Shown here: one piece after another, positions 1-64,000 of the stretch
Layout of the letters: each line of letters begins with the position of its first letter
How positions within the stretch are numbered: position 1 is the first letter of the stretch
Source: an uncultured archaeon
GTDB lineage: Archaea; Asgardarchaeota; Thorarchaeia; Thorarchaeales; Thorarchaeaceae
Length of the DNA: 64,000 nt
NCBI GenBank assembly: GCA_964558645.1
Contig: CAZLEV010000013.1
Span: 1 to 64,000 of the forward strand
Direction: 5' to 3'
Translations under genes and position numbers: made by a program
Notes under the pieces: model-generated
Databases searched by the model: none
What the model was told of the DNA's origin: nothing
What the model saw: the letters and a program-made list of their open reading frames with translations, nothing else

Positions 1-54
1 CCGTAATGCCTATAAGCAGCAGCGGTGGCTGAGCGACTCGTACGGTGATTCATT

Positions 55-177
55 GTGTTCGAAGAGGTCCGGCCAGAGATTAGAGCGCTCATCTTTTTCA
101 TGATTGGTATGTCACTTCTTGGAATCGGGATTCTCCTGAACCAAGCATCCTTCGCCATTGAGTTTCTTAGTCCGTAG
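55..177 (+). CDS. Small single-TM membrane protein (40 aa, MFEEVRPEIRALIFFMIGMSLLGIGILLNQASFAIEFLSP), not in the ORF track
   Basis: GTG at 55 preceded by GGTGA (SD-like); clean hydrophobic helix; TAG at 175-177; sits just upstream of the 205 ORF. Confidence 0.5.
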   Translation: MFEEVRPEIRALIFFMIGMSLLGIGILLNQASFAIEFLSP

Positions 178-204
178 TGAATATGCTGAAATGAGTGATT
201 TCGG

Positions 205-1197
205 TTGAGTCGGCTACATGAGATAGTCAAACTCCTGAGGGGGTTTGAAGGTATATCTCGCAAATACGTACTCCCAGGAATCATCCATCGACTGCGAACC
301 GAGTCATATGACGGAGAGTATCCTCATTCATTGGGAGAAGACTCGGCCGCTATTTGCACCGCTTGCGACGATTTTGTTCTTCTGACCACCGATGCCATAG
401 TGGAAGATCTCTGCCTCAACCATCCTAAGGCAGCTGGGTTCAATGCTGTTCTGGCAAACGTGATGGATATCTATGCAGCAGGAGGAATCCCCACATCATT
501 TGCAGTGGCACTCTCCTACTCCAACAAGAAAATAGGAGAGAGATTGCTGGAGGGGCTCATCGAGGGCTCTCATAGATTCAAGGTTCCAATTGTGAGAGGG
601 CACACCAACCCTACATCATGCTCAACCTACGTGGTTGGATCAGCAACAGGAACTGTGTCAAAGGCAAACCTTTTGACAGCGGGAGGTGCGACTCCAGGGG
701 ATAAGCTGGTCCTAATCTACGATAGACAGGGCAAGAGAGGAGAACACTACAGGCTTGGATGGGATAGTGTCACTGAACGTGATTCTGATGACACTGTGAA
801 GCGACTGGCAGTTATGACAAGCATTGCGGCCAAGCAGCTCGTTACTGCTTCAAAGGATATATCAACCGCAGGAATCATAGGAACTGCAGGCATGATGGTG
901 GAGTACTCTGGCGTCGGCGCTCTGATTGACTTGGATGCAGTAGAGGCGTCGTGTCCCCCGGCAATCGTCTTAGAAGATTGGCTGAGAATGTATATTTCAT
1001 TGGGATTTCTCGTTGCAGTCACACTTGAGAACACGAAAGCCCTCAGGGATATTGTCACGAAACATGAAATGGATGCAGTGATTATAGGTGATGTTGAAGA
1101 TACCCAGCTGGTCCAACTCAAACTGGATTCTGAAACAGAAGTCCTATTCGATTTCTCCAAAGGGTCCCTCTTGACGCCGAAAGGGAATCAAGTCTAA
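205..1197 (+). CDS. AIR synthase-related (PurM/SelD superfamily) protein, methanogenesis marker 2 / sll0787-like
   Basis: GEDSAAI, TTDAI, ANVMDIYAAGG, GHT, ASKDISTAGIIGT motifs; no SelD N-terminal C/U-x-x-K. Confidence 0.75.
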   Translation: MSRLHEIVKLLRGFEGISRKYVLPGIIHRLRTESYDGEYPHSLGEDSAAICTACDDFVLLTTDAIVEDLCLNHPKAAGFNAVLANVMDIYAAGGIPTSFAVALSYSNKKIGERLLEGLIEGSHRFKVPIVRGHTNPTSCSTYVVGSATGTVSKANLLTAGGATPGDKLVLIYDRQGKRGEHYRLGWDSVTERDSDDTVKRLAVMTSIAAKQLVTASKDISTAGIIGTAGMMVEYSGVGALIDLDAVEASCPPAIVLEDWLRMYISLGFLVAVTLENTKALRDIVTKHEMDAVIIGDVEDTQLVQLKLDSETEVLFDFSKGSLLTPKGNQV

Positions 1198-1239
1198 CGC
1201 CGTCATAGTTATAATGCACGTGCTCGGCTTGATGGTGAA

Positions 1240-1467
1240 GTGACCAAGTTGGCCAGATCAAAGAAAGTCTGTAGTATAGCAGGATGTGATAAGCCGGCCA
1301 AACGCTCGTTTTCAGCATCACGAATCGGCAAGAGTGTAACCGGTGCGGGTCTGAAAGTCAAAGATCCTCGTGAACGGAAAACCTACCTCTGCAGAGACCA
1401 CTGGAAGATTGTGAAGAAGGCTTACAAACAAGATACCAAGGCCGAACGCCTTCGTTGGGGCCCTTGA
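1240..1467 (+). CDS. Small basic C2CH zinc-binding protein
   Basis: CSIAGC...LCRDH; 75 aa, Lys/Arg-rich. Confidence 0.7.
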   Translation: MTKLARSKKVCSIAGCDKPAKRSFSASRIGKSVTGAGLKVKDPRERKTYLCRDHWKIVKKAYKQDTKAERLRWGP

Positions 1468-1521
1468 GTTACTTAGAGAGGCGGGCAAGTACTACACTGT
1501 ACCGTCTGGGAGAATCATCTG

Positions 1522-1863
1522 TTGAAAGAAGAAGACATCGTTCGTCAGCTGCTTCCGAACTGGAAGCTCTGGCTTGAGAAAGATGGGCAATACATCTTCG
1601 GGCCCGGGGCTTATGCCATTCTTCAAGCGATAAAGGAAACAGGAACAATCACTGAGGGGGCAAGAAAGCTTGGAATGTCATACAGATACGCTTGGGGGGT
1701 CATCAGGAAGATCGAGAAGAAACTCGATACCAAACTCCTAGAGACATACAAAGGGGGAACTGTTGGTGGTGGAGGAGCGAACCTCACCGAGGTTGCCCAT
1801 CAGCTGCTAGAACGGTTTGCCAAATACCGAGATGAATTCGAGCGGATAGCAGAGAGAGATTGA
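1522..1863 (+). CDS. ModE-family (N-terminal HTH only) transcriptional regulator
   Basis: FGPG..AILQAIKETGTITEGARKLGMSYRYAW, GG..GGGANLT. Confidence 0.85.
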   Translation: MKEEDIVRQLLPNWKLWLEKDGQYIFGPGAYAILQAIKETGTITEGARKLGMSYRYAWGVIRKIEKKLDTKLLETYKGGTVGGGGANLTEVAHQLLERFAKYRDEFERIAERD

Positions 1864-1874
1864 GAGGGAAACTC

Positions 1875-2930
1875 TTAGGAGAACCTGAGCTCGATAGCGC
1901 CGTTGGGGCAGTGACTCTTGCATTCCAAGCAGAGTATGCAGTCGGCACTGTACATATGTTGATACGGAAACTTGCGTATTCGGATGTTCATCGGACATAC
2001 TTCCTCGCATATGTTGCATGTGTCCGGAGTGCATCGAGCGGGGTTTCGCCCAATACCTATGAGTGCGTCGCGAGAGAAGACACCATAGAACCACCCTGCT
2101 GGACATAGCCATCTGCAGAACCATCTGGGAATCCAGTAAGATATCACGAAGACGGCAGCAACAAATGCAAACTGAAGCCAGACAACAAAGTCCCATGACA
2201 ACAAATACCAGAGTGTATCCAAGCTCTCGGGCCATGTCTGCTCGGGAGCAACGACAAATAAGATATACGCTGGATTGAGAGGATCAAAAGCGGCGTTAGC
2301 AAATATCCCCAGTGCTGTTCTGAGGACGTTTGCGGTGCCCGTCAATGTACTGATTCCAACCCATACCGCAAAGAACATGACTATAATGAAGACATAGGCC
2401 TTGATACGACGGAGCTCCTTTTCAGTCTGAGGAGAGGGTCTAAGCTTGGTGCGTTTTGGAAGTGTGATGAAGTCTTGAATTGTGCCGATAGGACATACCC
2501 AGCCACATCCTGCACGGCCAATGACTGTAAGGATGATTATCATTGCTCCAAGTGTGAAGAAGGGAAACGCTCCGGATGTGAAGACACGCTGCATAGTATC
2601 AAAGGAACCGGCCAGAACAGCAAAGGGAGCCTCAAGAGGCGCGATGATTGGCAAAGTTGGTAGTATATCCCTGAAACTGGTCCAGAATGCTGTGACTTGC
2701 TCCATACCAAACCATGCTGTGAAGATGTAAGCGTTTATTCCCAGAAAGAAGATAATCTGTACCACTCTTCGCAACATGCGTACATTGAGAATCAGGCCCA
2801 AAGATCCTGTTAGTCCACGACGAACAGGCTCGCGCTTCTTATCCTTGGTATCTTCTTTGGTCTTGATTATGGTTGCTTCAGAGGGTGTCTCTTCATCAAC
2901 AGTTTCGGACTCTTCGGCTTTTTCGCCCAT
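1875..2930 (-). CDS. Membrane 4Fe-4S binding protein (NapH/MauN-like polyferredoxin)
   Basis: GRAGCGWVCPIG, RWFCRWLCPAG, C-terminal CxxCxxxCP motifs, multiple TMs; ATG at 2930 preferred to the 3074 start. Confidence 0.85.
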   Translation of the reverse strand: MGEKAEESETVDEETPSEATIIKTKEDTKDKKREPVRRGLTGSLGLILNVRMLRRVVQIIFFLGINAYIFTAWFGMEQVTAFWTSFRDILPTLPIIAPLEAPFAVLAGSFDTMQRVFTSGAFPFFTLGAMIIILTVIGRAGCGWVCPIGTIQDFITLPKRTKLRPSPQTEKELRRIKAYVFIIVMFFAVWVGISTLTGTANVLRTALGIFANAAFDPLNPAYILFVVAPEQTWPESLDTLWYLLSWDFVVWLQFAFVAAVFVISYWIPRWFCRWLCPAGWFYGVFSRDALIGIGRNPARCTPDTCNICEEVCPMNIRIRKFPYQHMYSADCILCLECKSHCPNGAIELRFS

Positions 2931-3030
2931 GTCACTCTGTCCTCGCCTTAGGCACTGTGAAAGGCGAAAGCCTGAGAGATAATTAAAAACGTTGTGTTGA
3001 AACATGGCGAAGGTGCAGAGAGCGAAATGT

Positions 3031-3441
3031 CTAGGTGGCAGGCGCAAAGGATATGACCAGTATTTCATCAGCAATCCTGATAGTCACAGACTGGTAACCT
3101 GTCTCCGGTGGAGACTCAACGAGTATATCATGTGAATACTCTTCGGTCCAGACTCCCTGAATCCCGTACTCATTCCGATAAGAAATCGAAAGGGTGTTTC
3201 CGATTGAGGTCAGTTCAATTCCATCTGGAACAGCGAGGTCAAAGTGAACCTCTGCCAGACTACCATTGTCCACCCTCGTGACTGCTTCATGCACCTTCTC
3301 TGAGAACAGATTGGCCATTTCATACTCAGTTGCACTGTTCAGAGTATTGATGGCGAAGAGGAGTACGGGAACACCAATCATCACGGCGGTAGTAAGACCG
3401 ACGGCAATGAGAATCATCTTCTCAAGAGATCTGGAAACCAT
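3031..3441 (-). CDS. Hypothetical protein with N-terminal hydrophobic helix (pilin-like?)
   Basis: MVSRSLEK followed by ~20 hydrophobic residues, then a soluble domain; start uncertain (3441 or 3486). Confidence 0.55.
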   Translation of the reverse strand: MVSRSLEKMILIAVGLTTAVMIGVPVLLFAINTLNSATEYEMANLFSEKVHEAVTRVDNGSLAEVHFDLAVPDGIELTSIGNTLSISYRNEYGIQGVWTEEYSHDILVESPPETGYQSVTIRIADEILVISFAPAT

Positions 3442-3561
3442 GATTCTGTGTTCATTGGATGTCCCAATAAAGTCCTCGTAATACATTGGGGATAGATTCA
3501 GAACAACAGTGAGTGGCCAAGGTTAAAATCAAGAAATCTGTGTGAAGAACTGGCGTTCCTG

Positions 3562-4950
3562 ATGAAAGATCTCGTACCGGTACATGTGGGTCTCATGGGA
3601 CATGTCGACCACGGAAAGACAGAACTTGCCAGGGCTCTCACGGAGAAAACATCAACTGCGGGTCTCGACAAGCACCCGCAATCCAAAGAGAGAGGGATCA
3701 CAATTGATCTGGGTTTCACTATGTTCAGACTAGAACAATATCTTGTGACTCTGGTAGATGCACCGGGTCATGCAGATCTTATTAGAAGTGTTGTGGCTGG
3801 AGCCAATATTATTGATGCAGCAATCATGACAGTAGCTGCAGACGAGGGGCCAAAGATACAGACTGGAGAACACCTAGTTGTTCTTGATGCAATGGAGATC
3901 GACTCGATTGTGGTGGCAATAACCAAAGCGGACCTTGTTGATGAGTCTGCTCTCGACTTGGTCGAGAAACGTATGAGGGAAGTGATGGCAGGGACCAGAT
4001 TTCGGAATGTTGAGTATGTTCGGTGTTCCGCAAAGTCTTCGAGGGGAATAGATGAACTGAAAGAGAGCCTCAAGAGGATATTACGTCCCAAAGAACGAAA
4101 CCTATCAGGCCCGCTCCTCATGCCCATCGACCATGCATTCCCTGTTCGCGGCCATGGCACAGTAGTCACTGGCACAATAGTCAGAGGAGAACTTGAAGTA
4201 GACACGACCATAGAAGTCTGCCCCAAGGGAGAGTATGCCAAGGTCAGGGCAATACAGACCTTTGGAGAGAATAGAAAGAGAGCAAGAGCCGGGGATCGCA
4301 TAGGAGTCAATATTCCAGATGTTGGACATGAAGATGTAGAGAGAGGAGACTACCTGATAGAGCCTGGCTCCGTTCGCCCTTCAGATCTGGTCACTGCAAG
4401 AATCACAGTCAACCCCCTATATCTCGGCCGGGTGACTGAGAGGATGACGGTGAGTGTGGCAGTCGGTATGCCTAGCACAACAGGTGAAATCATACCCTTC
4501 GAACGCATTGATGACAGAAGAGTCTTACAACCCGAAGTTGGAAAGCCTCAATTCCTGGCCATCCTCAAACTCAAAGAAAAGGTGGTTGCGGAGAGAGGAA
4601 TTAGAGTCCTTCTTCTAAGAACAGACCTTGCTGCCAATCAGATGAGAATCATTGGATCCGGAGAGATAGAGGATATCTCAGACGACCGTGTGGTGTTTAG
4701 GAGACGTACCAGAGTGGGGAGAGTCGAGAGAGTTCGGGAGAGAGACGTCTTACTTATTGGACTGGCAACGAGTAAGAAGGGAGCCGAGAGGCTAAAAGGG
4801 TCAGATGTGACTACTTACTCAGGCATCAACGGGACTATCGGTCAGGCCTTTGGAACAAGAGGATTAGTTTCGGCGATATTCGAAGATGCTGTCAAGATCG
4901 GAGAAGAGGTTCGACTCGATATTCTACGAAAGGAGACAATTGAACAATGA
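3562..4950 (+). CDS. selB: Selenocysteine-specific translation elongation factor (archaeal SelB/eEFSec type)
   Basis: GHVDHGKT, LDKHPQSKERGITIDLGF, DAPGH, TKAD, IDHAFPVRGHGTVVTG; 462 aa without bacterial winged-helix tail; overlaps SepSecS. Confidence 0.93.
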   Translation: MKDLVPVHVGLMGHVDHGKTELARALTEKTSTAGLDKHPQSKERGITIDLGFTMFRLEQYLVTLVDAPGHADLIRSVVAGANIIDAAIMTVAADEGPKIQTGEHLVVLDAMEIDSIVVAITKADLVDESALDLVEKRMREVMAGTRFRNVEYVRCSAKSSRGIDELKESLKRILRPKERNLSGPLLMPIDHAFPVRGHGTVVTGTIVRGELEVDTTIEVCPKGEYAKVRAIQTFGENRKRARAGDRIGVNIPDVGHEDVERGDYLIEPGSVRPSDLVTARITVNPLYLGRVTERMTVSVAVGMPSTTGEIIPFERIDDRRVLQPEVGKPQFLAILKLKEKVVAERGIRVLLLRTDLAANQMRIIGSGEIEDISDDRVVFRRRTRVGRVERVRERDVLLIGLATSKKGAERLKGSDVTTYSGINGTIGQAFGTRGLVSAIFEDAVKIGEEVRLDILRKETIEQ

Positions 4951-6269
4951 ATGACGAGATTATCACTAGGTTGATGGATACTCTGCCGGAAAGCATCCGC
5001 CGAAGAGCAGGTGTTACTCTCGAATCGTTGATGTCCCCCATCAAGGACCTTCTCAATCGAAGACAGTTTCCTGCAACAGGTTTCACGGACCTTCAGGTTG
5101 AGTGGTTGCTCAGGATTCTCTCATCAATGGACTCGGACAAGGATCCTGAGGCAGCCCGAGTGGGAGAGCGAGAGGGCAGGATAGCGTCGGGTCTGATAGG
5201 AGAACTCTCAGCAGGATTCAATCATGGCATAGGAAGGAGTGGGCATATCACGGCACCACAGCCAAAAGCTGCAGGGGCATCACTCATGCAAAGGCTTGCC
5301 AATCAGGTCACGCTCGACGCTATAAGAAAGCTGGGGCTTCCAAATGTAAGGGATGGAATGATTCTTCCAATGTCAACCGGCATGACTATCTCCCTCACAC
5401 TCTCGTATTTGAGGTTGAAGTACGGCGTCAAACGCGTCCTCTATCCTAGAATAGACCACACCTCCCCGACAAGGGGCATAGCAATGGCCGGCCTCGAGGA
5501 GATCATCATCAAAACGAGAATCGATGGAGATGCCGTCAGGTGTGATCTAGATAGTTTGGAAGAAGCTGTTTCACGAGAGAGCAAATGCGCAATACTTGCC
5601 ACAACCACATTCTTCGCGCCCCGCGAGTCGGATCCAATCAAGGCTATCGCGAGAGTCTGTCAAGAGAAAGAGATACCACTGGTCATCAACAATGCGTATG
5701 GGGTCCAATCTGAGTCTATCATGAAATCTGTCAGTTCTGCAGTTGATGCTGGTAGAGTAGATGCCATTGTTCAGAGCAATGACAAGAACTTCCTCACACC
5801 TGTTGGCGGAGCAGTAGTTGTATCTCCACATGAGAGTTGCATCGAAGGTATCGCTGAAACGTATGCAGGACGAGCCTCTGCGGCTCCAGTTGTGCAGACA
5901 TTGGCCGCTCTTCTGGTCTTAGGCCACGATGGGTATCGTAAGCTGATGGAGGAACAGAAGATGAACCGCAGACTTCTGGAGTCCAAACTATCAGAGATGG
6001 CAGACGAGTTGGGCCAAAGAGTTCTGAGAGTTGAGAATCCTATTTCCTGTGCCATGACCCTTGATGGCATTGATGCCAGTGAGCTGGGAGCAAGATTGTA
6101 CACGCGAAAAGTGACCGGTCCCCGAGCGGTAGAGAAAGGCGCGCGAGGCTCATCTGTAGACGGCTACCCTCACAGCTACATCGTGATGAATGCGGCAATT
6201 GGAGCAAGAAGAAAGGATGTTGAGGGAGCAACAGCCAAACTCTATAAGGAACTCAGTAAAGTTTCTTAG
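4947..6269 (+). CDS. spcS: O-phosphoseryl-tRNA(Sec) selenium transferase (SepSecS)
   Basis: VGEREGR, HGIGRSG, QPKAAGAS, NNAYG, PLP-lysine QSNDKNFLTPVGG, YAGRAS. Confidence 0.95.
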   Translation: MNDEIITRLMDTLPESIRRRAGVTLESLMSPIKDLLNRRQFPATGFTDLQVEWLLRILSSMDSDKDPEAARVGEREGRIASGLIGELSAGFNHGIGRSGHITAPQPKAAGASLMQRLANQVTLDAIRKLGLPNVRDGMILPMSTGMTISLTLSYLRLKYGVKRVLYPRIDHTSPTRGIAMAGLEEIIIKTRIDGDAVRCDLDSLEEAVSRESKCAILATTTFFAPRESDPIKAIARVCQEKEIPLVINNAYGVQSESIMKSVSSAVDAGRVDAIVQSNDKNFLTPVGGAVVVSPHESCIEGIAETYAGRASAAPVVQTLAALLVLGHDGYRKLMEEQKMNRRLLESKLSEMADELGQRVLRVENPISCAMTLDGIDASELGARLYTRKVTGPRAVEKGARGSSVDGYPHSYIVMNAAIGARRKDVEGATAKLYKELSKVS

Positions 6270-6300
6270 AGATATCATCGGGAGTGTTCGCTTGGAAGAG

Positions 6301-6945
6301 ATGGATGATCGCCCCAAGATCTCGCGGACTCTAAGCTATGACCGACCCGAGTCGTCAGTCATATTCAGGTTGGCGTGGTACATTGTCGCCGGCAAACCAG
6401 GGGTAATCCTGAATGAGTATAGCGAGGCTGAGAGTCAAATTTTCAAAGGCAAGGCAATATTTTCGGTCAAGTCGGATGATGAAGATATCGCGGTACGGAT
6501 ATGGGTTGAAGAGGCTCAACGCTCCATTGAATTCACTGCATGGGGAGAGGATGAATCCGCACTAAAGACGATGGTGGATGGAATTGCAGAGCGCTTCGAA
6601 GACGCAGTTGAGAAGTATAATGAACTCTCCGACGACGAGCAAAGCAGACTGAAACGAGCGTTGACTGCAAAGATGTGCTGGGACCGACTGGTATTTGAGA
6701 TCCTCAACAAAGCACCACTCACTTCGGTCTACATTCAGGTTGCCCACGGAAGAGAGATGCTAATCAAAGCCACTGAGGGCGAGGAAGTTCAGCCCACTTC
6801 ACTGACGACAAGCGCATGGCTATCGAAGATAGAAGAATACAGCAAAGACGAGCCACTACCTGGTGACATAGCTATGGAACTTGCCAAGAAGTCAGTGGAA
6901 TGGAAGAAGGCAACTCATGGTGTGATTGAGGACTATCTCAAGTAG
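6301..6945 (+). CDS. Conserved-looking hypothetical protein
   Basis: Long ORF of normal composition in the selB-spcS run; ATG at 6301 avoids overlap with spcS. Confidence 0.7.
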   Translation: MDDRPKISRTLSYDRPESSVIFRLAWYIVAGKPGVILNEYSEAESQIFKGKAIFSVKSDDEDIAVRIWVEEAQRSIEFTAWGEDESALKTMVDGIAERFEDAVEKYNELSDDEQSRLKRALTAKMCWDRLVFEILNKAPLTSVYIQVAHGREMLIKATEGEEVQPTSLTTSAWLSKIEEYSKDEPLPGDIAMELAKKSVEWKKATHGVIEDYLK

Positions 6946-7002
6946 ACTAGAGAGGTCTTCGCACTCCAATGTGATGCGAGTTATAGTAGGCGGAATCTGT
7001 CG

Positions 7003-7659
7003 ATGAGTAACTGGCTCAAAGGAGAACAGAATAGACTCCGTAAGAGCGTCATCAGGAAAGATGACAACATCCTGAATAGGAACCATGTGACAGGCGTCGA
7101 TGTTGCCTATCAAGAGAGTCTTGCTTTTGGAGCTGCAGTGACTCTAGATATCGCAGACAATACACCACTCCGCGAAACCCGGACTGTAGTGACTGAAGTG
7201 GGAGAGTATGTGCCAGGGCAGTTCTACCTGAGAGAAGGGCCAGTTCTGGAGCAGTTGCTGTTGAAAGACCGCCCAAGGGGACCAGTTCTTGTGGACGGGA
7301 ACGGGATCTTGCATCCGAGGCGATTTGGTCTTGCATCCCATATTGGAGTCAGATTGGACCTTGTAACCATAGGAGTTGGAAAGAGTCTTCTTCTCGGCGA
7401 GATTGGAGAGAGCGATGATGATAGGGCGGAAATTGTTCACCGAGGAGAGGTTGTGGGAATGGCGCTGTGGCTTGGGGAAGGAGAGAATCCAATCTACGTC
7501 TCGGTCGGCCATAGAGTCTCCCTACAGACTTGTGTTTCCATCGTACGGGCATGCTCTCAACGAGGTTTCCCTGAACCGTTACGGCTTGCGGATAGAAGCT
7601 CCAAGGAACAGAAACGGCGCTTCTTGACAAACCGCAAAGGAGCATCTTCAAGGGACTAG
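7003..7659 (+). CDS. nfi: Endonuclease V (deoxyinosine 3'-endonuclease)
   Basis: GVDVAY, YVPG..REG, VDGNGILHPRRFGLASH, IYVSVGH, PEPLRLAD. Confidence 0.92.
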   Translation: MSNWLKGEQNRLRKSVIRKDDNILNRNHVTGVDVAYQESLAFGAAVTLDIADNTPLRETRTVVTEVGEYVPGQFYLREGPVLEQLLLKDRPRGPVLVDGNGILHPRRFGLASHIGVRLDLVTIGVGKSLLLGEIGESDDDRAEIVHRGEVVGMALWLGEGENPIYVSVGHRVSLQTCVSIVRACSQRGFPEPLRLADRSSKEQKRRFLTNRKGASSRD

Positions 7660-9680
7660 TCTAATCTCTTGTCGACCAGTTCTTCAACAAGCCCTTTCTC
7701 TGGAATGAATGGCACGGTGATCTGCCCTCTGCCTTTGAGATTCTTGTTCCATCTTATTGCAGTCTCCAGAGCATGGTCATTTCGAGCCCATGCCCGCCTT
7801 GCGACACCACAGTTAACATCCCAGTCAAGGGCTGATTTAATGATGGAATCAACTCTCTCACTACCATCAAGAACTAGACCGAAACCTCCGTTGATGGCCT
7901 TGCCTGTCCCTACACCGCCGCCATTAGATAGGACACACATTGTCATGCCCCGAGCGACATTACCGGCCCAACAGTGATGCGCCATGTCACTGGTGATGTT
8001 GCTTCCGTCATAGATGTTCGACGTTTCTCGATACGGGGAGTCTGTTCCGGCTGTATCATGATGGTCGCGACCAAGCATGATAGGCTGAACTTTGCCATCT
8101 CGAACAAGCTGATTGAACTTCAGGGCGATCTCTACACGACCCTCTGCATCTGCATAGAGGATTCGGGCCTGTGAACCCACGACAAGGTTGTTCTCGTCAG
8201 CATCACGAATCCAGACGTAGTTATCCCTGTCTTGGCCGCGTCTTTTCGGATCTATGCAGGACATGGCGGCCTTGTCGGTGGTCACTAAATCCTCATGTCT
8301 TCCACTCAGACAGACCCAGCGAAACGGGCCATAGCCATAGTCAAAACAGACAGGGCCCATGATGTCCTCGACGTATGAGGGAAATATGAAGCCGCCTTTC
8401 GTGTCCACACCATTCGCAACAATCTCTTTCACCCCCGCATCGAATACTGCCTTCATGAAGCTGTTCCCGTAGTCCCAGAAGTAAGTACCACGTTCGGTCA
8501 TGGTCTTGATGAGCTTGAACTGTTTCTTGAGTGATTCATCGACGAACTTCTTGAATTTCTTGCGGTCGCTCTTCAGAAGTTCTCGGCCCTCTTCAAACCC
8601 AACCCCCTGTGGGGTATATCCGCCCTCGTATACAGCATGGCAAGAAGTTTGGTCTGAGGCAAGCTCAATAGGAACCTCGTTGTCAACTACGTACTGCCAC
8701 AGGTCGACTATGTTTCCATAATAGCCGATGGAAACAGCCTCCTTGCTCTTGCGGTGTGTTTCCACCCATTCGAACACCTCTTCTAAATCACCAGACCATT
8801 TGGAGAGCCATCCCTGCTCACTGCGGGTGTCTATACGGCTCTTATCAACCTCGGCAATCACGCCGATGCCTCCTGCGATCTCAATGGCCTTGGCCTGTGC
8901 ACCACTCATCCCTCCAAGCCCGGAGGTCAAGTACACCCGCCCCGCCAAGTCCTCGTCATCAGGAATGTCCAGATACTGTCGCCCCGCATTAAGAAGGGTG
9001 ATGTAAGTGCCGTGCACAATCCCTTGTGGTCCGATATACATGAGTCCTCCAGCTGTCATCTGGCCATAATTGACCACACCCATCTGTGTCGCCCAGTGGA
9101 AGTCCTCAGGGGTGTCGAACATGCCCACCATTAGACCATTTGTGATGATCATCCTCGGCGCCTCTCGACGCGACGGAAATAGTCCGAGGGGGTGTCCCGA
9201 ACTCATAACGAGAGTCTGCTCTGCATTCATCGACTCCAGGTACTTCTTGACCAGTCGGTATTGCAGCCAATTCTGCATGACCTGCCCTGACTCTCCGTAC
9301 GTCACCAGCTCGTATGGATACAATGCAACATCAAAATCCAAGTTGTTGTCTATCATGACTTGAATGGCTCGAGCTTCAAGGATTCCCTTGTATTCATCTA
9401 TTGGCTTTGCCTTGATGGCACCAGAAGGGCGATAACGATATGCGTAGATTCGTCCACGCTCAAGCAACTCGTTCAAGAACTCTGGAGCCAGCCGCTTGTG
9501 GAGTTGCTCGGGCACGTAGCGCAGCGCGTTCTTCAAAGCCACTACGGCATCCGACTTGGAGAGTGTGTAACCCCTGTCTGGAGCTCGTCGTATGCGTGAT
9601 TCAAAAACAGGATCTGGGGGAAGCTCGTCAGAAAGTCTCACTTGCATTGCATCCGAAATGTCAAACTTCAGGAGCATCAC
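7656..9680 (-). CDS. hutU: Urocanate hydratase (long, ~670 aa form)
   Basis: YGQMTAG, YIGPQGIVHGT, GLGGMSGAQ, SDQTSCH, GPFRW, GRDHHD, DSPYRETSN. Confidence 0.95.
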   Translation of the reverse strand: MMLLKFDISDAMQVRLSDELPPDPVFESRIRRAPDRGYTLSKSDAVVALKNALRYVPEQLHKRLAPEFLNELLERGRIYAYRYRPSGAIKAKPIDEYKGILEARAIQVMIDNNLDFDVALYPYELVTYGESGQVMQNWLQYRLVKKYLESMNAEQTLVMSSGHPLGLFPSRREAPRMIITNGLMVGMFDTPEDFHWATQMGVVNYGQMTAGGLMYIGPQGIVHGTYITLLNAGRQYLDIPDDEDLAGRVYLTSGLGGMSGAQAKAIEIAGGIGVIAEVDKSRIDTRSEQGWLSKWSGDLEEVFEWVETHRKSKEAVSIGYYGNIVDLWQYVVDNEVPIELASDQTSCHAVYEGGYTPQGVGFEEGRELLKSDRKKFKKFVDESLKKQFKLIKTMTERGTYFWDYGNSFMKAVFDAGVKEIVANGVDTKGGFIFPSYVEDIMGPVCFDYGYGPFRWVCLSGRHEDLVTTDKAAMSCIDPKRRGQDRDNYVWIRDADENNLVVGSQARILYADAEGRVEIALKFNQLVRDGKVQPIMLGRDHHDTAGTDSPYRETSNIYDGSNITSDMAHHCWAGNVARGMTMCVLSNGGGVGTGKAINGGFGLVLDGSERVDSIIKSALDWDVNCGVARRAWARNDHALETAIRWNKNLKGRGQITVPFIPEKGLVEELVDKRLD

Positions 9681-9770
9681 ATCCGCTTACACTACACCAA
9701 AACACACCTGTTATTCATAAACTAGTCGGAGGTCGCGTCTATCCCAGATAATGACATCCATCTTCGTATC

Positions 9771-10439
9771 TCAGAACCCGTAGATTACTACAGAGAGAGA
9801 CAGCAAGAAGATGGCAAGATAGTAGGTTCCTAACACCAGCGGCTCCTCGCGATTGAAATGATGATGGAACTCCTTGATGCCAATCAAAGAATCCGAGATG
9901 ATGAAGAAACAGGCACCGAGAAACGGTAAGAATCCCACCTGTGTGCCGGATGTTAGCCATAGAAGCAACGAAGAACTGGCAGTCAATGAGATGACGACAG
10001 CGTAGAGATCAACTGCATGAATGAGGGGTGTGGGGTTCTCGGATGTCTGGAGGTAACGATGATAGACACCAACGTAGACAAACAGCGCAGCAAGGCCGGA
10101 TAGGAATCCAACCAGCGGTAAGAATGTAATTCCCAATATAGTGCTCTGCAGTAGAAATGCTGCCACGTAACAGACGTGGGCAATCAGAAACAGAACAAGT
10201 CCCTGTAGGATATTGTGCTCCATCCCGATGTCCCCAAATGCACAAAAGACCAGAGATACTGAAAGCAACTGGTGGAACGGGTTGGAGGAATCAGAGAGCA
10301 GTACGAATACGGCAGCCAAGAACGCAGGTACAGCCTTGATTATTGTCGCCAACGACGTTCCGCTTTTGCCTTTTGTACGGATGGCAATGAATGCAAGCGC
10401 AAAGAGCCAATATGGTATGCAGTAGAAAATCAGATCCAT
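9771..10439 (-). CDS. YhhN-family membrane protein (lysoplasmalogenase-like)
   Basis: IIKAVP, FGDI, GLVLFLIAH..Y, FIISDSLI, TYYLA; multi-TM. Confidence 0.85.
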   Translation of the reverse strand: MDLIFYCIPYWLFALAFIAIRTKGKSGTSLATIIKAVPAFLAAVFVLLSDSSNPFHQLLSVSLVFCAFGDIGMEHNILQGLVLFLIAHVCYVAAFLLQSTILGITFLPLVGFLSGLAALFVYVGVYHRYLQTSENPTPLIHAVDLYAVVISLTASSSLLLWLTSGTQVGFLPFLGACFFIISDSLIGIKEFHHHFNREEPLVLGTYYLAIFLLSLSVVIYGF

Positions 10440-10619
10440 GTCGCTCCGTAAGAGACAAGTCGATTTAAGACTGTCTGACTGAAAGAAGAAATACAGGGAC
10501 TAGGGAGATTGCTATCTCAGAAGAGGTAATTGGAGCATTCTATGCCAGAGATCACTGAGTTCAATATATAGAGAGGTGAGTCAACGGCAGACGACGAGAG
10601 AGATGCAGCATATAGAATA

Positions 10620-10856
10620 TTGAGAAAAACAGAGGATATCAACGGTGCCCGCGGAGGGCGATGTCGAAGTTGTGACCATGAGAGTGCTGATGCATATTTC
10701 TTCGAGTGTGAGTTCTGTGGTAGGCCTATCTGTACCTATCGCCACAACCTGACGAATGATTTCGAGTTCATCTGCAGGTGGTGTATCAAAGAGAGGAAAC
10801 TGACTTTAGATGATGTGCAGTTCGAGTCTGATGGGGCAGGAAGGCCATTCTTCTGA
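10620..10856 (+). CDS. Small 8-ligand zinc-finger protein
   Basis: C-x2-C-x11-C-x2-C-x4-C-x3-H-x9-C-x2-C. Confidence 0.6.
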   Translation: MRKTEDINGARGGRCRSCDHESADAYFFECEFCGRPICTYRHNLTNDFEFICRWCIKERKLTLDDVQFESDGAGRPFF

Positions 10857-10983
10857 TGTGTGTGATTGTGTAGCGGTGTCACGTGAAGGAAAAGGGGCCT
10901 GTTGCTCAAGGTTTCTGCATCATATGAACAGACAGTTGCGATAGGCTGCTACAATGAATAACGTGAAATAGAAGGCTCTACTA

Positions 10984-11514
10984 GTGGATTCCAGCAAAAA
11001 GGCGCGCGGAGACTATACAGTGTCAAGCACGAAAGATATCATTCTTGATGGGTTTCTAGAAGAAGCGAGACAGGCGCGATTTGTGCTATCAAAGGCCGAG
11101 GGCATGAACCTCTTCTACACCCCATCGGATAATCTAAGGGCTCTGAGGGATCTTGCAAATCATCTTGCTCAGATTCCCCGAATTGACACCGCAATATATT
11201 CGGGCGAGATCGAAACGGTTGAAGATGCGCAAGCATTGGAAAAAGAGCTCACAGGGAGCTCTGTGAGTGAAATGGTCGAAACCTTTGATAACGGCCTCAA
11301 GTACGCGAAATCTTTCTTTCAGGAAATGAGCGAAAAGAATTTTCATGAAGCAAAGCTGAAACCATTCTATCAGAAAGAAGGAACCAAGACATGGCCGGAG
11401 TGTCTTCAGGAGATGACCGGTCATCTTGCCATGCACAAAATGCAGCTATGGATGTATCTCAGAATATCGGGTAAGTCTGTTGACATGTACACCTATTATG
11501 GGATTGATGCCTAG
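10984..11514 (+). CDS. DinB/YfiT-family protein
   Basis: LANHL ... HLAMHKMQLWMYLR signature; true start may be ~11020. Confidence 0.8.
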   Translation: MDSSKKARGDYTVSSTKDIILDGFLEEARQARFVLSKAEGMNLFYTPSDNLRALRDLANHLAQIPRIDTAIYSGEIETVEDAQALEKELTGSSVSEMVETFDNGLKYAKSFFQEMSEKNFHEAKLKPFYQKEGTKTWPECLQEMTGHLAMHKMQLWMYLRISGKSVDMYTYYGIDA

Positions 11515-11595
11515 TCATATGTGATGAAGGAACATCTATCTTTCCGAATAGATTATCAGTCCCCTCTTGTGTGAAGGATAGCATCGTACCTTCAT

Positions 11596-11991
11596 GTGGG
11601 AACATCAATGCCAGGAATAGTTTTTCTTCGCACAGAGATACTTGATGAGATTGTTGAGTTCTACCAGACTAAGATAGGTATGAAGCTGTGGTTAGACCAA
11701 GGCGACTGCAAGATACTGAGTTACGACAATCTCCTGCTGGGTTTCTGCGAGCGGGAGAGTCCACAGACAGACATTATGATCACCCTCTACTACCCATCCA
11801 GAGAGAAAGTCCGCGAGATGCACGAGTCTCTGAGAGATATTGCCGAATGCGAACCACGAGAGAATCAGAAATATGGCATCTATCAGTTCTTTGCCAAGGA
11901 TCCGGAAGGGCGGGATCTCGAATTCCAATACTTCACATACGCTGTGCCGCCGATAACCAGCAACGAGAAACACTTGGACCGAGAGTCATAG
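11596..11991 (+). CDS. VOC/glyoxalase-family protein
   Basis: EFYQTKIGM, FFAKDPEGRDLEFQ. Confidence 0.85.
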   Translation: MGTSMPGIVFLRTEILDEIVEFYQTKIGMKLWLDQGDCKILSYDNLLLGFCERESPQTDIMITLYYPSREKVREMHESLRDIAECEPRENQKYGIYQFFAKDPEGRDLEFQYFTYAVPPITSNEKHLDRES

Positions 11992-11994
11992 TAC

Positions 11995-12260
11995 TCATTT
12001 TGGTATTGGCGCTTGAGATGGCCGTCAAATCCCAGCTGTGTTAGCGCTCTATTGTCCCAAGTTGGCCCTCTCAAGCCCCGACATTTGTTTCTTGGCATAG
12101 CCCTTATCCTGTTCTGTAGACTCAGAGTTGGGGTCGACTCCTAATGACTGACCGTATTCATTGCAGGCGCACTTTTTGGTGTTGCTTTAGGATATGTTGT
12201 CCTACTACCACTCGAGAGAGTCCGATCGGACCCACAGAGACCCCAAGTATCTGAGATTGT
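11995..12260 (+). pseudogene. Possible decayed PAP2-like membrane phosphatase remnant
   Basis: One frame reads FLGIALILFCRLRVGVDS**LTVFIAGALFGVALGYVV, resembling PAP2 motif 3 (SR..LG.H...D..AG...G), interrupted by stops. Confidence 0.25.
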
Positions 12261-12262
12261 GG

Positions 12263-12844
12263 TCAAAGAGCTACCAACTTGTTTGTTTCGGGGGTCCAGC
12301 CCGATTTTGTTGCCTTCACGTATGCGTTCTTTGCAGCTCTGTATCTGCCTTGAATCCAAAGAAGAAGTCTGAGCTGGTTGTAAAGGTCGGGGTTCTTGGG
12401 CTCGTCCTTGATCTGCTTCCGGATCCTCTTCTCTATCTCCTTGTACTGCTCAATCTCTCTCATCCGCGATTCTTTTGCAGACTGAAGCGCACGCCGTACC
12501 TGATCTGCGGAGTGGATGAGCTGATAGTTCTTTGTTTCATCGGAGAGTTCGTCTTCTAGATTCTCAATGGCTGCCTCGGGCGTATCTCTGGCCTCGTGGA
12601 GTCTGGCCTCTACCAGCATTCGTTCGTAGTCATTCTGCATGAAATCGATGATTCGCGCGAGATCTTGAGCAAGTACGGCATCCTCACCCAGCGCATCACT
12701 GCAACATCTTCGTTCATAATAGAAGATATCGCAGGCAACCTGATAGGTGATTGCAGGTGTTGCCTCCATGAGCTTGAGGTCCGAGAGAATATCCATAACT
12801 GTGTAGGAGTCTCGGTCTGGAAGACTTAGTTCATCAAGGTTCAT
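12263..12844 (-). CDS. Hypothetical helical protein with C-terminal TPR-like repeat
   Basis: PKNPDLYNQL..LLWIQGRYRAAKNAYVKA. Confidence 0.7.
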   Translation of the reverse strand: MNLDELSLPDRDSYTVMDILSDLKLMEATPAITYQVACDIFYYERRCCSDALGEDAVLAQDLARIIDFMQNDYERMLVEARLHEARDTPEAAIENLEDELSDETKNYQLIHSADQVRRALQSAKESRMREIEQYKEIEKRIRKQIKDEPKNPDLYNQLRLLLWIQGRYRAAKNAYVKATKSGWTPETNKLVAL

Positions 12845-12891
12845 GGCATGTATCTATCATGCTCATCTAAGATAAATCATCTTAGGAGAGG

Positions 12892-14235
12892 CTAGAGGGA
12901 GTGCACTTTCTCCACATAGTTTTTGATGGCGAACTTGCGTTCCAGGCCCTGAGCATTCATGTACCGCACCTTACCAAATATTGGCCTTTCCTGCCATGCC
13001 CGATCGTGCTTTCCAAAGCACCAAGATACACCTGTGTATCCATTCGGATCGCGTCCGTCAAGCTCATACGTGTTGTTTAGGTAAAGGGCGATAGTATGAG
13101 CGTCTTCTGGCGTTTCCGACCACTCGAGAATCTTCTTACCCCAATACATACGCATGTAGCCATGCATCTTTCCGGTTTTCATCATCTCAAGCTGTGACGC
13201 ATTCCAGTAGGCATCGTGAGTTTCTGCCTGTTCAAGTTCCTTGAGAGTATAAACGTACTCTCTATCATCAGACTGGTGTTCGTCCAGTGTGGTCAATGCC
13301 CAGTCTGGTAGTCCGCGCAGTTCATCATAGTGAGCATTGTAGTACACAAAGTTCATACTGAGCTCCCTCCTTATGACCAGCTCCTCGATGAAGGCGTCAA
13401 CCCCGGGGCTCTCAGTGGACTTCGCCTCAAGTGCTATCTGGAGTGGTGATATCTGACCGAAGTGAAGGTAAGGGCTAAGATTCGATAGGTAGTCCTTCGA
13501 GGGGTCATTGCGTAGATCAGGAAAACTGTCAATCTTCTCCTGGAGGAAGATGTCCAGAAGACACTCAGCCTCCTTAGCTCCGCCACGAAAATGGCCCGGC
13601 GTTACGTTCTCACCCAAATTGAGCTCATCAAGAACCTGCGCGATATCGTGGATTGGGAGTGAATCAGTATCCAGACGTGGAGCCGACTCATTAGCTCGTG
13701 ACATCTCAAGGGGCACAAGGTACTGATCTAAGTGCTTGGAAATACGAGGTCGAAAGGTATAGGCCGCGTATTCCTCCTTCTGGGATGCCACCTCAACCGG
13801 CACAACAACGTTGCTTTCTACTTGGTAGAAGGGAACATCTATTCTGGAGGAAACATCGGATCTCCAGTCTCTTTGGAGCTTGAGGTAGTCTGTATCAGTA
13901 ACAACCAGAGAGGCTTGTTGGGAGAGCTCAGTAACCCCATCCGGGGGAGAACACTTCTGAACAACAAAACGGATGCCCCGTTCTTCTAGCCTTGATGCAG
14001 TTTCTGAGAGGCCCTCTAGCATAAAGCGGTAGTGTCTGCTGTTTGCCTCGGGAAAAGTGTCAGTGAGTCCGAAATACACTAAGAGGCCAATACCGAGTTT
14101 GTTGGCACGGCGGAGGGCATATTCCAAAGCATGGTTGAAGTCAAATCGCTGCGAAGCCTGCATCCAGTACAGGACATAGTCCCCAGCAGCCGGTTTCTGG
14201 TCATTCAGTAATGATATCCGTTCTTCATGAAGCAC
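12892..14235 (-). CDS. phr: Class II CPD photolyase (deoxyribodipyrimidine photo-lyase)
   Basis: YWMQASQR, SNLSPYLHFGQIS, FIEELVIRREL, GKMHGYMRMYWGKKILEW, DGRDPNGY, RPIFGKVRYM. Confidence 0.95.
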   Translation of the reverse strand: MLHEERISLLNDQKPAAGDYVLYWMQASQRFDFNHALEYALRRANKLGIGLLVYFGLTDTFPEANSRHYRFMLEGLSETASRLEERGIRFVVQKCSPPDGVTELSQQASLVVTDTDYLKLQRDWRSDVSSRIDVPFYQVESNVVVPVEVASQKEEYAAYTFRPRISKHLDQYLVPLEMSRANESAPRLDTDSLPIHDIAQVLDELNLGENVTPGHFRGGAKEAECLLDIFLQEKIDSFPDLRNDPSKDYLSNLSPYLHFGQISPLQIALEAKSTESPGVDAFIEELVIRRELSMNFVYYNAHYDELRGLPDWALTTLDEHQSDDREYVYTLKELEQAETHDAYWNASQLEMMKTGKMHGYMRMYWGKKILEWSETPEDAHTIALYLNNTYELDGRDPNGYTGVSWCFGKHDRAWQERPIFGKVRYMNAQGLERKFAIKNYVEKVHSL

Positions 14236-14314
14236 GAGCGCGTCCCTCAGCTTCTGATGAGAGAACTAGTTTATTGATTCTCCGTTACTGATTCTAAGCA
14301 TCTTGGCGTCCTCA

Positions 14315-15085
14315 CTAGAATGGTAGACCCCAAGTCATCCACAATGGAAGTGGAAGGTAGAATCGGACGTAGACCAAGAAACAGAAGGAGATAAAAGAAA
14401 CAACGACCAGTGCCCAATCACGAGTTGTGAACTTGAGTTGTTCAAGGTAGGTACGATTCTCACATGCACCAAATCCTCTTGACTCCATGCTCTCAGCTAT
14501 GGACAGCGCTCTTCGGATTGACACTATTATCAGAGGTACTATGATGGGGACAATGTTGCGTATTCTCTTCAACGGGCTTCCTCGGTCCAGTTCCACCCCT
14601 CTGGCCTTCTGCGCATCCATGATTGCGTAGGCCTCCTGTCCAAGTGTGGGAACGTACCGCATAGCCATACTCATGGCGAAGGCAAACTCGAACTTGACGT
14701 GCATCTGAATGAGGGCCTGAGATAGTTCATCCGGATGGACTGTGAGGAAGAACAACGAGAACGAGCTCATCAAGGCAATCAGCCGCAACGAGAGTGCAAT
14801 TGAGTAGGAGAATGGGTTCGCAACAGTAGAAAGCAACGTGTTGAAGATGACAATGAAGAGAATCAGGACAGAGAGCCCTCTCATACTCTTCATCCAACGT
14901 TGGAGAGATTTAGCTAGGCCGAGTAGAGGTATGAGAACCAGTAAGAGAATCAACAGAGGAAGGATATTTACAAAGAGAAGAGATATCATGGCCAGAGTAG
15001 TGGATAGCACCAATTTCGATCGCGGGTCAAGCCTGTGAATAACGGAGTCCTGCCGAGTATATTGGAACACCTCAAGAAAGGACAT
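14315..15085 (-). CDS. ecfT: ECF transporter transmembrane component T
   Basis: HRLDPRSK, RYVPTL, AQKARG, SMESRGF. Confidence 0.92.
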   Translation of the reverse strand: MSFLEVFQYTRQDSVIHRLDPRSKLVLSTTLAMISLLFVNILPLLILLLVLIPLLGLAKSLQRWMKSMRGLSVLILFIVIFNTLLSTVANPFSYSIALSLRLIALMSSFSLFFLTVHPDELSQALIQMHVKFEFAFAMSMAMRYVPTLGQEAYAIMDAQKARGVELDRGSPLKRIRNIVPIIVPLIIVSIRRALSIAESMESRGFGACENRTYLEQLKFTTRDWALVVVSFISFCFLVYVRFYLPLPLWMTWGLPF

Positions 15086-15910
15086 CTAGTTCCCTCCTGC
15101 CAATCTGAGAAGCTCTGACACGATATCATTGACTTGAGCCAGCCTTGGAGAAACCTCTGGATAGAACTCTTGGAGACCTTGAGCCACTATGGTCATCTGG
15201 GGAGCAGTCAGAGAACATCTCTCAATGATATCTCGATTGCTAAGTACCGACGCAGTATTCCCATCAGCAACTATTCTACCATCGCTCATGGCAACCGTGC
15301 GCGGGAAGTGCTCAGTCACAAACTCGATGTCGTGGGTCACAACAATCACTGTACGTCCTTCGTCCTTCAGCTGGTTGAGTATCTCGGCCAGACGTTCTTT
15401 CTGTCTTGCATCTTGGCCAATAGTGGGCTCATCGAGAGCCAGCATGCGTGGCTCGATTGCAAGCACAGAAGCAAGAGCGACCCGTTTTCTCTCCCCTCCT
15501 GAGAGCGAGAAAGGAGAACGTTCTGACAAGTGTGAGAGCCCTAGTTGCTCAAGTGTGCGTGTACTCCTCCGAACGATCTCGTTGTCATCATATCCGAGAT
15601 TCTTGAGTCCAAATACTATCTCTTTCTGAACCGAGTCCAGAAACAGCTGATGATCTGGATTCTGCCACACCAGTCCTATCTGGCGGGAGAGTTGGGCCAC
15701 TGAATACTTGCTCGTTTCTTCACCATCCAAGAAGACGTGTCCCTTCTGTGGACGGAGTAGTCCATTTAGATGCTTGAGGAGTGTTGTCTTACCAGCCCCG
15801 TTTGAACCCATTATGGCAACCGATTCACCCTCATCAATCTCAAGAGAAACACCATTCAAGGCGGGATAGAGGCCGTCGTAGATATAATGAACGTCTTCAA
15901 GCTGAATCAT
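15086..15910 (-). CDS. ecfA: ECF transporter ATPase
   Basis: GSNGAGKT, QNPDHQLF, LSGGE, LDEPT. Confidence 0.9.
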   Translation of the reverse strand: MIQLEDVHYIYDGLYPALNGVSLEIDEGESVAIMGSNGAGKTTLLKHLNGLLRPQKGHVFLDGEETSKYSVAQLSRQIGLVWQNPDHQLFLDSVQKEIVFGLKNLGYDDNEIVRRSTRTLEQLGLSHLSERSPFSLSGGERKRVALASVLAIEPRMLALDEPTIGQDARQKERLAEILNQLKDEGRTVIVVTHDIEFVTEHFPRTVAMSDGRIVADGNTASVLSNRDIIERCSLTAPQMTIVAQGLQEFYPEVSPRLAQVNDIVSELLRLAGGN

Positions 15911-16748
15911 ATTCTACGACCTCTCTAAAAACTCGTATCAAGTCCGCCCCACTCATAGGTACCTCATTAAGGTGTAGACCATTTGACCTGAGGCGTTTGA
16001 AGACCTCTACGGCCTTTGGAATGCCAATTCCTATCTCTTGACATATATCCATAAGGAGGACCTCTCTTGGGGGTCCATCAGCAACTATCGATCCGTTGCT
16101 CATCAAAACCAGTCTCGATGCATCCTTCGCAACCACATCGAGACGATGTTCAACCAGAACAACAGTCATCCCCTCACGGTTCTGTTCTGCAATCAACTCA
16201 AGTATGAGCTCAGCACTCTTCGGGTCAAGGCTTGACGTTGGCTCATCTGCAACAAGGATTCTTGGCCTGAGAGCTAGAGTTGCAGCCATAGCAACTCGCT
16301 GTTGTTCACCACCCGACATCTCATGGGGATGTTTCTCACGAAGGTGTTCCAGTTCCAGTATGTCGATTAGATGCTCAACTCTCTGGCGTATCTCCAGCGG
16401 GTTAACACCCAGATTCTCAGGCCCAAAGGCGATTTCCTTCTCCACATTCAATGTTACAAGCTGATTAGATGGGTTCTGGAAGACCAGCCCCACAATACCA
16501 GCCAGCTCCGCCACTGAATGGTCACGGGTGGACATCGAGTCGACAAAGACATTGCCTGCAATGTATCCTCTATGAAATTGGGGTACGAGACCGTTCATTG
16601 CCCTACAAAGAGTAGTCTTGCCGCAACCGGACGGGCCACTTACAACAACGTATTCTCCTTGCTCCACTGACAAGTTCACTTTTCTCAGAGCAAGAGTGTC
16701 CGAGCCGACGTATTTGAAGCTGAAATCATTGAACTCTATCAGTCCCAC
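15897..16748 (-). CDS. ecfA: ECF transporter ATPase
   Basis: GPSGCGKT, FQNPSNQL, IAFGPENLG, MSGGEQQR. Confidence 0.9.
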   Translation of the reverse strand: MGLIEFNDFSFKYVGSDTLALRKVNLSVEQGEYVVVSGPSGCGKTTLCRAMNGLVPQFHRGYIAGNVFVDSMSTRDHSVAELAGIVGLVFQNPSNQLVTLNVEKEIAFGPENLGVNPLEIRQRVEHLIDILELEHLREKHPHEMSGGEQQRVAMAATLALRPRILVADEPTSSLDPKSAELILELIAEQNREGMTVVLVEHRLDVVAKDASRLVLMSNGSIVADGPPREVLLMDICQEIGIGIPKAVEVFKRLRSNGLHLNEVPMSGADLIRVFREVVEYDSA

Positions 16749-16762
16749 TGCTGCAGCTCCTC

Positions 16763-17761
16763 CTATGAGCTGTTTTCTTCTTCTTGTAACGCGATAGCTT
16801 GGCGGATCAGTTCTACCGCCTGCTTCAAAGCTTTTCCACAGTTTCTATTACCATTTGCGCCCGCAGCATTCGCATGACCCCCGCCAGTCCCACCTATGAT
16901 TTCGCCCACGGGCTCCATCACATCCCTTCCCAAGTTGACACCGGTTTCCCTTGAAAACTCCCGGGTACTTCTTGAGCTCAATCGTACAATATCCCTCGCA
17001 GGACGACCACCCACGATTGCAACATCGGCCCCTGCATCAATTAATGCTCGACATGAGCTTGCCTCATAAGCCCCCACCTTAGAAGTCACCACAATCCACT
17101 TATCGACCTGATGTAGTTTGAGTCTTCCAGCAGCCTTTAGTCTGGCAATTCGCTCAGAACGCTCTGGACGAGAAATCAATGATTTGACACATTCATCATA
17201 GTCTGCACCACTCTCGATCAACTTGACTGCAGCCTCCAAAGTGGCTCTATTGGCATAGAAGAAACGACGGGTGTCGAACAGCATCCCAGCAAGCAGGAGA
17301 TTCGCTGTGTTGTTATCAATTGGCAGGGCAAGTTCTCGAAAGATATCCACCATCATCTCGCACGTGGACGATTTCTCACTATCTAAGATAATGAAATCCG
17401 AGATTACCTCGGTCTCGGGATTTGCCTCGTGATGGTCAATGATCACTGTCCGAGAAGGATTGTTGACATAAGAAGAAACAGCATCTCCCAGCTGTAACCT
17501 GCTGTTTGTATCAAGCAGCACTACCAAGTCGAAAGTACCATGTGGATCTGCAATGATATCTACAGGGCAGTCGAAGTGCTCTAGAACTTGTACAGAGAGC
17601 TTACTCACGTCATCACATGCAAGCGTGAATCTGCCCTGAGGATTGAGATGCTCGTATACTTGGGACAGGGCATACATCGATGAAACCGCGTCTGGATCCG
17701 CATTCTGATGGCCCAGAATCAGGATGTCATCTGACTTCTCCAAAAGCAGTTTCAGTTTCAA
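16763..17761 (-). CDS. DHH-family phosphoesterase (exosome-superoperon associated)
   Basis: HQNADPDA, LLDT, IIDHH, GGGHANAAG. Confidence 0.9.
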   Translation of the reverse strand: MKLKLLLEKSDDILILGHQNADPDAVSSMYALSQVYEHLNPQGRFTLACDDVSKLSVQVLEHFDCPVDIIADPHGTFDLVVLLDTNSRLQLGDAVSSYVNNPSRTVIIDHHEANPETEVISDFIILDSEKSSTCEMMVDIFRELALPIDNNTANLLLAGMLFDTRRFFYANRATLEAAVKLIESGADYDECVKSLISRPERSERIARLKAAGRLKLHQVDKWIVVTSKVGAYEASSCRALIDAGADVAIVGGRPARDIVRLSSRSTREFSRETGVNLGRDVMEPVGEIIGGTGGGHANAAGANGNRNCGKALKQAVELIRQAIALQEEENSS

Positions 17762-18072
17762 TCAGCCTTCATCTCCAGAAGCCTCTGCTCAAGCCATTCT
17801 GAACCATACTCAGTGACTTGACTCACAATGTCGTCCAGAGCATGACCAGTCTCATACTTTTGCTCGAGAATGATCTCAAGATCAAGGTCAAGCTGGCCGT
17901 CTGGACTGAGGTCTAGTGTACAGGAAACTGATAGATCTGATATACTCTTTTCGGGTACCAGCATGAATAGCCTCTGAGTGACAGCCGCCTCGCAATCTTG
18001 GGCAAGTACCTCGATATGCTCTTCTGTAAGGGCGGGGAGGCCAATCTCCAGTACTGGGTTCATCTCAGTCAC
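17758..18072 (-). CDS. DUF3194-like protein
   Basis: EIGLPALTEE start; conserved position between pfdB and the DHH gene. Confidence 0.65.
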   Translation of the reverse strand: MTEMNPVLEIGLPALTEEHIEVLAQDCEAAVTQRLFMLVPEKSISDLSVSCTLDLSPDGQLDLDLEIILEQKYETGHALDDIVSQVTEYGSEWLEQRLLEMKAD

Positions 18073-18431
18073 TGGACCCTGAGGTTCTGCGCTCCCAGCT
18101 CAATCTGAATGTTGCTCTGAAGTTCCTGTAGTTTCCCGGTTGTTGACTCTAACCGACTGCTGTAGTTATCAAGACTCTCCTTGATTGTGCCCTTTCGGCC
18201 ATTCATCTCATCAACCAGCTTCTTCTTTCCAACACGAAACATGACTTGACCAACTGTCTTGTATGTCACCGCATCGTCAGGCTGCTTCCCAAGCTCTTCC
18301 AGAGTGGCCTCAAGCTCATTGAGTTCCGACTGCAATCTTTGGATCATCACCTGGAGTGCTTCATGTCTACGGCGCAGACTCTCGTACTGTTTTATCTTCT
18401 CTTCAAGTCCTGGAGGTATTTGTTGAGCCAT
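18069..18431 (-). CDS. pfdB: Prefoldin beta subunit
   Basis: Coiled coil - YKTVGQVMF hairpin - coiled coil; synteny. Confidence 0.9.
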   Translation of the reverse strand: MAQQIPPGLEEKIKQYESLRRRHEALQVMIQRLQSELNELEATLEELGKQPDDAVTYKTVGQVMFRVGKKKLVDEMNGRKGTIKESLDNYSSRLESTTGKLQELQSNIQIELGAQNLRVQ

Positions 18432-18492
18432 GATAATCATACTCCCCCGTTCTTTAAGGGGCATGTTCAGACTGCGCCGTCTGAGTTGAAAC

Positions 18493-18762
18493 TTAAGGAT
18501 TTTGGCCTATGACAGAATCCAGTATTCGTTCGCACGCAGAGATCCAAGAGAGAAAGGAATTGATTGCCGCACGCATAGCAGTCAGGTCGTCTGCGGATAT
18601 CTTCAATATCAGCTGTGAACCAGATAACTCAATCTGCGTTCTCGACCGATCAGTAATCGCGCTAGTTTCAGGTTCGAGAGCCTGCCGGATAATTCTTGCT
18701 CTCTCCTCCGATCCCATGTCAATATCTATGACAGCATCGCCCCCGAGCACGATATCTTCCAT
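18493..18762 (-). CDS. pcc1: KEOPS complex subunit Pcc1
   Basis: ALEPE...RS...LKISADDLTAMRAAINSFLSWI. Confidence 0.9.
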   Translation of the reverse strand: MEDIVLGGDAVIDIDMGSEERARIIRQALEPETSAITDRSRTQIELSGSQLILKISADDLTAMRAAINSFLSWISACERILDSVIGQNP

Positions 18763-18764
18763 TG

Positions 18765-19364
18765 TTATTTCCCTCTTAATGCACTCACAGTCATTCGTGG
18801 GCCAATCTCTACCGCATCAAGCGCGTGATAGTAAGTCCACACTGTCCTTCCCGATGCCGCGTCTTGCAGGCGGAGAATTGCGCTGTTAGAATGCTCAGGA
18901 CCCAAGGGGTAGACTGCGCTCTCTTCTACCCAGCCCATACCGGTCATTCTTTTCAGGAGATCGGCCATGTTCTTGGTGAGTTCTGATGGTCTTGAGCTCA
19001 CTGAGAGTCTTACTATCCTATTAACACGTACGTCGGAGTCGGGCAGCACCTCTCTCCGGAGAACACATCCGGACAGCTGCACTACAGCCGTATCATCATC
19101 AGAGAAGTAGATTCTTAGCCTCCCGGGATTGCCGCGATACGTTGTCACAACCAAAGCTGCATCTGCGCCCGAGTGCTTGAAACGTGCCTTCAATTCAGCC
19201 ATGCTCATACTGCCACGGTTGAACCGCTCACTGCCAGGGAACACAATCGACAAATCCCTGACAAAGGACCTAACACGATTGGAGGTCCGACGGGAGGTGG
19301 TTATCAGGAGCAACTGTGTACGAACCTTGGATTTATTCTTCCTCGTCCTCTGAGGACTCATCAA
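18765..19364 (-). CDS. Brix-domain ribosome biogenesis protein (Imp4-like)
   Basis: LITTSRRTSNRVRSF, RFNRGSMS, GNPG, EIGPRM; real start probably TTG near 19313. Confidence 0.85.
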   Translation of the reverse strand: MMSPQRTRKNKSKVRTQLLLITTSRRTSNRVRSFVRDLSIVFPGSERFNRGSMSMAELKARFKHSGADAALVVTTYRGNPGRLRIYFSDDDTAVVQLSGCVLRREVLPDSDVRVNRIVRLSVSSRPSELTKNMADLLKRMTGMGWVEESAVYPLGPEHSNSAILRLQDAASGRTVWTYYHALDAVEIGPRMTVSALRGK

Positions 19365-19755
19365 AGCTGTGAATAAGGTCTTCAGCCTCGATGACTTCTG
19401 GTTCCGACTCTATTACTGGCTCACCTTCGATATTGGGCAAGAACTCAGGAAGACCTTCCTCTCCCTCTTCATCTCGAAGTGCAAGGAGATCATCAGACAC
19501 TCTCTGAGCAATTGCTCGCTTGGCTGCCTTGCCGGCGTCTGTGAATGGAACATATGCACCACCAGCAAACACAAGACCACACTTTCTGCATGTCCAAAGA
19601 CCGGCCGCCTTTCGCTTCAGGGCCTTTGTTGCACAGGCCGGGCAACGATTTGGCTCACGTCGCCTCAGGTCCAAGTCCAGTACTCTTCGACGCAATTTGG
19701 CGCCGTATCTAGCTCCGAAGCGTCCTGTGCTTCCAACTTTCTTCGTCCTTCCCAT
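19333..19755 (-). CDS. rpl37ae: 50S ribosomal protein L37Ae (eL43) with long acidic C-terminal extension
   Basis: MGRTKKVGSTGRFGARYG, CPAC, GLWTCRKC, AGGAY; ATG at 19755, 140 aa. Confidence 0.93.
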   Translation of the reverse strand: MGRTKKVGSTGRFGARYGAKLRRRVLDLDLRRREPNRCPACATKALKRKAAGLWTCRKCGLVFAGGAYVPFTDAGKAAKRAIAQRVSDDLLALRDEEGEEGLPEFLPNIEGEPVIESEPEVIEAEDLIHSFDESSEDEEE

Positions 19756-19918
19756 TGTTATCAGTATCCAGTAGTTGGTCATGCGACTCCAGTCAGTGAA
19801 CTTGATGGGGCCATCAGAGTCGATTTGTCGCCCATCGACTGTGCTTATTAGGCTATCTATCGATGAGTTGGGAATTGACTGAAACTCGGCACTGGACCAA
19901 GAATCAGTCCTCAACTGG

Positions 19919-20746
19919 TTAGTCCTTCTGCTTGGTTGCCTCAATGACTAGCTTTCGAAGATCCTTTGCACGTGCAAGGCCCATGTCCATGGCCTCTTCA
20001 ATCTGATCCACCGAGATAGGACCGACGCCACCGCCCTTCTGCAGAGCCGTGAAGCTGTCGTCATCATCGATTGCCATCGTAAGACGGCAGTCCTGTACCA
20101 TCTCCTCGCGGATGTGCGGGTCGATCACAATGTGATTCCCAATCTTTGAGGCGGTGCATTCTATTGCCATGTTCTTCAGAGGCACCTTCATTATCTTGCC
20201 TGTTTCAACAAGTTCGTCATCCTCAAGCTTAAGCTCGGGGAATCGAGTGTCAAGGAGTGCAGCATTTGCAGCCAGAGACGATGCGTCAATCAGATTGCCG
20301 TCGTACTCCAGCGTATACAAATCGCAGAAGACCATGTACACATGCTTGCCCTCTTCTATGCACAGCTGCTTTGTATCAACTGTTCCAGATTCTCTGACAC
20401 CTCTGTCAACCACTCTAGCTAGCTCGATGGCGTCCTCGCGGGGAGGACCACTCTCGAACATAGGAGAGGCTATAGGGGCAAGCTCTGCGGTCACCATAGT
20501 GACACCCTCATCCGGCGTGTCTGGATAGGGCTGTCCTGTTAGGACCTTGACCCCTGCAATGACGCTTGTGCCGCCCAATCTGGCAATTGCAGAACCCTCC
20601 GCCTTGGCCGCGACTGGACCGACTTCAATCTCAATATCACGATATTCGTCAAAGGCCCGATTGTCAATCCTCTCTCCATTATCTAGTAGGGTCTTGATAT
20701 AGTGCCGGTCAATGTGGCTTATTGTTTCTGAACTAAAATCTCCCAT
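19919..20746 (-). CDS. rrp42: Exosome complex component Rrp42
   Basis: RIDNR..DEYR, AEGSA, PYPDTPDEG, FESGPP, ELARVVDRG, DGNLIDA. Confidence 0.95.
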   Translation of the reverse strand: MGDFSSETISHIDRHYIKTLLDNGERIDNRAFDEYRDIEIEVGPVAAKAEGSAIARLGGTSVIAGVKVLTGQPYPDTPDEGVTMVTAELAPIASPMFESGPPREDAIELARVVDRGVRESGTVDTKQLCIEEGKHVYMVFCDLYTLEYDGNLIDASSLAANAALLDTRFPELKLEDDELVETGKIMKVPLKNMAIECTASKIGNHIVIDPHIREEMVQDCRLTMAIDDDDSFTALQKGGGVGPISVDQIEEAMDMGLARAKDLRKLVIEATKQKD

Positions 20747-20748
20747 TA

Positions 20749-21564
20749 CTAATCCTCCTCCTCAGGAAGGTCAGACTCCCCAAGATCCGTCTCAAGGTCG
20801 TCCTCGTATTCTTCGTCGTCTTCGTCATCATCCATAGGAGCCCGCTTTGCGTATGCTCGCTTGAGCGCCTCTTTCTGGAGTTCGTGAAGGTATTTGCAGG
20901 AGTTGACTCCCATGCGTATCGCCTCAATGAGCTCCTCCTTCTTGAAGGAACCATCTTGCTGAAGCAGTGTAATCTCTTCAGTGCGAGGGATTATCGCCAT
21001 CGGAATGTCGCCACCACCATACTTGTCTTCCATATCACCCAAGTCAACTACCAGCACATCGTCAGCTTTGCCAACTGCCACAGATGGTACAAGACTCCTC
21101 ATTGGAATCCCAGCATCCGCAAGCGCAAGTGATGCTGCATTGATAGAGGCACAGCGCGTACCTCCATCAGCTTGAATCACCTGTATGTAAACATCAACAA
21201 CGGCCTTCGGAAACTCCTCTAAGAATAGCGCAGGTTCCAGTGCGTTTGCAATGACCATTGAAATCTCGCGTTCGCGTCGAGAAGGCGCAGGACGCTTCCT
21301 ATCCGGAACAGAAAACGTCGCCATTCTGTATTCGCATCGTAGGTATGCTCTATCATTCAATGTCAAATGTCTCGGGTGCAGTTCACGGGGACCGTATACA
21401 GCTGCTAATATGTGCGTGTTCCCCTGCTTAATCATAGCCGAACCATCAGCCTTTTTCAGTACACCAACCTCAAGCTCTGTAGGCCTGATCTCATCGGGCC
21501 GTCGACCATCTAGTCGCAGACCTTCAGGGTTGATCAAAAAGTCCGGCTTCGTTTCAGGACTCAT
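20749..21564 (-). CDS. rrp41: Exosome complex exonuclease Rrp41
   Basis: RLDGR, ADGSA, YGPRE, YRMATFS, RREREIS, DGGTRCA, DL...ED. Confidence 0.96.
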   Translation of the reverse strand: MSPETKPDFLINPEGLRLDGRRPDEIRPTELEVGVLKKADGSAMIKQGNTHILAAVYGPRELHPRHLTLNDRAYLRCEYRMATFSVPDRKRPAPSRREREISMVIANALEPALFLEEFPKAVVDVYIQVIQADGGTRCASINAASLALADAGIPMRSLVPSVAVGKADDVLVVDLGDMEDKYGGGDIPMAIIPRTEEITLLQQDGSFKKEELIEAIRMGVNSCKYLHELQKEALKRAYAKRAPMDDDEDDEEYEDDLETDLGESDLPEEED

Positions 21565-22322
21565 TATTCTATCTCATCCTCCGATTCTTCATCTTTCTGG
21601 GTATCTTCATCTTCTTTATTCTCAGTATCCTTAGATCTTAGTTTCGCAAGCTCTTCCTTGAGCATGGCGTCGACACGATCGGTAAGCTTGGATGTGTGAG
21701 ACTGTTCCTCAATCATCTTGAATGCCTCAACTGCCAGCCGTGAACGTTCAATATCGGGAGCGTTTACCCAAATCCTCCCGTTCTGGCCCACTACTGTCTG
21801 TAGATTCAAATTGTCCTTAATCATGTTGATCATAGACCCTCGTCTACCGATTATCCTTGGTATCTTAGCTGGACTCACTCGCACTATCATACCGTCGTCC
21901 AGTTTTCTCAGACCTCTCCCCTTCATAGTGAGGAACGGCCCTGTTACTCTGTCAAAGGCGGACACCTCTGCAACGATGACGTCACCTATGTCCATATATT
22001 TCGAGATCGGCTCATCATAGGGCCGCCTCAGTGCATTGTTTGCATGTATTGATGCCTGATATGGCCCGCCTATGTTGACCTTCCAGTTGTTACCGGCTAC
22101 TATCTCGATTACACCGATAACTAGGTCGCCCTCGCGGGGGATATAGACTCCCTCAAGAGGTACAACCTTCACTGTGTTGCCTCGTAACTCTGCGAGACCC
22201 ACAAGGGCTGAATATATCTTGCCCTCTCTATCGTAGGTCCCTACTGAAGGTCTGTATCGGCCTTCTGCCAAGAGTTGACCTGGCACCACTACTTCCCTTT
22301 TTTGAAAGAAAATTCCTGCCAA
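21564..22322 (-). CDS. rrp4: Exosome RNA-binding subunit Rrp4
   Basis: VVPG, YIPREGDLVIG (S1), KH motif IPRIIGRRGSM, GQNGRIW. Confidence 0.95.
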   Translation of the reverse strand: MAGIFFQKREVVVPGQLLAEGRYRPSVGTYDREGKIYSALVGLAELRGNTVKVVPLEGVYIPREGDLVIGVIEIVAGNNWKVNIGGPYQASIHANNALRRPYDEPISKYMDIGDVIVAEVSAFDRVTGPFLTMKGRGLRKLDDGMIVRVSPAKIPRIIGRRGSMINMIKDNLNLQTVVGQNGRIWVNAPDIERSRLAVEAFKMIEEQSHTSKLTDRVDAMLKEELAKLRSKDTENKEDEDTQKDEESEDEIE

Positions 22323-22384
22323 ATGTATTGCCTCGTTATTTGAATTTGTGATCCTAATGTGTACAGCCTAATTGTACTGTGAAT

Positions 22385-23110
22385 TTATCGAACAACCTCG
22401 ATGCGTATCTGACCCTTTGTCAGCTTATTCAGGTCGTCATACAATTCTTGTCTTTGTGCCGCGGGTATCTCAACAAGCCCAGTCCAAGAACCATCGGGGT
22501 TCCATTCCTCGGACTTGATAACACCGGTATTTGCGACCATGTTGTATCCCTTTCCAGTGTAGGCCGCCGGTAACTGGATTCGCAGCTTCACGCTCTCAAA
22601 GGAGATCGGAATGACCACACGTATCGCTTTCACAACCTGTGGAACCTGTTCCTCCGCACTCACCCACGCGTTGACACTCACCTTGGCCTCCTCCATAGCC
22701 TGACGAATACGGTCAGGGGGGTGGGGATGCCCAGTCTGAGGATTCATCGCACGTTTGGAAATATTCTCAATAATCTCCTCAGTCTTCTCCTCAATGAGTT
22801 GTTTTCTCTGCTCGTGAGTTAGCTTGAACTCTCCGTACTTGATGATTTCAGGTGCAATCTCAAACACCTCAGTAGTACCGAACGTGTCTTCGACCAAATC
22901 CGCCGAGGCATGTTCGCCTCGTCTTGCATCCTCATAGATATCATAACTCTTGAGAATAGATTCGAGAGAAACGTCTTCACCACGTCTATAGCTGAAAGCA
23001 AGATCCGCATCAACGAACAACTCGAATCGGAGGTGTCCCTTCTGAATGCCTACAACAACAGCATCCAGATCAAGCCATTTCTCACCTGTTTTCTTACCTG
23101 ATCCCATCAT
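22385..23110 (-). CDS. Ribosome maturation factor SBDS/Sdo1
   Basis: RFELFV, DARRG, FGT, NPQTGHPHPPDRI..AMEEA. Confidence 0.95.
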   Translation of the reverse strand: MMGSGKKTGEKWLDLDAVVVGIQKGHLRFELFVDADLAFSYRRGEDVSLESILKSYDIYEDARRGEHASADLVEDTFGTTEVFEIAPEIIKYGEFKLTHEQRKQLIEEKTEEIIENISKRAMNPQTGHPHPPDRIRQAMEEAKVSVNAWVSAEEQVPQVVKAIRVVIPISFESVKLRIQLPAAYTGKGYNMVANTGVIKSEEWNPDGSWTGLVEIPAAQRQELYDDLNKLTKGQIRIEVVR

Positions 23111-23135
23111 AGTTCCAGCTCAACTCCTCGAGTAT

Positions 23136-23861
23136 CTATTCAGACTCCGATTCTAGTATGTCCTCGATTTCCTTGTTGTCAAGTTTTCGAAACTCACGAT
23201 TCTCAACAGGAATGACAACAATCTCGACATTATCTGCTGTGAGCTCCGAGTCACTTGCCGCTTTCAATGCATTGAGCGCCAGCTGGATTGCTTTATCTAT
23301 TGGAGTCTTACGTTTGTAGTTCTTCTCTAGATACTCACCTGCTGCTGAACTGCCCCGTCCGATGACCGCAGCTAGATATCCCCAAGAGGTGCCCACAGGG
23401 TCCGTGACGAACAGTCGTGGAGAATCATCAGAGTCAACTGAGCCAATTATCATGGCTACGCCGTAGGGTCGTGCCCCACCACCCTGGGTGAACTTCGCCT
23501 TTATGTCACAGATATGATCTGCTAGAGCCTCTGCAGGAATCTCCTCCTCGTAAGTGAGCCAGTACGACTGAGCCTTAACACGGGCCTCCTGAAGGAGACG
23601 CCTTGCATCAGCCATGAACCCCGAGGTCGCCACACCGATGTGATCATCAATCTTGGAGATCTTCTCTACACTGTCCGGTTCTTGAAGAGGCATGACTCGC
23701 TTCTCTGCAAGCAAGACGATACCCTCATCAACAAGGACCCCTATAGATGTGGCTCCCTGCTCTACAGCTTTCTTTGCGTATTCTGCGGCGAATATGCGTC
23801 CTTCAGGGCTGAAGATGCTAGTTGACATATCATATCCCTGGCCGCCCGAAATTCCAAACAT
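23136..23861 (-). CDS. psmA: Proteasome alpha subunit
   Basis: GYD....FSPEGR..EYA, EKISKIDDHI, RPYGV, TDP.G. Confidence 0.93.
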   Translation of the reverse strand: MFGISGGQGYDMSTSIFSPEGRIFAAEYAKKAVEQGATSIGVLVDEGIVLLAEKRVMPLQEPDSVEKISKIDDHIGVATSGFMADARRLLQEARVKAQSYWLTYEEEIPAEALADHICDIKAKFTQGGGARPYGVAMIIGSVDSDDSPRLFVTDPVGTSWGYLAAVIGRGSSAAGEYLEKNYKRKTPIDKAIQLALNALKAASDSELTADNVEIVVIPVENREFRKLDNKEIEDILESESE

Positions 23862-24080
23862 AGTCGTTCCTCCAAGGTCTCTTGTGACAGTCCGGAAGAC
23901 AGGATATTGGTTATTGAACTAATCTGTCAATTCAGGAATGACGATATAGACCGGTATTGGTATTTGTGCCTGCAGCTCTTTGGCTGACCAAGCTCAATTC
24001 GCTAAGCTCTGCAGTAGCCACATAAAGCTTCTGGTATTGATGAATTCTTGTCTGAGATGGATGAAAAGAACCTCTATGGT

Positions 24081-24491
24081 CTACTCTTGCAACAGGTACA
24101 GGTACACTATGAAAGCAAGGCAGAATACAATGGTTGCACCCATGACACCTGCGCCAAACATCGCGTAAGATAATACACCGGTGACAATGAGCACAAGTGC
24201 AACTTCAGCCCAGCCTGCTCTAACCTTTGTCATGAATAGTCTGAGATTGACAATCGTGACTGTCGTGAAGAAGAAGAAGAAAGCCATGAAGACAATCTCA
24301 AGGACATAGGTGATGTACGGGTTGATGTTGTTTATCGTTCCCACAATCGTCTGATTAATGATATCTGGTGACGACCAAGCCCAGAAGGCAATAGCCAAAA
24401 TGAGAGGCACCACCGCAAAGATGATGGTGATAACACTAGAGCGTACAATCTCGCTTCTGTCGGGTATTCTGTCACTCATTATCGCTCTCAC
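24081..24491 (-). CDS. Hypothetical 4-TM membrane protein
   Basis: Hydrophobic segments throughout; start perhaps 24479. Confidence 0.7.
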   Translation of the reverse strand: MRAIMSDRIPDRSEIVRSSVITIIFAVVPLILAIAFWAWSSPDIINQTIVGTINNINPYITYVLEIVFMAFFFFFTTVTIVNLRLFMTKVRAGWAEVALVLIVTGVLSYAMFGAGVMGATIVFCLAFIVYLYLLQE

Positions 24492-24552
24492 CGAACTTAG
24501 GTCGGCAAATCTAAGTACCTTACTTAAAGATACCGACAGACCGATTCGCGTA

Positions 24553-25746
24553 TCAGACCTCGGAGGCCATCTGCGGACTAGGATTGGGTAGCTTCAGTAT
24601 CAACAGCGACGCAACTAGATTCGCCACTGTCTTGAAGTAAAATGGAACGGAAGCACCAAGCATTACCATACATCCCGTCAGTATTGGGCCCAAGAACAGA
24701 ACACTACCCTTCACAGACGAGAACCAACCCATCCAAGTCGCGCACTGGGAACTGGAATAGTGATCGGATATCAATACAGGCGGCACCGACGTATCCACTG
24801 TATCAAGAGAGACCCATATGCAGTATAGAACCAGCAGTTGCAGCTCATCAGGGGCTATTCCAAACAAGAGTACAACCACGGAGAGTAGCAGCCAAGCAGG
24901 AACAAGAGCTGTGCGTCCGCCATATCTATCAACGAGGTAACCAGATAGAAGACTGAAGAGAGAGATTACAAGAGTAGAAACCGAAACTAAGAGCCCGTAG
25001 AATACCACGCCTAGGTCCTTCAGATAGACTGGAATGTACCAAGATAAGCCATTTGACGAAATGCCATCAAGGATGAATGCCACAGCAAGAATTCCGATGA
25101 ATGCGTCGGGTCGTATTAGCTCCAGTCCTTTGCGATGCTGGCTGGATGACGAAGTCTCCAGAGTTTCACTTGTACCCGCGGCTAGAATCAATGATGCGAT
25201 CACAAAACCAATCAGGCCAGCTCCTACAAGCAACTCAAACTGGCCACGTTCGTAGCAGAATGAACCTAATAGGACCGTCAAGGCAGGAGGAATTGAGGGC
25301 ACAACTCGCTCAGCCACCATGTAGTTGCGTCCCTTCGTTCTGTGTTCGCTGCTCTCCATAAGAAGCATTGCTGTAGCAGGGCCGCGAAGGCCACTCCCTG
25401 AATAGAGGATGAGATACCCGGCACTGGCTACGACAGAACCAAAGGATGAATGAATATCTTGGCATACAGAGAGCAGGATAACGGCAATGCCGCAGCAACT
25501 GATGCTCCTACCAAGTATCATAACTCCTTTTCGTCCATATTTGTCAGCCAAACCGCCTCCAATGAACTGAGAGACAGCCATTACAAGAGATGAAATCCCA
25601 AACAGGATTCCAATCGAGGTCAGGTTCATCCCGATACTCAAGAGATAGAGGGGGATGAACATAATCCAGAAACCATTTACTGTCACCGCAAGTGTGTTGC
25701 TAGCAGTCACAGTCACGACATTTTGCCGCCGCACACCAATGTCCAT
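24553..25746 (-). CDS. MFS transporter
   Basis: Motif A twice (GGLADKYGRK, GYLVDRYGGR); ~12 TMs. Confidence 0.9.
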   Translation of the reverse strand: MDIGVRRQNVVTVTASNTLAVTVNGFWIMFIPLYLLSIGMNLTSIGILFGISSLVMAVSQFIGGGLADKYGRKGVMILGRSISCCGIAVILLSVCQDIHSSFGSVVASAGYLILYSGSGLRGPATAMLLMESSEHRTKGRNYMVAERVVPSIPPALTVLLGSFCYERGQFELLVGAGLIGFVIASLILAAGTSETLETSSSSQHRKGLELIRPDAFIGILAVAFILDGISSNGLSWYIPVYLKDLGVVFYGLLVSVSTLVISLFSLLSGYLVDRYGGRTALVPAWLLLSVVVLLFGIAPDELQLLVLYCIWVSLDTVDTSVPPVLISDHYSSSQCATWMGWFSSVKGSVLFLGPILTGCMVMLGASVPFYFKTVANLVASLLILKLPNPSPQMASEV

Positions 25747-25767
25747 GCACTACACTTAGCCGTAAAA

Positions 25768-25781
25768 TACATAAATATGTA
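25768..25781. promoter_or_regulatory. Inverted repeat TACATA-AA-TATGTA in the divergent MFS/ArsR promoter region (putative operator)
   Basis: Perfect 6-2-6 palindrome in the 62-bp divergent intergenic region. Confidence 0.4.
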
Positions 25782-25808
25782 ACTACAGGAAGATATAGGA
25801 GATCTAAG

Positions 25809-26339
25809 ATGAATGAAGGATTCAACATAGATCGTGAAGTGGAGGTCCTTCGAAACCTCATGCGCGAAGTGAAACAAGACCTAGATGAGCTGAAGAAACA
25901 GCAAACAACACCTAAGACTGAAACACAAGTCACACCGAAGGGAGCATCGCGTTTGGAAGAAAAACTCACACAAGAATTCGACCACAGAGTAAGAACCATG
26001 ATTGGAAGGATGTCAGGCAAGGTAGTTCCAAGCTTTGATGTCGAAGCGGTACCTGCCAGTAAGATTGCCGATCTGGTAACACCTCTTGCAAATGCTGATA
26101 GAATCAGGATTGTAAGAGCCCTCATTGACAAACCAATGACATTCACAGAGATAGAAGACTTGATTGGCAAGAGAGGTGGTGCACTCAAGCATCATCTTGA
26201 TCAGCTGATACAGGAACGATATGTTGTAAGAGAGAGCGTACGGGGGCGATATCTTGCAACAGTGCGAGGAAACCTAGCTCAACGACTGCTTGGCTGGTTT
26301 GCTGGCCATGTCTTGGAGAAGAATGATGCAGAGAATTAA
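25809..26339 (+). CDS. ArsR-family wHTH regulator with N-terminal coiled coil
   Basis: LANADRIRIVRAL...MTFTEI...GGALKHHLDQL...RGRY. Confidence 0.8.
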   Translation: MNEGFNIDREVEVLRNLMREVKQDLDELKKQQTTPKTETQVTPKGASRLEEKLTQEFDHRVRTMIGRMSGKVVPSFDVEAVPASKIADLVTPLANADRIRIVRALIDKPMTFTEIEDLIGKRGGALKHHLDQLIQERYVVRESVRGRYLATVRGNLAQRLLGWFAGHVLEKNDAEN

Positions 26340-26988
26340 CCAGAGCCATGGGATCAGTCTTGCCATCACTCGACGACCCATTGACATCATCTCATCGGAG
26401 AGAGCGGTTCTATCAGTAAGTGGAAGATCGCTTTGGAAGAAGTTGTCTGAAGAACTGACCCACAGAAGGCCTATACTCCTATTGGATGGAAGAATCATGC
26501 TCCTAGTGGATTCCATAGTGAGAACTGAGCTCGGAGCGGTTGGACTCGCTCAGGAGATCATCTTGCAACCTCCAGTCTTGTGTGTCCTCAATGACGAGCT
26601 ATTGCTAGACGTGTCTAGACCTCCCGACCTCAGTGACCTGCGAATTCGTGGTGTTCAGTGTGTAGAAGATATCGAACAGAAGGTAAAGGAGTATCTTCAA
26701 GAACCACAAATGAGTACAGCCCATCGGTACTTGAGATCCTTAGAGAAAGACCGGATTGACCTTGCCCTCTTCGGCACTAGTAACAGCACTAAACAAGTTA
26801 GTCTCATTAGCAGTGATGATTATGTGAGGTTCGTAACCACGAACTTGGTGTTTGAAACAAGCCTGAATCACGACCTCATTTTCGATGAAACAAGCTCACT
26901 ATTTCGCGATAGGACTATTGGATTACTTGTCAACGAGCTTGGTTCATTCATCTTGAGAGGGAAGGATACCGAAGCGGTCAACTGCTAG
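26323..26988 (+). CDS. Hypothetical protein
   Basis: Long ORF overlapping the ArsR gene; no motif recognised; start uncertain. Confidence 0.5.
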   Translation: MMQRINQSHGISLAITRRPIDIISSERAVLSVSGRSLWKKLSEELTHRRPILLLDGRIMLLVDSIVRTELGAVGLAQEIILQPPVLCVLNDELLLDVSRPPDLSDLRIRGVQCVEDIEQKVKEYLQEPQMSTAHRYLRSLEKDRIDLALFGTSNSTKQVSLISSDDYVRFVTTNLVFETSLNHDLIFDETSSLFRDRTIGLLVNELGSFILRGKDTEAVNC

Positions 26989-27946
26989 TCGTCTTATTGT
27001 CGTGAGACGAACCTGCAGTCGCGATGTTATTGCCTTCTGAAAGAAATCTATCTATCATGGGATGCTTCATCTTTGTTTCTCTGGATACGCGGATTTTCTC
27101 CCGATGGCGCTTCACCTGCATGGCAACGATATATGACATTGCGGCTAGAATCCCGGCAATCGCACTTGGTGACGCTCTGAATGCAAACGAGGAAACAATC
27201 CCGACTAGCTCCGAAACAAGAGCCACTGCGAAGACTCCGAGCACAACACCCCTAACCGAGTGGAGGAGCTCATTTGCTGCTGCCGCCGGAGCAACAAGAA
27301 TCGCATAGACGAGAATCGCCCCAACCGCCTTTGTGGCTAGGGCAATTGCGAGAGCAGATGTGATCAGCATGAGATAGTGATATGCCCGTGCATTCATCCC
27401 GTGGGCCAATGAACCCTCCATATCCACACTGACATAGATGAACTCCTTGTTGAAGACCGCCGTGATGACAACTAAAACCAGTGCTGTGAGAGCAAGCATC
27501 ACCACGTCAAAGTTATTCAGTAGCAGAATATCGCCGATGAGATAGCCCCAGATTTGAGGGACCTGGGTCGGGGGGATATAGTACATCAAAAAGACCGCGA
27601 TGCTCATAGAGAGGGCGAATGATACACCCACGGCAACCTCCATCTTCTGTGCAATACCTGATTCTCCAGCATGTCCAGTAACAAGAGCGACAAATACTGC
27701 GAAAGACAGGGCGCCCAGAATCGGATCAAACCATGGGACGAGTCCGCTCTCTTGAAGGAAAAGACCCAGCGCAGCTCCCCCTAATGCTGCATGTGCAACT
27801 CCCGCCGTCATAAAGGAGAGACCTCTGAATACAAGAAACGTCCCACTAGCCGATGCCACTAGGGCAACTAGAACAGCACCAATCAGAGCACGCTGCAAGA
27901 AGGGCGTAGTCAATATGATTTCAATTATCTCAAGCATGTCTGTCAA
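26978..27946 (-). CDS. Metal ABC transporter permease (ZnuB/TroCD family)
   Basis: FLQRAL, GVAHAALGG, YLIGDIL, KAVGAIL. Confidence 0.9.
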   Translation of the reverse strand: MTDMLEIIEIILTTPFLQRALIGAVLVALVASASGTFLVFRGLSFMTAGVAHAALGGAALGLFLQESGLVPWFDPILGALSFAVFVALVTGHAGESGIAQKMEVAVGVSFALSMSIAVFLMYYIPPTQVPQIWGYLIGDILLLNNFDVVMLALTALVLVVITAVFNKEFIYVSVDMEGSLAHGMNARAYHYLMLITSALAIALATKAVGAILVYAILVAPAAAANELLHSVRGVVLGVFAVALVSELVGIVSSFAFRASPSAIAGILAAMSYIVAMQVKRHREKIRVSRETKMKHPMIDRFLSEGNNIATAGSSHDNKTTSS

Positions 27947-28736
27947 CTCCCGAGTCTCTCGTCACACAATAGCGATGGCCTGCATATTCCACAACTCGCG
28001 CATCTGGACCATACACCTTCTGAAGAAGCTCCGGATCCATGATCGAACATGGAGTGCCAACCCCTATCACAGTGTTCTGTAGCAGAAGAACATCTTGCAC
28101 CAAGGTATGTATCGGATTCAGGTCGTGGGTCACCATGATAACGCTCACGTCGTTCTCCTCATGGTAAGCCTTGAGAGCTTCCACAATCATATTTTGGCTC
28201 TCCACGTCAGTCCCCGCGAGAGGCTCATCAAGCAGTAGAAGTTTGCCTTCACTGGCAAGCGCTCTGGCAACAAGGACACGCTGACGTTGCCCTCCGGAGA
28301 GCTGGGGAAATGGCCTCTCCCAGAGCTTCTCCATATTCACCTTCTCTAGTGCGTTCATTGAAATCTTCTTGTCCGTCGAAGAAGCTATGCGAGGGGGGCT
28401 CTTCTTCAGAAGTCGGCCCATCAAGACGATATCAACGACTCTCATCGGGATGTTAACATCGATGCGATCTCTTTGGGGTAAGTAGCGGACTCTTTTCCGA
28501 ATTTCACCAGGTTCTTCCACAGAGTCAAATCCAAATAATCCGATGCGACCACGAAATGGTTTGAGTAGGCCAAGAGCTGTCTTTACCAGCGTGCTCTTCC
28601 CGGATCCATTGGGGCCGATGACAGCAACAAAGCTTGGTTCTTGGATTTGAAATGTGACATCGTGAAGGGCAACCTCGCCATTTGGGTATTTGACCCAGAG
28701 GTTATCTGACTCGAACAGAACACGATTCTCACGCAA
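27930..28736 (-). CDS. Metal ABC transporter ATPase (ZnuC-like)
   Basis: GPNGSGKST, YLPQ, LSGGQRQR, LDEP, THDL. Confidence 0.9.
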   Translation of the reverse strand: MRENRVLFESDNLWVKYPNGEVALHDVTFQIQEPSFVAVIGPNGSGKSTLVKTALGLLKPFRGRIGLFGFDSVEEPGEIRKRVRYLPQRDRIDVNIPMRVVDIVLMGRLLKKSPPRIASSTDKKISMNALEKVNMEKLWERPFPQLSGGQRQRVLVARALASEGKLLLLDEPLAGTDVESQNMIVEALKAYHEENDVSVIMVTHDLNPIHTLVQDVLLLQNTVIGVGTPCSIMDPELLQKVYGPDARVVEYAGHRYCVTRDSGVDRHA

Positions 28737-28742
28737 CTATTG

Positions 28743-29135
28743 TCAGCTCCCAAGGACTGTAATCTGTATCTGGTCTACATGCCTCTGACTACGAAGGTTC
28801 TTGACAAACTCTCTGACTTTTTCAGCAGACCCCTTGGTCATCAAGACATCGACACAACGGCCGTCTGACGCATGAGAATGCATCAGTGCAGTAATGAGAC
28901 TGCTGTAGGCATGTTGCACGCGATTACATACAGCATCCTTGCCCGCCGAGGCATAGCTCACTGTCATTACTATGCTAATCTCCCCCGCGAGTTGCTCAAG
29001 CTCTCTGTGTTCTGCCAAGAGAGACCTTATCGCATGCCGAACAACATCAGACCTGCTGGAGAATTCTCCTTCTGACTGGAGGTCTTCTAGGTCTTCCAAA
29101 TCAGAATCAGACATTGATACTGCTACTATAGGCAA
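28743..29135 (-). CDS. NikR-family ribbon-helix-helix metalloregulator
   Basis: N-terminal RHH (IVAVSM...SRSDVVRHAIR); QH...MHSH.....C metal-site residues. Confidence 0.85.
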   Translation of the reverse strand: MPIVAVSMSDSDLEDLEDLQSEGEFSSRSDVVRHAIRSLLAEHRELEQLAGEISIVMTVSYASAGKDAVCNRVQHAYSSLITALMHSHASDGRCVDVLMTKGSAEKVREFVKNLRSQRHVDQIQITVLGS

Positions 29136-29190
29136 TTATCTCACAACCTCGATTTCTACTGTCGTTGACCTGTAAAGTGCAATCCCGTGA

Positions 29191-29218
29191 TTATTAACTA
29201 TGACATAACACTTAATAA
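29191..29218. promoter_or_regulatory. Putative NikR-type operator 1: TTATTAA-N14-TTAATAA
   Basis: Perfect inverted repeat; an identical architecture recurs 50 bp downstream. Confidence 0.7.
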
Positions 29219-29240
29219 CCTACGCATCTATGATAGAGCG

Positions 29241-29268
29241 TTATTAACCAATGCAAAGAAGTTAATAA
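29241..29268. promoter_or_regulatory. Putative NikR-type operator 2: TTATTAA-N14-TTAATAA
   Basis: Perfect inverted repeat immediately upstream of the binding-protein start. Confidence 0.7.
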
Positions 29269-29275
29269 AAATGGA

Positions 29276-30358
29276 GTGTCCTTCATGAGAAAGAGTGCAT
29301 CTATTATACTAGTCCTGATACTGGCAACACTAGGACCATTGGGTCTGCTATCGGGAGTGGAAGCACAAGAAGATCCCACGTATTCTGTGGCGGTTTCCAT
29401 AGCCCCACTCGGAGGCATTGTCAAGAGAGTAGGCGGTGGTTCCGTCGAGACTGTCATCATTTTGCCAGAAGGGGTGGAGCCTCATGCGTCTCAGCTGCCA
29501 ACTGAGGCTGTAGCCGCTGCTCAGAATGCCGACCTACTTGTCTTCACTGGGCATTTTCCATGGGAGGATAGTCTGTCTGAGCAGACTGAAAAACCCTTCA
29601 TAAGCCTTCAACACGCCGATGCAATTGAGAACTACACCGACTATGGTGCAAGACTGTCGCCTCTTCCGGGAGACCTCGAATTGGACCATGAAGACGAAGA
29701 GCATGAACACGAACTCGAGGGGAACCCACATGGCTACTGGTTGCTTCCGACAAATGCATTAGCCATTGCCAATGCAACGAGAGCTGCGTTATCGGCAATA
29801 GATGACAGCCTATCAGGTTTCTTTGACAACAACTTCGAGAGCTTTGTGGAAGATGTCACAGCCTTCGAGAACCTCGTTGAAACCACCAATAGCGACTACG
29901 GATTCGCAAGCATGAAAGCCATCACTGTGTTTCCAGCGGAAGCCTACGTGGCGGAAGCATTCGGTATAGAGACTGTGGCCTATCTGCAAGAGGGAAACAT
30001 CCAGATCTCTGGAAAAGATCTTCTTCAGGTACAGGACGCTCTAAAGAATGGATCAATCTCGTTGATCCTAGGTTCCGATGTTGCTCGTCTGCAGGCTGCT
30101 GGAGAGTTTGCGTTGCAAATGGTGGACGACTATGGAGGGACCTTAATATGGTGGAGGGCGGTCTTCTTTGAGGGCTTGGCGGACTATTTGGCGGTCATGA
30201 CATACAATCTCGGTGCGCTTACATCGGCACTCGACTTTAGAGAAAGGACAGGCGCGGATTCTGTATTTCCAATCCTCCTTGGAGGCTTAGCTGGTATCTT
30301 TGGACTGATAGCAGTGCTAGAGGGTGTGGTAATCTACAGAAGAGCAAGAGAGGAATAG
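29276..30358 (+). CDS. Metal ABC transporter substrate-binding protein (ZnuA/TroA cluster A-I), C-terminally membrane anchored
   Basis: Signal peptide, GVEPH, His/Glu loop, NPHGYW, C-terminal TM. Confidence 0.88.
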   Translation: MSFMRKSASIILVLILATLGPLGLLSGVEAQEDPTYSVAVSIAPLGGIVKRVGGGSVETVIILPEGVEPHASQLPTEAVAAAQNADLLVFTGHFPWEDSLSEQTEKPFISLQHADAIENYTDYGARLSPLPGDLELDHEDEEHEHELEGNPHGYWLLPTNALAIANATRAALSAIDDSLSGFFDNNFESFVEDVTAFENLVETTNSDYGFASMKAITVFPAEAYVAEAFGIETVAYLQEGNIQISGKDLLQVQDALKNGSISLILGSDVARLQAAGEFALQMVDDYGGTLIWWRAVFFEGLADYLAVMTYNLGALTSALDFRERTGADSVFPILLGGLAGIFGLIAVLEGVVIYRRAREE

Positions 30359-30370
30359 ACAGTGACCTAG

Positions 30371-30709
30371 TCAGTCAGACTTCGCCGATGTTCCAAGGCG
30401 AAGATTGTACACTTCGAATTCCAGACCAGTCAGTTCGTCTTGAATCTCCCGATACTTACGATCGAACTCCTCAGGGCCGATCAGACCGGCCTTCTTGTCC
30501 ATGACCAGCCGCTTGAGTGCCTTCTGGCGAGTGTGTATCTTAGTCTTGAGTTCGTCCCACCGCGCCTTGTTCTGATCCACAGAGACGCGCCAACTTTCAC
30601 TAGATTCGGATACCTGATCCAACCTCCTCACCATATCATTAAGAGACTTGCGAATCTCCTCTGGGCTCTTCTCACTCTCGGACTCCTTCTCATTCAATGG
30701 GGGCACCAA
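30371..30709 (-). CDS. Coiled-coil hypothetical protein with SHOCT-like motif
   Basis: Heptad pattern; AGLIGPEEF. Confidence 0.6.
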   Translation of the reverse strand: MVPPLNEKESESEKSPEEIRKSLNDMVRRLDQVSESSESWRVSVDQNKARWDELKTKIHTRQKALKRLVMDKKAGLIGPEEFDRKYREIQDELTGLEFEVYNLRLGTSAKSD

Positions 30710-30769
30710 TTACTCGGTTGCTGCTAGAAGTGATATATGCATTGAGATTTGCCAGTCAAGGGAGGGAAA

Positions 30770-31702
30770 TCACCAGATGCCCAGCATCAACGGCATGAGA
30801 GGAACAACCGGTAACAAGAGGACTGTTCCTACAGTCACCAGCGCTGCGGCCGTGTCGGAGTCCAGTCCGAAGTTCGAGGAATAGACGACAGTGAGGACAG
30901 CCGGAGGCATCATGGCCTCAAGCAGAAGGACGCTCTTGGTAACCGTTGAAACAGGCATGATGGTCAGTAGCAAGAATGTAGCCGCCGGGACAAGGAGTTG
31001 TCGTATAGAGAGAGGCGGCAGGTTTTCGCGTAAGCTTGCCAACCTGAATCGTTCTCCCAGACCCAAGCCCACTGCAAACAGTGAGAGGTAACTGGTAATT
31101 GCTCCGTTAAGAGCGAATACCGGTTCTAGCAGTGTTGGCAAAGAGAAAGAGAACAAGAGAAGAAGGATGCCGATGATTGCTGCTAGGAATGGAGGAAAGA
31201 GAACTGCCTTCTTGACGGTCTTTCGTAGACTGGCATGGCTCTCACTGTATACTGAACCAATAACTGCACCACCCGTTGAGAAGAGCGTCATCTGGGTAAT
31301 GGAAAAGAGTGCGACAATCGGGATGCCCTCCGGCCCAATAAACATCAGTATCAGGGGAACTGGAAGGAATATGCCGTTATTGAAAGTAACAGAAAGGGCC
31401 TCCGCCCCGAGTCGTTTCCTCTCAATGGTACTTGAACGCCTGAAGACGAGTATCATCACAAGACCTGAGATGTGAATGAATACTGTGACAAGGATCACTA
31501 GCGGTAGTTCCGAAAGAGCGTTTGCAGTTGCACCGAGAAAGGTATACATTATGAGAACCGGGAGCAGAATATTGATGAGCAGACCCGTGACCAGCTCGTT
31601 GACCCGAGGGGCTCTTTTGCAGTGACGAGATATGACAAAGCCCACTAGGATAAGCAGATAGAAGAGAGTCAGTTGCGAAAGAAGGTCAAACCAGGGCTGC
31701 AT
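30770..31702 (-). CDS. AEC (auxin efflux carrier) family transporter
   Basis: NILLP, FNNGIFLPVP, PPFLA, EAMMPPA; ~10 TMs. Confidence 0.85.
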   Translation of the reverse strand: MQPWFDLLSQLTLFYLLILVGFVISRHCKRAPRVNELVTGLLINILLPVLIMYTFLGATANALSELPLVILVTVFIHISGLVMILVFRRSSTIERKRLGAEALSVTFNNGIFLPVPLILMFIGPEGIPIVALFSITQMTLFSTGGAVIGSVYSESHASLRKTVKKAVLFPPFLAAIIGILLLLFSFSLPTLLEPVFALNGAITSYLSLFAVGLGLGERFRLASLRENLPPLSIRQLLVPAATFLLLTIMPVSTVTKSVLLLEAMMPPAVLTVVYSSNFGLDSDTAAALVTVGTVLLLPVVPLMPLMLGIW

Positions 31703-31745
31703 TTTGTTTTCTCCTGGTACGGTGATGGTACTACTACGAAAGAAG

Positions 31746-33545
31746 CTAACGGTGGGTGCTATTCTTTAGCGCATCCAGTCGGAGATTCTTGAGTGAATTA
31801 TCAGTGGGCCATCCTGAAACAGCATCCCATCCCCTGTATTCATAGTATTCGTGCAGTTGACGGGGCAGGTCAGGTACATACCCATCAGTGATTGCGCCTT
31901 TTAGAGGCCGGAGCAAGCCTGACGGAAGACTATCGGCATCCGGTGTGAGGCCACAACCAATATTGAACAGGCGTTTCATTGTGACTGCACGCGATCCGTA
32001 TTCAAGTACCTGAAGGGGATGCAATACAATCCCGGTCGCATATTCCAGCATCTTTACCAGAGTATTGGATGGGAATGTGGCAAAGTGGCATAGAATCAAT
32101 GAATCGTAGAATGCCCGAACATCCTGTATTCGTGCCGACAGCACACCTCTCCCCGAGTCACTCAAGCGATTTGCAGCAACCACTTTCAGGTCGGGAAACT
32201 CAACACCCATGTCCACAGCATAGGCGTCCGCCTCCGTATGACTTGCACCCCGAGATGCCACTGCGTAGACAACAGCCATCCCTGCAAAAGCACGAGGATC
32301 ATGATTCGGAACCTCCAGCCCTTTGACATGAAGAACCTCGCTCTCGCGGCCATATTTCGCTCCTAGTGCTTGTGATCCATCTGCAAGCTCTGAACCCAAT
32401 CCCGTTCGATATGCAATGGCCCTTATGGCCTCCCGTATCTTGTCAAAGTTGCCCCACTCCAGGTCATGGTCGATGATACCTCGTTCAGATAGATGGGTGG
32501 CGAAAGCGATTGTAGAACCAGTGCTTATCGTGTCCATTCCCAGCTGGTTACAGAGGTGATTGAGAAGAGATATCTCACGGATATCGGAAAGTAGAAGATT
32601 CGGTCCAAATGCTGCAATGGTCTGAAACTCTGGCGCGGCATACTCCTCTCCTCCACTTGTAACTGAGACCCGTTTCCCACACCCGATAGGACAGGAGTGG
32701 CATGCAGTACTTCCTGTAACGAATGATCCGAGAGAAGTGGCATTCAGATTTGACACATCGAACTCGGGTAACTGAAAGTACCTGACCGGCATATCATTAT
32801 GCAACATAGCACGATCCACATACATCGGGGTGCCCTCGTTGCTCAATATCTTGTTCTCTGCTCGTAGGCGCTTGGACTCGGTCTTGACGAGCTTCAGGAA
32901 GGCCTCCGGATTGTGAAGGTCGATGGTCTTGTTGCCCCTTACCACAATCGCCTTCAGTCTCTTGTGACCCATCGTGGCGCCAAGTCCACATCTGGCCGCG
33001 ACTCTCTCTCTATGCACGATGCTTGAAAAACGAACGAGGTTCTCCCCTGCAGGTCCTATGCACGCAATCTCACAATGGCCGAGCTGCTTCTTCAATTCTG
33101 TTTGGGCCTCTCCCGTCCTCATGCCCCAGACATCACTTCCTGAGATAACCTCGGCATGTCCATCAGAAATCGTTAGAATACAGGGAGAGTCGGAGCGGCC
33201 GACAATAACGATTCCATCAAAGCCTGCAGACTTGATCTCTGCCCCGAAGTGGCCCCCAATATTGGACTCTCCCCAGAACCCGGTAAGAGGCGACCTCCCG
33301 CAGAAGACACCTCTTCCGCTGCACGGTGCTAAGGTGTTGGTCAATGGCCCTGTCATGAAGACCAGCGGATTAGTGGAGGCGAAAGGATTGGCTTCGAAGT
33401 CGACCATTTCATAGAGGATTCTTGATGCGTAGCCGCTCCCGCCAATGAAATCGCTGATCCAAGGCTGTTTAAGAGGAACACTTCTGACTGTGTCGTTTGT
33501 CAGATTGACATGGAGTATGCCTCCTGCATAGCCAGACAGTGTCAA
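31746..33545 (-). CDS. Tungsten-type aldehyde:ferredoxin oxidoreductase family protein
   Basis: GYAGGILHVNL, SPLTG, IGPAGEN, RCGLGA, CHSCPIGC, GMDTIS, HDPR, RGASH; TTG at 33545 preferred. Confidence 0.9.
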   Translation of the reverse strand: MTLSGYAGGILHVNLTNDTVRSVPLKQPWISDFIGGSGYASRILYEMVDFEANPFASTNPLVFMTGPLTNTLAPCSGRGVFCGRSPLTGFWGESNIGGHFGAEIKSAGFDGIVIVGRSDSPCILTISDGHAEVISGSDVWGMRTGEAQTELKKQLGHCEIACIGPAGENLVRFSSIVHRERVAARCGLGATMGHKRLKAIVVRGNKTIDLHNPEAFLKLVKTESKRLRAENKILSNEGTPMYVDRAMLHNDMPVRYFQLPEFDVSNLNATSLGSFVTGSTACHSCPIGCGKRVSVTSGGEEYAAPEFQTIAAFGPNLLLSDIREISLLNHLCNQLGMDTISTGSTIAFATHLSERGIIDHDLEWGNFDKIREAIRAIAYRTGLGSELADGSQALGAKYGRESEVLHVKGLEVPNHDPRAFAGMAVVYAVASRGASHTEADAYAVDMGVEFPDLKVVAANRLSDSGRGVLSARIQDVRAFYDSLILCHFATFPSNTLVKMLEYATGIVLHPLQVLEYGSRAVTMKRLFNIGCGLTPDADSLPSGLLRPLKGAITDGYVPDLPRQLHEYYEYRGWDAVSGWPTDNSLKNLRLDALKNSTHR

Positions 33546-34060
33546 GTAACATTCAACTCCTATGGAATCTGTGCATGCCTCACTCTTATGAACGATAGCA
33601 ATTGTGAGCATGAAGGGGTGCCCGCTAACAAGTGGAATTAGGACTTCCACGATACATGTCAGATACGGAAAGCAACCTCGGTAAAGAGGAGGAAGTGGGT
33701 TTGTGGTCAGAATGAAGAACATCCTACACAGCATAGTCTGTTAGTTTCTTCATTGCTGTGGATTCCAATGTGATTATCTGACACTTCGGACTGCTCCTTG
33801 ACAGACTCGTACCACTACCGGACCAAGGCCCAGATTAATACTATTAGCAGCTTTCGAGGAGCGACTTCTGGACGAGGACCATCGTATTGGTCTTCTATCG
33901 TGCGCATCAATCCAATCTGAGAGGGGTGAAACACTGGAGAAGAACAAATTCGAAGTCGCATCGCTCCAACCTCAGGACTGACGCATAACTAAGGTGCCAT
34001 TGGAGTGAGTGTCTTCTCTGTGATACTTCACCGACGGCGGATGGTTGTACGACTTGAGGC

Positions 34061-35389
34061 TTATTCCACGTCTGCAACATGGACGCTACATGAAACACAG
34101 GGATCATAAGCACGGACAACAGTTTCCAGCTTTGAGCCTATGATCTCAGTGTCCTTAACCCCCTGTTCCGCCAGAGCTTCAGCAAGACGTCGAAGGTCAG
34201 CCTCAAGCATCGGTAAGAACATCGCTGTGGGAGTCACAATGTCTGCCGAGGTGACCCTGCCTGCCTTGTTAATCCTTATAGTGTAAGCTAGCAGGCCACG
34301 TGGTGCCTCTGAAAGCGATACACCAGTACCGGCTTTCTCAATCTTGGGCTTAATTCGCCGTTCGTAAGGCTTCAATTCACCTGCCAACTCCCGAGACATC
34401 CGCTCGGCCCGATCCACATAATAGATCAGCTCTACAGCCTGAGCAAAGTTGTTCGACATTGGGTTGCCGGGGTCAAGATGTGCTGAATACATCTCGGCAA
34501 GCTCCTTTGCTCTGCCATCCAGCCCGTTTCCGAACAGCGTGAATCTTGATAGAGCTGAAGTCATGAACGGCTCACAGTTGTAGTGACTGTGTTTTGCAAA
34601 AGAGTGTGGTACCACCGATTCGTTGATTCTCATCTTGTATGCTTCTGCTCGGAAGGCATTACCATCAGTACTCTGCACAGTGTCGCCGAGCATCGAATAA
34701 GTCCCATCATAAGGTTTCAGAGCCAGGTGCATCCGCTCTGCATCTACCTCGGGCCAGTTCCTGTAGCTCACCAGATTCTCCAGCGCCTCTTCAGCATCAT
34801 TTCGAAGATTCCTGAGCCGTTGGGCAATCTTCTCCAGCTGATTCTTCGTTGGCAGTCGCCCGAATCCTCCTATGAGAACATTCTCTTGGTGAATATAGCG
34901 AGAACCCAGGACCGTCTGAATATCGGCACCTATATCCTTCAGTGCAATGCCAGCCCTTAGGATGTCAGGGTGTTCTTCTCCGAGAGTGAAGGCGTCATGG
35001 TAGCCAAGAAAATCGGGCAGCGCAAGTAGGAACAGATGAAGCGCGTGACTCTCGATATAGTCCCCAATATAGAGAATCTCACGAAGGCGCTTTGTCTGTC
35101 CAGTGGGGTTGAGCCCAATTGCATTCTCCGCGGCTTGTACGCCAGTAATCTTGTGTGCTGCTGCGCAGAAGGAACATACACGGGGATATACGGCAACTGC
35201 CTCATCAATCGGCTTGCCAATAGTTATTGACTCGAAGAAGCGTGGACCTTCGAATACGTTGAACTGGACGACATCTACTTCCTTACCGGTATAGGACACC
35301 TCGATTCCGGCCTTTCCCTCTATTCTTGCAATGTGGTCAATGGATACTGGGTGCTTTACCGACCTCTTCTTGCCCTTAGTCTTGGCCAT
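34061..35389 (-). CDS. hydA: Group 3b [NiFe] hydrogenase (sulfhydrogenase) large subunit alpha
   Basis: ARIEG, EGPRFFE, L1 RVCSFC, IESHALH, EAPRG, L2 DPCVSCSVH. Confidence 0.93.
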   Translation of the reverse strand: MAKTKGKKRSVKHPVSIDHIARIEGKAGIEVSYTGKEVDVVQFNVFEGPRFFESITIGKPIDEAVAVYPRVCSFCAAAHKITGVQAAENAIGLNPTGQTKRLREILYIGDYIESHALHLFLLALPDFLGYHDAFTLGEEHPDILRAGIALKDIGADIQTVLGSRYIHQENVLIGGFGRLPTKNQLEKIAQRLRNLRNDAEEALENLVSYRNWPEVDAERMHLALKPYDGTYSMLGDTVQSTDGNAFRAEAYKMRINESVVPHSFAKHSHYNCEPFMTSALSRFTLFGNGLDGRAKELAEMYSAHLDPGNPMSNNFAQAVELIYYVDRAERMSRELAGELKPYERRIKPKIEKAGTGVSLSEAPRGLLAYTIRINKAGRVTSADIVTPTAMFLPMLEADLRRLAEALAEQGVKDTEIIGSKLETVVRAYDPCVSCSVHVADVE

Positions 35390-36204
35390 TACTTCGTCCC
35401 TCCAAAAATCTTCTCGAGCATCGGTTCCAGATTTCCATCATGCGCTCCGAATATCTTCATTCGATTACGTATGTACTCTTCATCAAACCCCTTCTTCTTG
35501 AACAGCTTTGCAAGAGAGTCGAACCAAGCAGTTTCATGTGGGACTGGGCCTCTGCATCCTATGCAAGGCACATTATGGCTTAAGCATCGTGCCTTACACC
35601 CCGCTGTGGTCACGGGACCAAGACAAGGTTCTCCCTTTTCAATAAGAATACAGGAGTTTCCTGCCAGCCTGCACTCAGCACATACCGGATAGTCCTTGGG
35701 TTCTGGAAAAGTACCAAAAAGGAAGGCCGAAATGAAGTATAGCAGTTCGTCCTCCTCAGGAGGGCAGCCGGGGAGGAAGTAGTCCACCTTGACGTGGCTA
35801 GAGACAGGAGTGGCCTGGAGTCCCTGCATGTCTATTCTGTTCTCACCATACACTTCTGCGTAGAGTTCGTTGTAGTCTCTGTCACCCTCAGCCCAGCTCT
35901 GGACACCTCCATTGACAGCACAGGCGCCAAGAGCTACGAGAATCCGCGAGTGCTTCCGAATCTTCTTGAGTTCTTCAAGGTCTTTCTCAGTGGAAACAGA
36001 ACCCTCGACAAAGGCCACATCAACATCAGAGCCCATCTGGCTGGCGCTTGATATCATGTAGAAGCTCTTAATCTCCACTGCCTGTACTATCTCTACTATC
36101 TTCTGAACCGTAGCAAGCTTGAGCTGGCAACCATAACAGGAAGTCAGAGCATAGACAGCCATTTTTGGCCTGCATATATCCCCACATTCTTCGATAATAG
36201 CCAT
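35389..36204 (-). CDS. hydD: Group 3b hydrogenase small subunit delta
   Basis: LTSCYGCQ, VEGSV, GACAVNGG, PGCPP, VCAEC, CLGPVT, CIGCRG. Confidence 0.92.
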   Translation of the reverse strand: MAIIEECGDICRPKMAVYALTSCYGCQLKLATVQKIVEIVQAVEIKSFYMISSASQMGSDVDVAFVEGSVSTEKDLEELKKIRKHSRILVALGACAVNGGVQSWAEGDRDYNELYAEVYGENRIDMQGLQATPVSSHVKVDYFLPGCPPEEDELLYFISAFLFGTFPEPKDYPVCAECRLAGNSCILIEKGEPCLGPVTTAGCKARCLSHNVPCIGCRGPVPHETAWFDSLAKLFKKKGFDEEYIRNRMKIFGAHDGNLEPMLEKIFGGTK

Positions 36205-37062
36205 CTAGATCAGCCCCGGAATGGAAGTGATAGCGTAATAGTCGAAGACTGGCCCGTCCTTACAGGCATATTTCCACGACGTTGCGGTTCCTATGTTGCA
36301 GTGACCGCATTTTCCCACCCCACACTTCATCCGTCTTTCGAGGGTAACGAAGATGTAGCGCGGGTCGTATCCCTTCTCAACAAGATAATCAAACATGCCA
36401 CGATACATTGCAGGAGGACCACACATCGCAACAGCGCAGTTCTCTGGGTCAACATTTGCCTTATCCATGTGTTCGGTTGCACGCCCGTGAAGACCGGGAT
36501 AGTCTGGATCACGAGTGACACTCTGAACTATAGCGATGTTCTCAGCAGTGGCAATATCCTTCATCGCCTCGAGTTCCTTCTCAAAGAGAAGCTCCTTGGC
36601 ATACTTCGCGGTATTGATGATGGTGATGTTTCCGAACTGCCATCTGTTGTCGATGGCATACAAAAAGACAGATCGTAGTGGAGCCATACCGAGCCCAGCT
36701 GCAACACAGAGCAAATCTCGACCGTGAAATTGTTCCATGGGAAAACCGTTTCCGTAAGGCCCTCTGATTCCTACAAGGGTACCAGGTGCTAGCTTGTGGA
36801 TTGCAGAGGTGACACGTCCTGCATTTCTGATACATAGTTCGAAGAAGCCCATCCGCCGTGCGGACGAACAGATCGATATCGGAACCTCGCCAAGACCTAG
36901 AAGAGAAACCTCCACAAACTGGCCAGGCTTGAAACGCCAGTCCTGTGCAACGTCCGAGTCCTCAAAACGAAAGAGAAAGAGAGTTTCCAGATCGGTGAGA
37001 CTGTACTTCCTCAGTAGTCTGCATTTGTGAGTGTCATACACAGACTTCTCAGTTGTTCCCAT
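36205..37062 (-). CDS. hydG: Group 3b hydrogenase FAD/NAD(P)-binding subunit gamma
   Basis: PGQF, GEVPISI, RGPYGNGF, GLGMAPLR, CGPP, MKCGVGKCGHC, CKDGPVF. Confidence 0.92.
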   Translation of the reverse strand: MGTTEKSVYDTHKCRLLRKYSLTDLETLFLFRFEDSDVAQDWRFKPGQFVEVSLLGLGEVPISICSSARRMGFFELCIRNAGRVTSAIHKLAPGTLVGIRGPYGNGFPMEQFHGRDLLCVAAGLGMAPLRSVFLYAIDNRWQFGNITIINTAKYAKELLFEKELEAMKDIATAENIAIVQSVTRDPDYPGLHGRATEHMDKANVDPENCAVAMCGPPAMYRGMFDYLVEKGYDPRYIFVTLERRMKCGVGKCGHCNIGTATSWKYACKDGPVFDYYAITSIPGLI

Positions 37063-37063
37063 C

Positions 37064-38092
37064 TTAGATCGCCTCCTTATAGCCGCCTATCTCCATCAGG
37101 TTTCTTCTGAAATTGATGTCTGCAGGACAGAAATAGGTACAACGCCCACATCCCACGCAATAGGCCGTGGTCGTATCTTTGTTGTAAGCATTCTTGCACA
37201 TATACCGGTTCTCAAAGCGCGATTTCTTGGTGGGTCTGAAATTATGCGGGCCGGCTACGAGGCCATGGGATCGAAACTGACAAGAATCCCATATTCGCAC
37301 CCGTTCCCCAGTCATTCCATCAATGCTAGGTACATCCTTCACATCGTAGCACCGACAAGTGGGGCAGGTGAGGGTACAATTTCCGCAACCGAGACACTCC
37401 TCGCTCTCGCGATCATACATTGGATGATCATGACGAAGCTCAAGGAAGTACCTGAGGTCGTCCCAGTTCCCCTGGGTAGGAAACATTGCACTCCTCTTCT
37501 CACTGAATGCGCTTAGGTAGTCAACGTCATCTTGTGTCACCTCATCAAACATCTCCATGTTGGGATCAATGAGTTTGTGTCCCGTTACAGTTCCAACTCG
37601 TACCAGAAAACCATCAGGTAGTTCATGGAAGAACAGGTCGAAGCCTGCATCGACAAGGTCGGCACGTCGAACATTACAGAAACAGTACTCATCCGGCAGA
37701 CATGAAAGACCAATTATGATACCGTTCTCGCGCCGCTTCTTGTAGTACGGATCGGGATTCTCGTCTATGAACTCAGAGTCCACAATGCGGAGCCCTACGA
37801 TATCACATGAGTGTACGCCAAAGAGAATTGTCTTCGTGTCTTCGGGAATATTCTCATAGAGTTCTACCTTTGTGGTGTCAAAGGTGAACATCGTTTCCTC
37901 GACAGGGTAGAAGAAGCGACGAGGAGGTCGTATCGTTCGGTTGTAGTGGAACTCAACATTCTTGACGTCATTAACCTCACAGAAGTCATAGAACCTCTCC
38001 GAGATCTTCATCGGAGCGTGGAGAGTTCCTTTTGATTTCAGACGCTCAAGGAACCTGTATGTGTTTGCCTTGGATATCTTGACATATCTCAA
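37064..38092 (-). CDS. hydB: Group 3b hydrogenase Fe-S subunit beta
   Basis: LRYVKIS start after GAGGTG; [30 protein letters not shown]. Confidence 0.92.
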
Positions 38093-38510
38093 ATGTCCCA
38101 ACACCTCGTCAAGTATCAATGGACAACTGAGGGGACGTAGATTTGGTAATAAAGTCGAGGGTAGGCCAACGTCTACATGAAACTTGAGCAGAGGTGGACA
38201 TGTACTAGACTATAGCCTGATCAAGGAGGGGCCTCAGGGAGGCGTCTAGGTGCTCTGTCCCAGAACTCGCATCCGAGCGCATCACAAGATCTCATGAAGC
38301 TCAACCCAGCCAGGCCCTTGAGAGGACGACACTCTTGTGTCAAGTCTGCTCAACTAGGACTGAATGGAGAATCTATCGTCAATCTATGGCCTCCAGACGA
38401 GCAGCGAGAGCACTTCGTAATCGCTTTCTAATCCATGACCATGACACAAGTATTATATCGCTCGCTAGGCTCTCCCCCTCGACATAGCACCAAGTTGGAG
38501 ATTAGGCCCC

Positions 38511-41500
38511 ATGGTCAGTAAACCGGCAAAGAAGTCAAATTCGGAGAGTAGACCAACAGACGTGCTCATCATAGGTGCAGGTATGGGGGGCATCAGTGCG
38601 GCTCTCGACTTGGCAGCCGGAGGCCACCATGCCCATTTGATTGAGAGAACTGTCAACATAGGCGGAAACTACGTTGCGATTTACAAGATCTTTCCTGCAC
38701 TTGAATGCTCAGCCTGTGTTATGACGCCGTTAACCTCATTCGTGGGGCGGCACCCCAATATCACAATCCATGCGCTTTCCGAGATTGAAGATGTCAGGGG
38801 TGACGCAGGCAACTTCACAGTCACAATCAGGAAGAAAGCACGATATGTGAACGAAGACACGTGCACAGGTTGTCAGACCTGTATTCAGGCCTGTCCTGTT
38901 GAAGTGCCAAATGAGTATGACTTCGGGCAATCTCTGAGAAAAGCCATCTACATGAATTTCCCTCAACAGATTCCCCTAGTGGCAACAATTGACAGAGAAG
39001 CCTGTATCGGGTGTGGAACCTGCGCGGGTGTATGTCCTCAGGACTGTATCAATTATGATGATGAGGACCAGCTGTATGAACTCAATGTGGGATCCATTAT
39101 AGTCGCAACTGGATTCCAAGAGTACAAACCCCACGACTATAGTGAATATGGCTATGGTGTCTTCCCAAATGTGGTGACGTCCCTGGAGTACGACAGGCAG
39201 ACCCATCCAACTGGACCCACCGATGCCCATATGGTAAGACCCTCCGATGGACGAGAACCTGAGAGGATACTCTTTGTCAACTGTGTAGGAAGCCGCGATG
39301 TACGGGAGAACATAGAGGGATACAGTGATCACTGTAACAAAGTCTGCTGTTCATTTGGCCTCAAGCTTGCCCAGGTCACAAGGATGCACTACCCTGAGGA
39401 TCACTGCGAGATAATCTATACCTACATGGACCTTCGTACGGCAGGGAAGGCACTTGAAGAGTTCCTCTGGGACTCGCAACACAATCAGGGGATAGATTTC
39501 ATCCGGGGAAGAGTGGCCGAGATATCAGAAGACCCAGACACAAACGATCTCTTCGTCAAGATTGAAGATACCGATACAGGCGAGATTCAGGAACTGGAAG
39601 GAATCTCGATGGTGGTTCTCAACGGTAGTTTCAGACCTAATGATGGCCATGAGGAGTTAATGAAGAAGCTTGACATTGAGTTAGATGAAACCACTGGTTG
39701 GGTGAAGGAGAAACAGGCAAACTCTGCAGCACTAGAAACGAGCCGGCCGGGCATATTCATGGCTGGATGTATCCATGGACCCAAGGATGGCACAGATACG
39801 GTTAATGAAGGAAAAGGTGCTGCAATGGCGGCGCATTCTATTCTGCCCTTGCCTGAGCCAAAGCAGAAGGAAGAGATCGCCCCGATTGAAGTGGGCGACG
39901 AACCGCGTGTTGGGGTATTCATCTGTCACTGTGGTGGTATCATTGGGGACGTCATTGATTCTCCAGCTCTGGCGGAATGGGCGAAAGACCTTCCGAATGT
40001 TGCATACAGCACTGACTACATCTTCATGTGTAGCGACCCAGGGCAGGAACTTATCACCGAGGCCATCAAAGAACATAACTTGAACCGTGTAGTAGTTGGT
40101 TCCTGTTCACCCCTCCAACATGAGGGTACCTTTAGAGGGGCACTTGAGAGGGCAGGTCTGTCAGGTTATTACTTGGTTGGTCCTGTCGGGCTCCGCGAGC
40201 AACTCACACTGGTCAACAAGAATGCACCACCTGATGAGCGACAAGAAAAGGCTCAGGATATGATTCGAAGTGGTGTTGCCAAGGCGATAAACAATGAAGA
40301 GGTACCCCTGAAGTCAGTAGAAGTTGTAAGAACCGTCATGGTCGTCGGGGGAGGAGTCTCGGGGATGACTGCATCTCTGGATATAGCCAGAAAGGGTTTC
40401 AACGTGATACTTGTAGAGAAGACAGACCGATTAGGCGGACGACTGAACGAGCTTTACAGGATATTTCCAAACATGCAGTCCGCTCAGGAGATAGTGGACG
40501 ACCTTATCGAGAGGGTAGAGGAGGAAGATCTGATCACCGTGCTTCTCAACTCCAAAGTAGTAGATCGTGATGGGGCGTATGGAAGCTACGAGATCATGAT
40601 TGAGAATGTGGAAACTGGAGAGCGACACCCATACAACATAGGCACAATGGTGATTACGGTCGGAACGGATACATATGAACCCGAAGAGGGAGAGTATGGA
40701 TGGAGCAAGCTTGACAATGTCATAACCACGCTTGACCTTGAAAAGATGATGAAGAATGGCGAGCTGAAGAAACCACCAAAGAACCCGGTCTTCATCCATT
40801 GTGTTGGTTCAAGACAAAGTCCTGGAGAGGGCAATCGGTACTGCTCCCGCGTCTGCTGCTCTGCTGTAATAGCGATGCAAAGCGAGCTTAGCGAGATGTT
40901 TCCAGACATCAAGATCTTCTCCGCATACAAAGAACACATCCGTCCCTTCGCTAATGGTATGGAAGAGATGTGGAGAGAGAATCGGCAGAAGGGGGTCACC
41001 TACCTGCGATGGGTCAGAGAGAAGCCTGTGACTGTGGAGAAAGCCGAAGATTCAGACGACGCAATAGTCACCGTGTATGATACCCTTTCCCAGGAGACCT
41101 TCGAGATAAGATCGGACATGGTCATTCTTGCTGTAGGACTTGAGGCGCCACACGATGTGAACGAGCTTGTGAAAGCACTTGGAATCAACAGGAGCCAAGA
41201 CGGCTTCCTGGCGGAGATGCACATGAAGTTCAGGCCTGTAGAGACTACGGTTCCAGGAGTGTTCCTCGGTGTAACCTACGCAAAGAATGTCACTGACTCC
41301 ATCAATCAAGCACGAGGAGCGGCCAGCGAAGCCACTGCACCCCTGAATATGGGCACCGTAGAGATCGAACTATTGGTTGCAGAAGTGGACCAAGACCTCT
41401 GTGTCGGCTGTGACCTCTGCCATTATTCTGAGATTTGCCCATACGATGCTGTATCAATGGTTGAGGTGTCCCCGGGAGTGAAGAAGAGCGTCACCGATGA

Positions 41501-41618
41501 GATGCGATGCGAGGGGTGTGGTGCATGCTGTGCGATATGTCCAACTGGTGCAAGGGATCTGCGATGGTGGCGGGAGAACAGCTTCTTGGATCAGATAGAA
41601 GAAATGCTCCGGGAGTAG
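38511..41618 (+). CDS. hdrA: Large HdrA-like flavoprotein (two FAD modules, ferredoxin domains)
   Basis: IIGAGMGG, FPALECSAC, CTGCQTC..CP, CVGSR, GPKD; internal VGVFICHCG; second VVGGGVSG; C-terminal CxxC clusters. Confidence 0.9.
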   Translation: MVSKPAKKSNSESRPTDVLIIGAGMGGISAALDLAAGGHHAHLIERTVNIGGNYVAIYKIFPALECSACVMTPLTSFVGRHPNITIHALSEIEDVRGDAGNFTVTIRKKARYVNEDTCTGCQTCIQACPVEVPNEYDFGQSLRKAIYMNFPQQIPLVATIDREACIGCGTCAGVCPQDCINYDDEDQLYELNVGSIIVATGFQEYKPHDYSEYGYGVFPNVVTSLEYDRQTHPTGPTDAHMVRPSDGREPERILFVNCVGSRDVRENIEGYSDHCNKVCCSFGLKLAQVTRMHYPEDHCEIIYTYMDLRTAGKALEEFLWDSQHNQGIDFIRGRVAEISEDPDTNDLFVKIEDTDTGEIQELEGISMVVLNGSFRPNDGHEELMKKLDIELDETTGWVKEKQANSAALETSRPGIFMAGCIHGPKDGTDTVNEGKGAAMAAHSILPLPEPKQKEEIAPIEVGDEPRVGVFICHCGGIIGDVIDSPALAEWAKDLPNVAYSTDYIFMCSDPGQELITEAIKEHNLNRVVVGSCSPLQHEGTFRGALERAGLSGYYLVGPVGLREQLTLVNKNAPPDERQEKAQDMIRSGVAKAINNEEVPLKSVEVVRTVMVVGGGVSGMTASLDIARKGFNVILVEKTDRLGGRLNELYRIFPNMQSAQEIVDDLIERVEEEDLITVLLNSKVVDRDGAYGSYEIMIENVETGERHPYNIGTMVITVGTDTYEPEEGEYGWSKLDNVITTLDLEKMMKNGELKKPPKNPVFIHCVGSRQSPGEGNRYCSRVCCSAVIAMQSELSEMFPDIKIFSAYKEHIRPFANGMEEMWRENRQKGVTYLRWVREKPVTVEKAEDSDDAIVTVYDTLSQETFEIRSDMVILAVGLEAPHDVNELVKALGINRSQDGFLAEMHMKFRPVETTVPGVFLGVTYAKNVTDSINQARGAASEATAPLNMGTVEIELLVAEVDQDLCVGCDLCHYSEICPYDAVSMVEVSPGVKKSVTDEMRCEGCGACCAICPTGARDLRWWRENSFLDQIEEMLRE

Positions 41619-41625
41619 GATGTAG

Positions 41626-42195
41626 ATGGTTACACTCGACGGACTGTATTCAGCATGGATGGTCCTTAATGACTTGCTGGGCGACCTGCGAGAGAAAGGA
41701 GTTGCTATCCCCGATTTGACATATGCAGACTTCCGAAATAGCAAGATGCTCCTCGAGTACCTCCGATCGCTAGAAGAAGACCTTCGTGCCTCTGACAACG
41801 CGGATGAGAAGCTGAGAGTTGATATGGAGAGCAAAATACTCCGACTTCGTGAAATGCTGCTCTCTTGGGCCGAAGCCGAGATTGGCGTTGAGTATCGCAA
41901 GAAATGGGAAGAGGATATACGAAGGGGACTGAGAGAGGAAATTGATCTTCCGGAAACGGAAACTGCCGTGCCTATCAGCGATCTCCCCAGAGAGAAGGAA
42001 GTCAGTTTTTTCAGAATGAAGCTGCCAGAGGGGATTCCTGTTGAGGTAGTCTCCGAGATTGCTGAGCACTGCAACGTACTTATTTCTCTGGATGGTGAGC
42101 GCTACCTGCAAGTGAGCGGAAAGAAAGATTGTGTCAGGAGAGCAATGACACTACTTGGAGAAACGTTCTACGGGAAGAGCCAGATCAAGAACTAG
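41626..42195 (+). CDS. DUF2096-like protein
   Basis: W.VL..LL.DL..KG..IP N-terminus and W..EI...Y...W pattern; 7 bp after hdrA. Confidence 0.6.
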   Translation: MVTLDGLYSAWMVLNDLLGDLREKGVAIPDLTYADFRNSKMLLEYLRSLEEDLRASDNADEKLRVDMESKILRLREMLLSWAEAEIGVEYRKKWEEDIRRGLREEIDLPETETAVPISDLPREKEVSFFRMKLPEGIPVEVVSEIAEHCNVLISLDGERYLQVSGKKDCVRRAMTLLGETFYGKSQIKN

Positions 42196-42243
42196 CGATC
42201 CGACTCGCATTGCTTAGATATCTCACTTCTCGCATAGTAGCCG

Positions 42244-43119
42244 CTATATTCCGAGCTTCTCTGCCACAGGATCTAGAGAGACACGGTTGAGTTCAAATCC
42301 AAGAGGTTCTGGGTCTAGTCCCATAGCAGCACCGAGAATCTGAGTGACAAAGAGCGCGGGGAGCTCAAGCGACTCACCTTTATCATCTTCCATGCCAAGG
42401 ACTTGCACATCAAACTGTGTGTGACAGGCAGGGCAGTTAGTAACAACACAGTCCGCACCAGCTTCTCTTGCAGACATCATCTTCTCCTTCAGTATGCTGG
42501 TGGCCACCTCTTCACTAGAAATGAGCAGGGGAGAACCGCAACATCTGAGTTTCAGGCCCCAAGGAACACTTCTCGCTCCTGTAATCTCAAGTAATTCGTC
42601 AACTTTGCGTGGTAGTTCTGGATCATCAAACGCAGCCACTTGCGATGGCCGTATCAGGTGGCATCCTGGATGAAATGCTATCTTCAGGCCATCAAGGGGG
42701 TGTACAATGCTGTTTCTTATTTGATCCCTGAGGTCGTAAAGAACATCTACGAAGTGTCTGATCTTCACATCGCCCGAGTACTTTAAACCTAGTTTCTCAA
42801 GTGCTACATTCACTTGTTGTGTCTGTTCTTCGTGATTGTGTAGAACATGGTCAACATCCCTGAGAGAGCCGAAGCATCCATTGCATGGAGTAACGATGTC
42901 ATGGCCACGACTCCCTGCAAGCGCAATGTTGCGTCCTGAGAGAGCCAACCAGCTTCGCTCATCAATAGACTTCAAAACCACAGTGCCGCAGCAAGAGGCC
43001 CCATCAAAGTCGAGCAACTCGATATCAAGGGCTTGAGCAACGGCTCTCATAGAACTCTCATAATTATTGAAACGATTAGGAATTGCACACCCCAAGAAAA
43101 CTTCATAGCTCTGGGTCAT
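42244..43119 (-). CDS. hdrB: Heterodisulfide reductase subunit B
   Basis: FLGC, SCCG, PCNGC, HPGCH, CCG, CPACH (two CCG domains). Confidence 0.92.
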   Translation of the reverse strand: MTQSYEVFLGCAIPNRFNNYESSMRAVAQALDIELLDFDGASCCGTVVLKSIDERSWLALSGRNIALAGSRGHDIVTPCNGCFGSLRDVDHVLHNHEEQTQQVNVALEKLGLKYSGDVKIRHFVDVLYDLRDQIRNSIVHPLDGLKIAFHPGCHLIRPSQVAAFDDPELPRKVDELLEITGARSVPWGLKLRCCGSPLLISSEEVATSILKEKMMSAREAGADCVVTNCPACHTQFDVQVLGMEDDKGESLELPALFVTQILGAAMGLDPEPLGFELNRVSLDPVAEKLGI

Positions 43120-43649
43120 TCTTCCTCATCCTCCTGCAGTTTCATGAGACCTGTTTCTTCGAAAATCTTCTGAGTGTCCTCAATATTCAGTGCAGGAACG
43201 TCTTCGAGTCCCAAATCTTCCCGTTCCCAATCTGTTGGTTCATAGAGCTTCCCAGTGTCATAGAGACCTTTTCGAGATACAACATACCCCTGAGGAGTAA
43301 TGCCCCTCTTGAATGCCATATTCTTGAGACCAAAAATGATGTCAGTGATGTCGATTCCCTGAGGACAACGCTCTTGGCATGTATAGCAGGTAGTGCAGAG
43401 CCAGACCATATCGGTCTCGAGGACTTCCTTCAGTCCAAATACGAGCATCCTCATGAGCTCATGGACTTGAACGTTAACTTTGTCGCTTACTGGACACCCA
43501 GCACTGCATTTTGCACATTGAAAGCAGGTGGTCAAATCTTGCCCTCCCAGTAGCTTCGCCGTTTCCTGAGTGAACTCTTTGTCTAGAGTAGAGAACTCCT
43601 TGCCTTCGAAACTCTTGAACTGACCCCATGTTTCTGTCATGCATATCAC
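43116..43649 (-). CDS. hdrC: Heterodisulfide reductase subunit C
   Basis: CFQCAKCSAGCP, WLCTTCYTCQERCPQ. Confidence 0.92.
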   Translation of the reverse strand: MICMTETWGQFKSFEGKEFSTLDKEFTQETAKLLGGQDLTTCFQCAKCSAGCPVSDKVNVQVHELMRMLVFGLKEVLETDMVWLCTTCYTCQERCPQGIDITDIIFGLKNMAFKRGITPQGYVVSRKGLYDTGKLYEPTDWEREDLGLEDVPALNIEDTQKIFEETGLMKLQEDEEE

Positions 43650-44026
43650 TTCTTGGGTCTGCTGACACTCAGGTTTCGTTTCTTGCTCCGCTTATATCAA
43701 TAGCGTCGGAGGCAGATGCAGTTGGTGCATAGGGGACAGAAACCGCAAGCGGGCATTCTCTCGATGCTCCATTGCGTTGCTAACATTGAACTCGTACAGT
43801 TCTGATTCGTGATGATTCTCTTGGATTTGTACACTACAGTGATTCCGTGACTTATGCAAGTCAACGCGATACAATGGCGCCATGTAATCCTGGGGAAACT
43901 GTGTATAGGAATAGCATTTCTCAAGAAGATTGCTTTGATGCGACCTGTCACAAGATTTCAAACAGTTGAATGAGTGATCTGGAAACGAATCAGGGCAACA
44001 CGACTGCCAGAGAGGTGACACTGACA

Positions 44027-44089
44027 ATGGCAAAGGATAACAAGGCAAAGAAGACCACCGACGAGAAGAAGCAGAGGCCGAAGAAGTAA
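44027..44089 (+). CDS. 20-aa Lys-rich microprotein copy 1 (MAKDNKAKKTTDEKKQRPKK)
   Basis: GAGGTGA SD 8 nt upstream; paralog at 44530. Confidence 0.65.
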   Translation: MAKDNKAKKTTDEKKQRPKK

Positions 44090-44137
44090 CGGCGGATGTG
44101 AAGTTCACACATCACTCAGAACAATATAGAGGAGGGA

Positions 44138-44155
44138 GGCCAGCACGAACTGGCC
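44138..44155. terminator. Hairpin GGCCAG-cacgaa-CTGGCC followed by a pyrimidine run
   Basis: Stem identical to 44641-44658, loop differs. Confidence 0.5.
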
Positions 44156-44529
44156 AATCTCTCTATCTAGAACCCACCGTCCGGTTCAGAGATAGAATTC
44201 GATGACTGTTATCCACCCAGTAGGCTATTCTTGGTGACAGATTGGTTGGCATGGTATTACTCTGATTGAGTCAATATCAGAGCTGATTAGTGTGATTCTG
44301 AACCTACAAGAGAGGATTCTGCTGAAGACCGAGAGTACAATAAGATGCATGCTATAGCGAATTAATCGAGCATTATTGGGTGCGCAAATTGAGGGACGAC
44401 AGCGTATACGATTAGCAGTGTTTCTGTTACGTTGCCCCAAGCAGACTGTGTCCACAATCTCTTCAGGGCATTGTGGAACTGCAGCACGCTACCAGGAGCA
44501 ACATGACTGCCACAGAGGTGACACTAATA

Positions 44530-44592
44530 ATGGCAAAGGACAAGAAGGGAAAGAAGACCACCGACGAGAAGAAGAAGAAACCAAAGAAATAA
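44530..44592 (+). CDS. 20-aa Lys-rich microprotein copy 2 (MAKDKKGKKTTDEKKKKPKK)
   Basis: GAGGTGA SD 8 nt upstream; same length and stop position as copy 1. Confidence 0.65.
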   Translation: MAKDKKGKKTTDEKKKKPKK

Positions 44593-44640
44593 CGACACCT
44601 CTGGTTTTTTCCATTGATCTACTAATACTTGGAGCATAAA

Positions 44641-44658
44641 GGCCAGTGAAGGCTGGCC
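44641..44658. terminator. Hairpin GGCCAG-tgaagg-CTGGCC between the convergent microprotein and hdrA-mvhD genes
   Basis: 5 nt beyond the hdrA-mvhD stop; conserved stem. Confidence 0.5.
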
Positions 44659-44663
44659 AATCT

Positions 44664-47600
44664 CTATCTCTTTCTAAGCGGGCTCGGCCCGAGTTTCTCA
44701 ACGAGCTCGGAGAGTTCTTTGACCTTCTCCGCCCAAATGGGGCCTTCACTGGCACTTATCTGTGTGAATTGCAGACGCTCCGGTTCTAAGCCAGCCTTTT
44801 CAACTATTTTCTTGGCTATTGCATATCTTCTCTCAAAGGCCACATTGCCATCAACGTAGTGGCAGTCGCCGAAGTGACAACCCGATATCCAGACCATATC
44901 AGCTCCCTGTCGAAAAGCCTCCAGTATGTGGGTGACACTCACTCTCCCGGTACACATCACACGGATATCGCGGACCGTAGGTGGCTGCTGAAACCTTGAT
45001 ACACCGGCGCTATCGGCCCCGGCGTACGAACACCAGTTGCAGACTATTGTAAGGATTCGTGGTTGGTTCGCAGGCATGTCAGAGAGAGCTGCGCGGATTT
45101 GAGCCAGAATCTGGTCATCTGTGAAGTGTTTCATCGTGATGGCACCAGCGGGACAACCAGCAGCACACTTCCCACAACCCTGACAGAGTACAGGATTCGA
45201 CATGGCATAGTCATGACCCCCATCGCCCGGGATCACCTCAATAGCGTTGTACGAGCAGTTGATCTCGCAAGTACCACAGCCAACACAGACCTCGGGGTCA
45301 ACAACTGAAACAATCGCCTCAGCCTTCCTTATGCCACTAACAAGAGGTATGAGAGCACGAGCGGCCGCACCTCGACCCTGTGCGATTGCTTCATCAATCG
45401 GTTTGGGAGCAGTTGCAGTTCCGGCTACGTAGACACCATCAGTCTGGAAATCAACGGGCCTGAGCTTTGGATGTGCCTCCATGAAGAATCCCGACATGTT
45501 CGTGGGAATCTTGAAGATCTCGCCCAGATCCTTGTTTGTTTCACAAGGAACCATTGCGGTTGCCAGAATTGCATAATCAACGTCCAAGTTGAGTTTCGCG
45601 CCGAGAATCTGGTCCAACACCTCAACACGTACCGCAGTGGAATGACCCTTCTTCACTTCAGGAGGGCTATCCTTATCGAATCGGATGAAGACAACTCCCC
45701 TCTTTCGTGCATCCCGGTACTTGTCTTCAGCCGCATAGTGGACCCTTAGGTCACGATAGAGATGGAAGACTCGGGACTCAGGGCGTTTCTCCAAGAGCTC
45801 CAGTGTGTGTTCGAGAGCGACAGTACAACATATCCCTGAACACCAGGTTCGAGCGCCCTCAAGGGACTCATCCTCACGGGAACCAGCACAATGAATCACA
45901 GCATAGGTCCCATCGACAGGAAGACCATCCTCATTGATTCTACGGTTGAATTCTTCCTCAGTAATGACCTCGGGAATCTTCTTGAATCCATAGAGACCCT
46001 CTTCCTCCAATGATTGTGCGCCTGTTGCAACGATTACAACCCCCACTTTGAGGTCCGTCTTCTTCTTGCCGGTCTTGATGACCACCTCGAAGTCACCAAT
46101 AGAACCCTTAGCGTCGACAACTTCTGATTCGAGCATCAAATCGATGTTTTCGATGTTAGATATCTCATTTCGAAGCTCCTCAACAACATCGGAGGTCGAC
46201 CTGAAATCGAAGTTAACAGTTGCAAGACTGTTCAGATATCCACCGACTCTATCCTTCTTCTCAATGAGATAGACCTTGAAGCCCTTCTCGGCAATTGCCT
46301 TCGCAGCAGACATCCCCGCCACACCAGCACCGATGACAAGAGCACTCGGTTCGATATCGGTGACGGCCTCTTCCTGCGGCTCCAGTAGCCTAGACTTAGC
46401 CACAGCCATTCTGACAAGATCCATCGCCTTTGAAGTCGCCTCATCCTTTGCGCCCTGATGAATCCACGAGCAATGTTCTCGAATATTGGCCATTTCAAAG
46501 AGGTACTTGTTTAGTCCTGCTTCCTCGATGGTTGAGCGAAACAGCGGCTCATGCGTACGGGGTGTGCAAGATGCAACAACGACACGGTTGAGATTGTGTT
46601 CTTTGATGGCATCCTTGATCACCACTTGAGCGTCAGAGGAACAAGAATAGAGCAGGTTCTCGGTATAGACAACTCCCGGAAGACTATCTGCATAGTTCCT
46701 CACTTCATCAACATCAACCGTTCCCGCAATATTGATACCACAAGAGCAAACGAAGACACCAACACGAGGGTCAGCCGTCATCATGTCGAGATCGGCCTCT
46801 GTCAGCTCCTCGGTCTCACGTCGCTCTGGAAGGCCGGTGTCCTGTATCGCTAATGCCGCAGCGGCGCTACCTTGAGCCACAGAATCAGGGATATCTTTTG
46901 GTTGATTAACGGAGCCACACATGTATATCCCTGGAACCGTCGTCATCACGCTCTCGATGTGGCCATCGGGGCCATGCACAAAGCCGTATTGATCCACATC
47001 TATTCCCAGAGTCTCATACAGTTCTGCATTCTCGTTTGGTACCATAGCTGGACAGAGAACCACTAGGTCATAGTGGTCATCCAGAACTTCATGCCCCTTC
47101 GCATCGCTATGTCGTACAATCAGTCCTCGGGTCTTCGGGTCCTCGATGATCTCACTGGGAAGACCCTTCACGTAGTTGATTCCGTACTCATTCTCGCCCC
47201 GTACAAGAAACTCCTCAAATCCCTTGCCGAAGGCACGCATATCATTATAGAGGAGATCGATATGTACCTCTGGCGTGTGCTCTTTGGTGATTATTGCCTC
47301 TTTCGTAGCATAGGTACAACATATCTTTGAACAATAGGCACAATGATTCACATCGCGACTGCCCACACACTGGATAAAGGCAATCCTGTGGGGTTCAAGT
47401 CCATCCGAGGGGCGCATGACAACACCTTCGGTCGGACCACTGGCTGAAACCATTCTCTCGTATTCAAGAGCAGTCACAACGTTGGGGTATCGACCGTAAC
47501 CATACTCTTTGACCTCTGATGGATCAAGAAGATGATAGCCAGTTGCAAGGATGATTGCCCCTGCGTTGATTTCGATGGTTTCGTCCGGGATGGAGAAATC

Positions 47601-48116
47601 GATTGCTTCAGCCCTGCAGCTGTTGACACACGTCATGCACTGAATACAGTTCTCGATATCTATGGTCGCAACATTGGGTACTGCCTGTGGGAACGGAATG
47701 TACGACGCCTTGCGCATCTTCAGGCCCATGTCGTATTCATTTGGAACTTCAATGGGACAGACACGCTGGCAGTCACCACACCCAGTACACTTCTCCGGGT
47801 CAACTCGGCGGGTATGCTTCAATACGTTCACTGTGAAGTCACCCTGAACACCGGCGACTTCAATCACCTCAGAATAGGACAATATCTCGATGTTGGGATG
47901 ACGGCTTGCATCAACCATCCATGGTCCCATGATACACATGGAACAGTCCAACGTTGGAAAGGTCTTGTCTAGTTGAGCCATATGGCCTCCTATGGACGGT
48001 TCACGCTCCACCAAGAATACTTTGACACCCATATCTGCAAGGTCTAGGGATGCGCGGATGCCTGCGATTCCTGCACCGATGATTACGATTGGCTTTCCTG
48101 CCATTACCGTGTTCAC
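44664..48116 (-). CDS. hdrA: Large HdrA-like flavoprotein (two FAD modules) fused to C-terminal MvhD [2Fe-2S] domain
   Basis: IIGAGIAG, KTFPTLDCSMC, QPKDIPD, VGVFVCSCG, SCTPRTHE, second VIGAGVAG, CVGCGTC, MvhD motifs CNWCSY, RVMCTGRV, GCHFGDCHY. Confidence 0.93.
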   Translation of the reverse strand: MNTVMAGKPIVIIGAGIAGIRASLDLADMGVKVFLVEREPSIGGHMAQLDKTFPTLDCSMCIMGPWMVDASRHPNIEILSYSEVIEVAGVQGDFTVNVLKHTRRVDPEKCTGCGDCQRVCPIEVPNEYDMGLKMRKASYIPFPQAVPNVATIDIENCIQCMTCVNSCRAEAIDFSIPDETIEINAGAIILATGYHLLDPSEVKEYGYGRYPNVVTALEYERMVSASGPTEGVVMRPSDGLEPHRIAFIQCVGSRDVNHCAYCSKICCTYATKEAIITKEHTPEVHIDLLYNDMRAFGKGFEEFLVRGENEYGINYVKGLPSEIIEDPKTRGLIVRHSDAKGHEVLDDHYDLVVLCPAMVPNENAELYETLGIDVDQYGFVHGPDGHIESVMTTVPGIYMCGSVNQPKDIPDSVAQGSAAAALAIQDTGLPERRETEELTEADLDMMTADPRVGVFVCSCGINIAGTVDVDEVRNYADSLPGVVYTENLLYSCSSDAQVVIKDAIKEHNLNRVVVASCTPRTHEPLFRSTIEEAGLNKYLFEMANIREHCSWIHQGAKDEATSKAMDLVRMAVAKSRLLEPQEEAVTDIEPSALVIGAGVAGMSAAKAIAEKGFKVYLIEKKDRVGGYLNSLATVNFDFRSTSDVVEELRNEISNIENIDLMLESEVVDAKGSIGDFEVVIKTGKKKTDLKVGVVIVATGAQSLEEEGLYGFKKIPEVITEEEFNRRINEDGLPVDGTYAVIHCAGSREDESLEGARTWCSGICCTVALEHTLELLEKRPESRVFHLYRDLRVHYAAEDKYRDARKRGVVFIRFDKDSPPEVKKGHSTAVRVEVLDQILGAKLNLDVDYAILATAMVPCETNKDLGEIFKIPTNMSGFFMEAHPKLRPVDFQTDGVYVAGTATAPKPIDEAIAQGRGAAARALIPLVSGIRKAEAIVSVVDPEVCVGCGTCEINCSYNAIEVIPGDGGHDYAMSNPVLCQGCGKCAAGCPAGAITMKHFTDDQILAQIRAALSDMPANQPRILTIVCNWCSYAGADSAGVSRFQQPPTVRDIRVMCTGRVSVTHILEAFRQGADMVWISGCHFGDCHYVDGNVAFERRYAIAKKIVEKAGLEPERLQFTQISASEGPIWAEKVKELSELVEKLGPSPLRKR

Positions 48117-48516
48117 TCCGTTGGCGTCATCGCGTTGGTCTGAAACCGATGATAAAAGCTTAGTTGTGTGACGTTAACGAGCCGGCAACGTACTACGAGC
48201 CGATTGGCGCGAAATGCATCCTTGATGTCTCACCAGTGTCCATTCACCGATGAGCATTAATATTACGGGGGCAATACATGGATGGGACGCAGATGAAGGC
48301 TACAAGATTGTACACCCGTGCATATATTTCTAGAAATCACTCATATTCTAAGAACGATGTTGATACATACGAAGAGCTGGCCAACATGGAGATCGTGGTC
48401 CCTCCACCCAAGCAACCCACGTGAGAGTACAGTTCTTCTATCTTCTATCTGGTTGCATCGAGCGTCTGAGCACTGCCAAGTGTTCGTTTGAACTGCACTT
48501 GGTTGTACATTAGATT

Positions 48517-49233
48517 TCAGATCTTTTCGAGGCGTGCCCTTACTACACTACCACAATAGTTGCACTTCGCCTCAAGTGGTCCGGTCCAGTCGATGTCCTC
48601 CTGCGAAAGCGATGCACCACACGAGGGGCACTTGGCCGGGAGACGAACTGTTCGAATGTCAGCAGTCTCGGGCTTCTGACGATAGCTCTTGGGAATTACA
48701 AACGCAGGAGCCTCAACTTGCATGCCTTGATCAACAGAACGACGACCCCTGGATTTCACCCCGTATACAATAGCGACCAACAAGCCAACAAGAAGCACGG
48801 GAGCGATGATCAACCAGACACCATAAGTAGCATACAGAGCACTGAAATCATCGTAGACACCAATATCGAAATAGCCAGCCTTACCGGCTTCCTCATCGAC
48901 CAAGATGTTGACAACCGTATCTTCTTCAAGTGTGAACTGTAGAGAAGCAGTTGTCTTGCTGGGACCTTCAGTTTCTGCAAGCACCACCGCAGTGTTTGCA
49001 TCTGATACGGTGATGTCGAAAGTCATTCCCCAGAAAGCGACACTCTTGACAACCACAGTCCAACTCCCTGCAGTGAGATTTGCAAAATAGTATCCTCTTT
49101 CGTTCCCCCATAGATGTTCAAGGCTTCGGGTTTCGTTCGGATCAAGTCTGGCTCCAAATTGAGCCCTTGCACGCGGAACAGAAATCAATACCAAGAGAAA
49201 GATAAGACTCACCAAGATATGGCAACGGCGCAT
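48517..49233 (-). CDS. Single-pass membrane protein: signal peptide, extracellular beta domain, TM, cytoplasmic Zn ribbon
   Basis: N-terminal signal, central TM, CPSCG...CNYCG. Confidence 0.7.
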   Translation of the reverse strand: MRRCHILVSLIFLLVLISVPRARAQFGARLDPNETRSLEHLWGNERGYYFANLTAGSWTVVVKSVAFWGMTFDITVSDANTAVVLAETEGPSKTTASLQFTLEEDTVVNILVDEEAGKAGYFDIGVYDDFSALYATYGVWLIIAPVLLVGLLVAIVYGVKSRGRRSVDQGMQVEAPAFVIPKSYRQKPETADIRTVRLPAKCPSCGASLSQEDIDWTGPLEAKCNYCGSVVRARLEKI

Positions 49234-49346
49234 TCAATCTAACCTCGCTACAGGCTGAGTTACGACGCGCCTTAAACTTCTTTCCAAAAGAACGCCTGAG
49301 TGAAGCCAAGATCTATCGTGGGATGGCTAGCGAGGAAATAGGTCTT

Positions 49347-50264
49347 CTAGGCCTTGAGCCCAAGGACTTCCCAGTTGGGTTGACTCTTTCTCTGCATGTA
49401 TTGAAGGTGCGTATCCAGACCGAACTCATCAGGATCATGGCCGAATGCAAGTGCAAGCAACTCGGTGACATGAAGTACGTCGAAGACATACTCGGCATCG
49501 AAGTGTTTCTGTATCTCCACCTGTCCAAGATCAAGCTGTAACTCACAGAACGGGCAGGGTGTCACAATCATATCGGCCCCTCCTGCCTCGATAATGCTGT
49601 CAAACTTCTGCTTGGTGAAGTCCAAAGCCACAGCAATATCTGCTGTCCGAACTGCCCCTCCGGCACCGCAACACATCAGTTCGTCCTTGTAGGGAACATA
49701 TTCTGCACCGGTGGTTTCGCAGAGCTCCCGGAAAATGTGGGGACGTTCAGAGTCGTCCTTCTGTTTCAGCAGCTTTGGCCGCATCCAATGGCACCCCGGG
49801 TGCAAAGCCATTCTCACGCCCGTCATAGGTCGTTCGACATGTTTGCGGATCTTTTCAAGCCCTGCGGTGTCATAGAGCGCATCCACATAGTGAGTGACTT
49901 CGATAGAACCCTTGAACTCACGACCGATTTCTCTCAGGCCTGCATTCACAGCCTCACGCAGTTTTTCATCGTGCTTCAATTCGTGATTGGCATCCCAGAG
50001 GCTTGCAAAACAACCGTTACATCCAGTTGTAATCGGGTCACCTGTTTCCTCTGCAATAGTGAGATTTCGTGCAGCAATGGTTGCCCAAGTTATCCGATCA
50101 AAAGATCCGAATACGCCGGGTGCCGGGCAACAAGTCGCACCTTCCATGTCCAGAAGGTCCATATCAAGGTCTTCGAAGACCAGTCTGGTTGCCTTCTCAA
50201 TGCTGGGGTATCTGTGCGGAATGATGCATCCTAGGAAATGATAGAAAGCAGGTCTCTTGGGCAA
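49347..50264 (-). CDS. hdrB: Heterodisulfide reductase subunit B
   Basis: FLGCIIP.RYP, CCPAPG, GCNGC, HPGCH, CCGAGG, PCPFC. Confidence 0.93.
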   Translation of the reverse strand: MPKRPAFYHFLGCIIPHRYPSIEKATRLVFEDLDMDLLDMEGATCCPAPGVFGSFDRITWATIAARNLTIAEETGDPITTGCNGCFASLWDANHELKHDEKLREAVNAGLREIGREFKGSIEVTHYVDALYDTAGLEKIRKHVERPMTGVRMALHPGCHWMRPKLLKQKDDSERPHIFRELCETTGAEYVPYKDELMCCGAGGAVRTADIAVALDFTKQKFDSIIEAGGADMIVTPCPFCELQLDLGQVEIQKHFDAEYVFDVLHVTELLALAFGHDPDEFGLDTHLQYMQRKSQPNWEVLGLKA

Positions 50265-50270
50265 ATCAAA

Positions 50271-50846
50271 TCACTCCTCATCCTTCTCTTTTTCTTCAAC
50301 GAGTTTGTCGAAATGGGTCTTCTTCGCAATCTTGACAACATCCGCGATGGCCTCGGGAAATCTACTGGCATTGGGGGGTATGGGTTCGAGTCCCACCTTC
50401 TCTCGTAGTTTCTGCCAAGACTCCTTGTCAAGAGGGACTGCATGTCCAGCCTCAAGTACCTTCTGAGCAACTTTCTGATGAGGCTCCAGCATATAGCCCT
50501 CCTGAACAGCAATGTTGCGGATTGCCTTGATGACATCTGTAGGCTTGACATCCTGAGGGCACCGGTCTGTACAGGTGTAGCAGGTGGTGCAATACCATAG
50601 CTCCGGAGCAGAGATACAGTCCTCCTTCAGGCCAAGTAAGGCCTTCCGGATGATGCCTCTCACAAGGTAATTGGTTCTAGCACCAGCAGGACAGCTGCCG
50701 CTGCAGGTCCCACATTGATAGCAACTCTGGATGTTGGGCCCGCCGGTCCTTTTGATCATCTCGACGAACTCAGTGTCGGGCTCATCAAGAACAATGGGGG
50801 CCTTTTCCTCAGCACTGGTCAAGTTTGTCCACCGACTTCTCGTCAT
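50271..50846 (-). CDS. hdrC: Heterodisulfide reductase subunit C
   Basis: CYQCGTCSGSCP, WYCTTCYTCTDRCP, GHAVP. Confidence 0.93.
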   Translation of the reverse strand: MTRSRWTNLTSAEEKAPIVLDEPDTEFVEMIKRTGGPNIQSCYQCGTCSGSCPAGARTNYLVRGIIRKALLGLKEDCISAPELWYCTTCYTCTDRCPQDVKPTDVIKAIRNIAVQEGYMLEPHQKVAQKVLEAGHAVPLDKESWQKLREKVGLEPIPPNASRFPEAIADVVKIAKKTHFDKLVEEKEKDEE

Positions 50847-50949
50847 AGCGTTGAATGCGGCCTTAAATCCATTTGTCTAAGGCAGTATCGAGTGAGGCCC
50901 TTCATGACCGAGAAGATGCCAGAGGATTCCAAAGATTCATCCGAGTAAG

Positions 50950-52047
50950 ATGGATATCTTCGTCTTGATGAACTGCCCGAATCACTCCGAAGAAAGGCAT
51001 GTTGCCTCCAGGACCGTGGGCTATTGCGGAGAATGCCTCATCGAAAATCCCGCACGGCTGCAAATAGCCTTGCTATCGCATGAAGCTCAAAGAAAGAAGA
51101 TGGGGCTTGTGTCAGTAGTCCCGTCAGACGGGAATACTGTATGTACGGAATGCGGAAACCACTGCAGACTCAGGGATGGCGAGACCGGGTTCTGTGGACT
51201 ACGTACTGCGAGAGAGGAATCCATCGTCGAGATATATCAGGACTCAGCAATCGTATCTTGGTATCGTGATCCGCTCCCAACGAACTGTGTCGCAGACTGG
51301 GTCTGTCCTGTCAGAGAACAGCATTGTGCGCCCAACGGAAAGAGAAGACATAATCTCGCAGTGTTCTATGGCTCCTGCAACTCCGACTGCCTGTTCTGTC
51401 AGAACTCGAGCTACAGAGACATGATGCGAGATGGGCATCCGCTGATGACTCCTGAGCAGTTGGCCTCCATGGTGAACGAAACTACAGCATGTATCTGCTA
51501 TTTCGGAGGGGACCCGTCCTGCAATGCTGAACACTCGATCAAGGCATCACGTATAGCCAATGAAGACAGAAGAGTTGCCATCTGCTATGAAACAAACGGA
51601 AATATCTCTCGAAAATGGCTTCACCCCATTGCAGATACCGTGGAGAACTATGGGGGCACTATCAAGTTTGACTTGAAGGCTGTTACTGAGGAGGTATACA
51701 CCGCTCTGACGGGCATCTCAAATACCACTACTCTTCGAAACTTCAGGATCTTGGCTGAAAGAGGACTGAATCGCGATGGTGAGAGTCTAGTTGCCAGCAT
51801 CCTATTGATACCTGGCTACGTGGGAACTAGAGAACTGAAGAAGATCTGTGAATTCATAGTTAGTTGTGACGATGCCATCCCCACTGCGCTCTTAGGATTC
51901 CAGCCCCACCACTGGATGAGAGACCTGCCAAGAACCAGTCAAGAGCATGCCGAGCAAGCCAAGAGTATTGCAGAAGAGGTGGGACTGAAGAATGTGCGAA
52001 TAGGCAATCGCGGACTGCTCTCAGCTGCAGATTATCTTACAGATTGA
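50950..52047 (+). CDS. Radical SAM protein (PflA/AmmeMemoRadiSam-like with Cys-rich N-terminus)
   Basis: CNSDCLFCQN, FGGDP, ETNG, FDLKA; N-terminal CTECGNHC..GFCG. Confidence 0.88.
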   Translation: MDIFVLMNCPNHSEERHVASRTVGYCGECLIENPARLQIALLSHEAQRKKMGLVSVVPSDGNTVCTECGNHCRLRDGETGFCGLRTAREESIVEIYQDSAIVSWYRDPLPTNCVADWVCPVREQHCAPNGKRRHNLAVFYGSCNSDCLFCQNSSYRDMMRDGHPLMTPEQLASMVNETTACICYFGGDPSCNAEHSIKASRIANEDRRVAICYETNGNISRKWLHPIADTVENYGGTIKFDLKAVTEEVYTALTGISNTTTLRNFRILAERGLNRDGESLVASILLIPGYVGTRELKKICEFIVSCDDAIPTALLGFQPHHWMRDLPRTSQEHAEQAKSIAEEVGLKNVRIGNRGLLSAADYLTD

Positions 52048-52136
52048 AAACAGAAGCACGCCGCCAGTGACTGAATCCTTATATCCTTCGAATCCTGCCA
52101 GCTGTCGTTATACAGCCGTAGCTTTGAGGACTCCCC

Positions 52137-52688
52137 ATGAATGACTCCATCTCAAGAGAAACGATAGAGAACGATTCCATTGACCCAGACTTCGTCGAAA
52201 AGATTGTTCAAGCAGGAGCGGACCGCATCAGAACGTGTATTCAGTGTGGAACATGCTCAAGTGTATGTCCGAGTGGTCGACGGACTGCATTCAGAACCAG
52301 AGAGCTCATGAGAAAGGCACTGCTGGGGTTGAAAGAAGAGGTGTTGAGCTCTCCAGACTTGTGGTTATGCGCGACGTGTCTCACCTGTCTTGAACGATGC
52401 CCAAGGCAGATCAAGGTGACCGATGCGATTGTCATCATGAGGAACATGGCTGTTGAGGAGGGTTTCATGCTTCCTCAACATAGAAAGGTGTCAAAGAAGC
52501 TGCTCCAGACAGGCCATGCTGTGCCTTTAGATGAGGCAAACCAAGAGATGCGAAAGGAATTGGAAATCCCAGAAATACCACCCACGGTTCATGCTCATGA
52601 GGATGCGCTGGAAGATGTCAAGGAGATCATGAAGAGAACTGGCTTTGATAAGCTCATTCAAGAGAAAGAGGGAGGAGAGAAAGAATGA
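52137..52688 (+). CDS. hdrC: Heterodisulfide reductase subunit C
   Basis: CIQCGTCSSVCPSG, WLCATCLTCLERCPR, TGHAVP. Confidence 0.93.
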   Translation: MNDSISRETIENDSIDPDFVEKIVQAGADRIRTCIQCGTCSSVCPSGRRTAFRTRELMRKALLGLKEEVLSSPDLWLCATCLTCLERCPRQIKVTDAIVIMRNMAVEEGFMLPQHRKVSKKLLQTGHAVPLDEANQEMRKELEIPEIPPTVHAHEDALEDVKEIMKRTGFDKLIQEKEGGEKE

Positions 52689-53581
52689 CTGAAACAAGGA
52701 AGTATTCGTTCTTCTTGGGATGCGTGATGCCGAACCGATTCCCGAATGTAGAAAAGAGTATCAGAGAGGTATTGCCGAGAATTGGTATCGAGCTAGAGGA
52801 ACTTGAGGGTGCCAGCTGCTGTCCTGCTCCAGGAGTCATACGTTCATTTGATGAGCCAACTTGGTTGGCACTGGCTTCCCGAAACCTTGCACTTGCTGAG
52901 AAAGCAGGCAACGATCTGATAACCGGATGTAATGGTTGCTACGGTACTTTCAAGGAGACCTTGGCCGAACTCAGAGAAGATCCCGAACGGCTGAAAGAAG
53001 TGAAGGGGTATTTCCATGGACTAGGAATCCCATTCAAGGCCGAAGTAGATGCGAAGCACATCATCGAGGTCATCCATGAGATTGGACTTGAAGAAATCAA
53101 GGAACATATTGTACGCCCATTGGAGGGACTCAAAGTAGCAGTTCACTATGGATGTCATCTTCTGAAACCTAGTAATAACAGACCATGGGAGAAGACACAG
53201 CGACACACGTTTCTGGATGAACTTGTCGATGTCACGGGGGCAAAGAGTATTCCGTATAAAGACAAGTTCATGTGTTGTGGTGCAGGTGGAGGCGTACGAG
53301 GAAGCAATGTCCCAGTCAGTGTAGACATTGCCAAGGAGAAGCTTGACAATATGATAGAGGCAGGGGTCGATGCAATAGTCAATGTCTGCTCTTTCTGTCA
53401 TCTGCAGTTTGAGGTTTCACAGGCACAACTGAACAAGGAGCTTGGAGAACAGAGATACAAGATACCAGTGTTTTATTACACGCAGCTGTTGGGTCTGGCA
53501 ATGGGTATGGATCCACAGTCACTGGGACTTCACAAGCATGTTGTCAGCACGGAGAGCCTTCTTGATCGGCTTCTGACCTAG
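52685..53581 (+). CDS. hdrB: Heterodisulfide reductase subunit B
   Basis: FLGCVMPNRFP, CCPAPG, CNGC, HYGCH, CCGAGGG, CSFCH. Confidence 0.93.
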   Translation: MTETRKYSFFLGCVMPNRFPNVEKSIREVLPRIGIELEELEGASCCPAPGVIRSFDEPTWLALASRNLALAEKAGNDLITGCNGCYGTFKETLAELREDPERLKEVKGYFHGLGIPFKAEVDAKHIIEVIHEIGLEEIKEHIVRPLEGLKVAVHYGCHLLKPSNNRPWEKTQRHTFLDELVDVTGAKSIPYKDKFMCCGAGGGVRGSNVPVSVDIAKEKLDNMIEAGVDAIVNVCSFCHLQFEVSQAQLNKELGEQRYKIPVFYYTQLLGLAMGMDPQSLGLHKHVVSTESLLDRLLT

Positions 53582-53582
53582 T

Positions 53583-54500
53583 TCAGAGCCACCTCTTAGC
53601 AGCAAAGTAGACGATTAGTGCCATGATGGCACTTGTAGCAACCATCGCAGCCAAGAAAGCAGCTGTTGTGTCTAGGGGAGGAACCACTGTTGTTGATGTG
53701 ATTGTAGTTGTTGTGGTTGTTGTAGTAAGCGTTGGGATAATACTCCCCGCTGTGAACGTACCATCCATCACTGCAGAAGTCGTATAGATGCCATCGGTTG
53801 CCCGTACTTCGACCGAATAGTTTCCATGACGGGTGAAGCCGGTGCTATTCCATTCGAACCAAGTACGGTTGAGACCTGAGGCGAGGAGTTGGAAAGTGGT
53901 GCCACCATCTTGAGAAATCAAAACCTCATACCTCAGGACTTCATCGGTGTTGTTGTCATAGCCGAACCAAGTGATGTTATTGATTCCGGTCCATATGTCA
54001 CCCGGTTCTGGAGACAATATCTCGACATGGGGGGCAAAGAAGTTGCCCAAAAAGACATTCGGCACCAATTCTGTGATGACAGTGCCATTAGTGAGGAGTG
54101 CTGACGCATTTACAAGGCAGGTGAAGTTGTTGCCGAGAGCCCGAGTATTGATGGACACAATATGAGAGGTAGTCCGATTTGAGATCACCTGTGGAACGAC
54201 CGTGGCATTGACCTCAATTATCGATTCATTGACCTGGTCTGGATGGCTCCACTCGACCAAGATGATGATGTTGTCTCCTGCTATATGACTTCCGCTCTTA
54301 AGAGGCGTTGGCGTTGTGTTCCAGCGCGAGTAGTAAAAGACCTGTGCGGTGGGAGTTTCCGCACTCAGGCTATATGAAGCTGATTCATCAAAGGCAGTCA
54401 AGATTGAGGATGGCATGTCTTCTAGAATTGCCCCTTTAGCGGAGAAGAGCAGGACAATGAAGACAAGGAGGTAGATAGCATCTCTCTGGCTCATCATGGC
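53583..54500 (-). CDS. Cell-surface protein with Ig-like domain, Thr-rich linker and C-terminal membrane anchor
   Basis: Signal peptide, many N-x-S/T sequons, poly-Thr, C-terminal TM + KRWL; start approximate (MMSQRD region). Confidence 0.7.
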   Translation of the reverse strand, partial: AMMSQRDAIYLLVFIVLLFSAKGAILEDMPSSILTAFDESASYSLSAETPTAQVFYYSRWNTTPTPLKSGSHIAGDNIIILVEWSHPDQVNESIIEVNATVVPQVISNRTTSHIVSINTRALGNNFTCLVNASALLTNGTVITELVPNVFLGNFFAPHVEILSPEPGDIWTGINNITWFGYDNNTDEVLRYEVLISQDGGTTFQLLASGLNRTWFEWNSTGFTRHGNYSVEVRATDGIYTTSAVMDGTFTAGSIIPTLTTTTTTTTITSTTVVPPLDTTAAFLAAMVATSAIMALIVYFAAKRWL

Positions 54501-54577
54501 ATCCCTCATGTTATTAGCACGGTATCTTTCAGACAGCTGTATCTTGTCAGGTGTATACATAGTTCTAATCTTAGAAC

Positions 54578-55054
54578 CTACTCCTCTTCCTCTGGAAATG
54601 GCTGTTCCCTCCATATTCTGAAAGCTTCATACCATAATACAACACAGACTGAAGAAAGCAGCAACAGCAAGGCCAATGAGAACCAGTCGGAAAGGGCTCC
54701 CAGTAGAATCATTGTCGTAGATAGTGCAGCGAGAATGGAACTATAGAATGTTGCATAGAACAGGAACCGTGGCACCATGAGCCGTCCCTTTCCAATAAAC
54801 AGGTTCAACACACCAACGCGAACATCACGTCGGATGCTGTACTGACCATGAACATTCTTGTCTACCAAACCACAGCCCTTGAGCTTCTCCAGATGGTGCA
54901 TGGACAATGACGGGCTGGACAGACGTGCGCCGCGCTGTATCTCTCTGGCGGTCATAGGTGCGGTATGACGTAACATATACCAGTACACACGAAGGGTCTT
55001 GCCCTTAAGAGACTTGGAAAGTTCTTCTTCCGAGAGCTCGGCTTTCTTGGGCAA
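54578..55054 (-). CDS. Membrane-anchored winged-HTH transcriptional regulator
   Basis: LKGKTLRVYWYM...REIQR...SSPSLSMHHLEKL..GLV + two C-terminal TMs. Confidence 0.75.
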   Translation of the reverse strand: MPKKAELSEEELSKSLKGKTLRVYWYMLRHTAPMTAREIQRGARLSSPSLSMHHLEKLKGCGLVDKNVHGQYSIRRDVRVGVLNLFIGKGRLMVPRFLFYATFYSSILAALSTTMILLGALSDWFSLALLLLLSSVCVVLWYEAFRIWREQPFPEEEE

Positions 55055-55264
55055 GACTTACCTCTCCAGTTTCGTCAGCCCTGTTCTGAACTCGGTTGCT
55101 CTTAAGCTTTGGTCGTTGCATAGATTTCGGAGGTCCCTTAAAGTAACGCCTAAATAGCTGAGAATTCAGCCCACTCGTGTGTAGACCGGCAGTATTGTTG
55201 GTTGCTTCACAGAACAACTCCTATGCGGTACAAGGTGACCGCAGTGGCCACGGAGTAACATCAT

Positions 55265-55618
55265 ATGTCAAGTGCTCGCAAGCCGATAACACCGAAACCA
55301 CCGAGAAGACGAGAGAAGGTTCTCGTTATTCTTCAAGAACAATGCAAAGAGTGTGGACTCTGTGTGGAGTTCTGCCCAAAGAATGTCCTTTGCTTTGACA
55401 TGGAGAAGTACAATCGCAAGGGGTACCATCCCGTTACAGCATGTGATATCGAGGCATGCGTGAACTGCGAGTTCTGTGAGAGAATCTGTCCGGATATGGC
55501 CATCTTCCTATCTGATAGCAATGAGGCACGTGAGGCATACGAAGAAGGGAAGCTGGAAGAAAATACTCTCATCCCGGAATTTGAGAAGGATGAAGAGGAA
55601 GGGTCTAAGGAGGAATGA
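55265..55618 (+). CDS. korD: 2-oxoacid:ferredoxin oxidoreductase delta (2x[4Fe-4S]) subunit
   Basis: [28 protein letters not shown]; first gene of the operon. Confidence 0.85.
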
Positions 55619-56760
55619 GGCCAGTGCCCGAGAGAGTTATGTTCACAATGGGAGATATTGCTGCAGCTGAAGGTGCGCTCAGTGCTGGATGTAGGTATTT
55701 TGGTGGATATCCAATCACTCCTGCTACTGAGATTGCAGAGTGGATGTCACGTCGTATGCCGGAGCTTGGGGGGGCATATGTTCAGTATGAGGATGAGATT
55801 GCATCAATCACCAGTGTGATTGGTGCGTCATGGACAGGGACGAAATCTATGACGGCAACATCCGGACCGGGAGTCAGCCTCATGTTGGAAGCCATCGGTC
55901 TGGCGGTCATGACAGAAACGCCGCTCGTTCTTATCAATATCATGCGTGGAGGACCGAGTACAGGACAACCCACAAGGGGTCAGCAGGGAGATATCATGCA
56001 GGCAAAGTGGGGAAGTCATGGAGACTATCAGATAATCGGACTCACCCCCGCCTCAGTCCAAGAGATGTTTGATCAGACTGTTCAGGCATTCAATCTTGCC
56101 GAGAAGTATAGAACACCCGTCTTTGTTCTTGCAGATGAAACCGTGGGACACATGCGTGAGAAACTAGTCATTCCTGACCAGAAGGACATCAAGATAGTCA
56201 ACAGGAAACAGCCAACAGGAAATCCGAGCGAGTACCTCCCATTTAAGGCGGATGATGACCTCGTTCCACCAATGGCGTTACTAGGTTCCAAGTATCAGTT
56301 CTACGCCACAGGACTCACTCACGATGAGCGCGGTTATCCAAGTGACAAGGAAGACATACAAATCGATCTAATTACTAGACTGAATGATAAGATTCTCAAG
56401 AATGCTGACGACATCATTGATCTTGAGAGGTATCAGCTTGATGATGCAGAGATTGCAGTCATAGCCTATGGCACACCATCACGGAGTGCTAGAAGAGCTA
56501 TTGCCATGGCACGAGAAGAGGGTATCAAGGCCGGGCTGCTCAGACTCAAGACAGTCTGGCCATTTCCGGAGGAGGCAGTGGCACGGCTTGGCACTGAAGT
56601 CGAACACATTATTGTGGCCGAACAGAACATGGGCCAGATATACCACATGGTGAGAGCAGCTGCAGCACCGACGCCCATCACGCTCATGAGAAAACCCGCG
56701 GGGATGCCTCAGTTGCCAGAAGAGATAACTCAGAAAATCAAGGAGATTGATTCCCAATGA
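55615..56760 (+). CDS. korA: 2-oxoacid (2-oxoglutarate-type):ferredoxin oxidoreductase alpha
   Basis: [28 protein letters not shown]. Confidence 0.88.
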
Positions 56761-57599
56761 CAACCACTCAGAAAACACTAAGCCATCCAATGGCCAAGTA
56801 TATCCGAGAAGACCGACTTCCTTGGATATACTGCCCCGGATGTTCCGTAGGTATTGTGACCAACATGGTCGCACGTGCAATCGACAAGTTGGAGATAGAT
56901 TTCAGCAAAGTTGTCATAGTATCAGGTATTGGTTGCACTGGGCGAACCTCTGGCTATTTCAAGACTGGAACCTTCCATACCACTCATGGTAGAGCCATTG
57001 CATTTGCTGAAGGTGTGAAGATTGCAAATCCAGACCTTGAAGTGATAGTCATAAGCGGTGACGGAGACATTGCTGCAATCGGCGGAAACCATCTAATCCA
57101 CGCATGTAGACGGAATATCGATATGACAGTGGTATGTGTCAACAACTTCAATTATGGCATGACCGGAGGGCAGTTCGGCCCAACCACTGAGCACGAGAGG
57201 TACTCACAGACAAGTCCACCCCCGATTGGAAACTACGAACACCCATTCAATCTCGTAAAACTTGCAGCGAGTTCTGGAGCATCTTTTGTTGCTCGTTGGA
57301 CAGCCGTTCAGGCAAGAAGAGCCGCACGTTCCATCCAGAGAGGGATCGAGAAGGAAGGTTTCTCCTTCATCGAGATCATCGGAGCTTGCCCAACGGCCTT
57401 TGGCAGGAGCAATCGCCTCGGCGATGGCGTTACCATGCACAAACACTTGCTCGAAGTCGCAGAGATACAGAATGGCTTGCCAGCCCACGAGGCAGAACTC
57501 GACTATGACACCAGAATCGTCTGTGGTGAGTTCGTGGATATTGATAAGCCAGAATACACAGACGTGATTAGTCGGATGCGGGGCAAGATTGAGGGGTGA
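56757..57599 (+). CDS. korB: 2-oxoacid:ferredoxin oxidoreductase beta (TPP-binding)
   Basis: CPGC, GIGC, HGRA, GDGD, NN..YGMTGGQ. Confidence 0.88.
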   Translation: MTTTQKTLSHPMAKYIREDRLPWIYCPGCSVGIVTNMVARAIDKLEIDFSKVVIVSGIGCTGRTSGYFKTGTFHTTHGRAIAFAEGVKIANPDLEVIVISGDGDIAAIGGNHLIHACRRNIDMTVVCVNNFNYGMTGGQFGPTTEHERYSQTSPPPIGNYEHPFNLVKLAASSGASFVARWTAVQARRAARSIQRGIEKEGFSFIEIIGACPTAFGRSNRLGDGVTMHKHLLEVAEIQNGLPAHEAELDYDTRIVCGEFVDIDKPEYTDVISRMRGKIEG

Positions 57600-57603
57600 T
57601 CTG

Positions 57604-58164
57604 ATGGATAGATACGAAATCCGAATTGGAGGGTTTGGAGGCCAAGGAATTGTGACCATGGCGGTCGTCATGGGAGAAACCGCATCGCTACACGATGACA
57701 AATATGTAGTACAAACTCAGTCTTATGGCCCAGAGGCACGAGGCGGTGCATCAAAGAGTGAGGTTGTCATGGGCGATGAGGAGATTGACTATCCCAAGGT
57801 ACAGAATCCCGATGTCTTTATTGCCATGAGTCGAGCTGCATTTCTTTCTTATATCGGCGGTCTCAAGGAGAATGGAATTCTCATTATAGACCAAGACCTT
57901 GTCGATATCGAGGGCGACATACCTAAGGGGGTTCAGATCTACAAGATTCCCGCCACGAGAATTGCAGACGAGAAAGTCGGCAACAAACTCGCAACGAACG
58001 TCGTGATGCTGGGTGCATTTACGGCTATCACGGGTGCTCTCTCGGTTGAGGGTCTCAAGCGCCAGATCGAGGATCGCTGGCCACGCTTTGTGAAGACCAA
58101 CTTACAGGCCCTAGAATACGGATTCGAAGCTGGAGAAGAAGCTGAACCCGAGATTATCGAGTGA
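57604..58164 (+). CDS. korC: 2-oxoacid:ferredoxin oxidoreductase gamma
   Basis: GFGGQG, QSYGPEARGG, NVVMLGA. Confidence 0.88.
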   Translation: MDRYEIRIGGFGGQGIVTMAVVMGETASLHDDKYVVQTQSYGPEARGGASKSEVVMGDEEIDYPKVQNPDVFIAMSRAAFLSYIGGLKENGILIIDQDLVDIEGDIPKGVQIYKIPATRIADEKVGNKLATNVVMLGAFTAITGALSVEGLKRQIEDRWPRFVKTNLQALEYGFEAGEEAEPEIIE

Positions 58165-58210
58165 GAATCTCCTACCAGACGACCCAAATCCTGAAATCAT
58201 ACTATCATTG

Positions 58211-60193
58211 TCATATGGATTCTGCTTCTCGGTCCAGAGAGAGTAGTCGAGCATTGATTGCGACAATCACTGTACTCAGGGACATCAGTATTGCCCCTGC
58301 AGCAGGGCTCAGCAGGATGTTGGCCCAATAGAGAACCCCCGCGGCCAAGGGTATTGCAAAGGTATTGTATCCTGTTGCCCAGACCAGATTCTGGAGCATC
58401 TTGTTATAGGTGGTCTGAGACAGAGTGAGTATGACTGATACGTCTAGCGGATTGTTCCTTACAAGTACGATGTCTGCGGTTTCAATTGCAACATCTGTAC
58501 CTGCTCCAATAGCGATTCCAAGGTCAGCCGTTGCAAGAGCGGGAGCATCATTCACACCGTCTCCGACCATTGCAGTCAGATTCCCCCTATTTTGAACCTC
58601 CTCGACCTTTGCGGCCTTCTCATCAGGTAGTACTTCGGCGAAATAATCATCAAGTTCGAGCTCCTCGGCCACCCATTCTGCAACACCTTGGTTATCGCCT
58701 GTTAGCATCATGCACTGGATTCCCATGCTTTTCAGCTTAGCAATCGCATCTCGTGACTCATCGCGGATCACATCGGCAAGGGCCAGGACACCCTTGGGTT
58801 CTCCATCAATCAAAACATGGACTACCGTCTTGCCGCGTACATCGAATTCTTCGGTCGGAACAAAGTCGGTCTCTATTCCCTCTTCGCGCAGGTACCCGGG
58901 ACTGACCACCTTGACCTCCAAGTCACCCACGTAGCCCACTGCCCCCTTGCCGGGGATTGCAGTGAAATCATGTGCCTCTTCTAGGTCAATGGCGCGTTCA
59001 CGAGCCCCTCTAACAACTCCCTGAGCAATGGGGTGTTCGGACAGATTCTCGATGGAAGCCGCGAGCCGGAGAAGTTCCTCAGACTTGGTGCCTGACGTGG
59101 TAAGGACATCTGTGACAGAGAATTTCCCTTCTGTTAGAGTTCCTGTCTTGTCGAAGATAACAGCATCAAGGTCTCGTGCGCGCTCAAATGCCGCCCGGTT
59201 GCGAACGAGCAACCCATTCTTTGCTGATATGGAGGTAGACATGGCCACAACTAGGGGGATTGCAAGCCCCAGAGCATGAGGACACGTAATCACCATGACC
59301 GTCACCGCCCGCTCAATACCGAACTGAAGACCGAAACCCAGGCCGTACCAAGTCGAGAGAGTTATGCTTCCAGAAACCAGGGCTATGATCGTTAGAATGA
59401 AGGCTGCCCGATTTGCGAGATCCTGTGTCTTTGATTTGCTCTCCTGTGCCTCGCTGACAATCTTGACCACCTGGGACAGGTACGTATCCTCTCCCACCTT
59501 CTGTATCTCAACTCGAATGGTGCTCTCTCCGTTTATAGACCCACCAATCACCTCATCCCCAACGACTTTCTCAACCGGTTTAGACTCGCCAGTAATCATT
59601 GCCTCATTGATGGAGGTCGCCCCGTCTGTTATCTCACCATCAGAGGGAATCTTCTCACCCGGTTTCACCACGACCTCCTGTCCGGTCTCCAGTTCATCAA
59701 CAGGTATTTCCTCAATCGAACCATCAGATTGGACCACATGGGCGGTTGCTGGAAGAAGTTTCACAAGTTCCTCAAGTGCCTTGGAGGCCCCCATGACCGA
59801 CCTCATCTCAATCCAGTGGCCTGCCAACATGATATCAACAAGCGTAACCAACTCCCAGAAGAAGACACTTCCTTCGAATCCAAGAACAACAGCACCACTG
59901 TAGACATAAGCTACGGTGATCGCCACGGCAATCAGCGTCATCATCCCAGGCTTTCTGGACTCGAGTTCGTCCTTCATCCCTGAGAGAAACGGATATCCAC
60001 CGTAGAAGTACACAACCGTAGATAGCAAGAGTACAACGTACAGCGAACCGGTGAAGGCAAGGAATTCTATCCCGAGCCACTGTTGAATCGTTGGTGATAG
60101 AACGAGGATGGGTATCGTCAATATCGACGATATGACGAATCTTCTTTGGAAGTCTGCGACCATCTTCTTGTGGTGTTCGTGCTGTTTGCTCAT
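58211..60193 (-). CDS. copB: P1B-3 copper-translocating ATPase (CopB-like)
   Basis: TGES, CPHALG, DKTGT, SEHP, GDGVND, GYN, MSLST. Confidence 0.9.
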   Translation of the reverse strand: MSKQHEHHKKMVADFQRRFVISSILTIPILVLSPTIQQWLGIEFLAFTGSLYVVLLLSTVVYFYGGYPFLSGMKDELESRKPGMMTLIAVAITVAYVYSGAVVLGFEGSVFFWELVTLVDIMLAGHWIEMRSVMGASKALEELVKLLPATAHVVQSDGSIEEIPVDELETGQEVVVKPGEKIPSDGEITDGATSINEAMITGESKPVEKVVGDEVIGGSINGESTIRVEIQKVGEDTYLSQVVKIVSEAQESKSKTQDLANRAAFILTIIALVSGSITLSTWYGLGFGLQFGIERAVTVMVITCPHALGLAIPLVVAMSTSISAKNGLLVRNRAAFERARDLDAVIFDKTGTLTEGKFSVTDVLTTSGTKSEELLRLAASIENLSEHPIAQGVVRGARERAIDLEEAHDFTAIPGKGAVGYVGDLEVKVVSPGYLREEGIETDFVPTEEFDVRGKTVVHVLIDGEPKGVLALADVIRDESRDAIAKLKSMGIQCMMLTGDNQGVAEWVAEELELDDYFAEVLPDEKAAKVEEVQNRGNLTAMVGDGVNDAPALATADLGIAIGAGTDVAIETADIVLVRNNPLDVSVILTLSQTTYNKMLQNLVWATGYNTFAIPLAAGVLYWANILLSPAAGAILMSLSTVIVAINARLLSLDREAESI

Positions 60194-60211
60194 GGCCAAT
60201 CCAGACTTAAC

Positions 60212-60225
60212 TATGATTTATCATA
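60212..60225. promoter_or_regulatory. Inverted repeat TATGAT-TT-ATCATA upstream of copB
   Basis: Perfect 6-2-6 palindrome ~20 bp upstream of the start, next to an AT-rich TATA-like box. Confidence 0.4.
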
Positions 60226-60274
60226 TTAAAGGGTTGACAAGTATTCATTTTCTGGGATTGGAAGAATCTCAGCC

Positions 60275-61162
60275 TTAGACCTTGGACTTGAGAAGACTCC
60301 TCAACCGATCAAAGTCAACATCACGTTGGAAGAGCGGACGTTTGTCATCTTGATACACCGTCGAATGCTGCTCGAAAGTCGGTTGTCCCGATTCCGAATA
60401 GAACACACCGAGAGGGAGCTTATCAGTCTCAAGTGCCTTCTCGAAAGCAGCAGCCCTATCACCTGGGTTGTGGTTCTCGTCTAAGTAATAGGTGTTCTTC
60501 CTGAACCAACCAAAGGTGTTGAGCTTGTTGTAGGTAACACAGGGTTGGAAGATGTCTAGAAAAGCAAGGCCCTTGTGACGGATTGCCTTCTTCATGAGTT
60601 CCTTGGACTCGTCTTCATCACCGATGAAGGCACGTGCAACAAAGGTTGCTCCCATGGAGATAGCGAGAGCGATTGGGTTGAATGGCGTGTTAGTCACCCC
60701 GCCGCGGTCAGCAGTCTGTACTGGGGTTTCGAAGTCCTCTCTGCTGGTGGGAGAAGCTTGGCCTTTCGTGAGGCCATAGACCATGTTGTTGTGCACAAGA
60801 ACCGTTATGTCAGGATTGCGGAGCATGGTATGAAGGAAGTGGTTGCCTCCCTCCCCATACATACATCCATCACCACTCTCCGCGATGACCGTCAGCTCTG
60901 GATTTGCCGCCTTGATGGCCAGAGCAGGAGGCAATGATCGACCATGAAGGCCGTTGAACAAATTCACACGGATATAATGGGGTATCTTTGCTGCCTGCCC
61001 TATTCCTGATGTCATGACTATTTCTTGAGATGTTAATTCCAGTTCGGCAAGGGCTTGCATTAGGACCTTTCGTATCCTGAAGTTCCCGCAACCCGGACAC
61101 CAAGCAATGTCGTAGTCCACGTCATCCATCATCTCGAAGTCTTCTGGTTTCAAATCTGACAC
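60275..61162 (-). CDS. 2-oxoacid:ferredoxin oxidoreductase beta (heterodimeric type)
   Basis: [34 protein letters not shown]. Confidence 0.9.
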
Positions 61163-62908
61163 CTACCTTCCATAATTGCTCAGGAACTCCTCTATCTCTT
61201 CCGCGGCGAAGGGTAATCCATTGTACTTCAACAACTTATCATCAGACGAGATGGTGAATCCCAGCTCGTCCTGCAGGACCTTAGTGAACTGCCCTGTGGC
61301 ATTGTTTTCGATAGCCACAACACGATCAGCCTGTTCAAGATGCTCTAGAACGTCCTCTGAAAGCGGGTATGTCTGTTTGAAATGAAGCATGGAAAGCCCG
61401 CTATCATCCATCTTCTCAATGACTTCTCGTACCACATGGTAGTTCGAACCCCACGTGATAACCAGTGTCGAGTAGTCCTCTGGCCCAACCAGCTCGGGCA
61501 TGATGAAATCCTCACGGATTGCACGCATCTTCTTCATGACTCTTCTTTGAACCATTTCCACCCGGACATGCAGATCCTCTGTTATATGACCATCTTCATC
61601 ATGTTCGTCACTGTCCACACAGACAAGACCTTCGCCATGCCCCGGTATTCCCCGAGGTGAGATTCCATTCTCAGTGAGCCTGTACCGTTGGTATCCGGTC
61701 TTGGTCTTCACAATATGCTTCTCCACTTTGACGCCACTCAGATCGAAGACGGGGGTATTCGATGACGAATCCACAAAATACTGATCTGTCAATACAAATA
61801 CCGGTACTTGGTACTTGTCAGCCAGATTGAAGGCCTTCTGGGTCAGATAGAAACCATCTCTGAGCGTGCCGGGGGTGAGAACAATCCGCGGGAAGTCCCC
61901 GTGTGCAGTCCGAATCACATGCAGCAAGTCACCCTGCTCGGTTCTGGTGGGCAGGCCTGTTGCAGGCCCGGGCCTCTGCGAAAGATGTATCACCATTGGA
62001 GTTTCTGTTATACCCGCCAGGCTGAGGCCCTCAGACATGAGTGCGAATCCACCACCAGAGGTGGTAACCATCGCTCTTGCTCCAGCATACCAAGCACCAA
62101 GACCTTTGTTCATTGCAGAAATCTCGTCCTCTGCTTGATCCACTATGATGCCAAACTCCTTCGCCTGTTGTGAGAGAAATACCAGCACCCCAGTCGAGGG
62201 GGACATTGGATATGAGGAAATAAAGTGACAACCCCCGGCAATCGCACCCATCGCGACAGCGTCTGTACCGCTAATGAGCATCTCATTGGCAATATCGGCT
62301 TGGGGCTCTATGTCGATGTCAAGTGAGTCTGATGGAATCTTTTTCCCTTCTTCCACACCTCGGGCATATGCCTCTTGGTTCTGATCTACGACATTCTCAC
62401 CTTTGGAGCCGAAACGTTGGGTTAGATACTCATTCACTACTCTATCTTGAACGTCGAAGAGGGCCAAGATTGCGCCAGCTGCAACAGTATTCGAGTAAAT
62501 TTTGCTTCCCACATCCTTCGCAATCTCTGTGAAAGGGATTTTGACAGTCTTTTCCGGATGTGTTTCGGCACGGGTACTTACAATCTCATCTTCGCCGATT
62601 ACAAGTGTGCTATCGTCCAAGCGGGAGTATTTCGCAAGGTGGTCTATCGCAGTATCATTGAGCGGGACCATAATGTCAGTTCGTCTGCAATAGGCCGTCC
62701 GTCTCTGGTCAGAAACACGGATTTGCAGTGAGTTCGTTCCGCCACGGATGCGGGACATGAACTCACGTGTTGCGAATACATGGTAGCCAGTATTCTTCAG
62801 GACCGTGGCCATAAAATCCGCAACAGTTTCTATCCCCTGTCCGGCAGCACCGGCAAGAACAATCGAGACTTCATCCAACGCTCTGACCTCCTGATGACAA
62901 CCGTTCAC
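61163..62908 (-). CDS. 2-oxoacid:ferredoxin oxidoreductase alpha (gamma-alpha fusion)
   Basis: GAAGQG, SRIRGG, YPMSPST, AEDEI, TSGGG, RPGPATGLPT; start probably ~62878. Confidence 0.9.
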   Translation of the reverse strand: MNGCHQEVRALDEVSIVLAGAAGQGIETVADFMATVLKNTGYHVFATREFMSRIRGGTNSLQIRVSDQRRTAYCRRTDIMVPLNDTAIDHLAKYSRLDDSTLVIGEDEIVSTRAETHPEKTVKIPFTEIAKDVGSKIYSNTVAAGAILALFDVQDRVVNEYLTQRFGSKGENVVDQNQEAYARGVEEGKKIPSDSLDIDIEPQADIANEMLISGTDAVAMGAIAGGCHFISSYPMSPSTGVLVFLSQQAKEFGIIVDQAEDEISAMNKGLGAWYAGARAMVTTSGGGFALMSEGLSLAGITETPMVIHLSQRPGPATGLPTRTEQGDLLHVIRTAHGDFPRIVLTPGTLRDGFYLTQKAFNLADKYQVPVFVLTDQYFVDSSSNTPVFDLSGVKVEKHIVKTKTGYQRYRLTENGISPRGIPGHGEGLVCVDSDEHDEDGHITEDLHVRVEMVQRRVMKKMRAIREDFIMPELVGPEDYSTLVITWGSNYHVVREVIEKMDDSGLSMLHFKQTYPLSEDVLEHLEQADRVVAIENNATGQFTKVLQDELGFTISSDDKLLKYNGLPFAAEEIEEFLSNYGR

Positions 62909-62949
62909 CTGTGTATTAAGGCTTCACTTGTACCAGACCACAGTCCTTC

Positions 62950-63474
62950 TCAGTCGGACTGCTCACGATAGACCCGAGCCAGCTCGATGTACGATTTGGC
63001 ACCCATCATGAAGGCATCCTTGAGATCCTTTGGAACTTCTCGAATCACCTTTCCGGGGATACCGAGAACAAGGGAGTTGGGCGGTATCTCGGAATTCTCT
63101 GTGACCACGGCGCCCGCTCCGATCACGGAATCATCACCTATCTTCGCGCCTGTAAGAACAACAGAGCTTATGCCAATGACACAGCGGTCGCCTATATCAC
63201 AGCCGTGGATGACGCAGTTGTGACCAGCAGTGACATAGTCACCAATATGAGTGGGGTGGGTGAACTCGGTGTGAACCGTGGCATTGTCTTGAATTGATGT
63301 GCCCTTCCCTATACAGATCTTGTTCATATCGGCCCTCAAGACAGCAAACTCCCATATGCTGCTCTCAGGACCAATCTCTACATCGCCTATAATTGAGGCA
63401 CGTTCTGATACGTACGCCTCTGAATCGATTTTCGGAAACTTGGTTTCGAATCTGTGAAGTGTCATTGAATGCAC
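62950..63474 (-). CDS. Gamma carbonic anhydrase family protein
   Basis: LRAD, IQDNATVH, GHNCVIHGC, hexapeptide repeats. Confidence 0.9.
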   Translation of the reverse strand: MHSMTLHRFETKFPKIDSEAYVSERASIIGDVEIGPESSIWEFAVLRADMNKICIGKGTSIQDNATVHTEFTHPTHIGDYVTAGHNCVIHGCDIGDRCVIGISSVVLTGAKIGDDSVIGAGAVVTENSEIPPNSLVLGIPGKVIREVPKDLKDAFMMGAKSYIELARVYREQSD

Positions 63475-63606
63475 CTCCGCGCGAATCGTCCTTCTTGCTT
63501 AATAGTTTTGAGAAGGAATGTGTAGTCACTACAAAGAAATCCTCAAGATATATCACGAACATGGTTGATTGACTGATTATCTCACTGGTTTGTAGGTAGA
63601 TGGTCT

Positions 63607-64000
63607 ATGTCCGAGTCGAAAGCCAAACTTATGCTTTTCATCTTAGTAGTAGTTATGCTCTCATCACTTTACTTGAGTTGGTCAACAGAGCGAGGAATTG
63701 GTGAGCTGACTGTTGAGGACTATGCCATTGAGAGGGGCAATGGAAGAGCGGTATATTTCTCGGTCTACCAGCCACGTCAGTCACAATATGGCAGTGCCTA
63801 TCCCTGCGTGGTCACCATTCACGGGATATCTGGGTCGAGAGACGTGATGTCACCATATAACATCGAGCTGGCAAGGCGTAACTTCACTGTGGTATCGGTA
63901 GACTTGGCTGGTCACGGCGTTTCTAGCGAGAGGTTTGGATTTGATACGTTTGACGAAGTCATTGATGATGTCTATGCTGCAGTTGAATATGTACAGACAA
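63607..64000 (+). CDS. Membrane-anchored alpha/beta hydrolase (5' part; runs off the window)
   Basis: N-terminal TM, VVTIHGISGS, ELARR.FTVVSVDLAGHG. Confidence 0.8.
   Translation, partial: MSESKAKLMLFILVVVMLSSLYLSWSTERGIGELTVEDYAIERGNGRAVYFSVYQPRQSQYGSAYPCVVTIHGISGSRDVMSPYNIELARRNFTVVSVDLAGHGVSSERFGFDTFDEVIDDVYAAVEYVQT

Follow-up and report, generated by a model that had tools for sequence, protein, structure and literature searches.

Two small, unannotated genes, each encoding a 20-residue lysine-rich peptide, lie between hdrC and hdrA-mvhD in the 64,000-nucleotide stretch of Thorarchaeia DNA analyzed here (the window), and codon-level comparisons show that purifying selection acts on the peptide. 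They belong to a family with a KPKK C-terminus, here called type B, and their location among Hdr genes is probably incidental. We give about an even chance to the reading that the product is an unstructured polycation that binds nucleic acids electrostatically, akin to a free histone tail or H1 tail.

A twin cassette among the Hdr genes

The two genes lie on the forward strand within a 97-nt direct repeat (43995-44091 and 44498-44594; 88% identity, 503 bp spacing). Copy 1 (44027..44089; net charge about +6, pI 10.2) and copy 2 (44530..44592; net charge about +8, pI 10.2) are both 20-codon ORFs that stop at TAA, and they differ at seven codons, three synonymously (D4, P18 and K20) and four by replacement (N5K, A7G, Q16K and R17K). 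A first-pass annotation of this DNA had described the duplicated cassette, with copies 503 bp apart and each consisting of GAGGTGA, 8 nt, ATG, 20 codons and TAA, and had listed synonymous differences at D, P and the final K; every detail was reproduced. Lysine makes up 40-55% of the two peptides and arginine contributes zero or one residue to each, and when the 587 Shine-Dalgarno (SD)-led ORFs of 10-50 codons in the genome are ranked by Lys+Arg share, copy 2 comes first and copy 1 eighth. The 3.6-Mb assembly holds only these two copies (blastn E 7e-28; next match 0.023). Both run antisense to the flanking genes on the reverse strand, which encode an hdrC-like 4Fe-4S subunit (43116..43640; Pfam Fer4_8, E 1.8e-11) and an hdrA-mvhD fusion (44664..48116; Pfam FlpD, E 2.5e-45, with Pyr_redox_2 and Fer4). 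The first-pass annotation had mentioned neither this orientation nor two further parts of the conserved unit, a hairpin leader and, some 125 nt upstream, a TATA-like box.

The two copies are the product of a tandem duplication of a ~510-bp cassette that predates the genus/three-species split. The duplication junction is marked by homology between the 3' tail of copy 1 and the DNA that spans the hdrA stop codon. The second copy may have been retained for dosage or for slight specialization.

Signals for expression

Judged by its sequence signals, each copy is a self-contained transcription unit made up of TATA-like box, 5' hairpin, SD site, ORF and 3' hairpin, and we infer that both ORFs are transcribed and translated. 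The TATA-like boxes (43903..43907, with a GTATA core, at -124 from the ATG of copy 1; 44404..44408, at -126 for copy 2) are of a GTATA type that is unchanged in 8/8 cassettes of genera g1 and g9, and in other genera the type-B genes carry a canonical TTTATA box at -124 to -137. The leader of copy 1, starting about 27 nt past the box, is predicted to fold into a single long stem-loop (43930..43998), as is that of copy 2 (44431..44502). Eight nucleotides before each ATG comes the SD site GAGGTGA (44012..44018 and 44515..44521), a heptamer that is unchanged in 21/21 type-B genes and precedes the first ATG in just 12 of the 1720 long ORFs of the genome. Behind copy 1, a hairpin with a pyrimidine tail (44126..44168; z -3.5, with 0/200 shuffles folding equally well) is a putative terminator. 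The hairpin and pyrimidine tail behind copy 2 (44641..44672) overlap the hdrA-mvhD stop codon; this hairpin is weak as a single fold (z -0.9), contains a terminator-like match on the reverse strand (44658-44641) and is possibly a bidirectional terminator. That a hairpin is common to both 3' ends amid divergent downstream DNA had already been noticed, and we place it at 44137-44168 and 44640-44671.

The split-off hdrC-hdrB unit has a putative TATA-like promoter of its own on the reverse strand (43691..43707), some 50 nt ahead of the start of hdrC. The motif has one exact copy genome-wide and occupies the equivalent place in g1, g9 and two g10 genomes, the latter with a different gene inserted at the junction. 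A Xer/dif-like site at this position was ruled out, as the motif lacks an inverted left arm.

Selection on the peptide

It is conceivable, though very improbable, that the selected product is an RNA, either structured or regulating the hdr operon in antisense, and that the ORF is incidental. Promoter and leader hairpin are conserved with compensatory changes: among the six g1 leaders 88% of cells pair and both sides have changed in 7/16 pairs, as scored on a structure derived from those same six sequences. A g6 leader model also matches g3 leaders (E 2e-4 and 1e-3), and the unit is antisense to hdr, with its 3' end overlapping the hdrA stop codon. Yet conservation is far stronger in the ORF than in the leader, the SD and start codon are invariant, indels in the ORF are in frame, its variable columns are concentrated at third positions (2/2/10 at codon positions 1/2/3, or 10/14 at the third), and the majority of copies lie far from hdr. 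Single-sequence folds of the leaders have weak z-scores (-0.04 to -2.3), the g6 model finds no match to g1, g9, g2 or g15 leaders, RNAalifold gives no common consensus structure for the leaders of g2, g3, g6 and g15, and an Rfam search returned chance matches only.

Between the two copies the ORF is 87% identical and the flanks 51% (aligner baseline 46%), with pN 0.08 and pS 0.41, and four ortholog pairs together hold nine synonymous changes and no replacement. Copy 1 has orthologs in G001 (identical protein, three synonymous changes) and G002, and the copy 2 protein is identical across G000, G001 and G002, where the upstream DNA of G000 and G002 is just 68% identical. Type-B peptides range from 17 to 21 aa, always in frame between the shared start and the PKK end, under search patterns that did not impose a reading frame; M1, K3 and the terminal PKK are invariant and the middle is free in length and sequence. 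The first-pass proposal that these are real micro-genes under selection is strongly supported: orthologs occur in six genera, synonymous changes predominate, lengths change in frame, and promoter, SD and terminator keep a common arrangement.

A cassette that moves between neighborhoods

Type B was found in 18 of 86 Thorarchaeia genomes from six genera, a count obtained with strict search patterns on incomplete MAGs. The cassette is mobile between gene neighborhoods: its neighbors are Hdr genes in g1 and g9, TetR/flavodoxin-like genes in g6, an FtsZ-like gene in g15 and others in g2 and g3, and it is because of this variety that we consider the Hdr location probably incidental. The first-pass annotation had suggested a partner of acidic redox complexes, and a polycation that joins the Hdr/hydrogenase complex as a partner or helps to assemble it would fit the location shared by g1 and g9 (five genomes) and a tree of HdrA/B/C fragments compatible with one origin for both. 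But type B lies elsewhere in 13 of the 18 genomes, an unrelated gene sits at the same junction in two g10 genomes, and the cassette is on the opposite strand with a separate promoter. An insert-free gap of 6-26 bp separates hdrA from hdrC in 62 of 70 relatives, which makes a redox-partner role unlikely. Taken together we find this reading hardly credible, and the twin genes do not point to an additional player in Hdr chemistry. The N-terminus of the hydrogenase large subunit does read MAKTKGKK, as had been quoted in its favor, but the likeness is generic, since a histone and a likely eS26 of this genome start in the same Lys-rich manner. An attenuator leader peptide or uORF was also rejected: the downstream gene is convergent in the window, and elsewhere it varies and is often on the opposite strand.

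Known families gave no home to the peptides. Pfam returned no family for either window peptide at E<=1, or at E<=10 for the five type-B members whose length allowed a scan, and there was no match in NCBIfam or among PDB chains. None of five type-B peptides looked up was present in a collection of 15 billion proteins, the single match among viral contigs fell within a long ORF of unrelated DNA, and the literature on these peptides or on Thorarchaeia small proteins yielded nothing relevant.

The family consists of 46% Lys, 12% Gln, 10% Pro, 5% Ala and 1% Arg, with no aromatic residue, no Leu or Ile and almost no aliphatic residues, so that a fold or a hydrophobic anchor is impossible. Three acidic residues reduce the charge. 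We think it unlikely that such a peptide is a tiny lineage-specific ribosomal or ribosome-associated protein filling an rRNA pocket, as eL41/eS32 or bTHX do. The first-pass comparison with eL41/eS32 holds for size and charge: these proteins, too, are 20-26 aa, strongly basic and easily missed by gene callers. Moreover, the ends may be invariant because they occupy a defined site, an Asgard genome from a different family (L095) has a similar ORF between its uL15 and secY genes, and a search of this genome with the Pfam model PF05162 (Ribosomal_L41) did not recover eL41 itself. Membership does not hold, as neither peptide matches this or any other Pfam family. Both eL41 and bTHX are rich in Arg and carry hydrophobic anchors, which on the eL41/eS32 helix are Trp, Met and Leu, whereas type B is rich in Lys and Gln, has at most one Arg in the window copies and offers no anchor. 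Its freely varying middle, patchy distribution, retained duplication, lack of ribosomal neighbors at any Thorarchaeia locus and lack of matches in the family and structure searches also argue against a ribosomal role.

A paralog and its acidic neighbor gene

A paralog of type B, here called type A, is located behind a poly-acidic Asp/Trp micro-gene, at a distance of 130-225 nt in g3, g6, g15 and one g7 genome, and it adjoins the acidic gene in Loki-like and other Asgard genomes. Ten genomes have both types, so type B is a paralog and not a type A gene that has left the side of the acidic gene. The window genes do not show the pairing of a basic ORF with an adjoining Asp/Trp-repeat acidic ORF; the acidic gene of this genome (C8:148260, 30 aa) is on another contig, with no basic ORF beside it. 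The acidic module centers on a very basic 277-aa protein whose single-sequence fold is poor and whose alignment-based model is confident (pLDDT 90). This model gave a weak match to PaaX (Foldseek E 8.7e-3, TM 0.23) and generic three-helix-bundle matches, so "PaaX/ChrB-like" is only a loose label. We found no literature match for the acidic/basic micro-gene pair, and the division into types A and B and the test of the Hdr connection are new here.

It is possible, if unlikely, that the main partner of the peptides is the poly-acidic micro-protein, the two forming a disordered polyelectrolyte pair whose mutual titration tunes the 277-aa regulator. Prothymosin-alpha with histone H1 offers a precedent (PMC7661507). 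Type A genes and the acidic gene are linked, the module is present, unlinked and elsewhere, in 18/18 type-B genomes as against 60/86 overall, genera g4, g5 and g16 were found to have neither module nor basic micro-gene, and type B is the sole basic peptide found in g1, g2 and g9. On the other hand, no type-B gene is linked to the acidic gene, both types are kept in ten genomes, no basic peptide was found in g8, g10, g12, g13 or g14, which have the acidic module, and at the level of genera the co-occurrence does not reach significance (p 0.21).

A proposed polycation for nucleic acids

The reading that we favor, a nucleic-acid-binding polycation, was among the options of the first-pass annotation and would account for the cassette as follows. 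Its layout, with a stabilizing 5' hairpin, a strong SD and a terminating 3' hairpin, would suit a Lys-rich, unstructured peptide that is made in large amounts. With 6-8 net positive charges and the fixed C-terminal KPKK, the peptide would most likely bind the phosphates of nucleic acids without sequence specificity and, as a free-standing equivalent of a histone or H1 tail, help to neutralize and compact DNA and perhaps RNA or polyphosphate too; the poly-acidic peptide, encoded at an unlinked site, may buffer it. Composition by itself would be compatible with DNA, rRNA, polyphosphate or an acidic protein as target. The place inside the hdr operon would be accidental, whether the cassette was inserted or retained there, and would be tolerated because a separate promoter serves hdrC-hdrB. 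In favor of this reading, the sole canonical histone found in this genome (PF00808, C1:21564) is without a Lys-rich tail. Against it, type B was found with strict patterns in 18 of 86 Thorarchaeia genomes, many of them incomplete MAGs, so that it is not a core chromatin protein.

We also entertain a bolder and quite unlikely idea, in which Asgard archaea make free-standing "histone tails in trans". These tiny Lys-rich peptides, from two or more paralog families, would modulate chromatin with the tiny poly-acidic peptide as their chaperone, and Asgard lysine acetyltransferases and sirtuins might act on them. If true, the linker-histone H1 tail/prothymosin-alpha system would have a prokaryotic forerunner or analogue that lies below the gene-calling cutoff. 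If the peptides were instead ribosome-bound, they would be new ribosomal components. Tryptic proteomics would destroy type-B peptides, and with the five looked up absent from the protein collection, predicted-proteome surveys of Asgard chromatin and ribosomes would miss them. A 20-mer is cheap to synthesize, so the question is directly testable in vitro.

Comparison with known systems

Other polycations of low complexity provide the closest parallels. A protamine would require Arg clusters above 50%, which the window peptides lack. The chlamydial Hc1 and Hc2 are histone H1-like bacterial proteins rich in Lys, Ala and Pro. Membership in this group, to which AlgP and PhaF also belong, was rejected, as the window peptides have no long KPAA/PAKK tract but a single KPKK end, type B has 5% Ala, and Pfam and NCBIfam gave no match. 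Like the KPAA domains of Pseudomonas AlgP and PhaF, type B is a low-complexity Lys/Pro-rich polycation that by analogy would likely bind DNA or polyphosphate electrostatically, and Lys-rich KPAA peptides do bind DNA in vitro (PMC9239181); unlike them, it is ten times shorter, with no repeats, no folded N-terminal domain and little Ala.

Asgard tailed histones localize to DNA and carry tails of ~16-32 aa with >30% Lys (bioRxiv 10.64898/2026.07.02.735847). The peptides resemble these HLoB/HMpB tails in length and Lys content, in pI (~10.3-10.5 in the tails), in disorder and in a MAK-type start. They differ in being encoded by a free-standing gene and, at 20 codons with a conserved stop, in having no histone fold, and type B has Asp, Gln and Thr where the tail has Ala. 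For the window peptides the likeness to the HLoB.1 tail appears to lie in composition only (residue order, p 0.12 and 0.22), while type A comes closer, exceeding shuffles in 11/19 comparisons at p<0.05 among sequences that are related and not independent. Acetylation and DNA localization are features shown for the HLoB/HMpB histones themselves.

Set beside the disordered prothymosin-alpha/H1 complex (PMC7661507), the peptides have no sequence homology and are much shorter, type B is unlinked and the interaction is hypothetical; what the two systems would share is a genome that encodes a tiny polyanion together with a tiny polycation, with type A linked to the polyanion gene.

Results

The gap between hdrA-mvhD (44664-48116, - strand) and hdrC (43116-43640, - strand), both identities backed by Pfam, holds two Lys-rich micro-ORFs on the + strand, antisense to both genes: copy 1 at 44027-44089 and copy 2 at 44530-44592, each with 20 codons, a TAA stop and GAGGTGA 8 nt ahead of the ATG. 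They lie in a 97-nt direct repeat (43995-44091 and 44498-44594; 88% identity, spacing 503 bp), differ at 7 codons, 3 of them synonymously, and are the only copies in the whole genome. The first-pass annotation had the ORFs, their spacing, the GAGGTGA motif and the three synonymous differences right, and the repeat it described is present; the repeated unit, however, is larger than it noted, a cassette of ~510 bp.

We anchored 70 family genomes on hdrC: in 62 of them 6-26 bp separate this gene from hdrA-mvhD. The three genomes of the window's genus (g1) have a gap of 1027-1044 bp with two micro-gene copies, and genomes of genus g9 have gaps of 526 and 828 bp, each with one 17-codon copy. The g1 insert is thus a tandem duplication of the cassette, and the similarity that the 3' tail of copy 1 still bears to DNA over the hdrA stop codon marks its junction. 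A GTATA box, invariant in 8/8 g1/g9 cassettes, stands 118-127 nt ahead of the ATG, and folding places the start of a long leader hairpin ~27 nt past it; such a distance from box to leader start is archaeal promoter geometry. Across six g1 leaders 88% of cells pair, and sliding the partners lowers this to 30-50%; 7/16 pairs are altered on both sides. This pattern gives modest support to a conserved leader hairpin, modest because the structure was derived from the same six sequences and single-fold z-scores are weak. Past the stop, both copies carry a hairpin and pyrimidine tail (z -3.5 for copy 1, -0.9 for copy 2). A conserved motif at 43691-43707, probably the promoter of a split-off hdrC-hdrB, is found again in g9 and in two g10 genomes whose hdrA-hdrC junction is occupied by an unrelated gene. 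In G051 and G053 (stretches L077 and L070) a ~200-codon protein-coding gene, LURP-one/scramblase-like by eye, is inserted antisense at this junction and is accompanied by the hdrC promoter motif seen in the window. G002 has a third cassette, nearly identical to that of copy 2, beside an hdrA end at a contig edge (L012, contig C144); it is probably redundant assembly or a strain variant. Between the micro-gene and hdrA the G010 gap (L043) contains additional GC-rich DNA, ~300 nt past the micro-gene and bearing inverted repeats, which the sister genome G024 lacks.

Copies 1 and 2 share 87% identity over the ORF (pN 0.08, pS 0.41), whereas their flanks (160 nt upstream and 45 nt downstream) are 51% identical, the aligner baseline being 46%; as first described, DNA past the stops diverges apart from the shared hairpin. 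Variable columns among six g1 genes fall 2/2/10 at codon positions 1/2/3. Four ortholog pairs (copy 1 of G000, the window's genome, with G001; copy 2 of G000 with G002; G010/G024; G086/G088) together show 9 synonymous and 0 replacement changes, G000/G002 copy 1 shows 5 and 4, and the copy 2 protein is the same in three species. In family members of 17, 18, 19, 20 and 21 aa the start and the C-terminal PKK always share a frame, under search patterns that permitted any spacing, and the other two forward frames hold no conserved start-to-stop ORF. ORF conservation, third-position bias and in-frame lengths bear out the original proposal of micro-genes under selection: selection targets the peptide, the micro-ORFs are almost certainly real protein-coding genes, and we infer that they are translated. 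A functional RNA with an incidental micro-ORF would fit the leader hairpin; given the coding pattern we regard it as very improbable.

Pattern searches place this family (type B) in 18/86 family genomes and 6/16 genera, with 21 genes, counts that are lower bounds given strict patterns and incomplete MAGs; one Jordarchaeum record has a look-alike. Type-B genes share an M-x-K start and a KPKK end, and each forms a stand-alone cassette that also includes a TATA box, leader, SD and hairpin. In residue order the window peptide significantly resembles the g9 and g2 members of type B; for the g6 members the resemblance is not significant, and kinship rests on shared ends and cassette layout. Leaders of ~90 nt (L231-L237, L172/L174/L175) are conserved in shape as well as sequence, both among g6 and from g6 to g3, and a g6 leader model matches g3 leaders (E 2e-4 and 1e-3); the window-copy leader matched no Rfam family. 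The type-B leader is possibly a cis-regulatory RNA. The neighbouring genes, named by eye, differ between genera: g6 has TetR and flavodoxin-like genes, g15 an FtsZ-like gene, and g2 and g3 still others. Only g1 and g9 show linkage to Hdr, and a tree of Hdr fragments is compatible with one or separate origins of their inserts. Partnership with acidic redox complexes, as first suggested, would fit this linkage, but the other genera have other neighbours and 62/70 genomes lack the insert; an Hdr partner is thus hardly credible, and the Hdr setting is probably incidental. In another Asgard family (L095, G110), the uL15 and secY genes of the ribosomal operon flank an 18-codon, Lys-rich ORF built like type B.

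A second subtype, type A, has a MAKKKP start, an Ala-rich composition and a poly-Lys end, and lies 130-225 nt behind an acidic Asp/Trp-repeat micro-gene in g3, g6, g15 and one g7 genome; other Asgard families have pairs like these. Types A and B occur together in ten genomes, which makes type B a paralog and rules it out as a displaced type A. The acidic micro-gene and a conserved gene for a very basic 277-aa protein, found in 60/86 genomes, are divergently oriented; the model of this protein is confident (pLDDT 90) and resembles PaaX only weakly. In G000 the unannotated acidic gene (contig C8:148260-148352, + strand; L183:4261-4353) encodes 30 aa, 73% Asp/Glu with spaced Phe/Trp, and has a strong SD and its own 3' hairpin; the 277-aa gene is at L183:3137-3967 (- strand), a second acidic ORF (38 aa, C8:146996) is at its other end, and no basic ORF lies beside the acidic and 277-aa genes on this contig. 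The module accompanies type B in 18/18 genomes (p 0.0006 by genome, p 0.21 by genus; kin are not independent), and in five genera with the module no basic peptide turned up. That the acidic module is the peptide's main partner is unlikely, yet worth keeping in mind.

Discussion

Type B is a genuine Thorarchaeia micro-gene family that had escaped annotation, and in g1 it has been duplicated. The window products are 20 residues long and 40-55% Lys, with a net charge of +6 to +8, a pI of 10.2 and no hydrophobic or aromatic residues; judged from composition, they would be unable to fold and could act almost only electrostatically. The SD heptamer precedes just 12/1720 long ORFs in the genome, and together with the 5' stem-loop, dedicated terminator and retained duplication it suggests high dosage. 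An abundant small polycation might neutralise nucleic acid in bulk, which would fit the freely variable middle and the abundance better than a lock-and-key site. We give roughly even chances to a nucleic-acid binder resembling a histone or H1 tail, a reading compatible with an acidic-module partner, and such a function is cheap to test.

Poly-Lys micro-genes of similar build occur in bacterial contigs, and we treat them with type B as a compositional class rather than as homologs. Lys-rich micro-proteins form a wider, overlooked class, and the type-B family is one of its branches. In bacterial metagenome contigs a lysA-like (diaminopimelate decarboxylase) gene is preceded, by ~240 nt, by a 17-codon ORF made up almost entirely of Lys and Ala codons and led by a strong SD (L124:6122-6175, + strand, and L126); this ORF may be the leader of a lysine attenuator instead of encoding a stand-alone peptide. 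Candidate-phyla-like contigs (L121, L125, L127) carry 13-14-codon poly-Lys genes between serS and secA, equipped with an SD, a terminator and a sigma-70 promoter close to the consensus. In G000, a Lys/Glu/Pro unit of 4 residues (12-nt period) is also repeated in a long tandem array (C1:6244-6558, + strand; tblastn).

Searches of Pfam, NCBIfam, PDB sequences and Rfam gave no match, a 15-billion-protein collection held 0/5 type-B and 0/2 acidic peptides, and literature searches returned no description of these micro-genes. The window peptides lack the defining features of eL41/eS32, to which they had first been likened, and those of histones, protamines and AlgP/Hc-type repeat proteins; the position of the ORFs rules out an attenuator leader. 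Size and charge had suggested a ribosome-associated role, which we consider doubtful in view of the missing eL41/eS32 features. The single canonical histone found in G000 has no Lys-rich tail. Two short alpha3-truncated (face-to-face-like) histones missed by PF00808 lie at C2:274382 (+) and C18:12753-12595 (-), the former with a short Lys-rich N-terminal extension akin to type A peptides. The nearest characterised Asgard sequences to the micro-peptides are the tails of the histones HLoB/HMpB, which are Lys-rich (~16-32 aa, >30% Lys), acetylated and DNA-localised (bioRxiv 10.64898/2026.07.02.735847). Type A resembles the HLoB.1 tail in residue order (11/19 at p<0.05), and the window peptides resemble it in composition only (order p 0.12, 0.22). 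AlgP KPAA peptides bind DNA (PMC9239181), and by analogy the micro-peptide may work like an H1 tail or a histone tail.
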